Positions 1-64,000 of a stretch of 64,000 nt of DNA are shown piece by piece. The stretch comes from Escherichia coli. GTDB taxonomy: Bacteria; Pseudomonadota; Gammaproteobacteria; Enterobacterales; Enterobacteriaceae. The position numbers and the translations under genes were made by a program. Location of the stretch: assembly GCF_003334385.1 (NCBI RefSeq), contig NZ_QOWN01000008.1. One strand, given 5' to 3'. How positions within the stretch are numbered: the stretch's first letter is position 1; each line of letters opens with the position of its first letter. The notes below the pieces were generated by a model, which searched no databases, was not told the DNA's origin, and worked only from the letters and a program-made list of their open reading frames with translations.

Positions 1-3000
1 AACCCAGCCGCGTCTGAATATCATCACCCTGCGATTGTGACACGCGCGCACGGTTAGCGGCGGTAAAATCATCCTGCTGCACGCCCTGATAAATCACCTG
101 CGCCTGCGGTTCAATCACCACACCACGCCCCGGTAACCACTGATACCCCGCCTCCAGCGAGGCGATAATCCCCGACGAGTGGTAATGATCTGTGCCATCT
201 TCTTGTTCGGAAACATCATTGCTAAACCACGCGTATTGCAGCCAGCTATCCAGCCAGGCCCCTTGCTTCTGATTACCGTGCTGAAACCAGCTTGATGTCA
301 GCCCAACGGCATAACCGTGGTTCTGGTTATCGGCGCGAGTTCCGGTCATATTCGAGCGGCTGTCGCCCTGGTTATCGCTGTAGCCACCAACAATCCCAAG
401 CATCCACTCGCCATCCGTGCCCCAGCGCCCGCTAAACAGATCGCCGCTAAGTTGCACCGTAGAAGTGTCTTCATGTTGAGCCAGTTGCCCCGCTGCTGTG
501 TAATGATAATCTCCGCCGATAACACGTAAATTCAGCGTCTGACCATCGCCACCTGCGTGATCGCGTCGCTCCATCATAAACGCCTGATTTGCCGCCCGCA
601 GGTTATTGAGATAACCGCCAACTTTGGCATTCAACACCGGCTGGTAAGCAGGCGTAGGTTCCGGGTCGGGTGTTGGATCAGGATCCGGCGTGGGATCAGG
701 ATCGGGAGTCGGGTCTGGATCAGGTGGCGATGGCGGCGTTACTTCTTGCGATCGCAGATACCAGTCGTTGTTATCTTCCACCAGCGTGTAGTCATACGCT
801 CCCATATTGACGTAGCCGCTGCCTGCCAGACTGAACTGCGCATTGTTTTGAAACTGCGTGGGATCAGCTGCGAAATCAACCACTTTAATGCCTGTCGATG
901 TCGGCTCACCAATCCCTGTAATGGAGTTAACCACCACAGTTGTGTTGCCAGCAGTATTACCGTTCATCACCAATTGATCGCTTACCGAGTCATCGCCGTT
1001 TAATTCGCTATCGAGCAGTAGCGTACCGCCGCCGGTATAATCACCGTTTACCGTCAGCGTATCGCCAGCGACGCCATTTTGCAGGCTAACCGCACCGGAC
1101 GTATTGGTCAGATTGCCATTAACCGTCACGTTGGAAAGATAAGTCAGGCTGTCAGTTTCAAGGTTGGTATTAAGCTCACCTGTCAACGTCACACCATCGG
1201 TGGCATTCACCAGCGTCCCATCGCCGTTAAATAGTGAGGCATTAAGGGCGACGGAAGTATCCTGCCCGGTCAGGCGCAAAACCGTACCATCGCTGATGTC
1301 GATAGTGCCGCTGGAAATAGCATCAATTGACTGAATATCCTGATCCGCGCCAGTAACGAACGTTGCCCCATCACCAACCCACAGTGACGAAGCATAAGGA
1401 AGGATATCAGCAACATCACCTTTCAGGGTGCCTTCTTCGACACGTACCGCCGACTGCGTTGTACCGCTGGCGGTCAGCTCCAGTGTACCAGCCCCCGTTT
1501 TAGTCAATGTGCTACCCTCATCCTGATGCTGCCCGCTGCTGTCAGCCATCAGTGCGCCCCACTGCGTGTCTACCCCCGCATCAACTGCCACTTCACCGTC
1601 GGCGCGCATTTCAATATCACGTCCGTGGCCTGCCGCATCTGAACGCGTGTCAACGTCGGAGGTAATCTCCATCACGCTTTCTTGTTGCTTATCGGTAAAG
1701 ATAACCTGGCGGTTATAGTGGGTATCTCCAAGCTGCGAGTTGTCGCTCACCATCAGCGTACCGGAGGCGATTTGTGTTGTGCCCAAATAACTATTATTGT
1801 TTGCCAGACTTACCTGCCCGTCGCTCGCATCGACCACCACGTAGACGCCATCTTTCCCGTCGCCGCCGATATGCAAATTGTCGCCACCTGCAAGATCTAC
1901 CACATCCTGACTGCCGATAACCGTTCCGCTGCTGCCACTGACTTCAAGGCCATCGTTGTATGATGTGCCGCTCTGCCAGGTGGAGAAATCAGAGAGATCG
2001 AGCACACCGCCGTTTAACACGATCGACTGCGGATCGTCCTGGAGAGCGGTAAGATCTGCCGCGTCGCCTTCCAGCGAAAGCACCGCACCATCATCAACGA
2101 CTATATCGCCGGTTAGCGCCATCGACTGCGCCCCTGCCAGCACGTAGCTGCCGTTTTGCGCAATGGTGAGCTGACCAGCACCTTCGATGATGCCAGCAAA
2201 ACTGCCCTGATTAACAGTAACGTTGCCACCAGCATCGATATTTAAAGTGCCATTCTGAAAGCCCGTCAATGCGTGCACAAAAGTTTGTTGGGTCGAGCCA
2301 ACGTTTAGCTCAGCCTGATTCTGATACTGATCAATACTCCCTATCGTCAGACCGTAGCAGTCTTGCGGATCGTCCTGGCAATGCGTATCGCCGACATTCA
2401 TCAGGGAGTTGCTGCGGCCCAGGGTAACTTCACCGTTTTCAATCTGCATCTCACCAGTAAAGTCATTGTTATCTGCATTAAGTACCAGATCGCCGGAACC
2501 TGTTTTGGTGATTAACCCGGTACCAGCAATAGAGTCAACAGCTCCGTCATTCTCTGTATTGCCAATAACCAGCGTTTTTCCGTCGGCAATATCAAAGGTA
2601 ACTTCACTTAAGCCGAGATACATAAAGCCACCCGCCGCAGAGGAAGGACCATCTCCATAGCCTGCTGCGCTATTGTTCTCATCGACTAACACGCCTCCGT
2701 TCTGGCTGTAGCTGTCATCAACAGAAATATCAATAAGATAGGGAGCCGTCACGCTATTGGTATATATCGCCCCGCCATAACCTTCGGCAGTGTTATTTGT
2801 AAAGGCAGTGTTATTTACTATCGTATAACCTGAAGGATGCTTGCTGTCGCTATTATTATCGGTAACATCGATTGCCCCGCCATCGCCATCACTGTAACTT
2901 GTTGATGTATATGCCTGGTTGTTATCAAAAATAACATCACTTAAATAAACGTCATTATTAATGGTATAAATTGCGCCACCTTTGCCATCATTAGCGATGT

Positions 3001-3493
3001 TATTGCGAAACATGGCGTTAGTGACACGTAAATCGACGGCACCAGTATCGTTAGTACCAGAAGAATAGATTGCGCCACCATAGCCGCCTGCGACGTTACC
3101 GGAAAAAATAACATCAGTAAGATTCAGCGTTGAGTTTTCTTTAGCAAATATGGCCCCGCCGTTATTATATTCTCCTGTAACGGTGTTATTGGCAAACAGA
3201 GTCATTCCAGTTTCATTTTCTGGTAATAGTGAAAATTCCGCTCCTTGTTGCAAAAATACGGCCCCACCGCTGGCGTTATTGGTCATATCCGAAAAAACCA
3301 GCCATTGCCCATCAGCGATACTCCAGTCCTGCGTAATGCCTGAAAGGCTTTGCCTGCTGGCCTGACAACTCGCTTTGACATCATATCCCTGGCATGAATC
3401 AGTGACCGCCGCGACACCGTTAGCAGAGAAAAGAGATGCAATCATTGACGGGAGTAAAGATAAATACTCCTTGCGTAGAAAGATAATCCGCAT
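1..3493 (-). CDS. yfaL: Autotransporter adhesin YfaL, partial (C-terminal beta-barrel end runs off the window start); start codon ATG at 3493
   Basis: Continuous minus-strand reading frame across 1..3493; translation begins MRIIFLRKEYLSLLPSMIASLFSANG (signal peptide) followed by Gly/Asn/Thr-rich beta-helix-like repeats and a Pro-Asp-Thr linker, matching recalled YfaL. Not listed in the ORF track because it is truncated by the window edge. Confidence 0.88.
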   Translation of the reverse strand, partial: MRIIFLRKEYLSLLPSMIASLFSANGVAAVTDSCQGYDVKASCQASRQSLSGITQDWSIADGQWLVFSDMTNNASGGAVFLQQGAEFSLLPENETGMTLFANNTVTGEYNNGGAIFAKENSTLNLTDVIFSGNVAGGYGGAIYSSGTNDTGAVDLRVTNAMFRNNIANDGKGGAIYTINNDVYLSDVIFDNNQAYTSTSYSDGDGGAIDVTDNNSDSKHPSGYTIVNNTAFTNNTAEGYGGAIYTNSVTAPYLIDISVDDSYSQNGGVLVDENNSAAGYGDGPSSAAGGFMYLGLSEVTFDIADGKTLVIGNTENDGAVDSIAGTGLITKTGSGDLVLNADNNDFTGEMQIENGEVTLGRSNSLMNVGDTHCQDDPQDCYGLTIGSIDQYQNQAELNVGSTQQTFVHALTGFQNGTLNIDAGGNVTVNQGSFAGIIEGAGQLTIAQNGSYVLAGAQSMALTGDIVVDDGAVLSLEGDAADLTALQDDPQSIVLNGGVLDLSDFSTWQSGTSYNDGLEVSGSSGTVIGSQDVVDLAGGDNLHIGGDGKDGVYVVVDASDGQVSLANNNSYLGTTQIASGTLMVSDNSQLGDTHYNRQVIFTDKQQESVMEITSDVDTRSDAAGHGRDIEMRADGEVAVDAGVDTQWGALMADSSGQHQDEGSTLTKTGAGTLELTASGTTQSAVRVEEGTLKGDVADILPYASSLWVGDGATFVTGADQDIQSIDAISSGTIDISDGTVLRLTGQDTSVALNASLFNGDGTLVNATDGVTLTGELNTNLETDSLTYLSNVTVNGNLTNTSGAVSLQNGVAGDTLTVNGDYTGGGTLLLDSELNGDDSVSDQLVMNGNTAGNTTVVVNSITGIGEPTSTGIKVVDFAADPTQFQNNAQFSLAGSGYVNMGAYDYTLVEDNNDWYLRSQEVTPPSPPDPDPTPDPDPTPDPDPTPDPEPTPAYQPVLNAKVGGYLNNLRAANQAFMMERRDHAGGDGQTLNLRVIGGDYHYTAAGQLAQHEDTSTVQLSGDLFSGRWGTDGEWMLGIVGGYSDNQGDSRSNMTGTRADNQNHGYAVGLTSSWFQHGNQKQGAWLDSWLQYAWFSNDVSEQEDGTDHYHSSGIIASLEAGYQWLPGRGVVIEPQAQVIYQGVQQDDFTAANRARVSQSQGDDIQTRLG
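655..735 (-). repeat. In-frame tandem short repeat encoding a (PDPDPT)n-like Pro/Asp/Thr linker inside yfaL
   Basis: Plus-strand text ggatcaggatccggcgtgggatcaggatcgggagtcgggtctggatcagg; minus-strand translation ...PPDPDPTPDPDPTPDPDPTPDPEPTP. Coordinates approximate. Confidence 0.6.
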
Positions 3494-4026
3494 ATTAATC
3501 TAACCATCATTTTCTATAAGACGGCGTATTTAATCGCATTATACGATATGGAATATCTTTCTTTTGTAAATTGTTCAACCCGGTGCAATGGCTATTTTGT
3601 TATTATTTGATGAATAATATCAGTGCGTCATAATTCAAGTTAATAACCTTCAGGGATATCAGTTATATTTAAACTAAATTAAAGTCATGAATAATTTTCT
3701 TATAATATAAGGTAAATTAACAAAATGGCTTAGCATTTAACAATAACCGAATAGAAAACAACCATTTCGCCATCAACAATCTCTTACATTCGCTTATATA
3801 TTGACCACAACTGATACATCAGATTATGTGATGACTCGTGCTTAGATCAATTTTTGCAATCATTAGCAAAAAGATTAATAAACCATCTATATCAATTTAT
3901 CTAACCTATTATGCCGTTCAAGAAATCGCCGAACAGTTATTTTTAACAAATTTTTCTCTTCCCATTGACTTTCCCGGACACCTTGTCTGACCTAAGGTGC
4001 GCGAAAGCCACTTTTTCCTTCCTGAG

Positions 4027-4047
4027 TTATCCACAAAGTTATGCACT
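4027..4047 (+). promoter_or_regulatory. Two DnaA-box-like sites in the nrdA promoter region (TTATCCACA at 4027-4035; TTATGCACT at 4039-4047)
   Basis: Exact match to DnaA box consensus TTATCCACA followed by a near-match, about 150 bp upstream of the nrdA ATG; nrdAB is known to be DnaA-regulated. Confidence 0.6.
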
Positions 4048-4064
4048 TGCAAGAGGGTCATTTT

Positions 4065-4112
4065 CACACTATCTTGCAGTGAATCCCAAACATACCCCCT
4101 ATATATAGTGTT
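4065..4112 (+). promoter_or_regulatory. Two putative NrdR boxes (cacactatcttgcagtg at 4065-4081; ccctatatatagtgtt at 4097-4112) spaced about 32 bp centre-to-centre
   Basis: Palindromic AT-core boxes resembling the NrdR consensus (acaCwAtATaTwGtgt) immediately upstream of nrdA; spacing of about three helical turns is typical. Matching done by eye. Confidence 0.45.
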
Positions 4113-4188
4113 CTAAGCAGCTTCCCGTACTACAGGTAGTCTGCATGAAACTATTGCGGAAAGAATTCCAAAAACAGGTACGACATAC

Positions 4189-6474
4189 ATGAATCAGAAT
4201 CTGCTGGTGACAAAGCGCGACGGTAGCACAGAGCGCATCAATCTCGACAAAATCCATCGCGTTCTGGATTGGGCGGCAGAAGGACTGCATAACGTTTCGA
4301 TTTCCCAGGTCGAGCTGCGCTCCCACATTCAGTTTTATGACGGTATCAAGACCTCTGACATCCACGAAACCATTATCAAGGCTGCCGCAGACCTGATCTC
4401 CCGTGATGCGCCGGATTATCAGTATCTCGCCGCGCGCCTGGCGATCTTCCACCTGCGTAAAAAAGCCTACGGCCAGTTTGAGCCGCCTGCGCTGTACGAC
4501 CACGTGGTGAAAATGGTCGAGATGGGCAAATACGATAATCATCTGCTGGAAGACTACACGGAAGAAGAGTTCAAGCAGATGGACACCTTTATCGATCACG
4601 ACCGTGATATGACCTTCTCTTATGCTGCCGTTAAGCAGCTGGAAGGCAAATATCTGGTACAGAACCGCGTGACCGGCGAAATCTATGAGAGCGCCCAGTT
4701 CCTTTATATTCTAGTTGCCGCGTGCTTGTTCTCGAACTACCCGCGTGAAACGCGCCTGCAATATGTGAAGCGTTTTTACGACGCGGTTTCCACATTTAAA
4801 ATTTCGCTGCCGACGCCAATCATGTCCGGCGTGCGTACCCCGACTCGTCAGTTCAGCTCCTGCGTACTGATCGAGTGCGGTGACAGCCTGGATTCCATCA
4901 ACGCCACCTCCAGCGCGATTGTTAAATACGTTTCCCAGCGTGCCGGGATCGGCATCAACGCCGGGCGTATTCGTGCGCTGGGTAGCCCGATTCGCGGTGG
5001 TGAAGCGTTCCATACCGGCTGCATTCCGTTCTACAAACATTTCCAGACAGCGGTGAAATCCTGCTCTCAGGGCGGTGTGCGCGGCGGTGCGGCAACGCTG
5101 TTCTACCCGATGTGGCATCTGGAAGTGGAAAGCCTGCTGGTGTTGAAAAACAACCGTGGTGTGGAAGGCAACCGCGTGCGTCATATGGACTACGGGGTAC
5201 AAATCAACAAACTGATGTATACCCGTCTGCTGAAAGGTGAAGATATCACCCTGTTCAGCCCGTCCGACGTACCGGGGCTGTACGACGCGTTCTTCGCCGA
5301 TCAGGAAGAGTTTGAACGTCTGTATACCAAATATGAGAAAGACGACAGCATCCGCAAGCAGCGTGTGAAAGCCGTTGAGCTGTTCTCGCTGATGATGCAG
5401 GAACGTGCGTCTACCGGTCGTATCTATATTCAGAACGTTGACCACTGCAATACCCATAGCCCGTTTGATCCGGCCATCGCGCCAGTGCGTCAGTCTAACC
5501 TGTGCCTGGAGATAGCCCTGCCGACCAAACCGCTGAACGACGTCAACGACGAGAACGGTGAAATCGCGCTGTGTACGCTGTCTGCTTTCAACCTGGGCGC
5601 AATTAATAACCTGGATGAACTGGAAGAGCTGGCAATTCTGGCGGTTCGTGCACTTGACGCGCTGCTGGATTATCAGGATTACCCGATCCCGGCCGCCAAA
5701 CGTGGAGCGATGGGTCGTCGTACGCTGGGTATTGGTGTGATCAACTTCGCTTACTACCTGGCGAAGCACGGTAAACGCTACTCCGACGGCAGCGCCAACA
5801 ACCTGACGCATAAAACCTTCGAAGCCATTCAGTATTACCTGCTGAAAGCCTCTAATGAGCTGGCGAAAGAGCAAGGCGCGTGCCCGTGGTTTAACGAAAC
5901 CACTTACGCGAAAGGGATCCTGCCGATCGATACCTATAAGAAAGATCTGGATACCATCGCTAATGAGCCGCTGCATTACGACTGGGAAGCTCTGCGTGAG
6001 TCAATCAAAACGCACGGTCTGCGTAACTCCACGCTTTCTGCTCTGATGCCGTCCGAGACTTCTTCGCAGATCTCTAACGCCACTAACGGTATTGAACCGC
6101 CGCGCGGTTACGTCAGCATCAAAGCGTCGAAAGACGGTATTTTGCGCCAGGTGGTGCCGGACTACGAGCACCTGCACGACGCCTATGAGCTGCTGTGGGA
6201 AATGCCGGGTAACGATGGTTATCTGCAACTGGTGGGTATCATGCAGAAATTTATCGATCAGTCGATCTCTGCCAACACCAACTACGATCCGTCACGCTTC
6301 CCGTCAGGAAAAGTGCCGATGCAGCAGTTGCTGAAAGACCTGCTCACCGCCTACAAATTCGGGGTCAAAACACTGTATTATCAGAACACCCGTGACGGCG
6401 CTGAAGACGCACAAGACGATCTGGTGCCGTCAATCCAGGACGATGGCTGCGAAAGCGGCGCATGTAAGATCTGA
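4189..6474 (+). CDS. nrdA: Class Ia ribonucleoside-diphosphate reductase alpha subunit (761 aa)
   Basis: ORF track 4189..6474; translation [32 protein letters not shown]... ending ...[11 protein letters not shown] matches recalled NrdA, including the C-terminal Cys pair. Confidence 0.97.
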
Positions 6475-6479
6475 TATTG

Positions 6480-6690
<211 letters not shown>

Positions 6691-6707
6691 CCCAACAGGA
6701 CACACTC

Positions 6708-7838
6708 ATGGCATATACCACCTTTTCACAGACGAAAAATGATCAGCTCAAAGAACCGATGTTCTTTGGTCAGCCGGTCAACGTGGCTCGCTACGATCAG
6801 CAAAAATATGACATCTTCGAAAAGCTGATCGAAAAGCAGCTCTCTTTCTTCTGGCGTCCGGAAGAAGTTGACGTCTCCCGCGACCGTATAGATTACCAGG
6901 CGCTGCCGGAGCACGAAAAACACATCTTTATCAGCAACCTGAAATATCAGACGCTGCTGGATTCCATTCAGGGTCGTAGCCCGAACGTGGCGCTATTGCC
7001 GCTTATTTCTATTCCGGAACTGGAAACCTGGGTCGAAACCTGGGCGTTCTCAGAAACGATTCATTCCCGTTCCTATACTCATATCATTCGTAATATCGTT
7101 AACGATCCGTCTGTTGTGTTTGACGATATCGTCACCAACGAGCAGATCCAGAAACGTGCGGAAGGGATCTCCAGCTATTACGATGAGCTGATCGAAATGA
7201 CCAGCTACTGGCATCTGCTGGGCGAAGGTACCCACACCGTTAACGGTAAAACTGTGACCGTTAGCCTGCGCGAGCTGAAGAAAAAACTGTATCTCTGCCT
7301 GATGAGCGTTAACGCGCTGGAAGCGATTCGTTTCTACGTCAGCTTTGCTTGTTCCTTCGCATTTGCAGAACGCGAATTGATGGAAGGCAACGCCAAAATT
7401 ATTCGCCTGATTGCCCGCGACGAAGCCCTGCACCTGACCGGCACCCAGCATATGCTGAATCTGCTGCGCAGCGGCGCGGACGATCCTGAGATGGCGGAAA
7501 TTGCCGAAGAGTGTAAGCAGGAGTGCTATGACCTGTTTGTTCAGGCAGCTCAACAGGAGAAAGACTGGGCGGATTATCTGTTCCGCGACGGTTCGATGAT
7601 TGGTCTGAATAAAGACATTCTCTGCCAGTACGTTGAATACATCACCAATATCCGTATGCAGGCAGTCGGTTTGGATCTGCCGTTCCAGACGCGCTCCAAC
7701 CCGATCCCGTGGATCAACACTTGGCTGGTGTCTGATAACGTGCAGGTTGCTCCGCAGGAAGTGGAAGTCAGTTCTTATCTGGTCGGGCAGATTGACTCGG
7801 AAGTGGACACCGACGATTTGAGTAACTTCCAGCTCTGA
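6708..7838 (+). CDS. nrdB: Class Ia ribonucleotide reductase beta subunit (376 aa)
   Basis: True start ATG at 6708 ([22 protein letters not shown]...); the ORF-track call 6477..7838 is an artefactual upstream extension through the REP cluster. The C-terminus ...[14 protein letters not shown] matches recalled NrdB. Confidence 0.96.
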
Positions 7839-8092
7839 TGGCCCGCGTTACCCTGCGCATCACTGGCACACAACTGCTGTGCCAGGATGAACACCCTTCC
7901 CTTCTGGCGGCGCTGGAATCCCACAATGTGGCGGTTGAGTACCAGTGTCGCGAAGGTTACTGCGGCTCCTGTCGCACACGCCTGGTTGCAGGTCAAGTTG
8001 ACTGGATTGCCGAACCGTTAGCCTTTATTCAGCCGGGGGAAATTTTGCCCTGTTGTTGCCGGGCAAAAGGCGATATTGAAATCGAGATGTGA
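7838..8092 (+). CDS. yfaE: 2Fe-2S ferredoxin YfaE (84 aa), involved in maintaining the NrdB diferric-tyrosyl cofactor
   Basis: ORF 7838..8092, ATGA overlap with the nrdB stop; Cys motif CREGYCGSC...CCC typical of plant-type ferredoxins. Confidence 0.92.
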   Translation: MARVTLRITGTQLLCQDEHPSLLAALESHNVAVEYQCREGYCGSCRTRLVAGQVDWIAEPLAFIQPGEILPCCCRAKGDIEIEM

Positions 8093-8103
8093 ATTGGTTG
8101 TAG

Positions 8104-8143
8104 TGCCAGATACAACGCTTATGCGTCTTATCTGGCCTACAAC
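8104..8143. repeat. Single REP-like palindromic element between convergent yfaE and inaA (probable bidirectional terminator)
   Basis: gccagatacaacgcttatgcgtcttatctggcctacaacg contains the REP-like core cttatctggcctaca and an inverted repeat gccagata/tatctggc. Confidence 0.55.
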
Positions 8144-8145
8144 GA

Positions 8146-8796
8146 TTACATGGCGTAGTAATACGCTTTCACCTGCTCCCAGTCCGCTTTGGGGATTGGC
8201 TCCAGATATTTTTCCAGCTGGCGGAAGTCATGATTAATCGCTTTATCGCGACGCAAGCGGCGACGACTTTTCTCCAGGTCAAGAAAACCAGCTTCTGCAT
8301 TACCTTCTGTTTTCACATAGATATGGCGAACATAACAACAGCCATGTTGACGATTAATGCTATGCATTTTCTTAAACGCCAGCGCCACTGCTTTCAACAT
8401 GGCTTGCCGTACTTCGTCAGAATAAGGCGATACTGCATGCTGGGCATACCAGTCAGCAATGCTGATGAACCCCGCCATATCTTCAGTCACCAGCAACGCT
8501 CGCCATTCACCCTCAATTTTCACCGCTTCACCAAAAACGATCTTCGGCACGATGACACCGGCCCGTTCCAGTTCTTTAATTACCGCAACCTCACGGACAA
8601 TCGTTGGTCGGCCGAACGGATAACGTACGGAATGAAACAGATGATGCGTCATGCGCTTTACATACAGCTTTTTGCCGTTGCGCTCGACGCATTGCACCCC
8701 GCTCATACCATTACGGCGATAGTTAGGCTCTTCAACCCAGTCGCCCTCTGTTGCCCACCAGTGATTAAATTCGTCGTACTTTGCTGAAACTGCCAT
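8146..8796 (-). CDS. inaA: Acid-inducible Kdo/WaaP-family kinase-like protein InaA (216 aa)
   Basis: ORF 8146..8796; translation MAVSAKYDEFNHWWATEGDWVEEPNYRRNGMSGVQ... matches recalled InaA. Confidence 0.92.
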   Translation of the reverse strand: MAVSAKYDEFNHWWATEGDWVEEPNYRRNGMSGVQCVERNGKKLYVKRMTHHLFHSVRYPFGRPTIVREVAVIKELERAGVIVPKIVFGEAVKIEGEWRALLVTEDMAGFISIADWYAQHAVSPYSDEVRQAMLKAVALAFKKMHSINRQHGCCYVRHIYVKTEGNAEAGFLDLEKSRRRLRRDKAINHDFRQLEKYLEPIPKADWEQVKAYYYAM

Positions 8797-9010
8797 ACCC
8801 TATCGCCTGTCATTTTTATTAACGACAATGACTATAGGTGGTTACCTGAGGAAAATCTTAATGAAACGTGTCGTATTAATGAATTTCTTTTGCCACTACT
8901 AGCTTGACACCGCTTTTACCCTTCATTTGCAGCGCATAGATTCCACCAGCCACTACCACTAATAGTGCGCCCAGCAGATAAAATGTGAATTTAATCAGGC
9001 GGATACAGCG

Positions 9011-9217
9011 ATGAATTTTATTCGACAGGGATTAGGCATCGCCTTACAACCAGAGTTAACGCTGAAAAGCATTGCAGGTGAATTGTGTTCCGTTCCTCTC
9101 GAACCAACTTTCTATCGACAGATTTCGTTGCTGGCTAAAGAAAAGCCGGTAGAAGGCAGTCCACTGTTTTTACTACAAATGTGCATGGAACAATTAGTGG
9201 CGATTGGAAAAATTTGA
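9011..9217 (+). pseudogene. yfaH: Remnant encoding only the C-terminal effector-domain fragment of a LysR-family regulator (68 codons)
   Basis: ORF 9011..9217 (MNFIRQGLGIALQPELTLKSIAGELCSVPLEP...) resembles the C-terminal substrate-binding region of LysR-type regulators; no N-terminal HTH domain is encoded upstream. Corresponds to the K-12 yfaH fragment as recalled. Confidence 0.6.
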
Positions 9218-9224
9218 TATGAGA

Positions 9225-9250
9225 CAGGATGGCGCATGAACGCCATCCTG
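9225..9250. terminator. GC-rich hairpin (caggatggcg-catgaa-cgccatcctg) between convergent yfaH remnant and glpQ; candidate glpTQ terminator
   Basis: Perfect 10-bp inverted repeat with a 6-nt loop directly downstream of the glpQ stop; no strong T-run, so assignment is tentative. Confidence 0.4.
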
Positions 9251-9258
9251 CAGTAACA

Positions 9259-10335
9259 TTACTCTTTATTAAGAAATTTTACTGCCTTATCAGGGAAATC
9301 AGTAAACAGCCCATTTACACCCGCTTTGTTATACAGAGCATCATATAACTGATTCACATCAGGAGTGTATTCAGGCAGTTTATCTGACCGCACGGTATAA
9401 GGATGCACTACCAGTTTATTCTGCTGAGCATCTTGCACCATGCCAGTGAGTTTGATATTACCCGGCTGCGATGTCTCCTCAATCAACATATGGTAATCCG
9501 GACCAATACCATCTGCATATTCCGCCACCTGTTTCATGGCACCCGGCTTAAACATCCAGTCGTAGTTGTAATTAACCCAGCTTCCATCCGGCTGTTTCTG
9601 CTGCGTTTCATTCCAGTCGGTATAGGCAATCAGCTGTACCAGATTGAGCTCCATGCCCATTTTGGGTTCCAGCTCATTCTTAATACGCTTCAGCTCATCA
9701 GCATCAAAACATTGCAAATAAACTTTATCGTCTTTACCGGTGTAACCATATTTCTTCAGCACTTCCAGCGTTTTTGCCGCAATATCCTTCCCTTCCTGAT
9801 GATGGAACCACGGCGCTTTGATTTCTGGATAAATACCGATATTTTTCCCGGTAGAGTGATTTAACCCCTGAACAAATTCAATCTCTTCTTCAAAGGTGTG
9901 CACCCGGAAGTCGGACTTACCCATTGGGAAACGCCCCGGATAAGTCTGCACTTTTTTACCGTTTTCAATATCGAAACCTTCGGTAAATTTCAACGACTTA
10001 ATTTCATCCAGCGTGAAATCTATCGCGTAGTAACGACCGTCTTTGCGCGCCCGATCCGGGAAACGATCGGCAACATCAGTAACACGATCGAGGTAATGGT
10101 CATGCAGAACAACCAGATTGTCGTCTTTGGTCATCACCAAATCCTGTTCCAGATAATCCGCTCCCTGCGCATACGCCATCGCTTTTGCTGGCAGCGTATG
10201 CTCCGGCAAATATCCACTGGCACCGCGATGGGCGATGACTATTTTTTCGTTGCTGTCCGCCGCCATTGCACTGCTTCCCATGACTATAGTGCTCATCATG
10301 ATCGCCATGCTAAGGTTTTTCAGCGTCAATTTCAT
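9259..10335 (-). CDS. glpQ: Periplasmic glycerophosphodiester phosphodiesterase (358 aa)
   Basis: Start taken at the ATG at 10335 (MKLTLKNLSMAIMMSTIVMGSSAMA, signal peptide), matching recalled GlpQ; the ORF-track start at 10392 is a 19-codon in-frame extension overlapping glpT. Confidence 0.94.
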   Translation of the reverse strand: MKLTLKNLSMAIMMSTIVMGSSAMAADSNEKIVIAHRGASGYLPEHTLPAKAMAYAQGADYLEQDLVMTKDDNLVVLHDHYLDRVTDVADRFPDRARKDGRYYAIDFTLDEIKSLKFTEGFDIENGKKVQTYPGRFPMGKSDFRVHTFEEEIEFVQGLNHSTGKNIGIYPEIKAPWFHHQEGKDIAAKTLEVLKKYGYTGKDDKVYLQCFDADELKRIKNELEPKMGMELNLVQLIAYTDWNETQQKQPDGSWVNYNYDWMFKPGAMKQVAEYADGIGPDYHMLIEETSQPGNIKLTGMVQDAQQNKLVVHPYTVRSDKLPEYTPDVNQLYDALYNKAGVNGLFTDFPDKAVKFLNKE

Positions 10336-10339
10336 GCCA

Positions 10340-11698
10340 TTAGCCTCCGTTGCGTTCTTGCAGTAATTGTTCATGGCGACGTTTTTCGCCAATCATCACA
10401 ACAATCAACAAGATAACCGCCAGAATGCTGCCGCCAATCATTACCATAAAGCCGCCATCCCAGCCGAAGAAGTCCACGGTGTAGCCAACAATCGCGCTCG
10501 CCGCCACCGAACCGCCCAGGTAACCAAACAGCCCGGTAAAGCCCGCTGCCGTACCTGCCGCTTTTTTCGGTGCCAGTTCCAGCGCATGCAGACCGATCAG
10601 CATCACAGGACCGTAGATCAGGAAGCCGATAACAATCATACAAATCATATCGACGGTTGGGTTACCTGCCGGGTTCATCCAGTAAACGATAGTCGCGATG
10701 GTCACCAGTGTCATAAAGAAAACGCCGGTTGCCCCACGGTTGCCACGGAAGACTTTATCCGACATCCAGCCGCACAGCAGAGTGCCCGGAATACCTGCAT
10801 ATTCATAAAGGAAGTAGGCCCAGGAGGATTTATCTAGCGCGAAATGCTTAACCTCTTTCAGATAAGTCGGTGACCAGTCGAGGATGCCGTAACGCAGCAG
10901 ATAAACGAACACGTTGGCGATGGCGATATACCACAGCAGTTTGTTCGGCAGTACGTACTGCATGAAGATTTGCTTCGCCGTCAGCTCCTGTTCCGCTTTT
11001 TCGTTATAGTCGTCCGGATAATCATTTTTGTACTCTTCGATCGGCGGTAAGCCACAGGATTGCGGGGTATCGCGCATCATCGCAAAGGCGAATAATGCCA
11101 CCAGAATGGCGCAGAAAGCAGGCATATAGAGCGCCGCATGCCAGTCATTGAACCAGGCCATCCCCAGCAGGAACAGCAGCGGCGGAATACCACCACCGAC
11201 GTTGTGCGCACAGTTCCACACTGACACAATGCCGCCACGTTCTTTCTGAGACCACCAGTGCACCATAGTACGACCACACGGCGGCCACCCCATCCCCTGG
11301 AACCAACCGCAGAGGAACAACAGTACAAACATCACCGCAATGCTCGACGTCGCCCATGGCACAAAGCCCATAAACAACATCACTGCCGCCGCCAGAATCA
11401 AACCTGCGGGCAGGAAAACGCGCGGATTCGAGCGATCCGATACCGAACCCATGATGAATTTCGAAAATCCATAAGCAATCGAGATCCCCGAAAGGGCAAA
11501 ACCTAAATCACCGCGTGAGAATCCCTGCTCAACCAGATAAGGCATAGCAAGCGCAAAGTTCTTACGAACCAAATAGTAAGCCGCATAGCCAAAGAATATC
11601 CCCAGGAAAATTTGCCAGCGCAATCGACGATAAGTCGGATCGATCTCCGCGGCAGGTAAGCGCGCTTTGTGTGGCGCTGGTTTAAAAATACTCAACAT
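10340..11698 (-). CDS. glpT: Glycerol-3-phosphate:phosphate antiporter, MFS (452 aa)
   Basis: ORF 10340..11698; translation [31 protein letters not shown]... matches recalled GlpT. Confidence 0.96.
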
Positions 11699-11970
11699 TG
11701 ATAGCCTCCGTGGCCCGTGGTCTTATTTATGATTAACAGCCTGATTCAGTGAGAGAACCTGCCGTTTCTTGAGTTGCCGCGATGTTAAGAAAACATTCAT
11801 AAATTAAATGTGAATTGCCGCACACATTATTAAATAAGATTTACAAAATGTTCAAAATGACGCATGAAATCACGTTTCACTTTCGAATTATGAGCGAATA
11901 TGCGCGAAATCAAACAATTCATGTTTTTACTATGGCTAAATGGTAAAAAACGAACTTCAGAGGGATAACA
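11699..11970. promoter_or_regulatory. Divergent glpTQ / glpACB control region with a CRP-like site TGTGA-attgcc-GCACA at 11809-11824
   Basis: 272-bp AT-rich intergenic region between divergent glpT and glpA; CRP-like half-sites seen by eye; GlpR operators are expected from established knowledge but were not individually mapped. Confidence 0.6.
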
Positions 11971-16035
<4,065 letters not shown>

Positions 16036-16044
16036 ACTCCTTTC

Positions 16045-16080
16045 TGATGCCCGGTAAGCATGTGGTTACCGGGCATTTTT
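16045..16080 (+). terminator. Rho-independent terminator of the glpACB operon
   Basis: Stem atgcccggtaa / ttaccgggcat with an 8-nt loop, followed by TTTTT (16076-16080), 10 bp after the glpC stop. Confidence 0.7.
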
Positions 16081-16227
16081 GCGTACACGATTCCGTGCCC
16101 AATGTATGCGTTGCAACGCAGTGAAAATTCCTCTGAAAACGTCTCGCAAAGGCTGAAACTGGCAGATGTCAAAGGCCTGGGATAACCGTAATGTCGCGTC
16201 ATCATAAATATCAGGTGACGGACAACC

Positions 16228-17127
16228 ATGACCGAATCAACAACCTCCTCCCCGCATGATGCGGTATTTAAAACCTTTATGTTCACACCCGAAACCGCAC
16301 GGGATTTTCTCGAAATACATTTACCAGAACCACTGCGCAAGCTTTGCAACCTGCAAACCTTACGCCTGGAACCCACTAGTTTTATTGAAAAAAGTTTACG
16401 CGCTTACTACTCGGATGTTTTGTGGTCCGTGGAAACCAGCGACGGTGACGGCTATATCTACTGCGTGATTGAACATCAAAGCTCTGCAGAAAAGAATATG
16501 GCTTTTCGGCTAATGCGCTATGCCACTGCCGCCATGGAGCGTCACCTGGACAAAGGCTATGACAGAGTCCCGCTGGTGGTGCCGTTGCTGTTTTATCATG
16601 GCGAAACCTCGCCTTACCCGTACTCACTCAACTGGCTGGATGAGTTTGACGATCCGCAACTTGCCCGGCAGTTGTACACCGAAGCTTTTCCGTTGGTGGA
16701 TATCACCATCGTACCTGACGATGAGATCATGCAACATCGGCGTATAGCTCTGCTGGAACTGATTCAAAAGCATATTCGCGACCGCGATTTAATCGGCATG
16801 GTCGACAGGATCACCACGCTTTTGGTTAGAGGCTTCACTAATGACAGCCAGCTACAAACACTGTTTAATTATCTGCTGCAATGCGGCGATACCTCCCGTT
16901 TCACCCGTTTTATTGAGGAGATTGCCGAACGTTCACCACTACAAAAGGAGAGATTAATGACTATTGCTGAACGGCTACGGCAGGAAGGGCATCAAATTGG
17001 CTGGCAGGAAGGTATGCATGAACAAGCCATTAAAATTGCTTTGCGCATGCTGGAGCAGGGCTTTGAACGTGAGATTGTGCTGGCGACAACCCAACTCACT
17101 GATGCTGATATTCCGAACTGTCATTAA
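16228..17127 (+). CDS. yfaD: Rpn-family (YhgA-like, PD-(D/E)xK) recombination-promoting nuclease RpnB/YfaD (299 aa)
   Basis: ORF 16228..17127; translation [36 protein letters not shown]... matches recalled YfaD. Confidence 0.9.
16957..17127 (+). CDS. Putative intragenic small protein (56 aa) translated in-frame from an internal SD+ATG within yfaD/rpnB (RpnS-like C-terminal module)
   Basis: Internal aaaaggagagattaATG at 16943-16959 gives a strong SD spaced 7 nt before an in-frame ATG; the same SD+ATG+coding block is duplicated downstream as ypaA. Reports of intragenic small proteins in Rpn genes are recalled from literature, not verified here. Confidence 0.5.
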
Positions 17128-17139
17128 AAGGAGAGATTA

Positions 17140-17325
17140 ATGACTATTGCTGAACGGCTGCGGCAGGAAGGACATCAAATTGGCTGGCAGGAAGGTAAAT
17201 TAGAAGGTTTGCATGAACAAGCCATTAAAATTGCTTTGCGCATGCTGGAACAGGGCTTTGATCGTGACCAGGTGCTCGCGGCCACCCAGCTAAGCGAAGC
17301 CGATCTGGCAGCGAATAACCACTAA
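17140..17325 (+). CDS. ypaA: YpaA (61 aa), stand-alone paralogue of the C-terminal domain of YfaD/RpnB
   Basis: ORF 17140..17325, [61 protein letters not shown]; retains the same SD (aaaaggagag) as the internal yfaD start. Confidence 0.7.
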   Translation: MTIAERLRQEGHQIGWQEGKLEGLHEQAIKIALRMLEQGFDRDQVLAATQLSEADLAANNH

Positions 17326-17333
17326 TTAACACA

Positions 17334-17361
17334 GGCCCACAGCCGATCCCCATGGGCCTTT
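17334..17361 (+). terminator. Hairpin (ggccca...tgggcc) followed by TTT, between convergent ypaA and rhmA
   Basis: Inverted repeat ggcccacagccgatccccatgggcc followed by tttgat, directly after the ypaA stop. Confidence 0.45.
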
Positions 17362-17365
17362 GATA

Positions 17366-18169
17366 TCAATAACTACCTTTTATGCGTGGCCCATTTTTGC
17401 CTGATTTAAACATCGCCAGTCGTTGATCCAGGGCATCGCTGTAGAGCATCGTGTCAACGCCAACAGCGACAAAGTTCGCTCCCCACGCCAGGCATTGCTG
17501 CGCCATATCAGGAGCCACAGCCAGAAAACCAGCCGCTTTACCCGCAGCACGGATCCGCCGAATACTGGTTTCAATAATTCGCTGCACTTCCGGGTGCCCG
17601 GCGTTATCCGGGTAGCCCAACGACGCAGAAAGATCCGCAGGTCCAATAAACACGCCATCAATCCCTTCGACGTCGAGGATTTCGTCCAGGTTATCCAGTG
17701 CCGTTTTACTTTCCACCTGCACCAACAGACAAAGCGAATCGTTAACTTGCGCCATGTAATTCTCAATGCGTCCCCAGCGCGCAGCCCGTGCCACACTGGC
17801 CCCGACACCACGCTCACCGTAGGGAGGATAGCGCGTGGCAGACACCACCTGACGTGCCTGTTCGGCAGTATCGACCATCGGGATCAGTAGAGTTTGCGCG
17901 CCAATATCCAGGACTTGTTTAATCAGCGGTTTACTGCCTTCCACCGGACGGATCACGGGTTGGCTGGCATAGGGCGCTACCGCCTGTAGCTGATGATAAA
18001 GATCCTGAATGGTGTTTGGCGCGTGCTCCCCGTCAATCAGCAACCAGTCATAACCAGAAGTGGCGGCAATTTCTGCCATATAGGCAGTCGTTGAGCTTAA
18101 CCACAGACCAATTTGCACTTCGCCCTTGCGTAAACGTTCTTTAAAGGGATTGCTTAATAATGCGTTCAT
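17366..18169 (-). CDS. rhmA: 2-keto-3-deoxy-L-rhamnonate aldolase (HpcH/HpaI family, 267 aa)
   Basis: Start ATG at 18169 ([24 protein letters not shown]...), matching recalled RhmA/YfaU; the ORF-track start at 18472 is an artefactual extension overlapping rhmT. Confidence 0.92.
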
Positions 18170-18186
18170 CGTGTTCCTTAACCTAT

Positions 18187-19476
18187 TTAATGATGTGCCA
18201 CGTCGGTCTGCGCAACAGTGCGATTTACACGCAGAGTGAAAATAATCAGCGAACCGATGACCGCCACCGCTGCCAGCGTCAGTAATCCCGCCGCATCGCT
18301 GGCAAATAACGTTTCTGCTTTCACGCGCAGGATCGGGGCAATAAACCCGCCCACTGCACCAAACAGGTTTACAAAACCAATTCCCGCAGCCAGCGCCGTA
18401 CCGGAAAGCAGTTGTGTCGGCATCGTCCAGAACACTGGCTGCACGGCAATAAACCCGATAGCTGCAACACACAGCGCTACGATCGCCATTACTGGAGAAA
18501 GCAGCCCGGACAGACCAATACCAATGCCCGCCGCCAGTAATGTCAGCGCTGCGACATTACGCCGTTCGCCGGTTTTATCGGAATAGCGCGGAATAAGCCA
18601 GGTCCCAAACAAGGCCGCAACCCACGGAATGGCGGTGACCACCGACGCTGTAAAGCCCACTTTTGTTCCCAGCAATGCCGCAACCTGGGTCGGCAGGAAG
18701 AAAATTAATCCGTAAACCGCCACCTGAATGGTCAGGTAGATAATCGCTAGTTGCCAGACTCGGCCATTACGCAGCGCATCGCTCAGCCGAGAAGTCACTT
18801 TCTGTTGTTCTTCACTTGCCAGTTGATTGATAAGCAACGTTTTTTCTTGTTTACTCAGAAAACGTGCCTGCTCCGGTGTGTCATCAAGCCAAAAGAATGT
18901 GAATACCCCAGCACCGACTGCCAACAATCCTTCAATCACAAACATCCAGAACCAGCCGGGATGCCCCATAAATCCATGCATCTCCAACAGCGCGCCGGAA
19001 AGCGGTGATCCCAGTGTTAACGCCAGCGGTGCGCCCATATAGAACAGCCCCATAATGCTGGCGCGATTACGCTGCGGAAACCATTGCGAGGTGAGATAAA
19101 TCATACCAGGGAAAAATCCGGCCTCCGCAGCACCAAGCAGAGTGCGAACTATCAGAAATTTCGCTTCAGTATCGGCCCATGCCATGGCTGCCGAAAGAAA
19201 TCCCCACAGCAGTGTTGTCGTACCAATCCAGGTTCTGGCCCCCAGTTTGCGCATCAAAAGATTCGCCGGAACACCCAGAAACGCATATACCACAAAGAAA
19301 ATGCCTGCTCCCAGCGCATAAGCTTCATTACTCAACCCGGTATCAATCTGGTAGGTCTGTTTGGCAAAACCGATATTCGAACGGTCGAGAAACGCCAGCA
19401 CATACAGCGCCAACATAAACGGAATTAAACGCACACGGTTTTTCTTCACCACGGCGTCAAGCAAAGCGGTGCTCAT
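18187..19476 (-). CDS. rhmT: MFS transporter, putative L-rhamnonate transporter (429 aa)
   Basis: Start ATG at 19476 ([26 protein letters not shown]...); the ORF-track start at 19515 is 13 codons longer. Multiple predicted transmembrane segments. Confidence 0.9.
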
Positions 19477-19532
19477 AAAAAGCTCCTTAGAATATGTGGG
19501 CGTTACCGTTGTCACAGCAACGCCCGGAGTGA

Positions 19533-20738
19533 TTAGTGGCTGTAGGGGCGTTTCAAATTGCAGTCACGATTGAGTTCGACGCCAAAACCGGGTTTATCAA
19601 GCACTGATTTATGAATACGACCATTCACCGGAACCGACTCATTGAGCAGAATCGGGTCAAACTGCGGACGCATCGTTGAACAATCCGGGCTGGTCATCAG
19701 GAATTCGCTGAATGGCGTATTGGTGAAGGTGATCACCGCATGGTGAGAGTAAACAGACGAACCGTGCGGCACCACCAGTTGCCCCCTGGATTTGGCGATT
19801 GCGGCAATTTCCACCAGCGTGGTTAAACCACCGCACCAGCCAACATCCGGCTGCATAATGTCGATACCGGTTTCTGAAAGCGTACGAAAAGATTGCAGTG
19901 TGCCGTGGTGCTCACCGCTGGTGACCATCATTCCGACTGGCGCGTTGCGTTTCAGTTCGCGATAACTTTCATACTGCTGTGGCGGCAGGCACTCTTCGAT
20001 CCATTTCAGGTTATAGGGCGCGCAAGCGTGGGCCAGTTTGGTCGCATAGTTCACGTCCTGACTCATCCAGCAGTCGAGCATTAACCAGAAATCCTCACCG
20101 CATTTTTCACGCATATCCGCGACCATAGCGGCATCTTTGCGGATCCCCGCATCGCCATCATGTGGCCCCCAGTGCGTCGGCATTTTGCCACCGATAAAGC
20201 CCATCTCTTTTGCCAGATCCGGACGCGCACCTGTGGCGTAGAACTGAATCTCATCACGAACAGCGCCGCCTAAAAGTTTATAAACCGGAAGCCCGACCAC
20301 TTTGCCGAACAGATCCCACAGAGCCAGATCGACACAAGAAATCGTATTCATCACCAGGCCACCAGAGCCGGAGTAATACAGGGTGGCACTGAGCATTTGA
20401 TCGTGGATCAGTTTGATATCACTGACACATTTACCCTCAATGAAACGGTTAAGATGTTTTTCGACAATAAAACAGCCCATTTCACCGGCTGTCGAAACGG
20501 CGAATCCGGTCTGGCCGTTTTCTGCTTCGACTTCAACAACCAACGTGCCAAGAACGTTAATGCCAAATGACTGGCGTGACTGCTCGTAATCGCGGTATTT
20601 ACTCATCGGGGTGGCAATATGATCGTCTATCCAGTGATTCGCCCCCTGGTCGTGATAATCACCGCCGCCAGCGCCTTTTTCTGCTGTCGCACCGCCAGTA
20701 AACCAGGCGCGAACCTGTTTAATTTTTGGTAGGGTCAT
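19533..20738 (-). CDS. rhmD: L-rhamnonate dehydratase (enolase superfamily, 401 aa)
   Basis: Start ATG at 20738 ([22 protein letters not shown]...); an alternative in-frame ATG at 20750 adds 4 codons (MENIMTLPK). Confidence 0.92.
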
Positions 20739-20752
20739 GATGTTCTCCATTG

Positions 20753-21535
20753 TTATGAGGCTTGTAAGTCAAAGGGACTTTTCCATCCCAACAGACGTGA
20801 AATATCCCTGGCGCAGGCAATGGCCTTGCCCGCCAGATAATCACGGTATTCTTCATTGATTTGTAAGCGGGTACCGACCACCGAGATCGCAGCGGTAAGC
20901 TCGTTATTGGCGTTAAACACCGGCGCAGCGACACAACGGACATCGGCGTAATCTTCGCCGTTGTCATAGCTCCAGCCCTGACGGCGAATACGCGCCAGTT
21001 CTTCGTGAAGTTGCTGTGGATGAGTAATCGTTGTGGGTGTCGCCTGCTCCCAGACCAGCCCTTCGATAATACTTTGCTGTACCGCTGCAGGTTGCCAGGC
21101 AAGCAGGCATTTACCTATTCCGGAGCGATAAAGCGAAAGGCTTTTTCCTTCATGGGAACGCACGCTGATAGTGGCTGATGACTCCACTTTCAAAATGTAA
21201 TAAGCGCTGCCGTTATCAATAATCCCCAGGTGACATAACAGCCCGGTGGTATCCATCAGTTGCGTCAAACGCGGTCGAGCCAGTTCCCGGAGATCCATCT
21301 TGCTTAACGCATGACCGGAAAGCTCCACCAGCCTGGTCCACAAACAAAAATTTTCCTGGTGATCAAGGCTAAGAAAACGCTGACGCCTGAGTTCATTAAG
21401 CAGCAAATAGGCCGTGCTTTTAGGGATTCCCAATGTGTCAATGATCGTCGCAGCACTACAGGGGCCAATGCGGGCAATCAAATTGAGAATATCAATAGCC
21501 CGTGTCAGGGCGGGAACTTTGCTTGATTCCAACAT
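20753..21535 (-). CDS. rhmR: IclR-family transcriptional regulator of the rhm cluster (260 aa)
   Basis: ORF 20753..21535; N-terminal HTH ([16 protein letters not shown]) and IclR-type effector domain. Confidence 0.92.
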
Positions 21536-21754
21536 ACTGGACTCCAGTCTTAGATACTGGAATCAGTCTCGTTGCTCAGGGGGAGTAAAATTGTGAAGCG
21601 CATCAAATCCCGCTCCTCGTCCAGCAGACTGGAGAAATTACGCACAAATTTGTGAATCAGCGCACGGATTTTTTCTTATTGAGTACAACAGGTTGGACAA
21701 ATTTTGCCGGAGGGGGAATGTGCCGGTGCAGTAAACCGGCACAGAGTGGCGGAA

Positions 21755-22957
21755 TCAGACAGATAAGGTCATGGACTCAACAACCTCAATCCAGCCATGC
21801 TCACTGGCGATATCCTGGCCGTTTAACCAACGGCGCAGCATATTCAGTGCCATCATTGCGCACACTTCCTGACGGATAGCCAGGCTGTAGCGCGTAGTGC
21901 TGAAACGCACACGCAGAGCGAAAGTGCCGTCTGGCGTGGCTAGCGCAAAGTTGAGATGCTCGTTCTCGAAACCCGAAACAGCCAGTGCCAGCCCGGCAAA
22001 ATGGTTGGCCCGCCGTTCTGTAATCCAGTGCGCAGTTTGCGCCAGGGTTTCCTCCTGTGAAGGAACCACTTCACACGCCAGCAATGGAGCACCTGCGCGA
22101 GAAAGTTGCAAAGCCAATAAACCACCGGTGAATTGCTCGCTCAACGTCAGGCTGAACTGGCGGTTTTGCAATTCGCGACTGATCTGCGCGGGCAGTCCTT
22201 CAGTGCCTTCGAAAATCACGCTCTGTCCGGCAACACGTTTAACATCCAGCCACAGTTTTTCCATCGCCTGTTGCTCGCTTGCCGGTCCGGTGAGTTTCAG
22301 TTCGATGATAGGCATTGAGGAGCGATAGCCCATTGTTACGCCCGGCGGCAGTTGTAGAGTGTCCAGGCTTTGTGCCAGATCGCTTTCCGAACGACCAAAA
22401 GTAGTCAAACGCAGACAAACCGGCGGCTGCGGTAAAGAAAAACGCTCGCGCAGGCGCGGCAGGATTTCGTGCTCGACCATCACCTTAAATTCTGACGGTA
22501 CGCCGGGAGTAAAGAACATCAGGCAACGATTAAGCTGCACGGCAAAACCACAGGCGGTGCCTACCGGGTTATTGATAAATTCAGCACTGGCAGGCAGCTC
22601 CGCTTGTTTACGGTTGCTCGGTGCCATTACTCGTCCACGTTCGTGGAAATAGCGTTCCATCTCTTTGAGCCAGGCTTCATGCAGCACCAGGCCTTCACCT
22701 TTTGCTGTCGCAGCGGCGAGTGCGCTTAAATCATCGCTGGTCGGTCCCAGCCCGCCGTTAACGATCAGCACATCGGCGTGCTGACTACGTTCGCGAAGAA
22801 TGGTGACTAAGTCATCAAGGTTATCCCCCACCGTATTGCGGCGAGATAATGGCAACCCCTGATGAAAGAAAAAATCGGCCAGCCAGGCAGCGTTAGTGTC
22901 AACGATTTGCCCGTGTAACACTTCATCCCCGGTGGATAACATTTCCACTTTTAACAT
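21755..22957 (-). CDS. yfaY: CinA-like protein YfaY (MoCF-biosynthesis-like N-terminal domain plus CinA C-terminal domain; 400 aa)
   Basis: ORF 21755..22957; translation MLKVEMLSTGDEVLHGQIVDTNAAWLADFF... matches recalled YfaY. Confidence 0.9.
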   Translation of the reverse strand: MLKVEMLSTGDEVLHGQIVDTNAAWLADFFFHQGLPLSRRNTVGDNLDDLVTILRERSQHADVLIVNGGLGPTSDDLSALAAATAKGEGLVLHEAWLKEMERYFHERGRVMAPSNRKQAELPASAEFINNPVGTACGFAVQLNRCLMFFTPGVPSEFKVMVEHEILPRLRERFSLPQPPVCLRLTTFGRSESDLAQSLDTLQLPPGVTMGYRSSMPIIELKLTGPASEQQAMEKLWLDVKRVAGQSVIFEGTEGLPAQISRELQNRQFSLTLSEQFTGGLLALQLSRAGAPLLACEVVPSQEETLAQTAHWITERRANHFAGLALAVSGFENEHLNFALATPDGTFALRVRFSTTRYSLAIRQEVCAMMALNMLRRWLNGQDIASEHGWIEVVESMTLSV

Positions 22958-23056
22958 GGTTATCTCCTGCTTTTGTTATCGAATCACTATAACGCAAAGG
23001 GAGATAAGGCGTAGTAAGAAACTGAATGGCGCGACAGAATGCCGCGCCGGAAGGGA

Positions 23057-23599
23057 TCAGAAACTGGCGTTAACCCCAACATACGGGCCGTCAGCCACGG
23101 CGTTGTCGCGGTTACCGTCTTTACCCGACAGATTCAGGTAGCGATAACCCGCCTCAATACTGACTGGACGCATAATGGTGTAACGCGCGCCAGCATTCGC
23201 TTCTTCATAACTTTGAATACCGCTGGAGAGCGAATCCGGAGAGTAGTAATACTCGCCAAACAAACGGAAGCTGTTGCCAATTTTCCACTGCAAACCACCT
23301 CCTACCGCTGCGGCATAACCTTCATCGCCGTAATTCGGGTTGGTGTAAACGCCTTTTCCGCCAACGGTCGCCATTAACGGCCCGAGAGGCAGATTCAACC
23401 CCAGCCCCACGCCAGCGACATCACCGTCGTCGTCGTTATGTGTCCAGTTACCGCTTAACGCCAGGCCCGTCGTTTCAGTCCCAAAACCGACACCAATATT
23501 GGTGTATTCTTTACCCGCCTGACCGCTGATGCTCATTGCATTGACCGATGCAGAAACCAACAGCATTCCGGCCAGACCTGCTAGCGCAATTTTTTTCAT
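23057..23599 (-). CDS. yfaZ: Outer-membrane beta-barrel protein YfaZ (180 aa)
   Basis: Start ATG at 23599 (MKKIALAGLAGMLLVSASVNA, signal peptide); the ORF-track start at 23620 is 7 codons longer; C-terminal ...GVNASF is typical of OM beta-barrels. Confidence 0.88.
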   Translation of the reverse strand: MKKIALAGLAGMLLVSASVNAMSISGQAGKEYTNIGVGFGTETTGLALSGNWTHNDDDGDVAGVGLGLNLPLGPLMATVGGKGVYTNPNYGDEGYAAAVGGGLQWKIGNSFRLFGEYYYSPDSLSSGIQSYEEANAGARYTIMRPVSIEAGYRYLNLSGKDGNRDNAVADGPYVGVNASF

Positions 23600-23877
23600 T
23601 ATCCCCTTTCCCACAAGCAATTAATCAAAATTCCCAAAGCTGCGGGATTGTACTGCCTGGCACAGAGGATTCAATGAGCGAAAAAAAGGATCTAGTCACT
23701 TATTGTAACTAAATACTTCTTAAATAATTAAATGCCGAAAAAATAAACACACTTTATCGATACACACAAAAATAATAATAAGTACAGTTATCATCGCAAA
23801 AGAGATTACTGTCACTTTCACATATTTGTGAGTTACCGTATTCTCATGGTTTCTTTTTATTTATAAGGAATATCCCT

Positions 23878-24303
23878 GTGCGACAACGGACTATTGTATG
23901 CCCTTTGATTCAAAATGATGGTGCTTATTTGCTGTGTAAAATGGCCGACGATCGCGGCGTTTTCCCCGGTCAATGGGCGATTTCGGGTGGCGGCGTGGAG
24001 CCTGGCGAACGAATTGAAGAGGCACTACGCCGCGAAATTCGCGAAGAACTGGGAGAACAGCTGCTTTTGACAGAAATCACGCCGTGGACCTTCAGCGATG
24101 ATATTCGCACCAAGACGTATGCAGATGGTCGCAAGGAAGAGATTTATATGATTTACCTGATTTTTGACTGCGTTTCTGCCAACCGAGAAGTGAAAATAAA
24201 CGAAGAGTTTCAGGACTACGCGTGGGTAAAACCTGAAGATCTGGTGCATTATGATTTGAATGTCGCCACCCGAAAAACGTTACGTTTGAAAGGTCTTCTG
24301 TAA
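23878..24303 (+). CDS. nudI: Nudix hydrolase NudI (nucleoside triphosphatase, 141 aa); GTG start
   Basis: ORF 23878..24303 starting with GTG; Nudix box [24 protein letters not shown]. Confidence 0.9.
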
Positions 24304-24341
24304 CAATGATGACAGCCATTACTGGCTGTCAGATTGAAAAT

Positions 24342-24944
24342 TTAGTGGTTAACGAATTCCCCATCCAGATAAACTTTGCCTTTTTCCACATGCATGACTA
24401 AACCATCCAGATAATCAGGTTTAAATGTCGCGTCACGCTTATCTTTAGCAATATATGTCAGGCAATGATTATGGGTGAAAATAACGATATTTTTATCAGG
24501 CGCTTTGCTTTGTAAGTCCTTAATTGCACTATAAATCTCATTACCGCACTGAAGAAGTCGTTTATCTACCGTCAATTTTTTACCCGCTGAAAACCAGGTA
24601 GCCGACTGAATGGTCCGGACGGTATTACTGGAATAAAGATCGAAATCAGGGATATCAGCACTAAAAGCGTTGCCCAGTTCACGGGCATCCTGGGTACCTT
24701 TAACCGTAATACCTGTTTTATCTGACAAGCATTGATTGGTTGAACGGTCGCAACGTTCAGCATGACGAAACAAAACGACAACCGGGTGCTGCTGTGCCAG
24801 TCTGGCCAGTGTTTTATTGTCGATACGTGGCAAACCATTGCTACTCCAGGCGGCATGAGTACCCAGTCCGGCAATTGCAGCGAGCGCCAGTAAAATGATG
24901 ATATATTTTTTTGACTTCAACGAAGAGCGGCAAAAAGCTAACAC
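24342..24944 (-). CDS. ais: Aluminium-inducible, PmrA-regulated lipopolysaccharide core heptose(II)-phosphate phosphatase Ais/PmrG (200 aa); GTG start
   Basis: Annotated-length product ([26 protein letters not shown]...) requires a GTG start at 24944; the ORF track extends in frame to 24971. Histidine-phosphatase motif RHAER present. Confidence 0.85.
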
Positions 24945-25136
24945 GTAAACTCCACCTATAGACAAGCGCAACCAGACAATTACCGTGAAATTGAGCTACA
25001 TTTCTGGCGATAATTCGCAGTTGGTGTAATATTAAAAATCCTACGATGTCGGCAAAATGCCTCAAAATTTTGCCAAATGCAAAGCCTAAATAAGAAAAAA
25101 TATAAAAATTTCAATATTTACGTCTAATATTAGTTT

Positions 25137-25153
25137 CTTAAGGTTAAGTTAAT
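25137..25153 (+). promoter_or_regulatory. PmrA (BasR) box-like direct repeat CTTAAG-gttaa-GTTAAT upstream of arnB
   Basis: Hexamer repeat with 5-bp spacer resembling the PmrA box (YTTAAK-N5-YTTAAK), about 80 bp upstream of arnB; arn is the canonical PmrA-activated operon. Confidence 0.55.
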
Positions 25154-25233
25154 ATTCTATCCTTAAAATTTCGCTCCAAATGGCAAAATATACACAACAC
25201 TCTTTATAGCAAATATAAGTGGACAGGTATTCA

Positions 25234-26391
25234 ATGGCGGAAGGAAAAGCAATGTCAGAATTTTTGCCTTTTTCGCGACCAGCAATGGGCGTGGAGGAAC
25301 TCGCTGCAGTTAAAGAGGTTCTCGAATCCGGTTGGATCACAACCGGTCCGAAGAATCAGGCGCTTGAGCAAGCTTTTTGCCAGTTGACGGGAAATCAGCA
25401 TGCCATCGCGGTCAGTTCAGCCACCGCCGGAATGCATATCACGCTAATGGCGTTGAAAATTGGCAAGGGCGATGAAGTGATTACGCCTTCCCTGACCTGG
25501 GTTTCAACCCTCAATATGATTTCCTTGTTGGGTGCAACGCCGGTAATGGTGGATGTCGACCGCGATACGCTGATGGTCACGCCTGAAGCTATCGAGTCAG
25601 CCATTACGCCACGCACTAAAGCCATCATTCCGGTGCATTATGCCGGTGCGCCAGCAGATATTGACGCCATTCGCGCCATTGGCGAACGTTACGGCATCGC
25701 AGTTATCGAAGATGCTGCCCATGCCGTCGGTACGTATTACAAAGGGCGACATATTGGCGCAAAAGGTACCGCTATTTTTTCATTTCATGCCATTAAAAAT
25801 ATTACCTGTGCTGAAGGTGGCCTGATTGTAACTGATAATGAAAACCTTGCCCGCCAGCTACGGATGCTGAAATTTCACGGTCTGGGTGTCGATGCCTATG
25901 ACAGACAAACCTGGGGCCGTGCACCGCAGGCTGAAGTCTTAACACCGGGCTATAAGTACAATCTGACCGATATTAACGCCGCGATTGCCCTGACACAGTT
26001 AGTCAAATTAGAGCACCTCAACACCCGTCGGCGCGAAATTGCCCAGCAATATCAGCAAGCACTGGCAGCTCTCCCCTTTCAGCCATTAAGCCTTCCCGCC
26101 TGGCCGCACGTTCACGCCTGGCATCTGTTTATTATTCGTGTCGATGAACAACGTTGTGGTATCAGTCGCGATGCGTTGATGGAAGCGTTAAAAGAAAGAG
26201 GCATTGGTACCGGGTTACATTTCCGCGCCGCTCACACACAAAAATATTATCGCGAGCGTTTTCCCACGCTGTCGTTACCGAATACCGAATGGAATAGCGA
26301 ACGCATCTGTTCTTTGCCGCTGTTCCCGGATATGACTACCGCCGATGCCGACCATGTCATCACAGCCCTTCAGCAACTCGCAGGACAATAA
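25234..26391 (+). CDS. arnB: UDP-4-amino-4-deoxy-L-arabinose--oxoglutarate aminotransferase (385 aa from this start)
   Basis: ATG at 25234 ([26 protein letters not shown]...); the ORF track uses a GTG at 25219; another in-frame ATG lies at 25252. DegT/ArnB-type PLP aminotransferase. Confidence 0.93.
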
Positions 26392-27362
<971 letters not shown>

Positions 27363-27363
<1 letters not shown>

Positions 27364-29345
27364 TGAAAACCGTCGTTTTTGCCTACCACGATATGGGATG
27401 CCTCGGTATTGAAGCCCTGCTGGCTGCCGGTTACGAAATTAGCGCCATTTTTACCCATACTGATAATCCCGGTGAAAAAGCCTTTTATGGTTCGGTGGCT
27501 CGTCTGGCGGCGGAAAGAGGCATTCCGGTTTATGCGCCGGATAACGTTAATCATCCGCTGTGGGTGGAACGCATTGCCCAACTGTCGCCAGATGTGATTT
27601 TCTCTTTTTATTATCGCCATCTTATTTACGACGAAATTTTGCAGCTCGCTCCCGCAGGTGCATTTAATCTGCATGGTTCGCTGTTACCAAAATATCGTGG
27701 TCGCGCGCCGCTGAACTGGGTGCTGGTCAACGGTGAAACGGAAACTGGCGTTACATTGCACCGAATGGTGAAACGTGCCGATGCCGGGGCCATTGTGGCG
27801 CAACTGCGCATTGCCATTGCGCCAGACGATATCGCTATTACGCTGCATCATAAATTGTGCCATGCCGCGCGCCAGCTACTGGAACAGACATTACCCGCCA
27901 TTAAACACGGTAATATTCTGGAAATCGCCCAGCGCGAAAACGAAGCCACCTGTTTTGGTCGCAGAACGCCGGATGACAGTTTCCTTGAATGGCATAAACC
28001 GGCATCCGTACTGCACAACATGGTACGTGCCGTTGCCGATCCGTGGCCGGGTGCCTTCAGCTATGTTGGCAATCAGAAATTCACCGTCTGGTCGTCGCGT
28101 GTTCATCCTCATGCCAGCAAAGCACAGCCGGGGAGCGTGATTTCTGTTGCGCCACTGCTGATTGCCTGTGGCGATGGCGCGCTGGAAATCGTCACCGGAC
28201 AGGCGGGCGACGGCATTACTATGCAGGGCTCGCAATTAGCGCAGACGCTGGGCCTGGTGCAAGGTTCACGCTTGAATAGCCAGCCTGCCTGCACCGCCCA
28301 ACGCCGTACCCGGGTACTCATCCTCGGGGTGAATGGCTTTATTGGCAACCATCTGACAGAACGCCTGCTGCGCGAAGATCATTATGAAGTTTACGGTCTG
28401 GATATTGGCAGCGATGCGATAAGCCGTTTTCTGAATCATCCGCATTTTCACTTTGTTGAAGGCGATATCAGTATTCATTCCGAATGGATTGAGTATCATG
28501 TCAAAAAATGTGATGTCGTCTTGCCGCTGGTGGCGATAGCCACGCCGATTGAATATACCCGCAACCCGCTGCGCGTATTTGAACTCGATTTTGAAGAGAA
28601 TCTGCGCATTATCCGCTACTGCGTGAAGTACCGTAAGCGAATCATCTTCCCGTCAACTTCAGAAGTTTATGGGATGTGTAGCGATAAATACTTCGATGAG
28701 GACCATTCTAATTTAATCGTCGGCCCGGTGAATAAACCACGCTGGATTTATTCGGTATCAAAACAATTACTTGATCGGGTGATCTGGGCCTATGGCGAAA
28801 AAGAGGGTTTACAGTTCACCCTCTTCCGCCCGTTTAACTGGATGGGACCACGACTGGATAACCTTAATGCAGCGCGAATTGGCAGCTCCCGCGCTATTAC
28901 GCAACTCATTCTCAATCTGGTAGAAGGTTCACCGATTAAGCTGATTGATGGCGGAAAACAAAAACGCTGCTTTACTGATATTCGCGATGGTATCGAGGCG
29001 TTATACCGCATTATCGAAAATGCGGGAAATCGCTGCGACGGTGAAATTATCAACATTGGCAATCCTGAGAACGAAGCGAGCATTGAGGAACTGGGCGAGA
29101 TGCTGCTGGCGAGCTTCGAAAAACATCCGCTGCGCCATCATTTCCCACCGTTTGCGGGCTTTCGCGTTGTCGAAAGTAGCAGCTACTACGGCAAAGGATA
29201 TCAGGACGTAGAGCATCGTAAACCGAGCATCCGCAATGCCCACCGCTGCCTGGACTGGGAGCCGAAAATTGATATGCAGGAAACCATCGACGAAACGCTG
29301 GATTTCTTCCTGCGCACCGTTGATCTTACGGATAAACCATCATGA
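27363..29345 (+). CDS. arnA: Bifunctional UDP-glucuronic acid decarboxylase / UDP-L-Ara4N formyltransferase (660 aa)
   Basis: ORF 27363..29345; N-terminal formyltransferase domain and C-terminal SDR decarboxylase domain ([10 protein letters not shown]); ATGA overlap with arnC. Confidence 0.97.
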
Positions 29346-30232
29346 CCAAAGTAGGCTTACGCATTGATGTCGATACCTTTCGTGGCACCCGTGAAGGCGT
29401 GCCGCGTCTGCTGGAAATCTTGAGTAAGCATAATATTCAGGCCAGCATTTTTTTCAGCGTCGGCCCGGACAATATGGGCCGCCATCTCTGGCGACTGGTG
29501 AAGCCACAGTTTTTGTGGAAGATGCTGCGCTCAAACGCGGCATCGCTTTATGGCTGGGATATTTTACTGGCAGGTACGGCCTGGCCAGGTAAAGAGATTG
29601 GTCATGCCAATGCCGATATCATTCGTGAAGCGGCTAAACATCACGAAGTCGGCCTGCACGCCTGGGATCACCATGCCTGGCAAGCCCGTAGCGGTAACTG
29701 GGATCGGCAAACAATGATCGACGATATTGCACGCGGTCTTCGCACTCTGGAAGAGATTATCGGTCAACCGGTAACCTGTTCTGCCGCTGCGGGCTGGCGT
29801 GCCGACCAGAAGGTGATCGAAGCAAAAGAAGCGTTCCATTTGCGCTACAACAGCGATTGTCGTGGGGCCATGCCGTTCCGTCCATTGCTCGAATCAGGAA
29901 ACCCTGGCACTGCGCAAATTCCGGTGACCTTACCCACCTGGGATGAAGTGATTGGTCGGGATGTGAAAGCAGAAGATTTTAACGGTTGGTTACTCAACCG
30001 CATCCTGCGAGATAAAGGCACGCCGGTTTATACCATTCATGCAGAAGTTGAAGGCTGCGCTTATCAGCATAATTTTGTGGATCTCCTCAAACGCGCAGCT
30101 CAGGAAGGCGTGACATTTTGCCCTTTAAGCGAACTGTTATCAGAGACGTTGCCGCTCGGACAAGTTGTTCGCGGAAATATTGCCGGACGTGAAGGCTGGC
30201 TGGGTTGCCAACAAATTGCGGGTAGTCGCTGA
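29342..30232 (+). CDS. arnD: 4-deoxy-4-formamido-L-arabinose-phosphoundecaprenol deformylase (296 aa)
   Basis: ORF 29342..30232; 4-nt overlap with arnA. Confidence 0.96.
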
Positions 30233-31884
30233 TGAAATCGGTACGTTACCTTATCGGCCTCTTCGCGTTTATTGCCTGCTATTACCTGTTACCGATCAGC
30301 ACGCGTCTGCTCTGGCAACCCGATGAAACGCGTTATGCGGAAATCAGTCGAGAAATGCTGGCATCCGGCGACTGGATTGTGCCCCATCTGTTAGGGCTAC
30401 GTTATTTCGAAAAACCCATTGCCGGATACTGGATTAACAGCATTGGGCAATGGCTATTTGGCGCGAATAACTTTGGTGTGCGGGCAGGCGTTATCTTTGC
30501 GACCCTGTTAACTGCCGCGCTGGTGACCTGGTTTACTCTGCGCTTATGGCGCGATAAACGTCTGGCTCTACTCGCCACAGTAATTTATCTCTCATTGTTT
30601 ATTGTCTATGCCATCGGCACTTATGCCGTGCTCGATCCGTTTATTGCATTCTGGCTGGTGGCGGGAATGTGCAGCTTCTGGCTGGCAATGCAGGCACAGA
30701 CGTGGAAAGGCAAAAGCGCAGGATTTTTACTGCTGGGAATCACCTGCGGCATGGGGGTGATGACCAAAGGTTTTCTCGCCCTTGCCGTGCCGGTATTAAG
30801 CGTGCTGCCATGGGTAGCGACGCAAAAACGCTGGAAAGATCTCTTTATTTACGGCTGGCTGGCGGTTATCAGTTGCGTACTGACGGTTCTCCCTTGGGGA
30901 CTGGCGATAGCGCAGCGGGAGCCTAACTTCTGGCACTATTTTTTCTGGGTTGAGCATATTCAACGCTTTGCACTGGATGATGCCCAACATAGAGCTCCGT
31001 TCTGGTACTACGTGCCGGTCATCATTGCCGGTAGCCTGCCGTGGCTGGGATTACTCCCCGGTGCACTGTACACAGGCTGGAAAAACCGCAAGCATTCCGC
31101 AACCGTCTATTTGTTGAGCTGGACGATAATGCCGCTGCTGTTTTTCTCCGTCGCTAAAGGTAAATTGCCCACCTATATTCTTTCCTGCTTTGCATCTCTG
31201 GCAATGCTGATGGCACATTACGCTTTGCTGGCAGCAAAAAATAATCCTCTGGCGCTGCGGATTAATGGCTGGATTAACATCGCTTTTGGCGTCACTGGCA
31301 TTATTGCCACATTTGTGGTCTCCCCGTGGGGACCAATGAACACGCCGGTGTGGCAAACCTTCGAGAGCTATAAAGTCTTTTGTGCCTGGTCGATTTTTTC
31401 GCTATGGGCATTTTTCGGCTGGTACACCTTAACAAACGTCGAAAAGACCTGGCCTTTTGCCGCGCTTTGCCCGCTGGGGCTGGCGTTGCTGGTAGGATTT
31501 TCAATTCCTGACAGAGTTATGGAAGGAAAACATCCGCAATTTTTTGTCGAGATGACACAAGAATCACTTCAGCCAAGCCGCTATATTCTTACTGATAGCG
31601 TCGGTGTTGCCGCAGGTCTGGCATGGAGCCTGCAACGCGATGACATCATCATGTATCGCCAGACAGGTGAGTTGAAATACGGCCTTAATTATCCGGATGC
31701 GAAAGGGAGATTTGTCAGCGGTGATGAGTTCGCAAACTGGCTTAATCAACATCGTCAGGAGGGGATTATTACTCTCGTGCTTTCGGTTGACCGCGATGAA
31801 GATATCAACAGTCTCGCCATTCCGCCCGCAGATGCCATCGATCGTCAGGAGCGTCTGGTGCTGATTCAGTATCGTCCCAAATGA
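30232..31884 (+). CDS. arnT: Undecaprenyl phosphate-alpha-L-Ara4N transferase (lipid A modification, 550 aa)
   Basis: ORF 30232..31884; polytopic membrane protein, matches recalled ArnT. Confidence 0.96.
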
Positions 31885-32216
31885 TCTGGCTAACATTAGT
31901 CTTTGCCAGCTTGCTTAGCGTTGCCGGGCAGTTGTGTCAGAAACAGGCAACCTGCTTTGTGGCGATAAACAAACGGCGCAAACATATCGTGCTGTGGCTG
32001 GGACTGGCGCTGGCTTGTCTTGGTCTTGCCATGGTGCTCTGGCTGCTGGTCTTGCAGAACGTACCGGTAGGCATTGCTTACCCGATGTTAAGTCTGAATT
32101 TTGTCTGGGTGACGCTGGCTGCAGTAAAACTGTGGCACGAACCGGTATCGCCGCGTCACTGGTGTGGGGTGGCGTTCATTATTGGCGGCATTGTGATCCT
32201 CGGGAGTACGGTGTAA
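31881..32216 (+). CDS. arnE: Undecaprenyl-phosphate-Ara4N flippase subunit ArnE (111 aa)
   Basis: ORF 31881..32216; small SMR/EamA-like membrane protein; 4-nt overlap with arnT. Confidence 0.92.
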
Positions 32217-32602
32217 TGGGCCTGATGTGGGGATTATTCAGCGTCATTATTGCCTCAGTTGCGCAATTAAGCCTGGGTTTTGCGGCGAGTCATCTGCCGC
32301 CGATGACGCACTTATGGGATTTTATCGCGGCTCTGTTAGCTTTTGGCCTGGATGCCCGGATACTGTTACTCGGGCTGCTGGGTTATCTGCTTTCCGTTTT
32401 TTGTTGGTATAAAACGCTTCATAAACTTGCGCTAAGCAAAGCCTATGCCTTGCTCAGTATGAGTTATGTGCTGGTATGGATTGCTTCAATGGTACTTCCC
32501 GGCTGGGAAGGGACTTTTTCGCTGAAAGCACTACTGGGAGTAGCCTGTATTATGAGCGGGTTGATGCTGATTTTCCTGCCCACGACAAAACAACGTTACT
32601 GA
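32216..32602 (+). CDS. arnF: Undecaprenyl-phosphate-Ara4N flippase subunit ArnF (128 aa)
   Basis: ATG at 32216 overlapping the arnE stop (taATGg); [30 protein letters not shown]...; the ORF track merges this into a longer out-of-context ORF 31934..32602. Confidence 0.9.
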
Positions 32603-32862
32603 GTTTTCCCTGCCACTTTACACTGCCGTTCCCACTCATCGGGGCTATAACTGCTTGCCGAGAGGACTTTCACCGTATGCAGCTTTTCACGATTAATACA
32701 ATAAAGCGCATTCTGCAAAGGCGAGAGTAAATCCCCCACTTTCACGGCGAAGTCACTCTTCACTTCGGCGATCATTTTTATCGCGCCGCCAGCATCGCAG
32801 AGCATAAGTACATGTCTGTTATCTTGTTTATTGCAGCACGATTTTTTGACCAGCCATTCCAT
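32596..32862 (-). CDS. pmrD: Signal-transduction connector protein PmrD (88 aa)
   Basis: Start ATG at 32862 ([26 protein letters not shown]...); the ORF-track start at 32892 adds 10 codons. The 3' end overlaps the arnF 3' end by 7 bp in convergent orientation. Confidence 0.88.
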
Positions 32863-32971
32863 TGCATTATCCTGTTTGCTAAGAGTTTTCACATCAATTT
32901 ACAGATTAACAGATAAACTCTTTATCAACGGCAATGGAATGGCAGAAATGAGAAGTGAAACGGAGGGTTAA

Positions 32972-34327
32972 TTATTGCTGACGTTGCACCCACTCTTTTA
33001 GCGCCTGACGTGAAATTTTAATACCGCCGTTTTTCAGCTCCGGCGGCAGAGTTAGCCAGCGCACCGGTTGTTGAAAACGGGCCAGCTTATCTTTCACCCA
33101 TTCACTAAGATCAACGCTCTCGTGGTCATACTCCATCACCGCCACCGGTCGATGACCAAACTCCTTGTCGGCAACGGGGACGATAAACACCTGCAAAACC
33201 GCAGGATGTGCAGCAATTACGCGCTCGACTTCTTCCGGCTGAATACCCTCTCCGCCACTGAAGAATAGATTGTCTAAACGTCCGACAATGGTCAGCTTGC
33301 CATTATGCATCTCACCGCGATCGCGCGTAGCGTACCAGCCTTCGTCATTAACCAGTGAAACCAGTTGCCCGTTACGCCAGTAACCTTCTGCCATACTGGC
33401 AGCCCGCAGCCACACTTCATTATTAACGATTTTCACTTCCCGACCCGGCAGCGGCGAACCAACGTCTGCCAGGCCGTCGGCTTCTTTCGCACACACCGTG
33501 GAGGCAAACTCGGTCAGACCATAGCCGCAAAAGCAACGAATCCCCTGCTCGCGCGCCTGTTCCGTCAACTCGACCGGGATAGCCGCGCCGCCAAGTAACA
33601 CCGCTTTCAGGGAAACGGAACTACGGTTAACCAGCAAACGCCAGAGTTGTGTTGGCACCAGTGAAGCGTGAGTACAGCCTGCCAGCATTTGCTCCAATGG
33701 CTGTTTATCACGTACCGTCATCCGCGCACCAGCGTATAACCAGCGCCACATAATTCCCTGACCGGAGACGTGAAACAGCGGTAAAGAGAGCAACCAATCA
33801 TCGTGATCGCCAAACGGAATCAGCGATAACACACCTTGCGCACTGGCAAGATGGGCCTGATAAGTATGGACAGCGGCTTTCGGCAAACCGGTAGAACCCG
33901 AGGTCAACGTCATTGAGCACAGACGCGTCGGCTGCCACGTAGCGGCATGTGCGCCTTCAACCAGCTGAATGTGCAGCGACGTTAATGCCGGAAACGTGTT
34001 TTCCCCATCCGGCACCAGAGCAAATTGCAGCGTCAGATTGGGCAGCAATTCTTCAAGCAACGGTTGCGGCAGCTGAGGGTTCACGGGCAACACCCGCGCC
34101 CCGCATTGCAGTAACGCCAGCCAGGCGAGCAGCGTTTGCGGCGTATTCCACGCCCGCAACATCACGCCGCTGCCCTCAACCACCCCCTGCACCGCAAATC
34201 CGGAGGCTAATTCATCGACGCGAGCACAAAGCTCGCGCCAGTTGAGTTGCTCGTCATTAAGACGTAAGGCGATGGTTTCTCCCCGCACTTGCCGCCAGTG
34301 ACGCCACGGCCAGTCAGAGAAGATCAT
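32972..34327 (-). CDS. menE: o-succinylbenzoate--CoA ligase (451 aa)
   Basis: ORF 32972..34327; AMP-binding motif TSGSTGLPK. Confidence 0.95.
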
Positions 34328-35286
34328 AACAACCGCTCCAGTGCATCAACTTCCACGACAGGCAGCGTGCTACCCGGCCAGCGACGTACCTGCTGCGCCT
34401 GCATCAGATCCAGCGTGTCCAGCCCTGGAATGGTGTCCGGCGTTAACCAGGCGGCAATCCGCGCCAGTTGCGTTAAGCCTAAGCTCGATTCAATGGAAGA
34501 ACTGATCACCGCCGTCAGCCCCAGCGCGTGCGCCGCCTGTACCTGCTCGCGTACTTTTTCCAGACTGCCCGTGAGCGTGGGTTTGATAACTACCGCGCGC
34601 ACGCCCTCTTCAGCCACAAAGGCAAAATCCGGCTCGCGCAGGCTTTCATCCCAGGCAATGGCAATGCCGGTTTCACGGGCAAACGCTCGCGAATCATCGC
34701 GGGTTTTGCACGGCTCTTCGAGAAACGCGATGCGGTCGCGATAATCCGGGTTAACGTATTTGGCAAACTGCTGACCTTTCAGCGGTGTCCAGGCGCGATT
34801 TGCGTCAAGACGCAAATGCAGATCCGGAATTGCCTCCAGCAACAGATTCACCACCATGCCGTCGCGCACCGCTTCGTACAATCCCACTTTGACCTTCGCC
34901 ACTTTCTCGCCTGGCATATCTGCAAGTTTGAGGATCAGATCGTCCGGATCGCCATTACACAGCGGTGCCGCACGGTAGTTGGCTGCTTGCGGCAACGTAT
35001 CTGTCAGTTCTGCCAATGCACAGCTTACGCCAAAGGCCACGGAAGGCATCTGCGGTAGCTCGCAATCGCCTGCCAGCCAGTTATTTACCCAGGCAAGCAG
35101 CACACTTTGCGCCTCTTCCCAGGTTTCCTGACTGAAGCCCGGCAGTGGGGAGATCTCCCCCCACCCTTCGCGCTCGCCTTCACGCAGGCAAACATACAGC
35201 CCGTCGCGGGTTTTTAACCGCCTGTCGCGCAGAACCACCCCCGCGTCCATGGGGATCTGCCAGCGGTATACCTGCGCGCTACGCAT
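34324..35286 (-). CDS. menC: o-succinylbenzoate synthase (enolase superfamily, 320 aa)
   Basis: ORF 34324..35286; 4-nt overlap with menE. Confidence 0.95.
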
Positions 35287-36143
35287 TACGGATTCCGTTT
35301 GAATTTGCTGAAGTCAGGCTGACGTTTCTGGTTGAAGGCGTTGCGACCTTCCTGACCTTCTTCCGTCATGTAGAACAGCATGGTGGCGTTGCCCGCCAGC
35401 TCCTGCAGCCCCGCCTGCCCGTCACAGTCGGCGTTCAGTGCAGCTTTCAGGCAGCGCAGCGCCATCGGGCTGTTTTGCAGCATTTCGCGGCACCAACGGA
35501 CGGTTTCTTTTTCCAGATCCGCCAGCGGTACCACGGTGTTCACAAGGCCCATATCCAGCGCCTGTTTTGCGTCGTACTGACGGCACAGGAACCAGATTTC
35601 ACGCGCTTTTTTCTGCCCGACGATGCGAGCCATGTAGGAAGCGCCCCAGCCGCCGTCGAAGGAACCGACTTTCGGGCCAGTCTGACCGAAGATGGCATTA
35701 TCTGCCGCGATAGTCAGGTCGCACATCATGTGCAGAACGTGACCGCCGCCGATGGAGTAGCCAGCCACCATCGCGACAACCGGTTTCGGACAGGTACGGA
35801 TCTGACGCTGGAAGTCCAGCACATTCAGGTGATGTACGCCGGAATCATCTTTATAGCCGCCGTAATCACCACGCACTTTCTGGTCACCACCGGAGCAGAA
35901 CGCTTTATCGCCTGCACCAGTCAGAATGATCACGCCGATGTTGTCGTCATAACGCGCATCTGCCAGCGCCTGGATCATCTCTTTTACCGTCAGAGGACGG
36001 AAGGCATTGCGCACCTGCGGACGATTAATGGTGATTTTTGCGATACCGTCGGTGGATTTTTCATAACGAATGTCCTCGAAACCTTCGGAGCAGTCGTGCC
36101 ATTCAACCGGTGCGTAAAGCATTGCTTCATCAGGATAAATCAT
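35286..36143 (-). CDS. menB: 1,4-dihydroxy-2-naphthoyl-CoA synthase (crotonase family, 285 aa)
   Basis: ORF 35286..36143; translation [48 protein letters not shown]... matches recalled MenB. Confidence 0.97.
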
Positions 36144-36157
36144 ATTGTGTCCTTTAG

Positions 36158-36916
36158 TCAGAAACGCAAGATCTGCGCCAGACTTGCGATTACGCCAGCG
36201 GGATTTTCCCGATGCGCGTTATGTCCGGCGCGAGGAATGACATGGCAGTCGGCAGCCAGTTCCGCCGCCAGGGCGCGGAATTTGCTGTCACGTTCACCAC
36301 ATAAATAATAAAACGCAAATGTGCGGGCGCTAAGGTTAGCACGTAAATCAGGCTGGACGGCGAGAGAAGTCGCCTCCAGCATGGCGGCAAGCGTTGCGCC
36401 ATTATTGTTGCTGCGCAGCGCCACCAGCTCCCGGCGTTGATCGTCATTGAGTGAGGCAAAAACAGGCTGTTGATACCAGTCGGCAAATACCGCCGTTAAC
36501 GGTTCTGTGAGAAAACGCTGCACCCATTGGCGATCGGAACGCTGACGTTCCGCACGTTGTTCAGCATTTTGCAGCCCCGGATGCCCGCCTTCGACAATAA
36601 CCCCACAAAGCCCCGCCAGCCCCTGGCAAGCCGCCATCATCGCCACCCGTCCACCAAGCGAGTACCCCACCAGCCAGAAGTCAAGGATGTTGTAACTAAC
36701 CAAGGTTTTACGCAGTAAGTCGGTGACATCATCAAATCCATCGACGCTAATCGCCGCCGAACCACCGTGACCTGGGAGATCAACATACAACCGTGAGTAG
36801 TCGGCAAACGCCTCGCCCACTTCTTGCCATTCGTGGCAATCGCCGGAAAAACCGTGCAAAAACACCAGCCAGGGTAAACCTGGTTTTCCGTGTTTTGCCT
36901 GCGCGTGCAGGATCAT
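36158..36916 (-). CDS. menH: SHCHC synthase (alpha/beta hydrolase, 252 aa)
   Basis: ORF 36158..36916; alpha/beta-hydrolase nucleophile motif GYSLGG. Confidence 0.93.
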
Positions 36917-38583
36917 AAATGGCTTACCTGCGCCAGAAGTTGCTGGAGCGTTTGCGCACCATCGGTGTCGTTAACCACCATTTCAATCACCGTGGTGGTT
37001 GGCGTGCGCCAGGCGTCGGCAAATGCCGTTTCAAGTTCCTGCCAGTTTTGCGGACGATGATATTTCAGCTCGAACATCGCGGCGGCGTGCTCAAAATGGA
37101 CGTTTTGCGGCATCAGATAGAAACGCTCACGCTCGCTTTGCGGCGTTGGCAACAGCGAGAAAATTTGCCCGCCGTTGTTGTTCACCACAATTAATACCAG
37201 CGGCGCAGAAACCTGACGCAATAACGCCAGCGCGTTGAGATCGTAAAGTGCGGAGAGATCGCCCACAATCGCCAGCGTCGGTTTGCCGCTTGCCCGCTGA
37301 ACGCCGGCGGCGGTCGAAAGCAGCCCGTCGATACCGCTGGCCCCACGGTTGCTGTACACCGGGTAACCTGCCGGAAGTTGCGAAAGCGCATCAATCAGAC
37401 GTACCACCAGGCTGTTACCAACAAACAATTGCCCCTGTTCAGGCAGATAGTCGCAGATGCGATGCGCCAGTTGCGCTTCGCCAAACGCATCACGGCGGGC
37501 AATAACCGCCTGCATTGCCTGTTCCGCCAGGCGCGGGATTTCAACGCACCAGGGCTGGCGTTTTTCTGCCGGATGCAGCTCCAGCCAGTCGGCAATATTG
37601 GCAATTAAGCGACGTCCGCGATGGTGTGCCGGATCAAGTCGCCCTTCAATGTCATCAACAATCCAGTACTCTTCTGGTTCACAGCTTGCCTGCCATTGCA
37701 GGAGCCGTTTCCCCGTCAGGCTGCTTCCCAGTTGCACCACAATTTGCGCCTGCTGCAGCTCGCTGGTCGCTTTGGCATTGCCTAACCAAAGATCGGCACA
37801 CGGCAGCGGCTGCCCGGTTTGTGACAGCACATCGCCAATCAGCGGCCAGCCAAGAGTTTGCGCCCACAGGGCAACTTTTTTGCCCTCTTCCGCACTCATG
37901 CGCCCGGCAACCACCACGCCGCGCTTTTGTCGCCAGAAGAACCAGTCGCGCTGTTTTTCACTTTCCAGACGAGGCGCTTCACGCAGCCACGGTTTGTCGT
38001 CCTGCCACCAGTCACCCAGACGCTGTTGCCAGCTAAGCCCGGTATCGTCCATTTCGCCATACAGCGGTTCAGCAAACGGGCAGTTGATATGGACTCCCCC
38101 CGCATGAAGCGTACCGAGAGCGTGGTCGATGGTAGAAACCAGCCAACGTGCGGGGATATCCTGGGTCGGGCGCGGCAATGAAATACTGTGCGTGGGGTGA
38201 GAGGCGAACATTCCCGGCTGGCGAATTGCCTGATTCGCGCCGCAGTCAATTAGCTCCGGCGGGCGATCGGCGGTTAAGAGAATCAGTTTTTCTCCGGTTA
38301 ACCCGGCTTCAATCAGTGCCGGATAGAGATTTGCCACCGCCGTGCCGGAGGTCACAATCACCGCCACCGGCTGCTTGCTGACTTTCGCCAGCCCCAGCGC
38401 CAGATGCCCCAACCCACGCTCATCGAAATGGGTGTGGTGAATGAATGCGGAATTCTCCGCCGCCGCTAACGTTAACGGTGTAGAACGCGAGCCTGGGGCG
38501 ATACAGATGTGTCTGACGCCGTGACGCGTTAATGCTTCCAGAATGACCGCCGCCCAGCGTCGGTTAAATGCGCTTACTGACAT
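36913..38583 (-). CDS. menD: SEPHCHC synthase, ThDP-dependent (556 aa)
   Basis: Start ATG at 38583 ([35 protein letters not shown]...); the ORF-track start at 38934 is an artefactual extension overlapping the menF 3' end. Confidence 0.95.
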
Positions 38584-38671
38584 GAGTTTGTCCGGTATCA
38601 ATATTGCGGCTAAGTATAAGGAGCTACAAAAATAGATTATTGATATGAATCGGTAATGATGCGACTCATTA

Positions 38672-39967
38672 CTATTCCATTTGTAATAAAGTACGCAGCC
38701 CTGCCGCTTTGTTGTCGATTTCCTGCCACTCTTGCTCGGGGTCGGAACCACGGACAATGCCCGCGCCAGCATATAATCGCACGACATTGCCGCTAATTTT
38801 TGCTGAGCGCAGGGAAACGCAGAATTCGCTTTGTTGTAATGAGAGATAGCCCGCAGAACCGGCGTACCATTCTCGGGTGAACGGTTCGTGACGGGCGATA
38901 AACTGTCGCGCCAGATCGCGCGGTAAGCCAGCAACTGCTGCCGTTGGCTGCAACTGATGTAAACAGATCACATCATCCGCTTTGTTGAGTGAAGTCCAGA
39001 TACAGCGGCGAAGATGCTGCACTTTACGCAGACGCAGTACCTGCGGCGGTAAAACATCCAGCGTCTGGGTATCGGCCTGTAATCGTTGACAGATATCTTC
39101 CACCACCAGCATGTTCTCGCGCTGGTTTTTATCATCCGCCATCAGCCACTCTCCTAACTGCTGCGCCTGCTTATCATCAGGATTATTTGCTACTGTTCCC
39201 GCCAGCGCTTCAGTACGCAGCGCTTTGTCACGCCGCCGCCATAACCGTTCCGGTGAAGAGCCAAGAAAAGCATTTTCGCCATCAAAGGCCATGTAAAAAT
39301 GGTAGCAATTCAGATTCAGTCGACGACTGGCAGCCATCATCGCCGCCGCGTTGACCGGACTTGCGAAATGCAGGTCAGTTGCCCGAGCGAGCACCACTTT
39401 GTCGAGCTCACCTTCGGCGATGGTTTTCGTTGCCAGTTCGATTAATTGCGTCCAGCCCGTTTTGTCCGGCCAGTGTTGTTCTCGCGTGGTGGTTAAATGT
39501 AACCCAGGCAAGGGCTTGATACTCACCAGTGTGGCGATAAATTCTTTTGCCTGAATCGCATCGTGCTGAAGGGAGCTTTCGCTGAATAGCGTCAGCCGCA
39601 GCGTGGCTTTACCGCCACAGCGTCGCCATTCCAGGCGGGGTAAAAGTAAATTGCCCTGCGACGGGTCAAAAGCATTCAGCCCCCAAATGCGTAAGTCGGC
39701 GTGTTCCGGGTGCTGGCGAAGAAAACGTTGTGCCTGGTCCAACGACGTAAAACGGGTAATCGCGCCCAGGACGACAGCTTCTTCATCACCATTACGTTGT
39801 TGCCAGTAGAATTGCGGGTATGTTTGCTGACTGGCCAGCCAGCTCAAGGCATCAAAAGCGTCTTTGAGAGGGAAAGGAATATCGATAACCCGAATGCCGG
39901 GTGTCGCCGGAATCTCTTGCGACAAATGGCGCAGTAGATTTTCCAGCGCCGTAGTAAGTGATTGCAC
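38672..39967 (-). CDS. menF: Isochorismate synthase of menaquinone biosynthesis (431 aa)
   Basis: ORF 38672..39967; chorismate-binding-enzyme C-terminal domain. Confidence 0.94.
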
Positions 39968-40045
39968 GCGGACCTCTCCCTGTTAAAAGCCTCACATTAT
40001 ACGGGGTACTACAAAAAAAATGCAGTACCCCGGTGTAGGGAGGTT

Positions 40046-40351
40046 TTAACGGCGTGCCAGCAACAGTCCTAGTACCAGCCCAACGGCCGCGCCCACACCA
40101 ATTCCTTGCCAGGGTTTTTCGTGGACGTAGTCATCAGCACGATAAACTGCCTGCTTCGCCCGATAGTAATAACTGTCTGAAGCCTGGCTAACCCGTTTTT
40201 TCACATCATCCAGCGCTTTTTCTGCACGCGCTTTCAGCTCAACATATTTCTGATCGGCGGGATCGCCAGAGGAGCGGAGCACCTCTTCCAGTGTTTCACT
40301 AAGCAGCGTCAGGTCGTCATCGATACGTGTATCACCAAACTGATTAGACAT
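40046..40351 (-). CDS. elaB: Ribosome/membrane-associated tail-anchored stress protein ElaB (DUF883 family, 101 aa)
   Basis: ORF 40046..40351; C-terminal transmembrane anchor GIGVGAAVGLVLGLLLARR. Confidence 0.9.
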   Translation of the reverse strand: MSNQFGDTRIDDDLTLLSETLEEVLRSSGDPADQKYVELKARAEKALDDVKKRVSQASDSYYYRAKQAVYRADDYVHEKPWQGIGVGAAVGLVLGLLLARR

Positions 40352-40405
40352 TCTCGTTCTCCATTTGCGTAAAACCTGTCACTAACTATAGACAAGGGTT
40401 GTTGA

Positions 40406-40867
40406 TTACGCCTGAATTACCTCGCGTGCCATCCCAATGTGTGGGATACCATCTTCTTCATAGACCTCCGTCACAGGGATAAAACCGAAACTCTGGTAGA
40501 AGTTTTGCAGATGCGCCTGCGCCCCGAGGTAAACAGGCTTATCAGGCCAGTGATGCGTACATGTTTCGAGTGTTTTACTCATCAGCTGCTGCCCCACTTT
40601 TTCGCCACGCAACGCTTCACTGACAATCACCCGACCTATAACGACCGGCTCAAGATCATCATCACTTTTCAGAATCCTCGCATACGCCACCAGTTCATCA
40701 TTTTTCCAACCGAGAATATGGCGATTATCCCCCGTCAAATCATCACCATCGATATCCTGATAAGGGCAATTCTGCTCGACAACAAACACCGCGCAACGCA
40801 GTTGTAATAAGGCATAAAGCTGGGAAACCGATAATTCAGAGTGATGCAGATCTTGCCATTCAATCAT
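40406..40867 (-). CDS. elaA: GNAT-family N-acetyltransferase ElaA (153 aa)
   Basis: ORF 40406..40867; translation matches recalled ElaA. Confidence 0.9.
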   Translation of the reverse strand: MIEWQDLHHSELSVSQLYALLQLRCAVFVVEQNCPYQDIDGDDLTGDNRHILGWKNDELVAYARILKSDDDLEPVVIGRVIVSEALRGEKVGQQLMSKTLETCTHHWPDKPVYLGAQAHLQNFYQSFGFIPVTEVYEEDGIPHIGMAREVIQA

Positions 40868-40931
40868 AATGCTCTCCTTTTAGATGTATGCCTTATACTA
40901 GCCGGAATATTTTTTGAAACGTGATGAACTC

Positions 40932-41849
40932 ATGGAATTAATTTTTTTAGGTACTTCAGCCGGTGTGCCAACCCGCACGCGCAATGTCACGGCAATATTG
41001 CTTAACCTGCAACATCCGACCCAGAGCGGACTTTGGTTGTTTGACTGCGGTGAAGGCACCCAGCATCAGCTACTGCATACCGCCTTTAACCCTGGAAAAC
41101 TGGACAAGATTTTTATCAGTCACCTTCATGGCGATCATCTTTTTGGTTTACCCGGCTTGCTGTGCAGTCGTTCTATGTCAGGCATTATCCAACCCTTAAC
41201 GATTTATGGTCCGCAAGGTATCCGTGAATTTGTGGAAACCGCGCTGCGGATTAGCGGCTCATGGACCGATTATCCGCTGGAAATTGTCGAAATTGGCGCT
41301 GGCGAAATTCTCGATGATGGCCTGCGCAAAGTAACCGCTTATCCGCTGGAACACCCACTGGAATGTTATGGCTATCGTATTGAAGAACATGATAAACCGG
41401 GTGCATTAAATGCCCAGGCATTAAAAGCTGCTGGCGTGCCGCCTGGCCCACTGTTTCAGGAATTAAAAGCGGGCAAAACAATCACGCTGGAAGATGGAAG
41501 GCAGATTAACGGCGCAGATTACTTAGCTGCTCCAGTGCCAGGTAAAGCGCTCGCTATTTTCGGCGATACCGGCCCCTGCGATGCCGCACTTGACCTGGCT
41601 AAAGGTGTCGATGTCATGGTGCACGAAGCGACGCTGGATATAACCATGGAAGCCAAAGCCAATAGTCGCGGCCATAGCTCTACACGCCAGGCTGCGACAC
41701 TAGCCCGTGAGGCTGGAGTCGGCAAGCTAATCATTACCCACGTCAGCTCGCGCTATGATGACAAAGGTTGTCAGCACCTGTTACGTGAATGCAGGTCAAT
41801 TTTCCCGGCGACTGAACTGGCGAATGATTTCACCGTGTTTAACGTTTAA
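40932..41849 (+). CDS. rbn: RNase BN / RNase Z (metallo-beta-lactamase fold tRNA 3'-processing nuclease, 305 aa)
   Basis: Start ATG at 40932 ([24 protein letters not shown]...); the ORF track starts 6 codons upstream at 40914. Zinc-binding motif HLHGDH. Confidence 0.92.
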
Positions 41850-41866
41850 CTCTGCTTATTATTAAA

Positions 41867-41889
41867 AACAGGGCGAAACTTGCCCTGTT
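41867..41889. terminator. Hairpin aacagggcgaaacttgccctgtt downstream of rbn, with the T-run (TTTTT) on the minus-strand side
   Basis: 9-bp perfect stem with 5-nt loop; the plus strand is followed only by ttat, whereas the reverse complement is followed by tttttaataataa. Confidence 0.45.
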
Positions 41890-42036
41890 ATCGCAACCCG
41901 CGCTACATATATCCACCCACACAGGCATATTGAGCGATTTTTGATATTTATTCATCTCCTTACGCACTATATTCAGAGCAATAAGTTGCCTCTTTTCATC
42001 TTGATTCAGCACAACCTTTGCAACTAAAAGGAGCCC

Positions 42037-43246
42037 ATGATGGTTACAGTTGTCAGCAATTATTGTCAATTATCTCAAACGCAACTCAGTCAGACATTTG
42101 CAGAAAAATTTACTGTGACCGAGGAATTACTGCAGTCTTTAAAAAAAACAGCGTTATCCGGAGATGAAGAAAGCATTGAGTTACTGCATAATATTGCGTT
42201 AGGTTATGATAAATTTGGGAAAGAAGCTGAAGATATTCTTTACCATATTGTTAGAACCCCAACAAATGAGACCCTATCGATTATCCGACTTATCAAAAAT
42301 GCTTGTTTAAAATTATATAATCTGGCACATATCGCAACCAACTCCCCCCTCAAATCACATGATTCAGATGATCTCCTGTTCAAAAAACTATTCTCCCCTT
42401 CGAAATTAATGACAATTATCGGTGATGAAATTCCTCTTATATCTGAAAAACAGTCGCTTTCAAAGGTGCTTTTAAATGATGAGAATAATGAACTGAGTGA
42501 TGGTACAAACTTCTGGGATAAAAATCGTCAATTAACCACAGATGAAATAGCTTGCTATCTTCAGAAGATCGCCGCTAATGCAAAAAATACTCAAGTCAAT
42601 TATCCTACTGGTCTCTACGTCCCCTACTCCACCAGAACTCACCTGGAAGACGCTCTCAATGAAAATATTAAGAGCGATCCATCATGGCCGAATGAAGTCC
42701 AGTTATTCCCCATAAATACTGGCGGACACTGGATATTAGTTTCGCTACAGAAAATAGTAAATAAAAAAATAATAAACTACAAATAAAATGCGTCATATTC
42801 AACTCATTGCGTGCACTAGGCTATGATAAAGAAAATTCACTTAAGCGTGTCATTAATAGTTTTAATTCTGAACTCATGGGAGAAATGTCGAATAATAATA
42901 TAAAAGTTCATTTAAATGAACCAGAGATAATATTTTTACATGCCGATCTTCAGCAATACTTAAGCCAAAGTTGCGGTGCATTTGTGTGCATGGCAGCCCA
43001 GGAAGTGATTGAACAAAGGGAAAGCAATTCTGACAGCGCCCCCTATACGTTATTAAAAACTATGCTGACAGATTTAAAAAATATTCAGCAGAAGAGCAGT
43101 ACGAAATTGATTTTCAACATCGACTGGCAAACAGAAATTGTTATTTAGATAAATATGGCGATGCAAATATCAATCATTATTATAGAAACTTAGAAATAAA
43201 ACACTCACAACCCAAAAATAGAGCATCCGGCAAAAGAGTGAGTTAA
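42037..43246 (+). pseudogene. elaD: elaD-like CE-clan (Ulp1/SseL-type) deubiquitinase gene, interrupted by two apparent -1 frameshifts in A-homopolymers
   Basis: Three consecutive open segments in frames 1, 0 and 2: 42037..42786 (ORF track, 249 aa), 42807..43148 (ORF track, 113 aa; frame open from 42765), and 43034..43246 (my own translation, ...[54 protein letters not shown]). Frame changes coincide with A7 (42763-42769) and A6 (43076-43081). Adding one A at each restores a single 1212-nt, 403-codon ORF, the length I recall for K-12 ElaD. Confidence 0.7.
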
Positions 43247-43316
43247 CATCATTGTTAATTAATTCGACCAGTCAGCAAATATGCTGACTGGTCGAACATA
43301 GTTTGCTAAACAGTCA

Positions 43317-45044
43317 TCACTGACTGATGTCAGTCACACCATCCGCCAGTTCAATCAGGCGAATAAATTCCGCCCTGTAACCCTGTGGATCTTCCCCTTT
43401 TGCCTGCTGAGCCCACTGTTTGATCTGCTGCCAGGAGGTATTGTTCAGGTATTCAGAACCGCGTAACTTTTGCCCATATGCAGCTACTGCTGCGCGAAAA
43501 CGCATATCTTCAGAGGGCGCGTTTATTGTTGGCCCCAGCGGGAATTCAACTAACTGACTTTCTTTTCCCTGCGGGTATTTCCAGCGAATTTTTAACCAGG
43601 CCAGTTCTTTCGTTTTGTCCGATTTCGCTAATTTGTTATCCGGGGCATAGCGTAACTTATCAATTGATGCTTTTTGCCCGTTCAGCGTTAATTCGAATAA
43701 CAACGTTATATGTTTGCCTGCGCCTATATCCCCTGCATCAACGTTGTCGTTATTAAAATGTTCCACCCGAAGTTGGCGCTTTTCATAACCAATCTGACGG
43801 TATTCCGTTACCCACGCGGGGTTAAACTCAATTTGCGCTTTGACATCTTTTGCTACGGTAATCAACATCTGCCGCATTTCACTATTCAATACTTTCTGCG
43901 CTTCAGAGAGGGTATCAATGTAGCTGTAGTTGCCGTTACCAACATCGGCAATTCGCACCATCATTGCCTCGTTGTAATTGCTATTCCCCACGCCAAACGT
44001 CGACAGAGTAACACCAGACTCCCGCTGTTTTTTGACCATTGATTCAATCGATTTTGGATCGTCAATGCCAACGTTAAAGTCACCGTCAGTGGCTAATAAA
44101 ATGCGATTGATGCCGCCCTTAATAAACCCCTTCGTCGCCTGCTGATAAGCCAGTTCCAGCCCGGCACCGCCATTGGTACTGCCTTCGGCATCCAGCGAAT
44201 CAATTGCGGCATTAATTTCCGCCTTATGACTCCCGGAGATAGAAGGCAATGCAATACGGGAGTCGCCAGCGTAGGTCACGATGGCAATGTTATCCTGCTC
44301 ACGAAGTTCTTTGACCAATAATTTCAACGAAGACTGGATAAGTGGCAAACGTTCATCAGAAATCATTGAACCAGAAGTGTCGATAAGAAAGACCAGATTA
44401 GAAGCTGGTAACTCTTCACTTTTGCGATCTTTCGCCAGGATATCAACTTTCAGCAATGTTCGCTGTTCATTCCATGGTGCAGGTGCCAATTCGTAGCGCA
44501 TAGCGAAAGGTATTGGCTTAGAGGCCGGAATAGATTGTTTGTCTTTGATATCCCAATCAGACGGGAAATAATTGACTATCTCCTCCACCCGCACAGCGTC
44601 TGGCGGAGGTAACAGCCCTTGATTGAGGAAACGCCTTACATTCGCATAACTGCCAGTGTCAACGTCAAGACTAAACGTCGCCAACGGATTTTGCGCTACC
44701 TGCTTAACCGGATTATCATCGAACTGCTGGTAGCGAGCGGTTCCTGGATTTGCGATATGTGTAGCTTTTGCTTTAGCCGCTCTTGCAAATGTTGGCGCTT
44801 CCTGCAATCGCCCCTGTAAAGCCTGTTTGTCTGAATATTGTTGCACTTCTTGCTGGGCCAAGGCTTTCGCGGCGGCGGCGCTTTGCTCAGCCTCTTTTAT
44901 TGCAGCTTGCTGCGCGGCAAGCACTTGCTGCTCTGTGGGAGTACTGGGTTGTTGTTGCTGACTTTCCTTATTCTCAGGTTGCGGCCCACATCCTGACAAA
45001 ATCAAACTACTCATAAGCAACATGATTATATTTTTATTTCGCAT
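43317..45044 (-). CDS. yfbK: Lipoprotein with von Willebrand factor type A (vWA) domain, YfbK (575 aa)
   Basis: ORF 43317..45044; lipobox LILSGC at the N-terminus; Gln/Ala-rich low-complexity linker; vWA MIDAS motif in ...NLVFLIDTSGSM... Confidence 0.9.
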   Translation of the reverse strand: MRNKNIIMLLMSSLILSGCGPQPENKESQQQQPSTPTEQQVLAAQQAAIKEAEQSAAAAKALAQQEVQQYSDKQALQGRLQEAPTFARAAKAKATHIANPGTARYQQFDDNPVKQVAQNPLATFSLDVDTGSYANVRRFLNQGLLPPPDAVRVEEIVNYFPSDWDIKDKQSIPASKPIPFAMRYELAPAPWNEQRTLLKVDILAKDRKSEELPASNLVFLIDTSGSMISDERLPLIQSSLKLLVKELREQDNIAIVTYAGDSRIALPSISGSHKAEINAAIDSLDAEGSTNGGAGLELAYQQATKGFIKGGINRILLATDGDFNVGIDDPKSIESMVKKQRESGVTLSTFGVGNSNYNEAMMVRIADVGNGNYSYIDTLSEAQKVLNSEMRQMLITVAKDVKAQIEFNPAWVTEYRQIGYEKRQLRVEHFNNDNVDAGDIGAGKHITLLFELTLNGQKASIDKLRYAPDNKLAKSDKTKELAWLKIRWKYPQGKESQLVEFPLGPTINAPSEDMRFRAAVAAYGQKLRGSEYLNNTSWQQIKQWAQQAKGEDPQGYRAEFIRLIELADGVTDISQ

Positions 45045-45181
45045 ATAAAATCCTTTTAAATAAACTCAGGCACCAGACATAAAATATACTCTTTGTATAA
45101 TCCTGCTAATCTTAATAAAATACAATATCGAAACCCATAGCAAATAATGATTCAACAACGCAACCCATTAATAATTTGCAT

Positions 45182-46153
45182 ATGAAAAAAATAATCTTTG
45201 CTTTTATTATATTATTTGTGTTTTTACTCCCTATGATTATTTTTTACCAACCCTGGGTCAATGCATTACCGTCAACGCCCCGACACGCAAGTCCTGAGCA
45301 ATTAGAAAAAACAGTTCGTTATCTTACACAAACTGTGCATCCACGTAGTGCCGACAATATTGATAATCTGAATAGGTCCGCAGAATATATAAAAGAGGTC
45401 TTTGTCAGTAGCGGTGCCAGAGTTACCTCGCAGGACGTCCCCATTACGGGTGGCCCCTACAAAAACATTGTTGCTGATTATGGTCCTGCCGATGGACCGC
45501 TGATTATTATTGGTGCGCATTATGACTCTGCCAGCAGTTATGAAAACGATCAATTGACCTATACGCCGGGCGCGGATGATAACGCCAGCGGTGTGGCAGG
45601 ATTACTCGAACTGGCACGTTTGTTACATCAGCAAGTACCGAAAACAGGCGTGCAGCTGGTCGCCTATGCGTCGGAAGAACCGCCCTTCTTTCGTAGCGAT
45701 GAAATGGGGAGCGCGGTGCATGCAGCTTCGCTTGAGCGTCCAGTGAAATTAATGATAGCACTGGAGATGATTGGCTATTACGACTCTGCGCCTGGAAGCC
45801 AGAATTACCCTTACCCGGCAATGTCCTGGCTTTATCCCGATCGGGGAGACTTTATTGCCGTGGTCGGCAGAATACAGGATATCAACGCCGTTCGTCAGGT
45901 AAAAGCGGCATTGTTGTCATCTCAGGATTTATCTGTTTATTCTATGAATACCCCAGGGTTTATTCCCGGTATTGATTTCTCTGACCACCTGAATTATTGG
46001 CAACACGATATTCCCGCCATAATGATTACTGACACCGCTTTTTATCGTAATAAACAATACCACTTGCCCGGTGATACCGCAGACAGATTGAATTATCAGA
46101 AAATGGCTCAGGTAGTGGATGGTGTTATAACTTTGTTATACAACAGTAAATAA
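45182..46153 (+). CDS. yfbL: M28-family (aminopeptidase-like) zinc peptidase YfbL (323 aa from this start)
   Basis: Start ATG at 45182 (MKKIIFAFIILFVFLLPMIIF...); the ORF track uses an ATG two codons upstream at 45176. M28-type motifs GAHYDS and DDNASG. Confidence 0.88.
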   Translation: MKKIIFAFIILFVFLLPMIIFYQPWVNALPSTPRHASPEQLEKTVRYLTQTVHPRSADNIDNLNRSAEYIKEVFVSSGARVTSQDVPITGGPYKNIVADYGPADGPLIIIGAHYDSASSYENDQLTYTPGADDNASGVAGLLELARLLHQQVPKTGVQLVAYASEEPPFFRSDEMGSAVHAASLERPVKLMIALEMIGYYDSAPGSQNYPYPAMSWLYPDRGDFIAVVGRIQDINAVRQVKAALLSSQDLSVYSMNTPGFIPGIDFSDHLNYWQHDIPAIMITDTAFYRNKQYHLPGDTADRLNYQKMAQVVDGVITLLYNSK

Positions 46154-46255
46154 TAAAAATTTCTCGAGGCGGGTCCAGAAAAAGCGACATGCACATTTTA
46201 TTTTCCCTCATCTGTTTTAAGATGCGAAACATGAAATTCAACGGAGGAAAAATAA

Positions 46256-46759
46256 ATGGGAATGATTGGCTATTTTGCAGAAATTGACTCAGAAAAGATT
46301 AACCAACTGCTTGAGTCTACTGAAAAACCTTTGATGGATAATATACATGACACGCTTTCAGGATTACGCCGGCTGGATATTGATAAACGCTGGGATTTTT
46401 TACACTTTGGGCTGACAGGCACCTCTGCTTTTGATCCCGCGAAGAATGATCCGCTGAGTCGTGCCGTGCTTGGTGAACACAGCCTCGAAGATGGCATAGA
46501 TGGCTTCCTTGGATTGACCTGGAATCAGGAGTTATCCGCGACAATCGACCGACTGGAATCACTGGATCGAAATGAACTGCGTAAACAGTTTTCCATTAAG
46601 CGACTCAATGAAATGGAGATTTATCCGGGAGTGACCTTTTCAGAAGAGTTAGAGGGGCAACTCTTTGCCTCGATCATGCTTGATATGGAAAAGCTGATTA
46701 GCGCGTATCGACGTATGCTGCGACAAGGGAATCATGCGCTGACGGTTATTGTTGGGTGA
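46256..46759 (+). CDS. yfbM: Uncharacterised protein YfbM (DUF1877-like, 167 aa)
   Basis: ORF 46256..46759; matches recalled YfbM; no signal peptide evident. Confidence 0.87.
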   Translation: MGMIGYFAEIDSEKINQLLESTEKPLMDNIHDTLSGLRRLDIDKRWDFLHFGLTGTSAFDPAKNDPLSRAVLGEHSLEDGIDGFLGLTWNQELSATIDRLESLDRNELRKQFSIKRLNEMEIYPGVTFSEELEGQLFASIMLDMEKLISAYRRMLRQGNHALTVIVG

Positions 46760-47031
46760 TATAGCTTGATGCCTGGGGGAGAAAGACCCATTAGTTAAGA
46801 TTTACGCCAGGATCATCTTGAAAAAATCTTTAACCATGGTCCGGTTTTTATCCCCTTGTATAAATATTACTAAATGCTTGCTTAGTCGCATTGTTAAATG
46901 CAATACCGTATATTCGGTATGTAACAGCGATATCCTCTGTGCTGGCAACGATCTGTCATGCTTGATGAAAACGGAATTGAACCTGTCATTACCAGGTAGA
47001 TAAAAAGCCTGTTCAATTTTGGGATTATTTT

Positions 47032-47748
47032 TTATAACTCGTGTCTGTTATGGCGACACGGGAAAACATCAATATTGTCCTTCACAAATTGCAGTAATAT
47101 AGAATCAACCTCTCTTGCAAGTTGGTCACAATGTATTATAAGCATTTTGAATATGTCATCCTCTGTAATCTCGTGAAAATTTTCGGCCTTGTCTTTTAGC
47201 TCATCATATCGGATTCTTGCAGTAACCATTTTTTGGGCGAGTTCTAATAACCCCAAAGCTTGCAATTGCTGGTGAGTATGATCACTTTCAAAAAATATCC
47301 CACACTCCATTCCTTCCCAACCAACATATTCATGCCATTCATAAACCAGCATAAATGTTTGTAAAACTGGCGGTAATAATTGGATATCTGCAAAACCAAA
47401 CCAAAACTTACGCTTGAGATCCCACTCATATTCAATCGCCAATGCTATATTGTTTAAGGCATCTCCGGCATCCTTATTTTTACGCAAAATCAATTCCGTC
47501 AGTGTATAGCGTTGTTCATCAATACGCCGAAGAGCTTCTGCAATATCATAGTTTGTAGCCAACAAAACATTCTCTGCTTCCTGATGAGTGACGTCTGCTT
47601 TTGCCGTCAATATATTGATTTGGTCAATATGAAACAACTTGATGGCTTCATCAACATCACCGCCAGTCCTCTCTAACAAACGTCTGGCAACCTGGATACC
47701 GACAGGTACGTTCTTCCGAAGTTTACGAATTTCACTTAACCATTCCAT
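47032..47748 (-). CDS. yfbN: Uncharacterised protein YfbN (238 aa) with two N-terminal UBA/TS-N-like helical motifs
   Basis: ORF 47032..47748; N-terminus VGIQVARRLLERTGGDVDEAIKLF resembles the EF-Ts N-terminal UBA-like (TS-N) motif; a second UBA-like stretch is THQEAENVLLATNYDIAEALRRI. Judged by eye. Confidence 0.85.
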   Translation of the reverse strand: MEWLSEIRKLRKNVPVGIQVARRLLERTGGDVDEAIKLFHIDQINILTAKADVTHQEAENVLLATNYDIAEALRRIDEQRYTLTELILRKNKDAGDALNNIALAIEYEWDLKRKFWFGFADIQLLPPVLQTFMLVYEWHEYVGWEGMECGIFFESDHTHQQLQALGLLELAQKMVTARIRYDELKDKAENFHEITEDDIFKMLIIHCDQLAREVDSILLQFVKDNIDVFPCRHNRHEL

Positions 47749-47902
47749 GTCAAACCCCTTTAAATATTTATGATATTAAATATAACAACGTCTGGATAAC
47801 GACCCGGCCTGACTGAATATCTCACGTTTTCCTGCTTAACATTCATGTTATGATGCTCTTGAAACTAATAATACGTATGGAATTGTCACTATTTATCTGC
47901 TA

Positions 47903-48379
47903 ATGAATTCAAACAATGTCATTCGTTTGATGAATATATTATTTCAGGGAATAATTATGACACCTTTAGAACGCATTACCCAACTTGTTAATATCAATGG
48001 TGATGTTAATAATCCTGATACTCCTCGTCCATTGTTATCTCTTGAGGATTTTTTTATTGACAATAATATCCATGGTTCAATATGTTGCAATGTGATTCCA
48101 GAACAATCTCCGCAAGCTATCTATCACCATTTTCTGAAAATACGTGAGCGTAACAATGTTAGTGATGTTTTGGTAGAAATTACGATGTTCGATGACCCAG
48201 ACTGGCCCTTTAGTGAAAGTATTTTAGTTATCACCACTGCTTCACCAGAAGAAGTTCAGAGCTGGTTTGTAGAAGAAATTGCCCCTGATGAGTGCTGGGA
48301 AGGATGGTCAGAAGATACGGAGCATGGATGGGTTGAAGTCCCTGTGGGTATGCATCCGGTTACTTGTTGGTGGGATTAA
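47903..48379 (+). CDS. yfbO: Uncharacterised protein YfbO (158 aa from 47903; 140 aa if started at the in-frame ATG at 47957)
   Basis: ORF 47903..48379; acidic, Trp-rich C-terminus (...ECWEGWSEDTEHGWVEVPVGMHPVTCWWD); start codon uncertain. Confidence 0.78.
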   Translation: MNSNNVIRLMNILFQGIIMTPLERITQLVNINGDVNNPDTPRPLLSLEDFFIDNNIHGSICCNVIPEQSPQAIYHHFLKIRERNNVSDVLVEITMFDDPDWPFSESILVITTASPEEVQSWFVEEIAPDECWEGWSEDTEHGWVEVPVGMHPVTCWWD

Positions 48380-48434
48380 AACATTTATATAAACAGATAA
48401 GCGGATGTTTACATAAATTTTTATGTGAAGGAAC

Positions 48435-49286
48435 ATGATGAAACTTATTCCTCGCAGTAGTGATATTTCACCTGGCATTGATGGAATTTGCCCGGGGCCT
48501 TTTCCTCCGAACGGATTTACCGTACTTACAGATGCAGCATATGGTAACGGAGACTGTTTCGGTTTGTACTGGCCTATTGGTCAGGAGCATAAACTACCTA
48601 TAGTGTGCGAAACGTACCATGACGAATGGCGAATCGTACCTGCCTTTTCCAGCATTAAGAAGTTCGAAGAATGGCTGGAAGTGAATGATGATGCTCCCCA
48701 TGAAAATGGCATCAGCATCGAAGATCAAGACTTTGCAGCAAATCTCTTCCGTGTTGCTCGGAAATGTCTTTCAACGGGAAGGCTTGATGACGCACTGCCA
48801 CTGTTACAGCGAGCAACAGAACAATTGCCTGAAGTCAGCGAATATTGGTTAGCACTGGCAATCCAGTATCGCCGATGTAAAAAAACAGAAGCTGCAGCAC
48901 AGGCTGCGCTTAATGCTTATCTTGGCAATTGGGCATTTGGTGTTCCTGACAATAAAGTCATTCATTTGCTGTCACAGGCCGCAGATGTCCCGAATTTCCA
49001 GGATGATCCTGTGATTCAGTGCATTAAAGAACAAGGATTAGATCTTAGCTTTGGAGGAACAAAGGAAAATAATAATTACCCCTTGATGCAGATGTGTGTT
49101 GATACTTATTTTGCGCAGAGAAAACCGCTTCAGGCATTAACCCTGTTACATAATTATGCCTGGATAATGTCCAGTGAAACGACTGCATTTCAGGAACGCT
49201 ATGATTTTAATATCGATGAATGGCGGGCAAAATTCAGGCAGTTATGTTTAGAGTATTTTGGCGATAGTCGTACACAGTTCACTTAA
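48435..49286 (+). CDS. yfbP: Uncharacterised protein YfbP (283 aa), possibly TPR-like helical
   Basis: ORF 48435..49286; a second in-frame ATG at 48438 is possible. Confidence 0.85.
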   Translation: MMKLIPRSSDISPGIDGICPGPFPPNGFTVLTDAAYGNGDCFGLYWPIGQEHKLPIVCETYHDEWRIVPAFSSIKKFEEWLEVNDDAPHENGISIEDQDFAANLFRVARKCLSTGRLDDALPLLQRATEQLPEVSEYWLALAIQYRRCKKTEAAAQAALNAYLGNWAFGVPDNKVIHLLSQAADVPNFQDDPVIQCIKEQGLDLSFGGTKENNNYPLMQMCVDTYFAQRKPLQALTLLHNYAWIMSSETTAFQERYDFNIDEWRAKFRQLCLEYFGDSRTQFT

Positions 49287-49324
49287 CGCTCTGCGTCTAT
49301 CTACTATCCCTTCTTTTTCAGAAA

Positions 49325-49350
49325 AACCGCCGAGCATGTCGGCGGCTTTC
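49325..49350 (-). terminator. Rho-independent terminator at the 3' end of the nuo operon (downstream of nuoN)
   Basis: Palindrome ccgccgagcatgtcggcgg (49327-49345); on the minus strand the stem is followed by TTTTTCTG; also lies downstream of convergent yfbP. Confidence 0.65.
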
Positions 49351-49369
49351 TGACTTACAAAGTAACAGA

Positions 49370-50827
49370 TTACATCAGCGGCATTGCCAAACGCACAATG
49401 CTAATCAGCGGTTGTGGCCATACACCCAGCACCAGTACCAACAGTGCAGAGATCAGCACAACGATACCGCCCGCGCTGTACTGCCAGTTTGATGGTGCAT
49501 CGCGACCCGGTTGTTCCGGGGCGTGAAGATACAGGCTCACCGCCACGCGCAGGTAGTAGTAGAGGCCGATTGCCGAACCGACAACCACGGCACCCACCAG
49601 CCACCACAAGTGTGCCTGGACACCGACCGCCAGCACGTAGAACTTACCGATAAAGCCCAGCGTCATCGGGATACCGGCCAGAGACAGCATCATCACCGTC
49701 ATCACTGCCGCGAGGATCGGACGATGCCAGAACAGACCGCGGTAAGAGAACAGGGAATCAGCATCCGGGCCACGATACGGGCTGGACATCAGGCTGACCA
49801 CGCCGAACGCGCCGAGGCTGCTGAACAGATAACCGGCCAGGTAAACCCCTACCGCTTCCATCGACATCTCGCCGGTTTGCAGCGCAATCAGCGCTACCAG
49901 CAGATAGCCGAGGTGAGAGATAGATGAGTAACCGAGCAGACGTTTGATATTGGTCTGGCTCAGCGCCATCAGGTTACCGAAGATGATGGAGGCAAAGGCG
50001 ATAATCGCCAGCACCACGCGAATCGCTTCGCTGTCACCCACCGGTGCGTAGAGGAACAGACGCATCACCACACCGAAGATAGCGATTTTGCTCGCCGTCG
50101 CCAGGAAAGTGGAAACCGGCGCAGGCGCGCCCTGGTATACGTCTGGCGTCCACAGGTGGAACGGCACCAGAGAGAGTTTGAAGCCGAGGCCAACAATCAT
50201 CAGGCCGAAACCTGCCAGCAACAGCGGCTCGTTGAGCATACCGTCGCCAAGGTTTTTACCCAACGCGACAAACGACAGGTCGCCAGACTGCGCATACACC
50301 AGCGCCATACCAAACAGCAGGAAAGAAGACGCTGCGGCAGAAAGGATGGTGTATTTGATACTGGCTTCCAGTGAACGTTTCTGGCGGAAAGCGTAACCGA
50401 CCAGGCCAAACAGCGGCAAAGAGATCAGTTCGATACCGAGGAACAGAGACGCCAGATGGTTGGCATTCGCCAGCAGGATCCCGCCCAGCGCGGCAATTAA
50501 CACCAACAGGTAGAACTCATCCTTGTTGTCGTTATAGCCTTCAAGCCACGGGTAGGCGAAAGTACAGGTGGCGAGGCTCGCCAACAATACCAGCCCGGTG
50601 TAAAGCATGGCGAAACCATCAACGCGCATCAGCGGCGTAACGTCCATAGCGCCCGCCTGGCCAACAAACCAGAGCGAAACCAGCGCCGCGTTAAGCCCAA
50701 TAACCGAGAGCGTAGCGTTGAGGAAATGATTGCGTCGCCACGCAATGGAGAGCATCACAACCACCACCGTCAAGCCGACGATCAGCAACGGTAGCAGTGC
50801 GATCAGGTTTTGTGGAGTTATTGTCAT
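49370..50827 (-). CDS. nuoN: NADH:quinone oxidoreductase (complex I) subunit N (485 aa)
   Basis: ORF 49370..50827; polytopic antiporter-like subunit. Confidence 0.95.
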
Positions 50828-50833
50828 GGCGAT

Positions 50834-52363
50834 TTACGGCCTTGTAGTAGTAACGGAATTAACAAACCACTGCTGGATATTGCCAATCGCGGAGTGCGAG
50901 GTATCCAGAATCGGCTGCGGATAGAAGCCCAGCAGTACCAGCAGCACCACCAGCAACAGGATCATAAACAGCTCACGCAGCGACATCCCTGGCAGTTCCT
51001 GGCTGGCAATCTGGCTTTTCGCTTTACCGAAGTAAGCGCGATGTAACATCGCCAGCGAATAAACAGATGCAAAGACCAGCCCAAAGGTAGAGATAACGGT
51101 AATCACCGGTACAACCTGGAAGCTGCCGAACAGAATCATAAATTCGCCGACGAAGTTACCGGTGCCAGGCATCCCAAGCGTTGCCACCGCAAAGAACAGC
51201 GACAGTGCTGGCAGCCATTTCATCTTGCTCCACAGACCGCCCATCATGCGCATGTCGCGGGTATGGATACGTTCATAAAGCTGACCACAAAGAATAAACA
51301 GACCCGCCGCCGACAAACCGTGCGCAATCATCTGGATTACCGCGCCCTGGTAGGCCAACTGGCTGCCGGTGTAGATAGCAATCAGCACGAAGCCCATGTG
51401 GGAAACCGAGGTGTAGGCGATCAGACGTTTGATATCGGTCTGGGCGAAGGCCATCCACGCACCGTAGAAGATGCCGATAACACCCAGCCACATAGCAATT
51501 GGCGCGAACTCTGCCGACGCGTTCGGGAACAGCGGCAGGGAGAAACGCAGCAAACCGTAAGCGGCAGTTTTCAGCAAGATCCCCGCGAGGTCAACGGAAC
51601 CGGCGGTCGGAGCCTGGGAGTGCGCATCCGGCAGCCAGCCATGCAGCGGAACCACCGGCATTTTGACTGCGAAGGCGATGAAGAAGCCCAGCATTAACAG
51701 GTATTCCACACCACTGGACATTGGCGTATTCAGCAGCTCTTCATAGTTGAAGGTCCAGACGCCGGTCGCATTGTAGTGAACAAAAACCAGCGCCAGGATG
51801 GCAATCAACATCACCAGGCCACTCGCCTGGGTGTAAATGAAGAACTTGGTTGCCGCCGTGATACGCGTTTTACCGTCAGAGGCTTTATGCCCCCACAGTG
51901 CGATCAGGAAGTACATCGGCACCAGCATCATTTCCCAGAAGAAGAAGAACAGGAACATGTCGATGGCAAGGAACACGCCGATAACGCCGCCCAGGATCCA
52001 CATCAGGTTGAGGTGGAAGAAGCCCTGATATTTTTCGATCTCTTTCCACGAACATAGTACCGCCAGCACACCGAGCAGACCGGTCAGCACGACCATCAGC
52101 AGCGACAGCCCGTCAATGGCGAGATGAATAGAGATACCAAAACGCGGGATCCACGGCATGTCGAATTCAGACTGCCACTGCGGAATTCCGGCGGATTGCG
52201 TCAGTGAATAACCGCCCTGCAACCACAGTTGCAGCGACAGCGCCAGCGTCAATCCCATGGTGATCAGCGCGATCCAGCGTGGCACCTTGACGCCAAAGCG
52301 TTCGGTCTGCCAGCACAGGAAGCCGCCAATAAAGGGAATTAATATTAGCCAGGGTAGTAACAT
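50834..52363 (-). CDS. nuoM: NADH:quinone oxidoreductase subunit M (509 aa)
   Basis: ORF 50834..52363. Confidence 0.96.
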   Translation of the reverse strand: MLLPWLILIPFIGGFLCWQTERFGVKVPRWIALITMGLTLALSLQLWLQGGYSLTQSAGIPQWQSEFDMPWIPRFGISIHLAIDGLSLLMVVLTGLLGVLAVLCSWKEIEKYQGFFHLNLMWILGGVIGVFLAIDMFLFFFFWEMMLVPMYFLIALWGHKASDGKTRITAATKFFIYTQASGLVMLIAILALVFVHYNATGVWTFNYEELLNTPMSSGVEYLLMLGFFIAFAVKMPVVPLHGWLPDAHSQAPTAGSVDLAGILLKTAAYGLLRFSLPLFPNASAEFAPIAMWLGVIGIFYGAWMAFAQTDIKRLIAYTSVSHMGFVLIAIYTGSQLAYQGAVIQMIAHGLSAAGLFILCGQLYERIHTRDMRMMGGLWSKMKWLPALSLFFAVATLGMPGTGNFVGEFMILFGSFQVVPVITVISTFGLVFASVYSLAMLHRAYFGKAKSQIASQELPGMSLRELFMILLLVVLLVLLGFYPQPILDTSHSAIGNIQQWFVNSVTTTRP

Positions 52364-52452
52364 GGCGATCTTTATTCCTTGTAAAAGTCCCGTCAGGACC
52401 GGATTTTCAACGAATTCTCACGACAGAAAATTCTCTTCGGACTGGGGGTAGT

Positions 52453-52489
52453 GTCGGATGCACCGCGAAGGCGGCTTATCCGACCTACG
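52453..52489. repeat. REP element in the nuoL-nuoM intergenic region
   Basis: gtcggatgcaccgcgaaggcggcttatccgacctacg matches REP architecture (GCCGGATGCGGCG...CTTATCCGGCCTACG-like). Confidence 0.6.
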
Positions 52490-52526
52490 TTCTTATATGC
52501 CCAGGGGCAATCCCACAATCCTTAAC

Positions 52527-54368
52527 TCAACGCAGTACCATCAACAGTGCCAGCACCACGACCGCACCGATGCTCATGGATGCCACATACCAGCGCAGAT
52601 AGCCGTTCTCACTTAACAGCAGACCTTTACCTGCAAAGCGGGAAAGGACAGCCGGGATGTTCATCATTGAGTTCAGCGGATCGCGTTTCAGCAACCAGGC
52701 AATACCCAGGAACGGCTTGACGAACACTTTGTCATACAGCCAGTCAAATCCCCAGGCGTTGTACCACCAGGTGCCCAGCAGACGGCCCGGCGCACTGTTG
52801 GCGATGGAGGTCACCAGAGTACGTTTACCCAGCCACAGCCAGGCTGCCAGCAGAATGCCGACCACCGCGACCACGCCAGAGGTAATTTCCAGGGTCAACA
52901 TGCTGCCGTGCGCCAGTTCCGTCGTTTGCGGAAGCACGCCCTGCAGCGGCGGTACAATCAGTGCGCCAACGAAGGTGGAAAGGATCAGCAGCACAATCAG
53001 CGGCAGGCTGTGAGTTACCCCTTTCACGGCGTGAGCGTGAATTTGTTCTTTTCCGTGGAAGACGATGAAAATCATACGGAAGGTGTAGAGCGAGGTCATA
53101 AACGCACCGACCAGACCTGCCACCATCAGATTGATATGACCATTCGCCATCGCACCCGCGAGGATCTCATCCTTACTGAAGAAGCCCGCAGTGACCAGCG
53201 GTAGTGCCGACAGTGCTGCGCCGCCCACCAGGAAGCAGAGATAAACCAGCGGAATAGATTTACGCAGACCGCCCATCTTGAAGATGTTCTGTTCGTGATG
53301 GCAGGCCAGAATGACGGAACCGGATGCCAGGAACAGCAGCGCTTTAAAGAACGCGTGGGTCATCAAGTGGAAAATCGCCGCATCCCATGCCTGCACGCCA
53401 AGCGCGAGGAACATGTAGCCAATCTGGCTCATGGTAGAGTAAGCGAGAACACGTTTGATGTCGGTCTGTACCAGCGCGGCAAAACCGGCCAGCAGCAGCG
53501 TAACCGCCCCGACAATACCCACCAGATGCAGAACTTCCGGCGTCATCAGGAACAGGCCGTGGGTACGGGCGATCAGGTAGACACCCGCGGTTACCATGGT
53601 TGCGGCGTGGATCAGCGCGGAGACAGGCGTCGGACCCGCCATCGCGTCGGCAAGCCATGTCTGCAACGGCAACTGCGCAGATTTACCGACCGCACCGCCC
53701 AGCAGCATCAGCGTCGCCCACATCAGCATGTTATTGCCGTCAGCAAAGTGCGCTGGTGCCAGTTCCACCATTTCGCGGAAGTTCAGGGTGCCCAGTTCGT
53801 TGTAAAGAATGAACAGTGCGAAAGCGAGGAACACGTCACCCACACGGGTCACGACGAACGCTTTCATTGCCGCTGCGCCATTCTTCGGATCGGTGTAATA
53901 GAACCCGATCAGCAGATAGGAGCACAGGCCCACGCCTTCCCAGCCGAGGTACATCAGCAGCAGGTTGTCGGCAAGCACCAGAACCACCATGCTGGCGATG
54001 AACAGGTTGGTGTAAGCGAAGAAGCGAGAGTAGCCCTCTTCACCGCGCATATACCAGGAGGCGTACATGTGAATAAGGAAACCCACACCAGTGACCACCG
54101 AGAGCATGGTCAGCGACAGGCCGTCCAGCACCAGGTTAAAACCGATGTTAAAGTCGCCTACCGACATCCACGTCCACAGCGGCTGGCTGTATGTCTGCTC
54201 GCCGTTAGCGAAGAAATCAACGCCGATAAAGGCGGTTACCAGCGCCGCCAGGCCCACAGAGCCTACGCCGACGATCGCCGAGACGTTTTCAGACCAGCGC
54301 CCACGGGAGAATGCCAGCAGGACGAAGCCAATCAATGGCAAAATAATGGTTAAGGCAAGCATGTTCAT
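52527..54368 (-). CDS. nuoL: NADH:quinone oxidoreductase subunit L (613 aa)
   Basis: ORF 52527..54368. Confidence 0.96.
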
Positions 54369-54667
54369 CCGCGCATCTCACTTACTGAATCGATGTTCAG
54401 GTTCTGGCGACGACGGTGAAGTTGCAGCAGCAGCGCAAGGCCGATACTCGCTTCTGCCGCCGCGAGGCTGATGGCGAGAATGTACATCACCTGACCGTCG
54501 GTCTGGCCCCAGTAGCTTCCGGCGACCACGAAGGCCAGCGCGGAGGCGTTAATCATGATTTCCAGACCAATCAACATAAACAGCAGATTGCGACGGATAA
54601 CCAGACCGGTTAAGCCAAGAACGAATAAGATTGCCGCGAGGATCAGTCCATGTTGTAAGGGGATCAT
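54365..54667 (-). CDS. nuoK: NADH:quinone oxidoreductase subunit K (100 aa)
   Basis: ORF 54365..54667; 4-nt overlap with nuoL. Confidence 0.95.
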
Positions 54668-55218
54668 GCGTGCTCCTCCGTTTTTCTTTTCGCGCTGTCG
54701 TCTTTACGATTGCTCAGCACTTCACCCGCACGCTCTTCACGACCGACGTGGAAGGCCACAACCAGACCTGCGAGCAGCAGCATAGAAGCCAGTTCCACCG
54801 CCAGTACGTAAGGCCCGAACAGCGTAATACCCACTGCTTTAGCACTGATTGGCGTACCGTCGATACCCTGATCGTTAACACCGAGGATGGCGTAAACAAT
54901 CACCACCAGCATGATGGCCGACAAAATTGCCGGACCAATCCACACCTGCGGTTTCAGCCACTGGCGTTCCTGTTCGATTTCTGAACCGCCCAGGTTGAGC
55001 ATCATCACCACGAACACGAACAGCACCATAATGGCACCCGCGTAGACGATAATTTCCAGCGCACCGGCGAAGTAAGCGCCCAGTGAGAAGAACACCCCGG
55101 AAATCGCCAGCAGCGAAATAATCAGGTACAGCAGTGCGTGTACCGGATTGGTATGGGTGATCACTCGCAAGGTCGCAAGTATGGCTATCAGGCCACAGAT
55201 ATAAAAAGCGAACTCCAT
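54664..55218 (-). CDS. nuoJ: NADH:quinone oxidoreductase subunit J (184 aa)
   Basis: ORF 54664..55218. Confidence 0.95.
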
Positions 55219-55229
55219 TGCCCCTCTCC

Positions 55230-55772
55230 TTACGGTAACAGGCTCTTGACGTCGATAGGCTTGGCTTCGTTCTCTGCTTCGCCCTTATCTTTGCCGTCGA
55301 TTGCCATACCTGCCATCCGGTAGAAGTTATATTCCGGGTATTTGCCCGGACCGGAGATCAGCAGATCCTCTTTCTCGTAAACCAGATCCTGGCGCTTGTA
55401 TTCCCCCATTTCGAAATCCGGGGTTAACTGAATCGCCGTGGTCGGACAGGCTTCTTCGCACAGACCACAGAAAATGCAGCGTGAGAAGTTGATGCGGAAA
55501 AATTCCGGGTACCAGCGACCGTCTTTGGTTTCTGCTTTTTGCAGCGAGATACAGCCGACCGGGCAGGCTACCGCGCAGAGGTTACAGGCTACGCAACGCT
55601 CTTCGCCGTCCGGGTCGCGGGTCAGAACGATACGACCACGATAACGGGGCGGCAGATAGACCGGCTCTTCCGGGTACATTCGCGTTTCGCGTTTGGCGAA
55701 CGCGTGCAGGCCGATCATCCAGATACTACGAACCTGGGTGCCGAAACCTACTAACAATTCTTTTAAGGTCAT
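55230..55772 (-). CDS. nuoI: NADH:quinone oxidoreductase subunit I (2x[4Fe-4S] ferredoxin-like, 180 aa)
   Basis: ORF 55230..55772; motifs CIACKLCEAVCP / [16 protein letters not shown]. Confidence 0.96.
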
Positions 55773-55786
55773 GGTCTTATTGCCCC

Positions 55787-56764
55787 TTATTGCGCCTGCC
55801 AGAGAATGACAGCCGCCGTTACCAGCAAGTTGATCAGCGTCAGCGGCAGGCAGATTTTCCAGCCGAAGGACATTACCTGGTCATAACGCGGACGCGGTAA
55901 CGACGCACGAATCAAAATGAACATCATCATAAAGAACGCGGTTTTCAGCGCGAACCAGATGAATGGCGGTAACAACGGGCCTTGCCAGCCACCGAAGAAC
56001 AGCGTCACCATCAATGCAGAGATGGTCACAATCCCGATGTACTCACCCACGAAGAACAGACCGAACTTCATACCGGAATATTCAATGTGGTAACCATCCG
56101 CCAGTTCCTGCTCGGCTTCCGGCTGGTCAAACGGGTGACGGTGACATACCGCCACGCCCGCGATGGCAAAGGTAATAAAACCAAAGAATTGCGGGATAAC
56201 GTTCCACACATGCGCCTGGCTGTTGACGATGTCGGTCATGTTGAATGAACCGGCCTGCGCCACCACGCCCATCAAGGAAAGCCCGAGGAACACTTCGTAG
56301 CTCAGGGTCTGCGCAGAAGCACGCATCGCACCCAGCAACGAGTATTTGTTGTTACTTGACCAGCCCGCAAACAGCACCGCGTAAACCGCCAGACCTGCCA
56401 TCATCAGGAAGAACAAAATCCCGATGTTCAGGTCGGCAACCACCCAACCCGGACTGACTGGCACAATCGCAAAGGCCAGCAGCAGCGAGGTAAAGGCAAT
56501 CATCGGTGCCAGGGTAAAGATGACGCGATCCGAGAATTTCGGGATCCAGTCTTCTTTAAAGAACATTTTGATCATGTCCGCAACCAGCTGGAGCGAACCG
56601 CCCCAGCCAACACGGTTAGGTCCGTAACGGTTCTGGAACAGACCCAGCAGGCGACGTTCGCCAAAGCTCATGAATGCCCCGCAGGTGACAACCACCAGCA
56701 GGATCACCACCGCTTTGAGGATGGTCAGCAGGATCTCAATCAGTTCCGGTGATATCCAACTCAT
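55787..56764 (-). CDS. nuoH: NADH:quinone oxidoreductase subunit H (325 aa)
   Basis: ORF 55787..56764. Confidence 0.96.
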
Positions 56765-59487
56765 TGTTGTGCCTCCTTGAGATCCTCAAGATGCGCGCCA
56801 GCCAGCACCGGAGCAATGCCGGACATACCCATCGGCAAGCCCACCTGCCCTGCCGTCAGTCCTTCGGCGATTTCAACCGGCAGCGTGACCGTGTTGCCAT
56901 CGTAACTAAAGGAGACGCGTGTACCTGCGTTCACACCCAACTTCGCGGCATCCGCTGGGTTGAGTTTGATGTACGGCTGCGGCATACGGCTCTGGAAGAC
57001 CGGAGCACGCTGTGACAATTCATCGCTGCCAAACAGGTGGTAATACGGCGCGATACGCCATTTCCCGTCCTGCGGCTGGAAGCGTGCCGGTACGCTGGTG
57101 AAGTAATCCAGACCATTTTCGCTGGTTTCAAACAGACGCACGCCCGGATCGCCAAAGCGCAGTTTGCCGCCCACTTCGTCCTGGAATTTGTTCCACGCCT
57201 GCGGGGAGTTCCAGCCCGGCGCCCAGGCAAACGGCACTTGCGAACGGTGCGCAGTCGGCTGGTTGTTACCTTCCATCGAGAAGGTGAACATGGTGTCAAT
57301 ATCCTGCGGCTGACGCGGCTCATGAACGCTGATATTGGCGCGCATGGCGGTACGACCGCTGTAACGGTGCGGTTCACGGGCCAGTTTCTGCCCACGAATA
57401 CGGAATGTCGCATCCGGCGCAGCATCTTTGATACCTGCCAGTTCCGGGATTTTCGCCACAACAGCGTCAATCACATGGTCGAGCTGCGTCCAGTCCACTT
57501 CACGGCTCAGCAGGGTGCTGTGCAGCGAGTGTAACCAGCGCCAGCTTTCCAGCATGACAGTTTTGCTGTCGTAATAAGCAGGATCGTAAACCTGGAAGAA
57601 ACGTTGGGCGCGGCCTTCGTTGTTGATCACCGTACCGTCGCTTTCAGCAAAGCTGGCAGCAGAAAGTACCAGATGGGCGTTTTCCATAATCGCTGTGCGT
57701 TGATGATCAACCACCATCACCAGCGGTGCTTTAGCCAGCGCAGCATTCACGCGGATAGCAGAAGCGTGACGATGCAGATCGTTTTCCAACACCACCACCG
57801 CGTCGGCGCGTCCGGTTTCCAGTTCGGTTAACGCTTCTTCAAGCGAACCGCCACCCATAATGCCCAGCCCCATGCTGTTGACGGAACGGGCAATCATGGT
57901 GATACCGACGTCAGCGCCGCGACCTTTCAGGGCTTTCGCGACGTTAGCCGCCGCCTGAATCACCTCTAAGCTACCGGCGTTCGTCCCGGAGATAATCAAC
58001 GGTTTCTTCGCACCTGCCAGTGCCTGCACGATGACGTCGATTTTGCTTTGCAGCTCAGGTTCGATACCGTCAACCGCTGGTGCAGAGTTATCCAGCGCAT
58101 GGGCGATGGCAAAACCTAAACGCGCCTGATCTTCAACCGGTGCGCGGTAAGTCCACGCCGCGATATCATCCAGACGGGTGTCATCAACGTTGGTAACAAA
58201 CAGCGGATGCTTCGCACGTTGACCGATGTTGAGGATTGCCGCAATCTGCCAGTCAGCCACTTTCTGTGCTGCCGCCATTTCGCGCGCTTTACCTTTCACA
58301 GCCTGACGCACTGCCAGCGCGACGCGCGCGCCGGTCTGGGTAACGTCTTCGCCCAGCACCAGTACCGCATCGTAAGATTCGATTTCGCGCAGAGCCGGAG
58401 TATAAATGCCGCCTTCACGCAGCACTTTCAGCGCCAGTTGCAGACGTTCCTGCTCACCGTGAGCGATACCGGTGTAGAAGTTTTCTTCGCCCACCAGTTC
58501 ACGCAGCGCAAAGTTGCTTTCCACGCTGGCACGCGGAGAACCAATACCGATCACTTTCTTCGACTGACGCAGAATATCTGCCGCGCCCTGCATTGCCTGT
58601 TCGGCGTTGAGGGTAATGAAATCATCGCCACGACGCTGTACTGGCTGACGCGGACGATCCTTCAGGTTGACGTAACCGTAACCGAAACGACCACGGTCGC
58701 AGAGGAAGTAGTGGTTTACCGTACCGTTGTAACGGTTTTCGATACGACGCAGTTCGCCGTAACGTTCACCGGGGCTGATATTACAGCCGATGGAACATTG
58801 CTGGCAGATGCTCGGCGCAAACTGCATATCCCATTTACGGTTGTAACGCTCGGAGTGCGTTTTGTCGGTAAATACGCCGGTCGGGCAAATTTCGACCAGG
58901 TTACCGGAAAATTCGCTTTCCAGCGTGCCGTCTTCCGGGCGACCGAAGTAGACGTTGTCGTGCGCACCGTAAACGCCCAGATCTGTACCGTCAGCGTAAT
59001 CTTTGTAGTAACGCACACAGCGGTAGCAGGCGATGCAGCGGTTCATTTCGTGAGAGATGAATGGCCCCAAATCCTGATTACGGTGGGTACGTTTGGTGAA
59101 ACGGTAGCGACGGAAGCTGTGTCCGGTCATCACAGTCATATCCTGAAGATGGCAGTTACCGCCCTCTTCACATACCGGACAGTCGTGCGGGTGGTTGGTC
59201 ATCAACCACTCGACCACGCTTTCACGGAACTGTTTCGCTTCTTCGTCGTCAATGGAAATAAAGGTGCCATCGGAAGCCGGTGTCATACAGGACATCACCA
59301 GGCGACCACGCGTGTCTTCCGCGTTTTGGTATTGCTTCACCGCACACTGGCGGCAAGCACCGACACTTCCCAGCGCCGGATGCCAGCAAAAGTAAGGAAT
59401 ATCAAGGCCCAGAGACAGACAAGCTTCCAGCAGGTTGTCCGCTCCGTTGACCTCGTATTCTTTGCCGTCTACATGAATTGTAGCCAT
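56761..59487 (-). CDS. nuoG: NADH:quinone oxidoreductase subunit G (908 aa from the ATG at 59487; 910 aa from the ATG at 59493)
   Basis: ORF 56761..59493; N-terminal 2Fe-2S and 4Fe-4S cysteine motifs and molybdopterin-oxidoreductase-like domain. Confidence 0.95.
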
Positions 59488-59539
59488 TAGCATGCTTCCA
59501 GTTTTCTCAGTCAGAGACTGAGCGTTAATCGAAATTCGG

Positions 59540-60877
59540 TTACCAGCGCTCTTTCAGCAGGTTCGGCTGAATCCCATTAATCAAATGAGTATTGCTGAAC
59601 GGCTGTTTGATTCCCGCCTCAAATTCTTCGCGGAAATATTTGATGGCGCTCTGTAACGGCTCCACTGCACCAGGTGCGTGGGCACAGAAAGTTTTACCCG
59701 GGCCTAAGAATCGACACAGTTGCTCAAGTGTTTCGATATCGCCCGGCTGACCTTCACCACGCTCCAGCGCACGCAGAATTTTCACGCTCCACGGCAGACC
59801 GTCGCGGCACGGCGTACACCAGCCGCAGGACTCACGGGCGAAAAACTCTTCCAGGTTACGCACCAGCGACACCATGTTGATCTCATGGTCAACCGCCATC
59901 GCCAGCGCCGTACCCAGACGGCTGCCCGCTTTACCGATACTTTCGAATTCCATCGGCAGATCAAGGTGCGCTTCGGTCAGGAAGTCAGTCCCCGCGCCGC
60001 CTGGCTGCCAGGCTTTAAATTTCAGACCATCACGCATACCACCGGCGTAATCTTCGAGGATCTCGCGTGCGGTGGTGCCGAACGGCAGTTCCCACAGTCC
60101 CGGATTTTTCACCCGACCGGAGAAGCCCATCAGCTTGGTGCCAGCATCTTTACTTTTCGAGATGTTCTGATACCACTCCACGCCGTTAGCGAGGATCGCC
60201 GGAACGTTACACAGGGTTTCGACGTTGTTGACACAGGTCGGTTTACCCCATGCGCCGGAGGTTGCCGGGAAGGGTGGCTTCGAGCGTGGGTTAGCACGAC
60301 GTCCTTCCAGGGAGTTGATTAACGCTGTTTCTTCCCCGCAGATGTAGCGCCCTGCCCCGGTATGGACGAACAGTTCGAAATCGAAACCTGTTCCCATAAT
60401 GTTTTTGCCAAGCAGACCCGCTTCGGTGGCTTCGGCAATGGCACGGCGCAGATTAACTGCCGCTTCGATATATTCGCCACGCAGGAAGATGTAGCCACGG
60501 TAAGCTTTCAGCGCAAACGCGGAGATGAGCATACCTTCCACCAGCAGGTGCGGCAGTTGCTCCATCAACAGGCGGTCTTTATAGGTGCCCGGCTCCATTT
60601 CATCGGCATTACACAGCAGGTAACGGATGTTCATGGATTCGTCTTTCGGCATCAGGCTCCATTTCAGGCCAGTCGAGAAGCCCGCGCCGCCGCGCCCTTT
60701 CAGACCAGCGTCTTTTACCTGATTAACGATTTCGTCCGGAGACAGCCCGGTCAGCGCCTTACGCGCGCCTTCGTAACCGTTTTTGCTGCGGTATTCGTCC
60801 AGCCACACTGGCTGTTTGTCATCGCGCAGACGCCAGGTCAGCGGATGCGTTTCGGGAGTACGGATAATGTTTTTCAT
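59540..60877 (-). CDS. nuoF: NADH:quinone oxidoreductase subunit F (FMN/NADH-binding, 445 aa)
   Basis: ORF 59540..60877. Confidence 0.97.
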
Positions 60878-61374
60878 TTATACCGCTCCAGCAGTTCAGG
60901 GATCGCTTCCGGGGTCAGATGCGCGTGAGTGTCCTCATCGATCATCATGTTTGGCCCTTTATCACAGTTCCCCAGGCAGCAAGTTGGCAGCAGCGTAAAG
61001 CGGCCATCAAATGTCGTTTGCCCTGGTTTGATGTTCAGCTTTTTCTCGAGCGCCGCCTGAATACCCTGATAACCGTTGATATGACAGACCACGCTGTCAC
61101 AATAACGGATCACATGGCGACCAACCGGCTGGCGGAAGATCTGACTGTAGAACGTTGCCACACCTTCGACGTCGCTTGCCGGAATACCCAGCACATCGGC
61201 GATCGCGTGGATCGCACCATCCGGCACCCAGCCACGCTGCTTCTGAACGATTTTCAGCGCTTCAATGGACGCCGCACGCGGGTCTTCGTAGTGGTGCATC
61301 TCGTGCTCGATCGCTTCACGCTCTGCCGCACTCAGCTCAAAAGCCTCGGTTTGTGGTTGTTGATTCTCGTGCAT
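60874..61374 (-). CDS. nuoE: NADH:quinone oxidoreductase subunit E (2Fe-2S, 166 aa)
   Basis: ORF 60874..61374. Confidence 0.96.
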
Positions 61375-61376
61375 AA

Positions 61377-63167
61377 TTAGCGGTCCACATCTGACATAAC
61401 AAAATCGATACTGCCCAGATAAACAATCAGGTCAGACACCAGGCTGCCGCGGATCGCCGCCGGAATTTGCTGCAAATGCGCAAAGCTCGGGGTACGAACA
61501 CGGGTGCGGTAACTCATGGTGCTGCCGTCGCTGGTCAGGTAGTAACTGTTGATCCCTTTGGTCGCCTCAATCATCTGGAAAGATTCATTGGCAGGCATCA
61601 CCGGACCCCACGACACTTGCAGGAAGTGGGTGATCAGGGTTTCGATATGTTGCAGCGTGCGCTCTTTCGGCGGCGGCGTGGTCAGCGGGTGATCCGCTTT
61701 GAACGGGCCTTCCGGCATGTTGTTGAGGCACTGCTCAAGAATGCGCAGACTCTGGCGCAGCTCTTCCACTTTAAGCATTACGCGGGTGTAGCAGTCAGAA
61801 ACGCCACCACCCACCGGGATTTCAAAGTCGAAGTTTTCATAGCCAGAATAAGGACGCGCCTTACGCACGTCGAAGTCGATCCCGGTAGCACGCAGGCCCG
61901 CGCCAGTGGTGCCCCACTCCAGCGCCTCTTTCGCGCCATAGGCGGCAACGCCCTGGGAACGACCTTTCAGAATGGTGTTTTGCAGCGCCGCTTTCTCGTA
62001 AGACGCCAGACGTTTCGGCATCCAGTCGAGGAACTCACGCAGCAGGCGATCCCAGCCGCGCGGCAGGTCGTGCGCTACGCCGCCAATACGGAACCACGCC
62101 GGGTGCATACGGAAACCAGTGATTGCTTCCACCAGATCGTAAATTTTCTGACGATCGGTAAAGGCGAAGAACACTGGCGTCATTGCGCCGACGTCCTGAA
62201 TAAAGGTCGAGATATACAGCAGGTGACTGTTGATGCGGAACAGTTCGGAGAGCATAACGCGAATGACGTTAACGCGATCCGGCACGGTGATCCCGGCCAG
62301 TTTCTCTACCGCCAGCACGTAAGGCATTTCGTTAACGCAGCCGCCGAGGTATTCGATACGGTCAGTATACGGAATGTAGCTGTGCCAGGACTGGCGTTCG
62401 CCCATTTTCTCCGCACCACGGTGGTGGTAACCGATGTCTGGTACGCAGTCGACAATCTCTTCGCCATCGAGTTGCAAAACGATACGGAAAGCCCCGTGCG
62501 CCGACGGGTGGTTCGGACCGAGGTTGAGGAACATGAAGTCCTCGTTTTCGGTGCCGCGCTTCATCCCCCACTCTTCCGGTTTGAAGGTCAGGGCTTCCAT
62601 CTCCAGATCCTGTTTGGCTTTGGTCAGCTCAAACGGCGAGAATTCGGTAGCGCGCGCCGGATAATCTTTACGCAGCGGGTGACCTTTCCAGGTTTGCGGC
62701 ATCATGATGCGTCGCAGGTTCGGGTGACCGTCGAAAGTAATGCCAAACAGATCCCAGGTTTCACGCTCATACCAGTTAGCGTTCGGGAACAGTTTGGTGA
62801 AGGTCGGTACGTGCAGGTCGTTTTCTGCCAGCGCCACCTTCAGCATGATGTCGCGGTTACGATCGATAGAAATCAGATGGTAGAAAACGGAAAAATCCGC
62901 GGCAGGTAACCCTTCGCGGTGTGTGCGCAGACGTTCGTCCATGCCGTGTAAGTCAAACAGCATGACGTAAGGTTTCGGCAGTTTCTTTAAGAAATCGCCA
63001 ACTTCCAGTAATTGTTCACGCTTGATCCACACAACGGGAACCCCGGTGCGAGTCGCCTGAACAGTAAAGGCATCCGGCCCAAAACGGTTGCGCAGTTCGC
63101 CAATCACCGGATCATCAAGATGATCGCGGGTCTGCCAGGCGGGTTCTTGCGCGGTTAAGTCGGTCAT
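61377..63167 (-). CDS. nuoC: Fused NADH:quinone oxidoreductase subunit C/D (596 aa from 63167; 600 aa from the in-frame ATG at 63179)
   Basis: ORF 61377..63179; fused 30-kDa and 49-kDa subunit homologues as in E. coli. Confidence 0.95.
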
Positions 63168-63272
63168 ATTGTTCACCATTGCAAATGGTCCGTGGTGACT
63201 GTCGGCGCAGTAAGCTTCGCGAAATAGATTTAGGAATAAGCGAAGAAAAATCCCTTTGCCGACAGGCGCAAA

Positions 63273-63935
63273 TTAAATCTCGTCAGGTGTACGCAGGTTA
63301 GTTACGGCAATGCGTTCACCGCGCTTGCGTTCGCGCTCTGATTGCATATTGGCGCGATAAACGCCCTGATCGCCAACCACCCAGGAGAGCGGACGACGTT
63401 CTTTGCCGATAGATTCCTGCAACAGCATCAGTGCCTGCATGTACGCTTCAGGACGCGGCGGGCAGCCCGGGATATACACATCAACCGGGATGAATTTATC
63501 GACGCCCTGCACAACGGAATAAATATCGTACATACCACCAGAGTTGGCACAGGCACCCATTGAGATAACCCATTTTGGTTCCAGCATCTGGTCATACAGA
63601 CGCTGAATAACCGGTGCCATTTTGGTAAAGCAGGTTCCTGCAACCACCATCAGGTCAGCCTGACGCGGCGAAGCACGCAATACTTCTGCGCCAAAACGCG
63701 CCACGTCATGCACCGCGGTAAACGAAGTCACCATCTCAACGTAACAGCAGGAAAGACCGAAGTTATACGGCCAAATTGAGTTTTTACGACCCCAGTTAAC
63801 CATGTCATTGAGCTTGCCCATAAACACGTTTTTGTTAACTTCTTGCTCCAGAGGGTCGGTTACGATCTCCTGCTTTTGCAGGGGGTAACGGTCGTTCTCA
63901 CCGTTGGGATCTATGCGGGTGAGCGTATAATCCAT
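63273..63935 (-). CDS. nuoB: NADH:quinone oxidoreductase subunit B (N2 4Fe-4S cluster, 220 aa)
   Basis: ORF 63273..63935; contains the CCxxE and GxCxxxGG...CPP cluster-binding motifs. Confidence 0.96.
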
Positions 63936-63950
63936 CTTAATGCCTCGCGG

Positions 63951-64000
63951 TTAGCGTTGACGATTAGCGATACTGTTCGTTTCCGGGTTCATACGCTCGC
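63951..64000 (-). CDS. nuoA: NADH:quinone oxidoreductase subunit A, 3' end only (truncated by the window edge)
   Basis: Minus-strand frame ending at stop TAA (complement of 63951-63953) translates to ...ERMNPETNSIANRQR*; position immediately upstream of nuoB fits operon order. Confidence 0.75.
   Translation of the reverse strand, partial: ERMNPETNSIANRQR

What the first reader, a model, noticed from the sequence alone, without database searches (positions are those of the whole stretch)
43317..46153. Divergent pair: vWA-domain lipoprotein YfbK and M28 peptidase YfbL
yfbK encodes a lipoprotein (lipobox LSGC) with a long Gln/Ala-rich linker and a vWA domain with an intact MIDAS motif (DTSGS). 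It is divergently transcribed from yfbL, which encodes a secreted or membrane-anchored M28 zinc peptidase. Such pairs often act on envelope or extracellular protein substrates. Neither gene has a well-established function that I can recall.
Basis: partly seen in the sequence, partly recalled or inferred. Interest (0 to 1): 0.3.

Follow-up and report, generated by a model that had tools for sequence, protein, structure and literature searches.

The report
Known neighbours yfbK and yfbL
These are two already-annotated E. coli envelope genes, a metal-binding adhesion-type lipoprotein and a zinc aminopeptidase, that sit back to back by shared ancestry; the evidence argues against an obligate working pair, so the finding is ordinary.

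Summary
The window is E. coli chromosome. yfbK (43317-45044, minus strand) encodes a 575-aa lipoprotein with an Ala/Gln-rich tether and a vWA module with a complete metal-binding site. yfbL (ATG 45182-46153, plus strand) encodes a 323-aa M28 peptidase with all catalytic residues.

The "functional pair" interpretation is not supported. The back-to-back arrangement exists only in an Escherichia-Salmonella clade. None of 77 non-enterobacterial YfbK-family loci has an M28 gene within 7 kb; 49 of all 80 loci have an ECF sigma-factor gene directly adjacent, a link already published for ECF289 anti-sigma factors. The window contains no sigma gene, so E. coli YfbK is an orphan of that family.

Each gene has been lost without the other. 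S. enterica, E. whittamii and most sampled E. albertii keep yfbK but have lost or broken yfbL. About 780 E. coli genomes keep full-length yfbL after a 1.56-kb yfbK deletion, and about 2,060 more also carry a truncated yfbL. Both genes are under purifying selection where intact (dN/dS 0.09-0.20).

A 2025 preprint links yfbL, but not yfbK, to phage N4 infection. Interest is low and the genes are already known.

The parts
43317..45044 (-). yfbK coding sequence (575 aa plus stop): a vWA-domain lipoprotein
   Evidence: ORF; RefSeq annotation; Pfam domains
44988..45044 (-). YfbK signal peptide with lipobox LSGC (Cys19). The +2 residue is Gly, so sorting to the outer membrane is expected.
   Evidence: Sequence. 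Listed as a predicted lipoprotein in CoBaltDB (PMC2850352). The sorting prediction is an inference from the +2 rule.
44745..44987 (-). YfbK Ala/Gln-rich tether (residues 20-100), with a predicted long single helix at residues 38-80
   Evidence: Composition; AlphaFold2 secondary structure. Allele lengths range from 575 to 615 aa; where the indels fall was not mapped.
44448..44741 (-). YfbK N-terminal vWF_A (PF12450) domain, residues 102-199
   Evidence: E 2e-32
43896..44399 (-). YfbK VWA domain, residues 216-383. MIDAS DTSGS lies at 44367-44381, with T290 and D320 completing the site.
   Evidence: invariant residues
43341..43868 (-). YfbK_C (formerly DUF3520), residues 393-568: a beta-sandwich followed by a helical bundle
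   Evidence: E 6e-66. Model. ArnB/Sec23-like fold matches.
45045..45181 (.). 137-bp AT-rich divergent intergenic region
   Evidence: One sigma-70-like site for yfbL at 45074-45101. Poorly conserved across genera apart from the yfbK ribosome-binding site and a -10-like element. No Rfam match.
45182..46153 (+). yfbL coding sequence (323 aa plus stop): an M28 zinc peptidase
   Evidence: The start codon is supported by the annotation and the orthologue alignment.
45182..45244 (+). YfbL N-terminal hydrophobic segment (MKK plus about 18 hydrophobic residues), probably an uncleaved signal anchor
   Evidence: Sequence. The candidate cleavage site VNA|LP is not conserved in orthologues, which have VAP, VTP or VMP. 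This is an inference.
45464..46132 (+). YfbL M28 catalytic domain. Residues and their window coordinates: H113 (45518-45520), D133 (45578-45580), E165-E166 (45674-45679), E195 (45764-45766), H294 (46061-46063).
   Evidence: Pfam. Alignment to Aeromonas/Vibrio leucyl aminopeptidase positions H97, D117, E151, E152, D179 and H256. All six positions are invariant in 5 orthologues.
43357..44912 (.). Segment deleted in the yfbK-minus E. coli haplotypes, with the same boundaries in three unrelated strains
   Evidence: genome counts
45444..45768 (.). Segment of yfbL additionally deleted in O157:H7, BL21 and B1-type strains. It removes H113 through E195.
   Evidence: annotated as frameshifted pseudogenes; counts

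Best explanation
yfbK and yfbL are two separately functioning, dispensable envelope genes. They are neighbours by common descent in the Escherichia-Salmonella branch of the Enterobacteriaceae. They are not an obligate two-component system.

YfbK is a lipoprotein exported to the periplasmic side. Gly at the +2 position makes outer-membrane anchoring the expected outcome. An Ala/Gln-rich helical tether of about 60 residues holds a three-domain ArnB/Sec23-like vWA module with a complete MIDAS site. This is a metal-dependent ligand- or protein-binding scaffold, not an enzyme. Elsewhere in bacteria this module is the extracytoplasmic sensor part of ECF sigma-factor signalling. It is either fused to a transmembrane anti-sigma N-terminus (the ECF289 type) or made as a lipoprotein encoded immediately upstream of the sigma gene. 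The enterobacterial copy has no sigma partner nearby and is an orphan with an unknown target.

YfbL is a membrane-anchored or secreted periplasmic di-zinc M28 aminopeptidase with an intact active site. It most likely trims N-terminal residues of envelope or periplasmic proteins, as its E. coli relative Iap does. It has recently been reported to be needed for phage N4 infection.

Shown here: the gene and domain identities, residue conservation, purifying selection, distribution and neighbourhoods. Inferred: localisation, biochemical activity and functional independence.
For: - Identities and domains.
- MIDAS residues invariant.
- M28 ligands aligned to solved aminopeptidases and invariant in orthologues.
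- YfbK model with pLDDT 83.8; best fold matches are ArnB, 4fx5 and ITIH1. The same resemblance is published (PMC12852372).
- The YfbK core has 7,150 50%-identity clusters at E<=1e-30.
- Of 80 species-representative loci, only 3, all Enterobacteriaceae, have a YfbL-like ORF.
- 49 of 80 loci have an ECF sigma gene within 300 bp. 23 of 42 lipoprotein-type loci have the sigma directly downstream on the same strand. One worked example is Shewanella.
- ECF289 anti-sigma factors are described as DUF3520 plus vWA: PMC7826278.
- No sigma gene in the 64-kb window.
- Independent losses: S. enterica, E. whittamii and E. albertii, E. coli haplotypes.
- dN/dS is 0.09-0.20 for both genes, including yfbK in yfbL-less S. 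enterica.
- Deleting yfbL or yfbO gives complementable N4 resistance, and yfbK is not among the hits: preprint 10.1101/2025.09.29.679331.
Against: - The divergent adjacency is retained in at least four genera: Escherichia, Salmonella subsp. salamae, Superficieibacter and Pseudocitrobacter.
- In E. coli, yfbK is almost never found without a full-length yfbL (2,512 of 2,514 genomes).
- yfbL has decayed in most E. coli lineages that lost yfbK. That would also fit a loose functional link. However, these patterns rest on about two inherited deletion events.
- No expression, localisation or biochemical data were available.
- The reciprocal survey of YfbL-subfamily neighbourhoods outside the enterics rests on only three contigs.
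Confidence: 0.65

Rival explanations
1. YfbK and YfbL form a co-regulated envelope module: the vWA lipoprotein captures or presents a protein substrate and the M28 peptidase trims it, or YfbL processes YfbK itself. Both would be driven from a bidirectional promoter.
For: - Divergent adjacency conserved across Escherichia, S. enterica subsp. salamae, Superficieibacter and Pseudocitrobacter.
- Both products face the periplasm.
- In E. coli, 2,512 of 2,514 yfbK-positive genomes also have a full-length yfbL. After the yfbK deletion, yfbL was truncated in about 2,060 genomes.
Against: - No M28 gene next to 77 of 77 non-enterobacterial YfbK homologues.
- No vWA gene next to the distant YfbL relatives found.
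- yfbK is kept intact and under purifying selection where yfbL is absent or broken, in S. enterica, E. whittamii and most sampled E. albertii.
- About 780 E. coli genomes keep full-length yfbL without yfbK.
- The spacer is poorly conserved.
- The N4 screen recovered yfbL but not yfbK.
- The E. coli association reduces to about two inherited deletions.
Confidence: 0.15
2. Both genes are functionless relics of a low-GC accessory island between rbn and nuoN, decaying slowly in the enterics. Their adjacency and intactness in K-12 are historical accidents.
For: - The elaD-yfbP block has 36-46% GC against 52-58% in the flanks.
- yfbK is deleted in 54% of complete E. coli genomes and yfbL is truncated in about 38%.
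- yfbNOP are absent from the same haplotypes.
- IS insertions occur in or between the two genes.
- Sporadic yfbK pseudogenes are reported in Salmonella serovars.
Against: - Where intact, both genes show dN/dS of 0.09-0.20 over divergences up to saturation of synonymous sites.
- All MIDAS and M28 catalytic residues are invariant.
- Deleting yfbL has a complementable phenotype.
Confidence: 0.12
3. E. coli YfbK still works in sigma-factor signalling, but with an unlinked partner such as RseA/RpoE or FecR/FecI. YfbL would act as a site-specific protease in that cascade.
For: The family-wide association of the YfbK module with ECF sigma and anti-sigma genes. One distant YfbL-like gene lies downstream of an ECF sigma gene.
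Against: - No sigma gene in the 64-kb window.
- The linkage elsewhere is strictly local, within 300 bp.
- M28 enzymes are exopeptidases, not the site-1 or site-2 type proteases of known ECF cascades.
- The L117 case is a single observation.
Confidence: 0.04

Closest known systems
ECF289-type anti-sigma factors (vWA plus DUF3520/YfbK_C extracytoplasmic domain; Casas-Pastor et al. 2021, PMC7826278)
   Same: The same three-domain core, vWF_A(PF12450)-VWA-YfbK_C, at 40-50% identity over residues ~100-570.
   Different: E. coli YfbK has a lipoprotein signal peptide and a tether in place of a cytoplasmic anti-sigma segment and a transmembrane helix. There is no ECF sigma gene beside it or anywhere in the window.
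Lipoprotein-type YfbK homologues of Shewanella, Colwellia, Pseudomonas and other gamma- and betaproteobacteria, encoded upstream of an ECF sigma gene
   Same: Full-length collinearity including the lipobox and an Ala/Gln-rich tether, at 40-52% identity.
   Different: Those genes are followed within 300 bp by an ECF sigma gene. In Shewanella a single-TM protein comes next. The enterobacterial genes are followed by elaD, by a CheW/response-regulator gene, or directly by rbn, on the opposite strand.
ArnB (Sulfolobus), vWA protein 4fx5 (Catenulispora), inter-alpha-inhibitor heavy chain, Sec23/24 core
   Same: The vWA, beta-sandwich and helical-domain architecture (Foldseek E 2e-18 to 2e-14). The resemblance is published.
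   Different: Sequence identity is only 12-16% and TM-scores are 0.33-0.48. The cellular compartments and partners differ. There is no FHA/ZnF partner such as ArnA.
BatA/BatB aerotolerance vWA proteins of Bacteroides (3ibs, 4jdu)
   Same: The closest solved vWA domains by sequence (E 1e-7 to 2e-6).
   Different: Only the vWA domain matches. Bat proteins are membrane proteins in a MoxR-containing operon, and there is no such operon here.
Aeromonas/Vibrio leucyl aminopeptidase (1amp, 1rtq) and E. coli Iap, both family M28
   Same: YfbL shares the M28 fold and all metal-ligand and general-base positions.
   Different: The match is distant (E 1e-9 to 1e-11). The fourth ligand is Glu195 rather than Asp. 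YfbL has a probable uncleaved N-terminal anchor. It scores far below every NCBIfam equivalog cutoff, so it is a separate subfamily with unknown specificity.

Membership tests
vWA domain with functional MIDAS | DxSxS motif plus a downstream Thr and Asp that coordinate the metal ion | tested here: met
   D222, S224, S226, T290 and D320 are present and invariant in 27 homologues. VWA Pfam E 4e-22.
YfbK family (PF12450 + PF00092 + PF12034 architecture) | All three domains present in order | tested here: met
   E. coli YfbK is the protein the family is named after.
Bacterial lipoprotein | Type II signal peptide: basic n-region, hydrophobic h-region, and a lipobox [LVI][ASTVI][GAS]C | tested here: met
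   MRNKNIIMLLMSSLILSGC. The lipobox is conserved in orthologues.
Bacterial lipoprotein | Actual lipidation, and the membrane to which the protein is sorted | not testable with these tools
   Only the +2 rule (Gly20, not Asp) can be applied, and it predicts the outer membrane.
ECF289-type anti-sigma factor | An N-terminal cytoplasmic segment and a transmembrane helix preceding the vWA module | tested here: not met
   E. coli YfbK has a lipoprotein signal peptide. The N-cytoplasmic-plus-TM class is found in alphaproteobacteria, Verrucomicrobia and Planctomycetes.
ECF289-type anti-sigma factor | A cognate ECF sigma gene directly adjacent | tested here: not met
   No hit to the sigma HMM anywhere in the 64-kb window or in the enterobacterial loci L005-L007.
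Peptidase family M28 (clan MH) | M28 fold | tested here: met
   PF04389 E 6e-25. PDB M28 aminopeptidases at E down to 5e-11.
Peptidase family M28 (clan MH) | Co-catalytic zinc ligands His, Asp, Glu, Asp/Glu and His, plus the general-base Glu | tested here: met
   H113, D133, E166, E195, H294 and E165 align to AAP H97, D117, E152, D179, H256 and E151. They are invariant in 5 orthologues. The fourth ligand is Glu instead of Asp.
Peptidase family M28 (clan MH) | Measured aminopeptidase activity and specificity | not testable with these tools
   No biochemical data were found.
Recurrent vWA-lipoprotein / M28-peptidase gene pair | Co-occurrence and adjacency across unrelated lineages | tested here: not met
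   0 of 77 non-enterobacterial YfbK loci have an M28-like ORF. Three distant YfbL relatives have no vWA neighbour.
Recurrent vWA-lipoprotein / M28-peptidase gene pair | Joint retention or loss within the clade that has the pair | tested here: not met
   Each gene is retained without the other in several lineages.
Bat/MoxR-type vWA operon | A neighbouring MoxR AAA+ ATPase and further Bat genes | tested here: not met
   The neighbours are elaD, yfbL, yfbM-P and rbn.
Known anti-phage defence systems (PADLOC) | A match to a defence-system protein model | tested here: not met
   No PADLOC hit for YfbK, YfbL or YfbM-P.

The most novel reading that the evidence does not exclude
Lipoprotein-type YfbK proteins may be a separate, third component of an uncharacterised envelope signalling module. 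In 23 of 42 lipoprotein-type loci the gene order is vWA lipoprotein, then ECF sigma on the same strand; in the one example examined (Shewanella) a single-pass membrane protein follows. The enterobacterial YfbK would be an orphan of that module that survived loss of its sigma factor and acquired a new role, possibly together with the adjacent peptidase YfbL in shaping the envelope feature that phage N4 needs.
Probability: 0.1. Interest if true: 0.45.

Novelty: already known. Interest (0 to 1): 0.15.

Why it matters
It matters little for discovery. Both genes are annotated, their domain content is in the public databases, the ArnB-like architecture of YfbK is published, and so is the link between the vWA/DUF3520 module and ECF sigma factors.

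This analysis has three practical uses:
- It warns against reading the divergent arrangement as a functional unit.
- It places E. coli YfbK as an orphan of an ECF-associated sensor family. That suggests studying the family in organisms that still have the sigma partner.
- It shows that the locus is polymorphic in E. coli. K-12 has both genes, while BL21, O157 and B1 strains have neither intact. This is relevant to anyone following up the reported yfbL/yfbO dependence of phage N4.

Tried and rejected
- The word-index homology search with E. coli YfbK returned only E. coli alleles. I replaced it with the 50%-representative search and a search seeded from Superficieibacter.
- Context look-ups for the two closest non-Escherichia representatives gave 2-kb contigs that were too short to use.
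- NCBIfam gave only sub-threshold hits for both proteins and nothing for YfbM-P. PADLOC gave nothing.
- Pfam found no anti-sigma domain in the N-terminus of the Mesorhizobium homologue. NCBIfam found nothing for the Shewanella post-sigma protein. Their anti-sigma roles therefore rest on topology, position and the published ECF289 description.
- The promoter and terminator scan gave consensus-level matches only. Aligning the spacer between genera showed no conserved operator.
- Rfam found nothing real and there are no tandem repeats in the tether DNA.
- The LldR gSELEX peak lies inside yfbK, and the authors do not treat it as a target.
- The reports on rifampicin-induced persisters and on low conjugation efficiency for yfbK mutants are single-line screen hits.
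- The supplements of the ECF classification paper were not available.
- I considered folding a YfbK-YfbL fusion to look for an interface. I rejected it because only about 5 paired orthologues exist and a negative result would say nothing.
Full report
**Observation**

The window is E. coli chromosome in the men-elaBA-rbn-elaD-yfbK-yfbL-yfbMNOP-nuo region. It is 99.95% identical over 12 kb to strain M217, and the two genes are 100% identical to K-12-type strains. An ORF of 575 codons lies at 43317-45044 on the minus strand. An ORF reaching 46153 lies on the plus strand.

RefSeq starts yfbL at ATG 45182 rather than the upstream TTG 45176, and the orthologue alignment agrees. The spacer is therefore 137 bp, not 131 bp.

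YfbK begins MRNKNIIMLLMSSLILSGC, a standard lipoprotein signal with Cys19. Next come 81 residues of which 19 are Ala and 17 are Gln. Then come three Pfam domains: vWF_A PF12450, VWA and YfbK_C. The MIDAS residues D222, S224, S226, T290 and D320 are invariant in 27 homologues of 40-53% identity.

YfbL has an MKK-plus-hydrophobic N-terminus and a Peptidase_M28 domain. Aligned to solved Aeromonas/Vibrio leucyl aminopeptidase, H113, D133, E165, E166, E195 and H294 fall on H97, D117, E151, E152, D179 and H256. All six are invariant in five orthologues of 62-93% identity. Every descriptive element of the finding is confirmed.

**What YfbK is**

The AlphaFold2 model has mean pLDDT 83.8. It shows a long helix at residues 38-80 followed by a compact core from about residue 100 to 570: an N-terminal domain, a vWA domain, a beta-sandwich and a helical bundle.

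The best solved-structure matches are archaeal ArnB, the Catenulispora vWA protein 4fx5 and inter-alpha-inhibitor heavy chain 1. Pilus-tip adhesins and Sec24 follow. These are binding scaffolds, not enzymes. The ArnB paper already names E. coli YfbK as a structural orthologue (PMC12852372).

The core is extremely widespread, with 7,150 50%-identity clusters at E<=1e-30. The N-terminal regions vary greatly, and total lengths run from about 540 to 1,570 residues.

**Is there a vWA/M28 pair in general?**

I scanned one genome per species with an alignment of the family and obtained 80 loci from many phyla, with up to 7 kb on each side. Searching every ORF in them with YfbL found a relative only in E. 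albertii, Superficieibacter electus and a Pseudocitrobacter MAG, and in none of the other 77.

The commonest neighbour is instead an ECF sigma factor (TIGR02937, 105.6 bits against a cutoff of 42.9). It lies within 300 bp in 49 of 80 loci. Two main arrangements appear:
- Lipoprotein-type homologues in gamma- and betaproteobacteria are followed by the sigma gene on the same strand, in 23 of 42 such loci. In Shewanella xiamenensis the order is vWA lipoprotein, sigma, then a single-pass membrane protein.
- In alphaproteobacteria, Verrucomicrobia and Planctomycetes, the vWA protein has a cytoplasmic segment of about 70 residues and a transmembrane helix, and it follows the sigma gene. [quoted passage not shown]

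The 64-kb window has no sigma-factor ORF. E. coli YfbK is therefore an orphan of an ECF-associated sensor family.

**The pair inside the Enterobacteriaceae**

The divergent arrangement is real and old. It is present in E. coli, E. marmotae, some E. albertii, S. enterica subsp. salamae, Superficieibacter and Pseudocitrobacter, always between rbn and nuoN. But each gene is lost without the other:
- The large S. enterica YfbK cluster (2,821 member sequences) has nuoN, an 889-bp gap, then yfbK, with no detectable yfbL remnant.
- E. whittamii retains only the two ends of yfbL beside an intact yfbK.
- The dominant E. albertii configuration and the type strain have yfbL broken at codon 212 beside an intact yfbK.
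- In the other direction, among 5,426 complete E. coli genomes, yfbK is present at >=80% length in 2,514, yfbL in 3,293, and both in 2,512.

The yfbK-minus genomes share one deletion, window 43357-44912, with identical boundaries in three unrelated strains. A nested 326-bp deletion, about 45444-45768, removes the yfbL catalytic core in O157:H7 and a human gut isolate; BL21 and other strains show the same ~65% coverage of yfbL.

The striking raw association in E. coli therefore rests on about two inherited events and has no statistical weight.

Where intact, both genes show dN/dS of 0.09-0.20. For yfbK the value is 0.18 between salamae, which has yfbL, and enterica, which lacks it. Each gene is therefore maintained by selection on its own.

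The spacer aligns poorly between genera. Only the yfbK ribosome-binding site and a -10-like element line up. The spacer has no Rfam match.

**Reciprocal view**

I scanned metagenome contigs for the YfbL-specific motif EEPPFFRSDEMG and found 42 loci. Thirty-nine are enterobacterial-like, at 74-100% identity. Three are distant relatives at 36-53% identity, and none of these has a YfbK-like ORF on its contig. This sample is small.

**Literature**

No paper in the searchable library assigns a function to either gene.
- A 2025 preprint reports that Keio deletions of yfbL and of yfbO make K-12 resistant to phage N4 specifically, and that plasmid complementation restores sensitivity. yfbK is not mentioned.
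- yfbK appears only as a single hit in a persister screen and in a conjugation-efficiency side observation, and as a sporadic pseudogene in Salmonella lineages.
- An LldR gSELEX peak lies inside yfbK and is not treated as a target.

**Mechanism committed to**

YfbK is a periplasm-facing lipoprotein. Because residue +2 is Gly, the +2 sorting rule predicts outer-membrane anchoring; this is an inference. It holds a MIDAS-dependent binding module on a helical tether. Its ancestral role was sensing in ECF signalling, and its present ligand in E. coli is unknown.

YfbL is a periplasmic di-zinc aminopeptidase. It is probably held on the inner membrane by an uncleaved signal anchor, because the candidate cleavage site is not conserved; this too is an inference. 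It would trim the N-termini of envelope proteins, which may include something phage N4 needs.

I put 0.65 on the two acting independently, 0.15 on a genuine functional pair, about 0.12 on both being relics, and a few per cent on cryptic sigma signalling.

**Verdict**

They are already annotated and their family context is published. Interest is low.

Noticed in passing
window 42037-43248 (elaD), near 42762 and 43054: elaD carries two single-A deletions in homopolymer runs (A7 and A5) relative to the intact 403-aa gene of strain M217. They split it into ORFs 42037-42786 and 42807-43148. This is either a real pseudogene or homopolymer sequencing errors.
   Followed up: partly
window ~42000-49300: The whole elaD-yfbK-yfbL-yfbMNOP block is a low-GC island (36-46%) between rbn and nuoN, whose flanks are 52-58% GC. 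yfbN-yfbO-yfbP (46761-49321) are absent from all three yfbK-deleted E. coli strains examined. One of them has an IS200/IS605 transposase there instead.
   Followed up: partly
window 44915-45443: The spacer and the first ~260 bp of yfbL are only about 80% identical between this haplotype and the O157/B1-type haplotype, while the flanking DNA is 94-97% identical. This is an unusually diverged segment within one species.
   Followed up: no
L117 2325-5665 (environmental metagenome contig Ga0182024_10012695): A distant YfbL-like M28 gene (36% identity) lies on the same strand downstream of an ECF sigma-factor gene and two small ORFs. This echoes the ECF association of the YfbK family, but it is a single case and could be coincidence.
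   Followed up: partly
L063 6980-10243 (Shewanella xiamenensis): In the vWA-lipoprotein / ECF sigma / single-TM-protein operon, the lipoprotein tether and the periplasmic part of the third protein are both Ala/Gln/Glu-rich helical-looking sequences, like the E. coli YfbK tether. They may be interacting coiled segments.
   Followed up: no
E. coli records NZ_LR890606.1, NZ_CP126343.1, NZ_CP182159.1 (hits H1, H11, H41): Independent IS insertions (ISVsa5, IS903B, IS1B) lie within the yfbK-yfbL match (H1, H11) or inside yfbK (IS1B, H41) in otherwise K-12-like haplotypes.
   Followed up: no
L087/L088 8832-9872; L006 8812-9813: In Salmonella, a 333-aa CheW/response-regulator hybrid gene occupies the position that the deubiquitinase gene elaD holds in E. 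coli, downstream of yfbK. Superficieibacter has an unannotated 333-aa ORF at the same position. E. albertii, E. marmotae and E. whittamii have neither gene there.
   Followed up: no
window 47957-48379 (yfbO) and 45182-46153 (yfbL): A 2025 preprint reports that deleting either yfbL or yfbO gives complementable, N4-specific phage resistance. Both genes lie in the same variable island, and yfbO has no detectable family in NCBIfam or PADLOC.
   Followed up: partly
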